Origin: Leptospirales bacterium
GTDB lineage: Bacteria; Spirochaetota; Leptospiria; Turneriellales; JAOUFE01
Length of the DNA: 14,029 nucleotides
Assembly: GCA_040326155.1 (NCBI GenBank)
Contig: JBEQLE010000090.1
Span: 1 to 14,029, forward strand
Direction: 5' to 3'
Position 1 is the stretch's first letter. Every line of letters starts with the position of its first letter. This document shows, piece after piece, positions 1 through 14,029 of this stretch. The notes beneath the pieces are model-generated. The model was not told the origin of the DNA. It ran no database searches and worked only from the letters and a program-made list of their open reading frames with translations. The translations under genes and the position numbers were made by a program.

Positions 1-292
1 GTTGCTTAGTAAATAAACGTAGATTGTACACACTTACAATTAGAGTTCCAATTATAGCGATTCCACCAATTATTTTGACTATTAGCAATATGAAATCTAC
101 ATATGGATTTTTCGAAACAGGGAATACTTCGGTAGAATAAGCTTTTATTAAGCCTTCAAAATGTGAACAATTAGCAACGCTAAATACAATAATGGAAATT
201 ATTAAAACAAATAAAACGAAATATATAGCAACCTTTTTATTGATTGAAAATTTACTTTGCTTTTCGTATATAATAGGTTCATTATGTTTCAT
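1..292 (-). CDS. Partial hypothetical membrane protein (cassette-like gene), runs off the left edge
   Basis: Manual translation from ATG at 292: MKHNEPIIYEKQSKFSINKKVAIYFVLFVLIISIIVFSVANC...FILLIVKIIGGIAIIGTLIVSVYNLRLFTKQ. Open to the window edge with two hydrophobic segments. It is not in the ORF track because there is no stop in the window. Confidence 0.75.
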   Translation of the reverse strand, partial: MKHNEPIIYEKQSKFSINKKVAIYFVLFVLIISIIVFSVANCSHFEGLIKAYSTEVFPVSKNPYVDFILLIVKIIGGIAIIGTLIVSVYNLRLFTKQ

Positions 293-337
293 ATTAAATT
301 TGGCCTGAAAATGTTTATTCTTATATTTGTCACCTTC

Positions 338-483
338 GCATAACAAATTTTGATCTGCTCAGGCGCGACTGCGCGCGCCTTCGGGTCTCGCATAATATTG
401 TACTTTAAAATGATATTAAAGTTTTAAGAGATAACCGATCAATTGTTTTTTCCTAGATGCTCGACCACATGTTGGGGCTTCCT
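338..483 (+). repeat. attC-like structured repeat, copy 1 (5' part only, interrupted by IS110)
   Basis: Starts GCATAAC and aligns to 2260-2406 with about 22 differences in about 147 nt by hand count, including an identical 34-nt run (ATCTGCTCAGGCGCGACTGCGCGCGCCTTCGGGT). Homology stops abruptly after CCT at 481-483. Confidence 0.75.
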
Positions 484-485
484 TA

Positions 486-491
486 TATGAT
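486..491 (+). promoter_or_regulatory. Candidate -10 box (TATGAT) of the IS110 circle-junction promoter
   Basis: TATGAT lies 2 nt after the CT core. IS110 elements such as IS621 form a promoter on circularisation, with the -10 in the left end. Confidence 0.55.
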
Positions 492-497
492 AAGCTA

Positions 498-675
498 CCG
501 ATGTTATCTGAACGATAATATAACCAGGGAGAGCTATGGCTTCCTCGCATCTGTTCTTCATGAAATTGAATGCTAAAACGGCAGCGGCTCCCCTGGTTCT
601 TCTGACCGCCAAGTGGGGCGAATAGCCCCACATGGTGGGTCGTCCAAAACTCATATAAGGCTGCGGCAGAAGGTT
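498..675 (+). ncRNA. Putative IS110 bridge RNA
   Basis: 5' hairpin TTATC/GATAA (504-518). Stem AACCAGGGAGAGC (522-534)/GCTCCCCTGGTT (587-598) encloses an internal loop with GGCTTCCT (538-545), identical to target flank 476-483. A second domain has hairpin GTGGGGC/GCCCCAC and TCATATAAGG (651-660), the reverse complement of junction 481-490. Ends are approximate. Confidence 0.75.
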
Positions 676-691
676 TTATTGGAGGCACAAA

Positions 692-1291
692 ATGAAACAC
701 TTCGTCGGAATCGACAACTCAAATACTGCACACTCCGTTTATATTATCGATGAAACGGGTAAAAAAGTTAAGGAATTTGAAATTACGAACAACCTTCCCG
801 GATTTAAGAATTTAGAATTGCTTCTATCCGGATTTTCCAATGCCACTATCGGGTTTGAATTATCATATGGTCCTCTTGTGGATTACCTTCGCGAGACGGC
901 CTATAAAATAATTTCAATCAATCCGTTGAAAATCAAAAGGTACAAAGAATCCAATTTAGTTTCAGGAAATAAAACGGACTCAATCGACGCGCATGCCATT
1001 GCCAGCTATCTTCGTTTAAATGAAAACTCTCTTAAGCAAATGGTTTTTAGTTCCATGGAAGTAGAGACTTTGAAACTTTTGGGTGTATCCCATGACAGAT
1101 TGACAAAAGAACAAACAAAGTATATAAACAAGCTGACTGCCATATTTCGCCAGTATTTTCCGCTTTATGACGGTCTTTTTACGAGCACATCGGCTGTAAC
1201 TCTTCTGAAAATGGTAATAAAGTACCCTAAATGGGCAGATTTAAAATCTGAAACGAAAGATGACCTGCGAGATTTTTTCATACTTTCTTAA
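692..1291 (+). pseudogene. Truncated IS110-family transposase/recombinase (RuvC-like DEDD domain plus coiled coil only)
   Basis: Motifs FVGID, GFE, INP and KTDSIDA give the DEDD tetrad. RBS GGAGG at 681-685. Only 199 aa, lacking the C-terminal Transposase_20 domain (IPGIG motif and catalytic Ser). Confidence 0.9.
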
Positions 1292-1323
1292 TTCAAAATC
1301 TTACACAAAGGTGGTTTCATACT

Positions 1324-2199
1324 TTATGAAGGTACTGACAGTATTAACGTTTTTATTGCCTCTGAAGCGATTCCAGTTAATATATCCTTGATTGTAACTA
1401 TTGATTTTTTAACAAATGAATCCTTTGGTTTTTGCGTACTTAGTAGCGCTTTTATTGTTTCTATCTCCTCACTTAACTCTTGATTTCGGATATTTTCTTT
1501 TTCTATTATTTCTTCTAATAGTTTTACCCAATGCTTTGTATCTTCTATATTAATGTTGCTATTTGAGATGTTTTGCTGAGAATTTGTATTTCCCACCTGC
1601 AATGGTGCCGAATTATCACCATGTACATTTACATTATTTATAATTTGACTCACCGGTGGAAAATATGTTGATGGGTTCGTAGGGTTCTCATCTGCTCCCT
1701 CAATTTCTTTGATTCCATTATGAGAAATCCTAATTAGACCGCCCAGTGCCATAGGTTCAATCAAATCTTCATCGATCAAGTATTGAGCTACATTTCTCGT
1801 ATTATTCATATCCAAATTGATAGCTTTTCCTATATCCGCGATATTAAATAAATAAGATTGTGACCCATTAGAATTTTTGTAAACTTCTTTTAAAAATCGA
1901 TATCTATGTTCTTTTCTTTCTTCAAGTTCCATTTCTTTTCCTACCCCTGTTACATTAATTCCCATTATTAATTCATCACCCTTTACTGTTGGTTTTATAA
2001 AATTATCATCTCTTAAACTTTCCACATAACCTTCATTGACTACAAACTTAACTGCTTGTAGGAACTTTTCTCTTTCATGGTTTAATTTCTTATTTAATTC
2101 GACCGTGAATATGATTGTTTTCATTGGCATCGAATTAGTAGCCTTTCCTTCTTTTAAAACTATCAATGGCAGTATTTCTATATATTCATACTTTCTCAT
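1324..2199 (-). CDS. Hypothetical protein with tandem winged-helix-like domains and a C-terminal helical region (cassette-like gene)
   Basis: 291-aa AT-rich ORF with AAAGGA upstream. Two segments resemble wHTH ends (VVNEGYVE...IKPTVKGDELI; YLIDEDLIE...IRISHNGIKEIE), followed by an Asn/Gln-rich linker and amphipathic helices. Confidence 0.7.
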   Translation of the reverse strand: MRKYEYIEILPLIVLKEGKATNSMPMKTIIFTVELNKKLNHEREKFLQAVKFVVNEGYVESLRDDNFIKPTVKGDELIMGINVTGVGKEMELEERKEHRYRFLKEVYKNSNGSQSYLFNIADIGKAINLDMNNTRNVAQYLIDEDLIEPMALGGLIRISHNGIKEIEGADENPTNPSTYFPPVSQIINNVNVHGDNSAPLQVGNTNSQQNISNSNINIEDTKHWVKLLEEIIEKENIRNQELSEEIETIKALLSTQKPKDSFVKKSIVTIKDILTGIASEAIKTLILSVPS

Positions 2200-2259
2200 C
2201 TATAATAATCCTTTTATTAAAATAAAATATTATTGACTCTACTTATTTGAAAAAACTTC

Positions 2260-2562
2260 AGATAACAAATTTTCATCTGCTCAGGCGCGACTGCGCGCGC
2301 CTTCGGGTTTCGCATCATATTGTACATCAAAATGATCTTTACGTTTAAAGAGACATTCGATCAATAGTTTTTTTCGTAGATGCTCAACCACATTTTGAGA
2401 CTACCTACGTTTAACCGCCAAGCTCACACGAAACTCTTTGGCAAATAGCCAAAGCCTACGGGAGGTTAGTTTGGTGCCAGTTGGTCGATGACCATCTGGT
2501 CAGCGACTCGCAGGGCTGACTACGGAAGCCCCAAAACGTCAGATAAAATCGAAACGTTACCG
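2260..2562 (+). repeat. attC-like structured repeat, copy 2 (apparently complete, about 300 bp)
   Basis: AGATAAC-AAAT-TTTCATCTG at the left end and CAGATAAAA-TCGAAAC-GTTACCG at the right end form an imperfect terminal inverted repeat. Internal hairpins at 2436-2454, 2477-2499 and 2499-2520. Confidence 0.65.
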
Positions 2563-2837
2563 GCGATCATGGACAAAAGGATTATGACGAGGTCAACACA
2601 GCGAAACACTGGCTGTTGAAAATGGGCGTACCCGAAAAAGATATTTTTACGGATCACGCGGGGTTTTCCACGTATGATAGTCTTTTTAGAGCCAGGGATA
2701 TTTTTCTGATCGATTCTGCCATCGTGGTTACCCAGAAATTTCACCTGCCAAGGGCAGTCTATCTGGGCAAGCAAAAAAGTATGGTAGCATTACGCACAAC
2801 GTACACCGGATGCATGTGTCGTGCTTCGTCTGCCTGA
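2556..2837 (+). pseudogene. sanA: SanA/YdcF-family (DUF218) protein fragment
   Basis: In frame from 2556: VTGDHGQKDYDEVNTAKHWLLKMGVPEKDIFTDHAGFSTYDSLFRARDIF...VVTQKFHLPRAVYL, which contains typical SanA motifs. The N-terminus is missing (in-frame TAA at 2544) and the C-terminus appears degenerate. Confidence 0.85.
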
Positions 2838-2848
2838 ATTTTGATTCG

Positions 2849-4123
2849 TTAATACTTCGCGGTGCCGGTCAACGCGATCTGGTAATTTTGGACTGTGGTG
2901 GTTTCGGTTTTGTTAATGTCCGTACCGATTTGGGTTTTGCCTATACCATATTGATAAAAACCGGACAGGGTAATTGATGAATTTCGAGATTGTAGGCTGA
3001 TGCTGGTTGATACTCCGTAAAGATCAACATGCATGTCTTGTCCGGTTTTGGAATTTACAATTTCAGGTGTGTTGGCAAAGTTGGTAAAAAGTCCAAGGCG
3101 AACAGGCATAATGTCGGTGATGTAATATTCTGCTCCGAGAGCGCCGTTTATCGTATTTTTAACTTCCGTATCATAGTATGTTGTTCCAAAGTCGCCGATA
3201 ACGTCCGCCGTAATTAAGAACTTATTACTGGGAAAATATGCGACGCCTGCACGAACTTCGACGGGCAAAGCGCTACCCGAAACATATCCTTTTGATGATG
3301 TAATCACGCCGTTTTGCAGAGTTTGAGTTTGATTATAATGGGAGAAAAATCCGCCACCGCCTACGGTAAGACCGAATGCGATTTTGTTCATGGGCATCCA
3401 CTGGATTCCGAATTTTCCGAGCATGCCGAAAAACTTGTCGGTTCGATATTTGTTTGTTATATAAATATCACCGGCAGTGTAAACGGCCGCTGGGTCGTCC
3501 ACAATTACATTCATTTGGTTAAAAATTTGCTCTCTTTTTCGGCTTAGCGCAAACAAGGAGAACCCCAGGGATGTTTTTTTGTTTAAAAAAAATCCTGTGC
3601 TGAGACCAAATAAAAATGTATTATCGGTATTGTTGTAGTTGATATAGGTGTCGGCGATAACGTCTCTGGTTGGCCCGGTTTCCGGAATTTTAATATTGTT
3701 ATAACGGTCGTCCTGGTCGAGAATTTCATTATTTATATTTATAAATACCAGGGCAAACTTTGCTTTACCAATCGTCTGTACTACTCCGAAAAAACTGGGG
3801 TAAAAAGCGGAAATATTCTGGTTATAATCGTTGTTGGACCAGACTGCATTTTTGTATACGATATTTTTACCTTTATAGGTATTTACCGAAAGTGAAATCT
3901 GGTTATCAAAAGCAAAAGCAAGACCTGCGGGATTATAATAAGCGCCTGAAGGGTCATCCGACATGGCGGCATATGCACCGCCAAGACCCATGGCTCGGTC
4001 ACCGACCAGATCATTGATGTAATTATAGTTGGCGCTTGCCAGTCCTGCAAGTAAGTTACCCGAGGTAAAAAAAAGAAGAGACATTGTCATGGCGATGGTT
4101 GTTTTCCGAATAAACATTTTCAT
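2849..4123 (-). CDS. Outer-membrane beta-barrel protein, FadL/OmpP1/TodX-like
   Basis: Signal peptide, hatch motif GDRAMGLGGAYAAMSDDPSGAYYNPAGL, alternating beta-strands and terminal Tyr. GAGGAGG abuts the first ATG, so the true start may be the ATG at 4117. Confidence 0.85.
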   Translation of the reverse strand: MKMFIRKTTIAMTMSLLFFTSGNLLAGLASANYNYINDLVGDRAMGLGGAYAAMSDDPSGAYYNPAGLAFAFDNQISLSVNTYKGKNIVYKNAVWSNNDYNQNISAFYPSFFGVVQTIGKAKFALVFININNEILDQDDRYNNIKIPETGPTRDVIADTYINYNNTDNTFLFGLSTGFFLNKKTSLGFSLFALSRKREQIFNQMNVIVDDPAAVYTAGDIYITNKYRTDKFFGMLGKFGIQWMPMNKIAFGLTVGGGGFFSHYNQTQTLQNGVITSSKGYVSGSALPVEVRAGVAYFPSNKFLITADVIGDFGTTYYDTEVKNTINGALGAEYYITDIMPVRLGLFTNFANTPEIVNSKTGQDMHVDLYGVSTSISLQSRNSSITLSGFYQYGIGKTQIGTDINKTETTTVQNYQIALTGTAKY

Positions 4124-4140
4124 CCTCCTCGCTTATCGGT

Positions 4141-4962
4141 TTATTGCAAATGCCCCATATTCTTTTCAAACCGGTCTTTCACTGTTGGTCTTTTTTCAGG
4201 GTATTTGTTATCTTTTATCATTTGGTATAATGCCGCAATTCGTTTACTCAGAGGGGGGTGTGTATTATAAACCTTCTCAACTTTTTTTCCGGACTCAATT
4301 TTTCTCAGTCTTTCAAGGTAAAGTGGAAGTGCGCGAGGTGCGTACCCGGTTTCGGCCAGGTATGCAAGGGCCGCCTGGTCTGCTTCCAACTCAGCTTCCA
4401 CCTTTAGCCCCTTTTCAAATAAAATTTGAATGGCTTTTTCAGCGATTTTGTCCATCGCTGTAGAAACCAGGGTACCACGAGCCGATAAAACTGCTGAAGT
4501 TCGGTTGATTATCCCTTCAGTATCTCTCGGTGGCGGTAGTTCATTTAGAATATGTTTTAAATTTACGTGGGCAATTTCGTGGGCGAGTACGGCTGCCAGT
4601 TGACTCTCGTTTTGCATGGCAATAACGGCCCCTTTTGTTACAAAAATATAACCTCCGGGCGCTGCAAAAGCGTTGATTGAATCGGTATCGAGAATGGCAA
4701 AATGATATTCAAAATCAGATCGTCCTGCGAACAAGGCAATACTTTTACCTACTTGATTCAGGTAGTATGTCGCCTTGTCGTCTTTTACTACTCCGTAACG
4801 GCGGATAATTCTGAGCGCTATGGTTTTTCCGTAGTTAATTTCTTGACGAATTTCAAGGGCATGGTGTTTTGATTCGATATTTTTTGTTTTTTGTGTGCTG
4901 CTACAAGCTGAGAATGCAAATACAAAGCACATCGAATAGATTGTTAATTTGTTATTATTCAT
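4141..4962 (-). CDS. M48-family zinc metallopeptidase lipoprotein (BepA/LoiP-like)
   Basis: Lipobox-like FAFSAC, INAFAAPGGYIFV, HEIAH (HExxH), ELEAD third ligand and THPP motif. Confidence 0.93.
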   Translation of the reverse strand: MNNNKLTIYSMCFVFAFSACSSTQKTKNIESKHHALEIRQEINYGKTIALRIIRRYGVVKDDKATYYLNQVGKSIALFAGRSDFEYHFAILDTDSINAFAAPGGYIFVTKGAVIAMQNESQLAAVLAHEIAHVNLKHILNELPPPRDTEGIINRTSAVLSARGTLVSTAMDKIAEKAIQILFEKGLKVEAELEADQAALAYLAETGYAPRALPLYLERLRKIESGKKVEKVYNTHPPLSKRIAALYQMIKDNKYPEKRPTVKDRFEKNMGHLQ

Positions 4963-5017
4963 TTTTATCCATCACCGTTCAAAAAACAGGGAGAGGAATA
5001 AAAAAGCCGATTCCTGG

Positions 5018-5524
5018 TCAGTTTTGTATTCTTTCTGCTTTTAAAAAATCCAATAATTCTTCTTCATCAATGGTAAGAACTTCCATTGTTTCTAGTATCG
5101 CATATCCTTCGGAAATTTCAAGCATGGATCGATTTCCCCGAAACCTGGTAGAAACTCCTTCGTTATCTTGAGAGAGTCCCCGTGCAGATGCGGCTGTCAC
5201 ATCAGATGAAGCCCTTTTTCTAATATGTACGTTCTTATTTGTTTTGGATTCAGAAAGAATGGAGACTTTGTCTCCGGGTTTTTGTGTACTTACAAACAAC
5301 TTTTTAACCCACCCTTGTTTGTTGTCGTTTCGAACTAAAATCCACGAGCCTTGTTCTTTTACAACATTGAGCTGGTCTCCCCGTTTAAGTTCGGAAACTT
5401 TTTTAGCTTCTGAGTTTGCTTCGGAGTATAGAGTTGTTTTAGCCGATGACACATAGAGGGTCTGAGCCAGGATACCGGCACTTAGAAAAACAGATATAAA
5501 GAATAATATCACTTTGTATCTCAT
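5018..5524 (-). CDS. Secreted bacterial SH3-domain protein
   Basis: Signal peptide, SH3b-like pattern (LKRGDQLNVVKEQGSWILV...GWV), C-terminal tail with AASARGL, and a GGGGAG RBS. Confidence 0.85.
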   Translation of the reverse strand: MRYKVILFFISVFLSAGILAQTLYVSSAKTTLYSEANSEAKKVSELKRGDQLNVVKEQGSWILVRNDNKQGWVKKLFVSTQKPGDKVSILSESKTNKNVHIRKRASSDVTAASARGLSQDNEGVSTRFRGNRSMLEISEGYAILETMEVLTIDEEELLDFLKAERIQN

Positions 5525-5616
5525 TTATCTCCCCTTATACCTATTATACGTAAGAATTCAGTAAGTAACGAATAATTATGGAATTTTGTTATTGTTTAGT
5601 TGCCAAAATAAATAAT

Positions 5617-7866
5617 TTATTTTGTAGTACGGGTAAATACTCCGTCCCAGGTATCAAGTGGAGTGTGTTTCTGGTACCACTTGCATCTTTCGATGAGCAT
5701 TCCGGAAGCTTTATCGTTGCCGCCGTAGATTTTTTGAGCTTTTTTAAAGTAGTCAATGGCGTTTTTCCAGTCTCGGTTCAGGTAATAGTCAAAGCCTTTC
5801 TCGTATAACGTTGAAGCCTCGCCGATAGCCGGATTTTCTGAACCCTTTTTATCTATAAGCTCGTAGATTTTTATTCCGTGGGCTTTTCCTTTTACCCTTA
5901 CACTGTCGAGAAAACGGGTAAACATTTTGTTTTTAATATGTCCATAAGTAGTTTCACTGATTAAAATAGAGACTCCGTAATCTTTACCTGCAGATTCAAG
6001 TCTCGCGGCGAGGTTTACCGTATCACCCATCATCGTATACGAAGCAAGTTCGTCAGTGCCCATGAAACCGACTTTAGCTGAACCCGTATTTAACCCGATT
6101 CGAAATCTCATCTCCCAGGCTTCGGGGCAATACATTTGATCTTTTTTCCATTTTTGCCGCAGGTCAACGATTCTTCGCATCATGGACAAAGAGGCGTTAG
6201 CTGCTTTTAGTGGGTGGTTTTCTACAGGCAGGGGAGCCCCGAATATACCGACGATGGCGTCGCCGATATATTTATCGAGCGTTCCCTGGTTTTCTTTTAA
6301 AATGATGGTCATTTCAGAAAGATAGTCATTTAGCAGGGCGCCTAGTTCGGTTGGGTCAAGCTTTTCACTAATTGTTGTAAAGCTTGCAATGTCAGAAAAA
6401 AACGGGGTAATATTTGCCACAGACCCTTTTTTTAGACTTTCGAGATCGTTCAGAGCTTCTTTGACAATCTGGGGGTCAACAAGATGACCTAAGATTTTAC
6501 TATATTTTCGTTTTTCTTTTCCTTCTATAATACTCTGGTAACCAAATCCGAAACCGGTGGAAATAAAACCAATCGTAATGTATGTTAAAAAAGGAATTAA
6601 TATATTAAATGAATTAAATAAAAATACGGAAGCTACGCCTAAAATTAAAGCCAACAATATGGGAATTCCAATTTTAATGTACTGAAGCCGGGAATAAAGT
6701 ATAATGGCAAGAGGCAAAAGCATAGAGAAAAGAATCATTAATCCATGAATAAAAAATGGAGTGCGGATAATATGGTTCCCTTGTAAAATATTACTGATTA
6801 ACGTAGCGTGAATTTCCGGTCCCGGCATACGGGAAGCTACCGGGGTTGATTTAAGATCCTGGCATCCTACGGCGGAGCAACCGATAATAATAATTTTATT
6901 CCGGAATTCATCGGGGTGCAATTTGAGGTCGGTATCATCACCCTGGCTGATTTTATAGGCAGACTCAAACAAAGCGCTCATGCTGTAGCTATAGTTAATT
7001 ATTCGATCTTTATAATAGTTAATAAGGTAGTTACCTCGTTCATCAAGAGGTATTGTGTATTTCCCCACGGTGAGTGTTTGCGATCCGGTAACTTCCACTA
7101 CAGGCAGTTCGGAACTTTCCATATTTTCCTGTATCGACATTATAGCGGCGAGGCTGACCGAAGGAAAAAAGTCTCCATGGTAATCGAATAAAATATGACC
7201 TTCCCTGTGCAGGCCATCTGAGTCAGGAACAAAAGAAGCTACGGAAAGCCCTTTGGTTATAGTCATCGTTTCATTTTCGTCATATGGAAAACCACATTCG
7301 ACGGCAAGACGTAAGCAACCAATGGGGATGGTAAATTCATTCATACGTTTTTTTTTATACCCAATACGGTCGGAGTTTTGGACAGGAATGGAATAAACCG
7401 ATTTTAAATCGGGAGGCAGAGGTTTTATTTCGGTTCTTTCATTGTCGAAACTGAAAACTACGTTATGGTAAATATCTGCGTAGTTATAAATTGCCATTTG
7501 AAATGCCGAGTCGCTTAATATTTCTTCTCCCTGTACTATGGTGGACGAACCCTCTGAAAACAAGATATCGAAAAATACTCCTTTAGGGTTGGAGGTCATA
7601 TGAATATAGTCGAGAATTTCGGCGTATATTTCCCGTTTCCATGGCCACCTTCCCAGGCCAAACTTCTCTTCTCCGACGGCAATTGCATTCTCGTCGATTA
7701 AGATTAACATAATATCGGGGTGTGGTGTTTTATTTGCCCCCCCCACTCGAGAAGTTAAAAAGTCATAACTTTTGTTGGAAAAAAAATCTCCGAAAATGAG
7801 CATAATCAAAACAATAAAAGGTAATAAAAATGCTGAAATCACCGTAATTTTTTTAAACCGTCCCAT
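5617..7866 (-). CDS. CHASE2-domain class III adenylate cyclase
   Basis: N-terminal TM, CHASE2 motifs (IDE, RWPWKR, FFDILFSE, PDSDG, MPGPEIHA), three TMs, and cyclase motifs FSDIASFT, DKYIGDA and YTMMGDTVNLAARLE (Lys/Thr ATP specifiers). TPR-like C-terminal tail ends WDGVF. Confidence 0.95.
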   Translation of the reverse strand: MGRFKKITVISAFLLPFIVLIMLIFGDFFSNKSYDFLTSRVGGANKTPHPDIMLILIDENAIAVGEEKFGLGRWPWKREIYAEILDYIHMTSNPKGVFFDILFSEGSSTIVQGEEILSDSAFQMAIYNYADIYHNVVFSFDNERTEIKPLPPDLKSVYSIPVQNSDRIGYKKKRMNEFTIPIGCLRLAVECGFPYDENETMTITKGLSVASFVPDSDGLHREGHILFDYHGDFFPSVSLAAIMSIQENMESSELPVVEVTGSQTLTVGKYTIPLDERGNYLINYYKDRIINYSYSMSALFESAYKISQGDDTDLKLHPDEFRNKIIIIGCSAVGCQDLKSTPVASRMPGPEIHATLISNILQGNHIIRTPFFIHGLMILFSMLLPLAIILYSRLQYIKIGIPILLALILGVASVFLFNSFNILIPFLTYITIGFISTGFGFGYQSIIEGKEKRKYSKILGHLVDPQIVKEALNDLESLKKGSVANITPFFSDIASFTTISEKLDPTELGALLNDYLSEMTIILKENQGTLDKYIGDAIVGIFGAPLPVENHPLKAANASLSMMRRIVDLRQKWKKDQMYCPEAWEMRFRIGLNTGSAKVGFMGTDELASYTMMGDTVNLAARLESAGKDYGVSILISETTYGHIKNKMFTRFLDSVRVKGKAHGIKIYELIDKKGSENPAIGEASTLYEKGFDYYLNRDWKNAIDYFKKAQKIYGGNDKASGMLIERCKWYQKHTPLDTWDGVFTRTTK

Positions 7867-7912
7867 ACATTATTCCATAATTAAAATATGTTATACTATT
7901 ATAATAAGAATA

Positions 7913-7942
7913 ATTATAGAAGCGACGAAGAAAATTTGTCAC
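7913..7942 (-). promoter_or_regulatory. Candidate sigma70 promoter of the cyclase operon
   Basis: Minus strand GTGACA (7942-7937), 18-nt spacer, TATAAT (7918-7913), about 47 nt upstream of the ATG. Confidence 0.45.
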
Positions 7943-8045
7943 TTCTTGCACCGGTAAATGTCAGCGAAGTTGTATCCTCATATTAAGGAAGCAACGATGG
8001 GAAAATATGCCACGGAGACACAGAGGCACAGAGAAGACGCGGAAA

Positions 8046-8380
8046 ATACCACGAAGCGGGCCCCATAAAAACGACGTTTTTTGGGGGCTATTAAACTTCA
8101 AACTATAATCGAACGAAGCGACAAAATAACCGCAGGATTTTTTTATGAAACAAACGAAAACCGTAGGATTTTTTGGAGTAACAAACGAAACCGAAGGATT
8201 ATTTTGTGCACTAACGAAACCGGAGGATTATTTTGTGCACTAACGAAACCGCAGGATTTTTTTGTGAAAATTATACCACGGAGCAGGCCCCCTGAAAAAC
8301 GACGTTTTTTGGGGGGCTATTAAACTTCAAACTATTATCGAACGAAGCGATACAAAAAAACCGTAGGATTTTTTTGTACA
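8046..8380. repeat. Nested intergenic repeat: two units of about 100 bp plus a 29-31-bp tandem array
   Basis: 8046-8144 and 8273-8375 are near-identical, each with a GCCCC..AAAAACG-A-CGTTTTT..GGGGC palindrome. AACCGNAGGATT occurs at 8128, 8159, 8189, 8218, 8247 and 8359. Confidence 0.9.
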
Positions 8381-9391
8381 CTAAGTAAAAAGATAGTTAA
8401 AAGATAACACAAATTCATATGTTGAACTGAAAACCCGGTAATCTATTTTCGCCCAATCGCCCCTGTTGGCCTCTGAAGAAGTTTTGTAATAAACCTGTTT
8501 TTGTCTGCCCCTGGCTGAATATCCTGAATAAGAGGCGCCAAGGTTTAAACCCGCTCTGCGGTTGAAATTATATGTAATATACAAGGATGCCATATAGGAT
8601 TGGCCAGATGCTTTACCTTTAGACTTTTTATATCTTAACAAATGGTTATCCAGGTCGGTTACGTAAAGGTAAGGAGAAACCCCCGTATCAATATTTAGAT
8701 TCCATTTTTTAAAAAACCGGTACGAATACCCGATCATTACCATGGGAACATAAAATTGAATATCATAAGTGATTACTCGCCCGTTTATATTAATATCGGG
8801 ATAAGAACTGCATATTCCATAAGAACCGCAAGAAGGGTAGGTCTGTCTTACATCTTTTCCCGTAAAATTAAAACTACGGTATTCAAAACCGAAACCGGGC
8901 GAGAAATATGATTTAGAATTGATTTTCTTATCCCATCGAAACTGAAATTGCCATAAAATAAAATCGACATAGGTGTCTGTTTTTGAGAAAATATCCAGAC
9001 TGTTTTCGGAGGTCCCCGATATGCCATTGTAGTAAAAAATACCCCAATCGGAATCACGAAGTTTGCCGGCATAATTTGATGCATCTATTTTAACCGAGAC
9101 TAAGAATCGCCACTTATTTTTTGATGTATACTCTATTGAATTGTATACATAAAAAATGTTTTCAAGCGGAAAACGTAATTCGCTTAATGGGAAACGAAAA
9201 TGACCGCTACCGGAGTTGCTGTTGAAATTTCCCCCAATCTGGTAAGTTGTGTGCCCGTTGAGTAAACCCACCCCGGCTTCTACATTAACAGAATTACCGG
9301 AATAATCTACACCCAAAATCGGAAATGAAATCGGGTAAATAAGACCGACGAGAATAATTAAAAGTGTAATTTGAATCAGTCGAATTTTCAT
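8381..9391 (-). CDS. Omptin-family outer-membrane protease
   Basis: Signal peptide, SELRFP, GKLRDSDW (OmpT D83/D85 equivalent), DLDNH (D210/H212 equivalent) and a beta-strand pattern. Confidence 0.85.
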   Translation of the reverse strand: MKIRLIQITLLIILVGLIYPISFPILGVDYSGNSVNVEAGVGLLNGHTTYQIGGNFNSNSGSGHFRFPLSELRFPLENIFYVYNSIEYTSKNKWRFLVSVKIDASNYAGKLRDSDWGIFYYNGISGTSENSLDIFSKTDTYVDFILWQFQFRWDKKINSKSYFSPGFGFEYRSFNFTGKDVRQTYPSCGSYGICSSYPDININGRVITYDIQFYVPMVMIGYSYRFFKKWNLNIDTGVSPYLYVTDLDNHLLRYKKSKGKASGQSYMASLYITYNFNRRAGLNLGASYSGYSARGRQKQVYYKTSSEANRGDWAKIDYRVFSSTYEFVLSFNYLFT

Positions 9392-9635
9392 TTCTTGATC
9401 TCAATTAATTCTAATATAAGATGTTCATACTTTGAAAACGATTAAGCTGCCTGAAAGGCCAGACAAATAATACACATTATAATGAACTCTGGCTAATAAT
9501 TAAGTATATTGATAATGTTCATACACAAAGAGGTGAAGACGAGACAAAATACATTTTGCTAGATACAGAGATATAAGGAAGATACCAACAGATATGTTCC
9601 ACCTCTAGAGTATAGAAGTATGAAGGGGGTAGAAA

Positions 9636-12600
9636 ATGAATTTTCTAATAGTTGGTTATAAACGTATTGTAACCGGCATATTTATCATACTTTCATTAGT
9701 TTTTTTATTGAATTGCGGAGGCGGCTCCGGCGGAAGCTCCGGTGGAGATTCCAGCGACGACGATACAAGCCTTAACGGTTCTTTATCGGGTAAAGTAAGC
9801 AGCGACGTTCAGGAATCCGATGTTTCAGGAAGCCTGGCTGCTAAACCTATCTTTTTACTAAATAACAAAATTAATTATCCTGATATGCCAGGGGCCGGTG
9901 TTTTGCAGGGAATTTATTCCGCAGGTACTTGCACCAACTCGAATTATACAGTGAAGGTCATTGGCCAGGGTTCTACGACCTACAGCTCCGGAACTACAAA
10001 CAACATAGGTGAATTTCGGAACATTAAGGTCCCGATAGATCAAGAAGTTGTCGTGACTTTTAGCTGCGGAACTGCTGTCGGCGGTATGCGTTGTTTCGGC
10101 AGGGGCGGAACCGGCGACCTTCTCTGCGACCCACTGGCACATGCTATTGTGATTGCGATGGAGGAGGCGTTAGGTTTAGGTATAACCGACCCATTGTTTG
10201 ACGGAGTTCGGGTTTCTGTTATGTCGGCCGGTCTGGCCGAAGGGCTGAAACTGCTATGGTTTAACCCTATACTGGGTATCAATACGGTTGTTTCAGACAA
10301 CCTGAATACGGCCATTGCAGCGGATGATCGGACGGAGATTTATAACATTATTTTAGGGTCTCCGCTCGGAGCTTATTTTACGGCTTTGGAAACAGTCGCA
10401 AGTGAAATTCGCCTGAGAAACCAGGGACAAACGGATGACGAGGCGGCTGCCAATACCTGGACCATTGCGAATGTTTTTAATTACATAGTCAGTCTGGGTA
10501 TTGAGATTGTCATTACTCCTGACGAAACAAGCGATGGACCCGGCTTGTACAATGCTTTAATGGACGAGCTGGATACTATGACAGGTACGACGTATCATGT
10601 GGATTTACGAACTTACCTTGGTGAGTTATATAATACACTCTATGTAAACCAGGCTGGAGACCCGGTGAATATGGTGTGCGTCGCAAGAAATCGTCATGAT
10701 TGGCAAGCCAAACAACTTGAATACCCTCCGGATGCAAACGATGGCGGTACTCCTGGTATTTTTAAGGATGATGTATTAACCTGTATTCCCGCAAACTCTA
10801 ATATGGCCGGTCTAGTACAAAAAGGCCAGTGTGTGAATGAAGCAATTACGACATCCGGGGCGTGTCTTGGCGGCATGACATGGGACGCAAGCAATAATGC
10901 GTGCTACGATGCGGCAGAGAACACCCAGGCTTTGTGCATTGCCAACCAACCTACGTTTCAATGGAATCCTGATTATGATGTTTACCTGGCATTGCGCCCC
11001 TCTTTGCTTGAAGCAAACCGAAATGACCCGACCGGTCTTAATATTCAAGATAACGATTTGAACCAGATTCAAATGCGATCTCTTGAAATTTATCCGGAGG
11101 TTGAAAGCGCTTTGGGTTTTGACGGAAGTACGAATGCAGATAACCCGGTTGGTCTAAAATGCGTAGGATACATGAATCCGGATTACACATTGAATGCACC
11201 TCCGGTTGATTGTGACCCTGCCATTTTGGGTAAATACTTTGCCGGAACTCTTGGTTTGTACAAATTCTTTAGAAATACTGCAATTCGAGATTATAAGTTT
11301 TCTCTAAATGATATGTACGATGCATTTGTCGGTTCCAATTATATGTCGATTCGTTTTGACGCAAGTCTTTGGGATATCAACAAAGGACAGGGAGTTGATC
11401 TAACATCGAGCGATAATAGCGACAGAGTAACCTTCCCTCGTTGGCAACTCATTGATAACGGCGATGGTACGCTAAGCATGAATTGTCCGTTTGGAGTTGA
11501 TGATTCAGCAAATACTATTTGTACCGATACGGTAAACTGGAGCAACATAATTACAGATACGACGGTAAACCTGACCACGACGATTAACGCCATGATGGCC
11601 ACAACCGTTCCTACATTTGCATCAACGTTTCAAGATTTTACACAGATTCCAACGATAAGTGAAATAAAAACCGGTGTATTTGAGAGCGCTCACCATGAGC
11701 CATGGAACATCGCCGGTCCCGAATATTACAGTGTAAAAGGCAACAGTCCGGTAGGTACACCGTACAATGCAACTTTACCTATCTTATGTAATATTATATT
11801 GCCGAGCAGTACGGGAGAATTTATCATCGGAACCAGCCGTATCGCATGTATCGAAGCTGCTGGAACCTGGGTAAACGGTAAACCCGATGCGGGTACATAC
11901 AATGCGTATAAAACATATTTCGCCCTTCAAGAGCGTGGAGTCAGCGATAATGGAATAGACACATTTTATGCGCTGATGTCTATCGCCACAGGGCAAGATA
12001 TGCGGGTGAATGGTCGAGAGTTTCGGGTTCGCGGTATAAAAGCGACCGGAAATGCGGACATGACATATTACATGTCCGGAAATGACACAACCAACGACAC
12101 GAATATTATAGCAGACCCGACACCGCTTGATGGGATGACAAATTATCAGGTCGACGCCCAGTTTTGTACCCAATTTACCGATGAAAATGGCAACGTCAGC
12201 AACAACTGTTGGCGAGAATTATTCGACTACGTATTGGTCCCCATGCCCGTTGCCTGGTATCCTGCCGCCGAATATATTCCTTATCACTGGGATATTCCGG
12301 TCGGTTATGGAAATTACTCGGTAGCGATATCCAATAACGGTACGGTGAACGATTATGCCGACGACTTTCCACTTTGTATCGAATGGGATATGGACGGATC
12401 AGGCGCTTACAATTCGCCCTATAGTGGAATACTGTTTTTAAGCAATCCCTACTATATCGCCTCAGTGAAACTGGGAGCCGATTCGGTTGTCAACTGCTAT
12501 CAGGTCAGTACCCCGTATTATTATTACCTATCGTTACAATGGGGTCAATCGGTCGCTCGGGGAAGCTATCTGTATAAACTGATCTTCATGGATGGAACCC

Positions 12601-13667
12601 CGGCTCAAACTCACCCGGTTGTTTCTATGGGTGGAAACGATGGTTGGTGCTCCGACCTCAGTTACAACCCAAAACCTGCGTATCAAAATAACATGTGGGG
12701 TTGCATTAACGACGTTTCGTTTGGCCCCGTAAACAGGTATCGAACCAGCACACTGACTCTAACCGATATGGAAAATGCTGACCCCGGCCCTATTGGCGGA
12801 ACACCGCCACCAACTGTTTATTGGGGTGCAGGCACCAATACAATGGGTCCGCCAGCTGCAGTAACAAGGTTGAACGGCTACCAGATCGGAAACCATAACC
12901 ACGACCCAAAATACGATCCGTATTGCGCAGTTACCAGCCTGGCGCTTTGCGACACAAACAGTGACGGTGAATACTCCTTACTTGATTCGCCGGCCGCAGG
13001 CAATACCATTTCAGAACCGGTTATCTGGTTCAACACCGGCGACGCTACCAGTCTTGCCCAGTACTATCTTTTTGAAGGACTGGTCACCGACTGCGGCGGT
13101 CTAAGCGGTGACCTTCTGGCAGTTTGTCTACGCGACACCGATAAAGATGGCGCCGGTGGATCTGACTTTGACCAGATAACCAACGCTAACCATAACATCT
13201 GGTTTGCCTGTCAAAACCCCGCATATACATTAAGCTGGATTGACACAACAAACATCCAAGACCCCAGTGGAGCAAATGGAGGCAGTAATGCCTACCTTAC
13301 AGCCGGTGGCGATTGCGGAGGAGTCGGCGTAGACGGTCCGGTAACCATGTTGATTATTGTACCACGTAAAAACGCCTACGACATAGCAAGACCGAACACC
13401 CTGATGAAAGTCATAAGTGCCGGCACAGCGACCATTGGAACAGGCACAACAGTCGACCCCCTTGCAGCATTGTTCACATTTTCCGACGCATTACCCCTGG
13501 TCCTCGCCAGAGTAATGATGCCGCCAAATTTATCCATTTACGATGGCGTAACCTACCAACAAAATGTTCGCGCATTCTACACGGTTCGCGAGACATTTGA
13601 CAATAGAGAAGGCGCCGCCGTATCCGGTTTACTGCGAGCATTCCTGGAAAAATCAGGCGCTCTGTAA
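9636..13667 (+). CDS. Large Cys-rich putative surface lipoprotein of unknown function
   Basis: 1343-aa ORF with purine-rich RBS (GAAGGGGG), lipoprotein signal ending LVFLLNC, Gly/Ser/Asp tether, and a body rich in Asp/Asn/Thr/Gly. Confidence 0.85.
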   Translation: MNFLIVGYKRIVTGIFIILSLVFLLNCGGGSGGSSGGDSSDDDTSLNGSLSGKVSSDVQESDVSGSLAAKPIFLLNNKINYPDMPGAGVLQGIYSAGTCTNSNYTVKVIGQGSTTYSSGTTNNIGEFRNIKVPIDQEVVVTFSCGTAVGGMRCFGRGGTGDLLCDPLAHAIVIAMEEALGLGITDPLFDGVRVSVMSAGLAEGLKLLWFNPILGINTVVSDNLNTAIAADDRTEIYNIILGSPLGAYFTALETVASEIRLRNQGQTDDEAAANTWTIANVFNYIVSLGIEIVITPDETSDGPGLYNALMDELDTMTGTTYHVDLRTYLGELYNTLYVNQAGDPVNMVCVARNRHDWQAKQLEYPPDANDGGTPGIFKDDVLTCIPANSNMAGLVQKGQCVNEAITTSGACLGGMTWDASNNACYDAAENTQALCIANQPTFQWNPDYDVYLALRPSLLEANRNDPTGLNIQDNDLNQIQMRSLEIYPEVESALGFDGSTNADNPVGLKCVGYMNPDYTLNAPPVDCDPAILGKYFAGTLGLYKFFRNTAIRDYKFSLNDMYDAFVGSNYMSIRFDASLWDINKGQGVDLTSSDNSDRVTFPRWQLIDNGDGTLSMNCPFGVDDSANTICTDTVNWSNIITDTTVNLTTTINAMMATTVPTFASTFQDFTQIPTISEIKTGVFESAHHEPWNIAGPEYYSVKGNSPVGTPYNATLPILCNIILPSSTGEFIIGTSRIACIEAAGTWVNGKPDAGTYNAYKTYFALQERGVSDNGIDTFYALMSIATGQDMRVNGREFRVRGIKATGNADMTYYMSGNDTTNDTNIIADPTPLDGMTNYQVDAQFCTQFTDENGNVSNNCWRELFDYVLVPMPVAWYPAAEYIPYHWDIPVGYGNYSVAISNNGTVNDYADDFPLCIEWDMDGSGAYNSPYSGILFLSNPYYIASVKLGADSVVNCYQVSTPYYYYLSLQWGQSVARGSYLYKLIFMDGTPAQTHPVVSMGGNDGWCSDLSYNPKPAYQNNMWGCINDVSFGPVNRYRTSTLTLTDMENADPGPIGGTPPPTVYWGAGTNTMGPPAAVTRLNGYQIGNHNHDPKYDPYCAVTSLALCDTNSDGEYSLLDSPAAGNTISEPVIWFNTGDATSLAQYYLFEGLVTDCGGLSGDLLAVCLRDTDKDGAGGSDFDQITNANHNIWFACQNPAYTLSWIDTTNIQDPSGANGGSNAYLTAGGDCGGVGVDGPVTMLIIVPRKNAYDIARPNTLMKVISAGTATIGTGTTVDPLAALFTFSDALPLVLARVMMPPNLSIYDGVTYQQNVRAFYTVRETFDNREGAAVSGLLRAFLEKSGAL

Positions 13668-13686
13668 ATACACCGCCTGAATTAAC

Positions 13687-13709
13687 GCGGGTGGATTCAT
13701 TCCACCCGC
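13687..13709. terminator. Hairpin just downstream of the lipoprotein gene, possible terminator
   Basis: GCGGGTGGA-TTCAT-TCCACCCGC is a perfect 9-bp stem 20 nt after the stop codon. There is no strong U tract. Confidence 0.5.
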
Positions 13710-13759
13710 AGCCCTCACCAAATAATATCCAAATTAAGACCATGAAGGGTGCAAGTTTG

Positions 13760-14029
13760 CCCCCTAAGAAATATAAATCATCATATGTAGCTGCATGTCG
13801 AATATTGATACTTTTTGTATAATCTGGACATTTCTTCAATATTAAAGACGAGTTGTAACTTCTCAAATTCGTTTCGAACATAATTGTAAATAGCAAACAT
13901 TGTATTGGTGATTCGAATATTTGAAAACCTCCATCACCCATATCAATAAATTTTTTATGATGTCCTTGATACGTTTCAGGACAAATATACTCTGACCATA
14001 GAGTATCAGGCTGCACAGACTCTGGGATA
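13760..14029 (-). pseudogene. Partial, probably 3'-truncated nucleotidyl-cyclase-like gene entering from the right edge
   Basis: The frame is open to the window edge. FIDMGDGGFQIFESPIQCLLF and IRHAATYDDLY resemble the class III cyclase GDG and R-x-G/A strands. The later N-x-x-x-R motif is absent and the frame reads on antisense into the lipoprotein gene (to 13474). Confidence 0.4.

Follow-up and report, generated by a model that had tools for sequence, protein, structure and literature searches.

The window, by which we mean the whole stretch of DNA analysed (14,029 nucleotides), contains two copies of a dispersed repeat. One of the copies is uninterrupted, and the other is broken by the left half of an insertion sequence (IS). 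The main features at the locus were as follows.

334–483, plus strand: left part of a copy of the dispersed modular palindromic repeat, interrupted by the IS; 85% identity with 2256–2406
476–483, plus strand: left target GGCTTC (476–481) followed by the junction dinucleotide CT (482–483); identical to the loop sequence at 538–545
484–691, plus strand: left end of the IS, non-coding, encoding a predicted bridge RNA; aligned with 17 homologues
692–1291, plus strand: truncated recombinase gene (199 amino acids) with the DEDD/RuvC-like domain alone; the homology of the relatives stops at about residue 197 (about nt 1282)
2256–2570, plus strand: uninterrupted long-form copy of the repeat, in which the equivalent of the insertion site is CT at 2405–2406

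The protein encoded at 692–1291 matched PF01548 as its only Pfam family (104 bits, residues 5–157, profile fully covered). Its best NCBIfam match was "IS110 family RNA-guided transposase" with 72 bits, which is under the cut-off of 140 bits. The C-terminal transposase domain with the conserved serine (PF02371) was absent, and the open reading frame (ORF) stopped at residue 199. Because the relatives L048 and L055 encode 394 amino acids and carry both PF01548 and PF02371, the window copy has lost its C-terminal half; the absence of PF02371 therefore points to truncation and not to a different family. The matches of the relatives to the window protein extended to residues 196–199, and the homology is followed after 40 nt by the stop codon of an unrelated ORF on the minus strand. 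The window also lacks the right end of the IS, as well as the right part of the interrupted repeat. The left end was 208 nt long (484–691); the right-end motif of the relatives shares bases with the stop codon and extends to about 12 nt beyond it. Judged from its sequence, the window copy is an inactive remnant of an IS110-group element, that is, a dead left half.

Relatives were collected from whole genomes of the same family and order (present in 4 of 61 genomes, counting the window's own), from a species-level genome collection (3 loci) and from metagenomes (38 loci, 16 of them at 47–71% identity). DNA and tblastn searches of the window's own assembly found no full-length copy of the IS. 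The matches within this genome were the window copy itself, a stub of 31 amino acids on contig C149, a left end lying at the edge of contig C29 and another at the edge of C148, and 36 nt of C101 that were identical to 492–527. The sister left ends on C29 and C148 were about 75% identical to the window copy. When the window protein was used as the tblastn query against the assembly, only the stub on C149 was detected, and elsewhere in the assembly the DEDD domain was found solely in two distantly related IS110-family genes, on C100 and C104.

Other remnants were observed in the same genome. The stub at C149:74357–74505 is a sister IS in which an internal deletion joins the start of the left end to the 3′ part of the donor loop, leaving 31 recombinase codons; it shares the left flank GCTCAAGCC-CT with the copy on C29, and the DNA further upstream differs. 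At C97:5500–6340 (L040), the maturase region and domains V–VI of a group II intron (its 3′ part; minus strand, assigned by eye) adjoin a frameshifted orphan C-terminal fragment of an IS110 recombinase, which is followed by the right part of a repeat copy. This orphan fragment was considered as a true right end and was rejected, since its frame breaks at ...SNKWL directly against repeat sequence. Within the window, tandem repeats of about 30 nt (AACCGNAGGATTTTTT...) were present at 8058–8389 between two copies of a 53-nt repeat, upstream of an omptin-family gene. A DUF218 domain fragment of 73 amino acids lies at 2580–2837, directly after the uninterrupted repeat, and looks like a gene remnant.

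Subsequently, the junction between the repeat and the IS is considered. The left end of the IS begins with TATATGA at 484–490, directly after CT at 482–483. We placed the boundary between 483 and 484 because the similarity between the two repeat copies of the window (family D9; C161:334–483) ends exactly at 483, because an invariant TATAT opens all 18 aligned homologous left ends at this boundary after unrelated upstream flanks, and because independent assemblies of two public runs from the same sample gave contigs across this junction (450–732 and 472–609). The contigs from the public runs covered 336–1123 and 2271–2559 of the window. An earlier note on this DNA, made by reading the letters, had set the boundary at the same place, and all of the sequence strings on which that note relied were found where it had put them. 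At 538–545, GGCTTCCT duplicates the left flank plus CT (476–483) at 8 of 8 positions; the 14,029-base window has three occurrences of this 8-mer where 0.23 would be expected, a count that 1 of 200 shuffles reached. At 651–660, TCATATAAGG is the exact reverse complement of 481–490 (10 of 10 positions); its two occurrences (481–490 on the plus strand and 651–660 on the minus strand) compare with 0.04 expected, and none of 200 shuffles reached two. These shuffle controls place the 8-mer and the 10-mer beyond chance. The string AAAACGGCAG lies at 575–584, and TATGAT lies at 486–491. The uninterrupted copy in the window reads GACTAC-CT-ACGTTT at 2399–2412, as the note had said.

The left end was then read as an RNA with two loops, whose parts, together with a candidate promoter element, are listed below.

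491–496, plus strand: probable −10 box TAAGCT of a circle-junction promoter; 17 nt from the TTGACA of the relatives if the ends are joined
525–534, plus strand: 5′ strand of the outer stem of the target-binding loop; pairs with 587–595, with two-sided changes in 5 of 9 pairs (helix 1)
535–546, plus strand: 5′ strand of the target-binding loop with the left target guide GGCUUCCU (538–545); 8-nt identity with its own flank
547–573, plus strand: inner hairpin of the target-binding loop; stem 547–550/570–573, with two-sided changes in 3 of 4 pairs (helix 2)
574–586, plus strand: 3′ strand of the target-binding loop with the predicted right target guide; AAACGG at 576–581 complements CCGTTT, and the family register is AACG at 577–580
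587–595, plus strand: 3′ strand of the outer stem of the target-binding loop (RNAalifold helix and covariation)
598–609, plus strand: 5′ strand of the outer stem of the donor-binding loop; pairs with 663–673, with two-sided changes in 6 of 11 pairs (helix 3)
613–631, plus strand: extra hairpin within the donor-binding loop, seen only in this genome's copies and absent from 15 of 18 aligned left ends
632–640, plus strand: predicted left donor guide AUGGUGGGU; in relatives the homologous AUAGUGGGU equals the right end ATAGTGGGT
651–660, plus strand: right donor guide UCAUAUAAGG, the exact reverse complement of 481–490
663–673, plus strand: 3′ strand of the outer stem of the donor-binding loop (RNAalifold helix and covariation)

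The 208-nt left end folded better than all of 200 shuffled sequences (z = −4.0). For the comparative analysis, the window left end was aligned with 17 homologues. The alignment leaves out L052 and L068 (near-duplicates of L054 and L064), L050 and L051 (the same G001 DNA as L053), L060 (left end cut by a contig end), and L061, L065 and L070 (left ends unalignable). RNAalifold on these 18 left ends gave 30 consensus pairs in three main helices, and 15 of the 30 pairs showed compensatory changes. The consensus pairs were formed in 96.8% of the cells, compared with 90.1% in column shuffles, and none of 500 shuffles reached the observed value; shifting the partner by 1–3 columns lowered the pairing to 38–51%. 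Against Rfam, nothing in the window passed the gathering threshold, and 440–720 remained without a match when hits up to E = 10 were allowed. A conserved fold with covariation among homologous left ends, which the earlier note had named as a test of a bridge RNA at this place, was found in the 18 left ends, and the IS621-type two-loop layout that it had recognised matches the architecture described in Durrant 2024.

The extra hairpin of the donor-binding loop varies within the sampled population. A contig from run X1 has the same junction, lacks 20 nt at 610–631 (the extra hairpin), and has A at 634, which gives the family-typical AUAGUGGGU; two donor-loop forms, that of the window copy and that of public contigs from runs X1 and X2, therefore coexist. 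The hairpin sequence GTGGGGCGAATAGCCCCAC (606–631) follows CGCCAAG, as does CTTTGGCAAATAGCCAAAG (2417–2455), an optional hairpin module of the repeat that it resembles. This likeness could be due to chance or could reflect a tiny mobile hairpin.

According to Durrant 2024 (PMC11208160), the left target guide of a bridge RNA is identical in sense to the left flank plus the core, the right target guide corresponds to the core plus the right flank in reverse complement, and the donor guides follow the same rule. We compared 12 flank bases with the 11-nt 5′ strand of the target-binding loop in 20 elements with a visible left flank, and scored the longest shared run. The runs averaged 6.70 for the 20 cognate pairs and 3.42 for 372 non-cognate pairs; these are position-free lengths among related sequences. 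Runs of at least 7 were found in 12 of the 20 cognate pairs and in 5 of the 372 non-cognate pairs, and the run of the window copy was 8. For the right side, the right-end motif TTGACATAGTGGGT-GT (TTGACATAGTGG-type) was found in 16 of the 21 loci examined. The four bases following this motif were compared with the reverse complement of four bases of the 3′ loop strand in 13 non-redundant elements, and 45 of 52 positions agreed. Shuffled pairings gave a mean of 25.4 and a maximum of 39, and none of 20,000 reached 45.

We also looked for the natural target of the window element among 26 aligned copies of the repeat module that holds the insertion site. The 8-mer GGCTTCCT was present at the homologous place in 3 of the 26 copies (on C67, C104 and C140), and 2 of the 26 read GGGGCTTC-CT-CCGTTTAACC, that is, GGCTTC-CT-CCGTTT (GGCTTCCTCCGTTT-type target). 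These two copies were the sole sites in the genome with the combination of left and right target of the window element in repeat context. Because two uninterrupted repeat copies read so, the natural target is taken to be GGCTTC-CT-CCGTTT. When uninterrupted targets of the sister elements were searched for with patterns of six left and four right target bases, which proved too permissive, dozens of chance matches were obtained, none of them in repeat context.

The predicted right target guide of the window copy fits this natural target with an offset. AAACGG (576–581) can pair with the six bases that follow CT in the natural copies and lies one base off the register of the family. The 4-nt right guide of the relatives lies immediately next to the bases complementary to the junction dinucleotide. 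Read in the same register, the window has AACG followed by GC (AC in the relatives) and specifies GC-CGTT; the natural copies have CT-C-CGTT and are one base out. The difference may be due to a one-base bulge, to a single-base difference in the target copy, or to a shifted crossover. The guide tests in the relatives and the matches in the window thus show that the earlier note was correct in its left target guide (GGCUUCCU), its right donor guide (UCAUAUAAGG) and the loop strand of its right target guide; the covariation of guides and targets that it had proposed to look for was seen on the left in 20 elements and on the right in 13. The right target itself, which it had predicted as CT-GCCGT(TT) (GGCTTCCTGCCGTTT), did not hold, being one base too long.

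The donor guides were analysed in the same way. In relatives, the sequence homologous to the predicted left donor guide equals the right end, and L049 changes both together, to GGTT. The right donor guide of the window copy matches 481–490 at 10 of 10 positions. Among 18 elements, the guide base complementary to flank position −3 was always C, and that complementary to −1 was T in 17. The guide agreed with the flank at position −2 in 11 of the 18 elements, and 371 of 20,000 shuffles were as good.

The dinucleotide before TATAT, counted by eye in 20 flanks, was CT in 10, GT in 7, AT in 2 and GA in 1, whereas the right junction was GT in all 16 right ends. Because the left junction varies and the right is always GT, one 2-nt core common to both sides cannot be taken as demonstrated for the clade. 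Several registers of the predicted crossover dinucleotide fit equally well, given the palindromic flanks and the loop registers of the relatives.

In the relatives, the right end contains TTGACA, which is overlapped by the stop codon. If the two ends were joined in a circle, a distance of 17 nt would separate this TTGACA from TAAGCT (491–496), and one of 12 nt from TATGAT (486–491), the box that the earlier note had pointed out. Among the 18 left ends, alignment columns 9 (A) and 13 (T) did not vary, and TATACT stood there in eight of the relatives. Because of the 17-nt spacing and the two invariant positions, the −10 box is more likely to be at 491–496; it is probably TAAGCT, as suggested by the right ends of the relatives, and probably not TATGAT.

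The repeat into which the element is inserted was surveyed in the whole assembly. A 360-nt query gave 95 BLAST pieces, which were merged into 67 elements on dozens of contigs. The elements are 190–320 nt long and are mosaics of at least five optional modules. Both strands of the short form (about 190 nt) fold as a single long, imperfect hairpin with the ends CATAAC...GTTATG; in this fold, one arm carries the insertion site next to an irregular segment. For the long form, the fold consists of several local hairpins and not of a single one. On contigs with multiple copies, 12 of 17 neighbouring pairs have the same direction, 0.8–4 kb apart. The copies often form such runs of one orientation, and they lie between small ORFs of no known family. 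Between neighbouring copies we called 29 ORFs of at least 70 amino acids mechanically (leaving out the ORF of the window IS and one overlapping ORF); 11 have the same orientation as the repeat and 18 the opposite one.

Other elements were also associated with this repeat. Upstream of two of the three sister left ends (C29 and C148) is sequence that resembles the start of the repeat. Inside the first module of another repeat copy (C104:23300–24700; L038/L041) there is a different IS110-group element, whose frame of 375 amino acids is apparently complete, between the flanks ...GGGCCTTCGATTC and GGGTTTCGCAAATAGC...

We propose, with a probability of about 0.86, that the locus is the product of an IS110-group element with a left-end bridge RNA, which was inserted in an RNA-guided manner into a long palindromic intergenic repeat and was later truncated. 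In the presumed chemistry, RNA-guided recombination would have put the element into one arm of the repeat. In the first loop, the left target guide (538–545) would represent the left flank and CT in sense, and the right target guide (576–581) would complement CCGTTT after CT. In the second loop, the right donor guide (651–660) would complement the junction and the left end of the IS, and the left donor guide (632–640) should equal the right end that was lost. By homology with the relatives, the excised circle would join TTGACA of the right end to TAAGCT (491–496) and thereby form the promoter of the bridge RNA. A later deletion would have taken everything past about residue 197 of the recombinase: the C-terminal domain with its serine would have been lost together with the right end of the IS and the right part of the interrupted repeat. 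Because this deletion removed the C-terminal domain and the right end, the window copy can neither move nor rebuild the promoter.

The matches between the loops and the junction might instead be leftover terminal or target-site repeats, with the 208-nt leader regulating the translation of the transposase and guiding nothing. The leader does end with a Shine-Dalgarno-like GGAGG (681–685) just before the ATG, and guide function cannot be shown on the window copy, which is inactive. However, the loop strands covary with unrelated flanks in 20 elements on the left and 13 on the right, and the stems are held by compensatory changes; moreover, a flank sequence lying 55 nt inside the element in sense orientation is not expected of terminal or target-site repeats. 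We consider a purely regulatory leader highly improbable, and an RNA that guided the insertion remains the preferred reading of the left end.

A second question concerns the nature of the target, which the earlier note had called attC-like, presenting as a novelty an IS110-group element that hits attC. Were the repeat a true attC-type site serving an integron-like cassette system, this element would represent the first lineage of the IS110 group that is specialised on attC. The shape agrees with this: the short forms are single long imperfect hairpins, and their ends recall the R boxes of attC sites. The prevalence of co-directed neighbours at 0.8–4 kb also agrees, as do the further IS110-family copies at other positions in the same repeat and the score of 182 bits that the tyrosine recombinase on C12 (352 amino acids) gained on the integron-integrase model TIGR02249. 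However, this was the best score on the model. No integron integrase was detected at the cut-off of 265 bits, all four tyrosine-recombinase loci lying below it with model positions of about 185–237 unmatched, in a genome that is 94.7% complete, for which absence is not proven. The recombinase beside the array on C106 is an XerD equivalog (356 bits against a cut-off of 330 bits). In addition, attC sites usually fall in a shorter length range than the 190–320 nt of this modular repeat, the long form is not one hairpin, the intervening ORFs are mixed in orientation relative to the repeat (11 same against 18 opposite) unlike those of a cassette array, and the copies are scattered over dozens of contigs. 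A plain integron cassette array was rejected on the integrase scores and the ORF orientation. Because the integrase scores, the long-form fold and the ORF orientation fail to support attC, we judge the target from its sequence features to be a palindromic mosaic intergenic repeat. The term attC-like thus holds for the shape of the short form, and the proposed novelty is unproven, because no integrase reached the cut-off, the repeat is long and modular, and the ORFs are mixed; we regard a true attC site as unlikely. It is also doubtful, although conceivable, that the repeat of about 190 nt is the recombination site of an integron-like cassette system not recognised so far, on which the sub-cut-off IntI-like recombinase on C12 might act, and that several differently programmed left-end IS110-group elements are specialised on different positions in the repeat. 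If true, attC-type targeting would for the first time be seen beyond the IS1111 group.

The recombinase on C12 (C12:8247–9305; L042 1237–2295, minus strand) has an N-terminal extension of 80 amino acids and lies 250 nt from a contig end. It scored just below the XerA and integron-integrase models.

With the target taken as a palindromic mosaic intergenic repeat, the element can be compared with known systems. REP, BIME and ERIC repeats are dispersed, intergenic and hairpin-forming, and are sometimes mosaic. The repeat in the window resembles them in being dispersed, intergenic and hairpin-forming and in serving as a landing site of IS110-family elements; it differs in its length of 190–320 nt, in its at least five optional modules, and in its frequent runs of the same orientation. 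The targeting of palindromic intergenic repeats by the IS110 group, REP included, is already established according to Durrant 2024 (PMC11208160). As described in that paper, IS621 and the IS110 group share with the present element and its relatives the DEDD recombinase, the long left end and the very short right end, a two-loop left-end non-coding RNA in which the left target guide is in sense and the right donor guide and, in the relatives, the right target guide are reverse complements, a −35 box in the right end with a −10 box in the left end (a probable one here), and palindromic intergenic repeats as targets. The present element differs from them in its distantly related recombinase, with a best NCBIfam score under the cut-off, and in the junctions of its clade, which are GT on the right and variable on the left instead of a fixed CT. 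The extra 19-nt hairpin in the donor loop of the window lineage is another difference, as is the truncated and inactive state of the window copy.

The attC-targeting IS1111 group (Post and Hall 2009, as cited in PMC11208160) belongs to the same IS family and likewise inserts site-specifically into hairpin-forming repeats that resemble recombination sites. In the IS1111 group, the guide RNA is in a long right end and there are long subterminal inverted repeats, whereas the present element has a left-end RNA and, judging from its relatives, a right end of about 12 nt; the target here, moreover, is not shown to be attC. ISPpu10, an IS110 element of Pseudomonas putida, offers another parallel, since all of its insertions are reported to fall in copies of one conserved, repeated intergenic sequence (bioRxiv 10.64898/2026.03.19.712850); the host and the repeat are not those of the window element.

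The working picture of IS110 elements is unchanged by the window element. The diversity of the IS110 group gains a small, well-resolved bridge RNA clade, represented by 18 left ends of uncultured genomes, spirochaete-type and others, in which the target and donor guides can be read. Members of this clade may already be among the supplementary target and guide lists of Durrant 2024, which cover thousands of IS110 elements. For the engineering of bridge recombinases, the clade is of interest for its constant GT at the right junction against a variable left junction, and for a 19-nt donor-loop hairpin that is tolerated or at least present. Of further interest in the same respect are the several lineages that occupy different positions of one repeat, and a natural target that is seemingly one base out of register with its guide.
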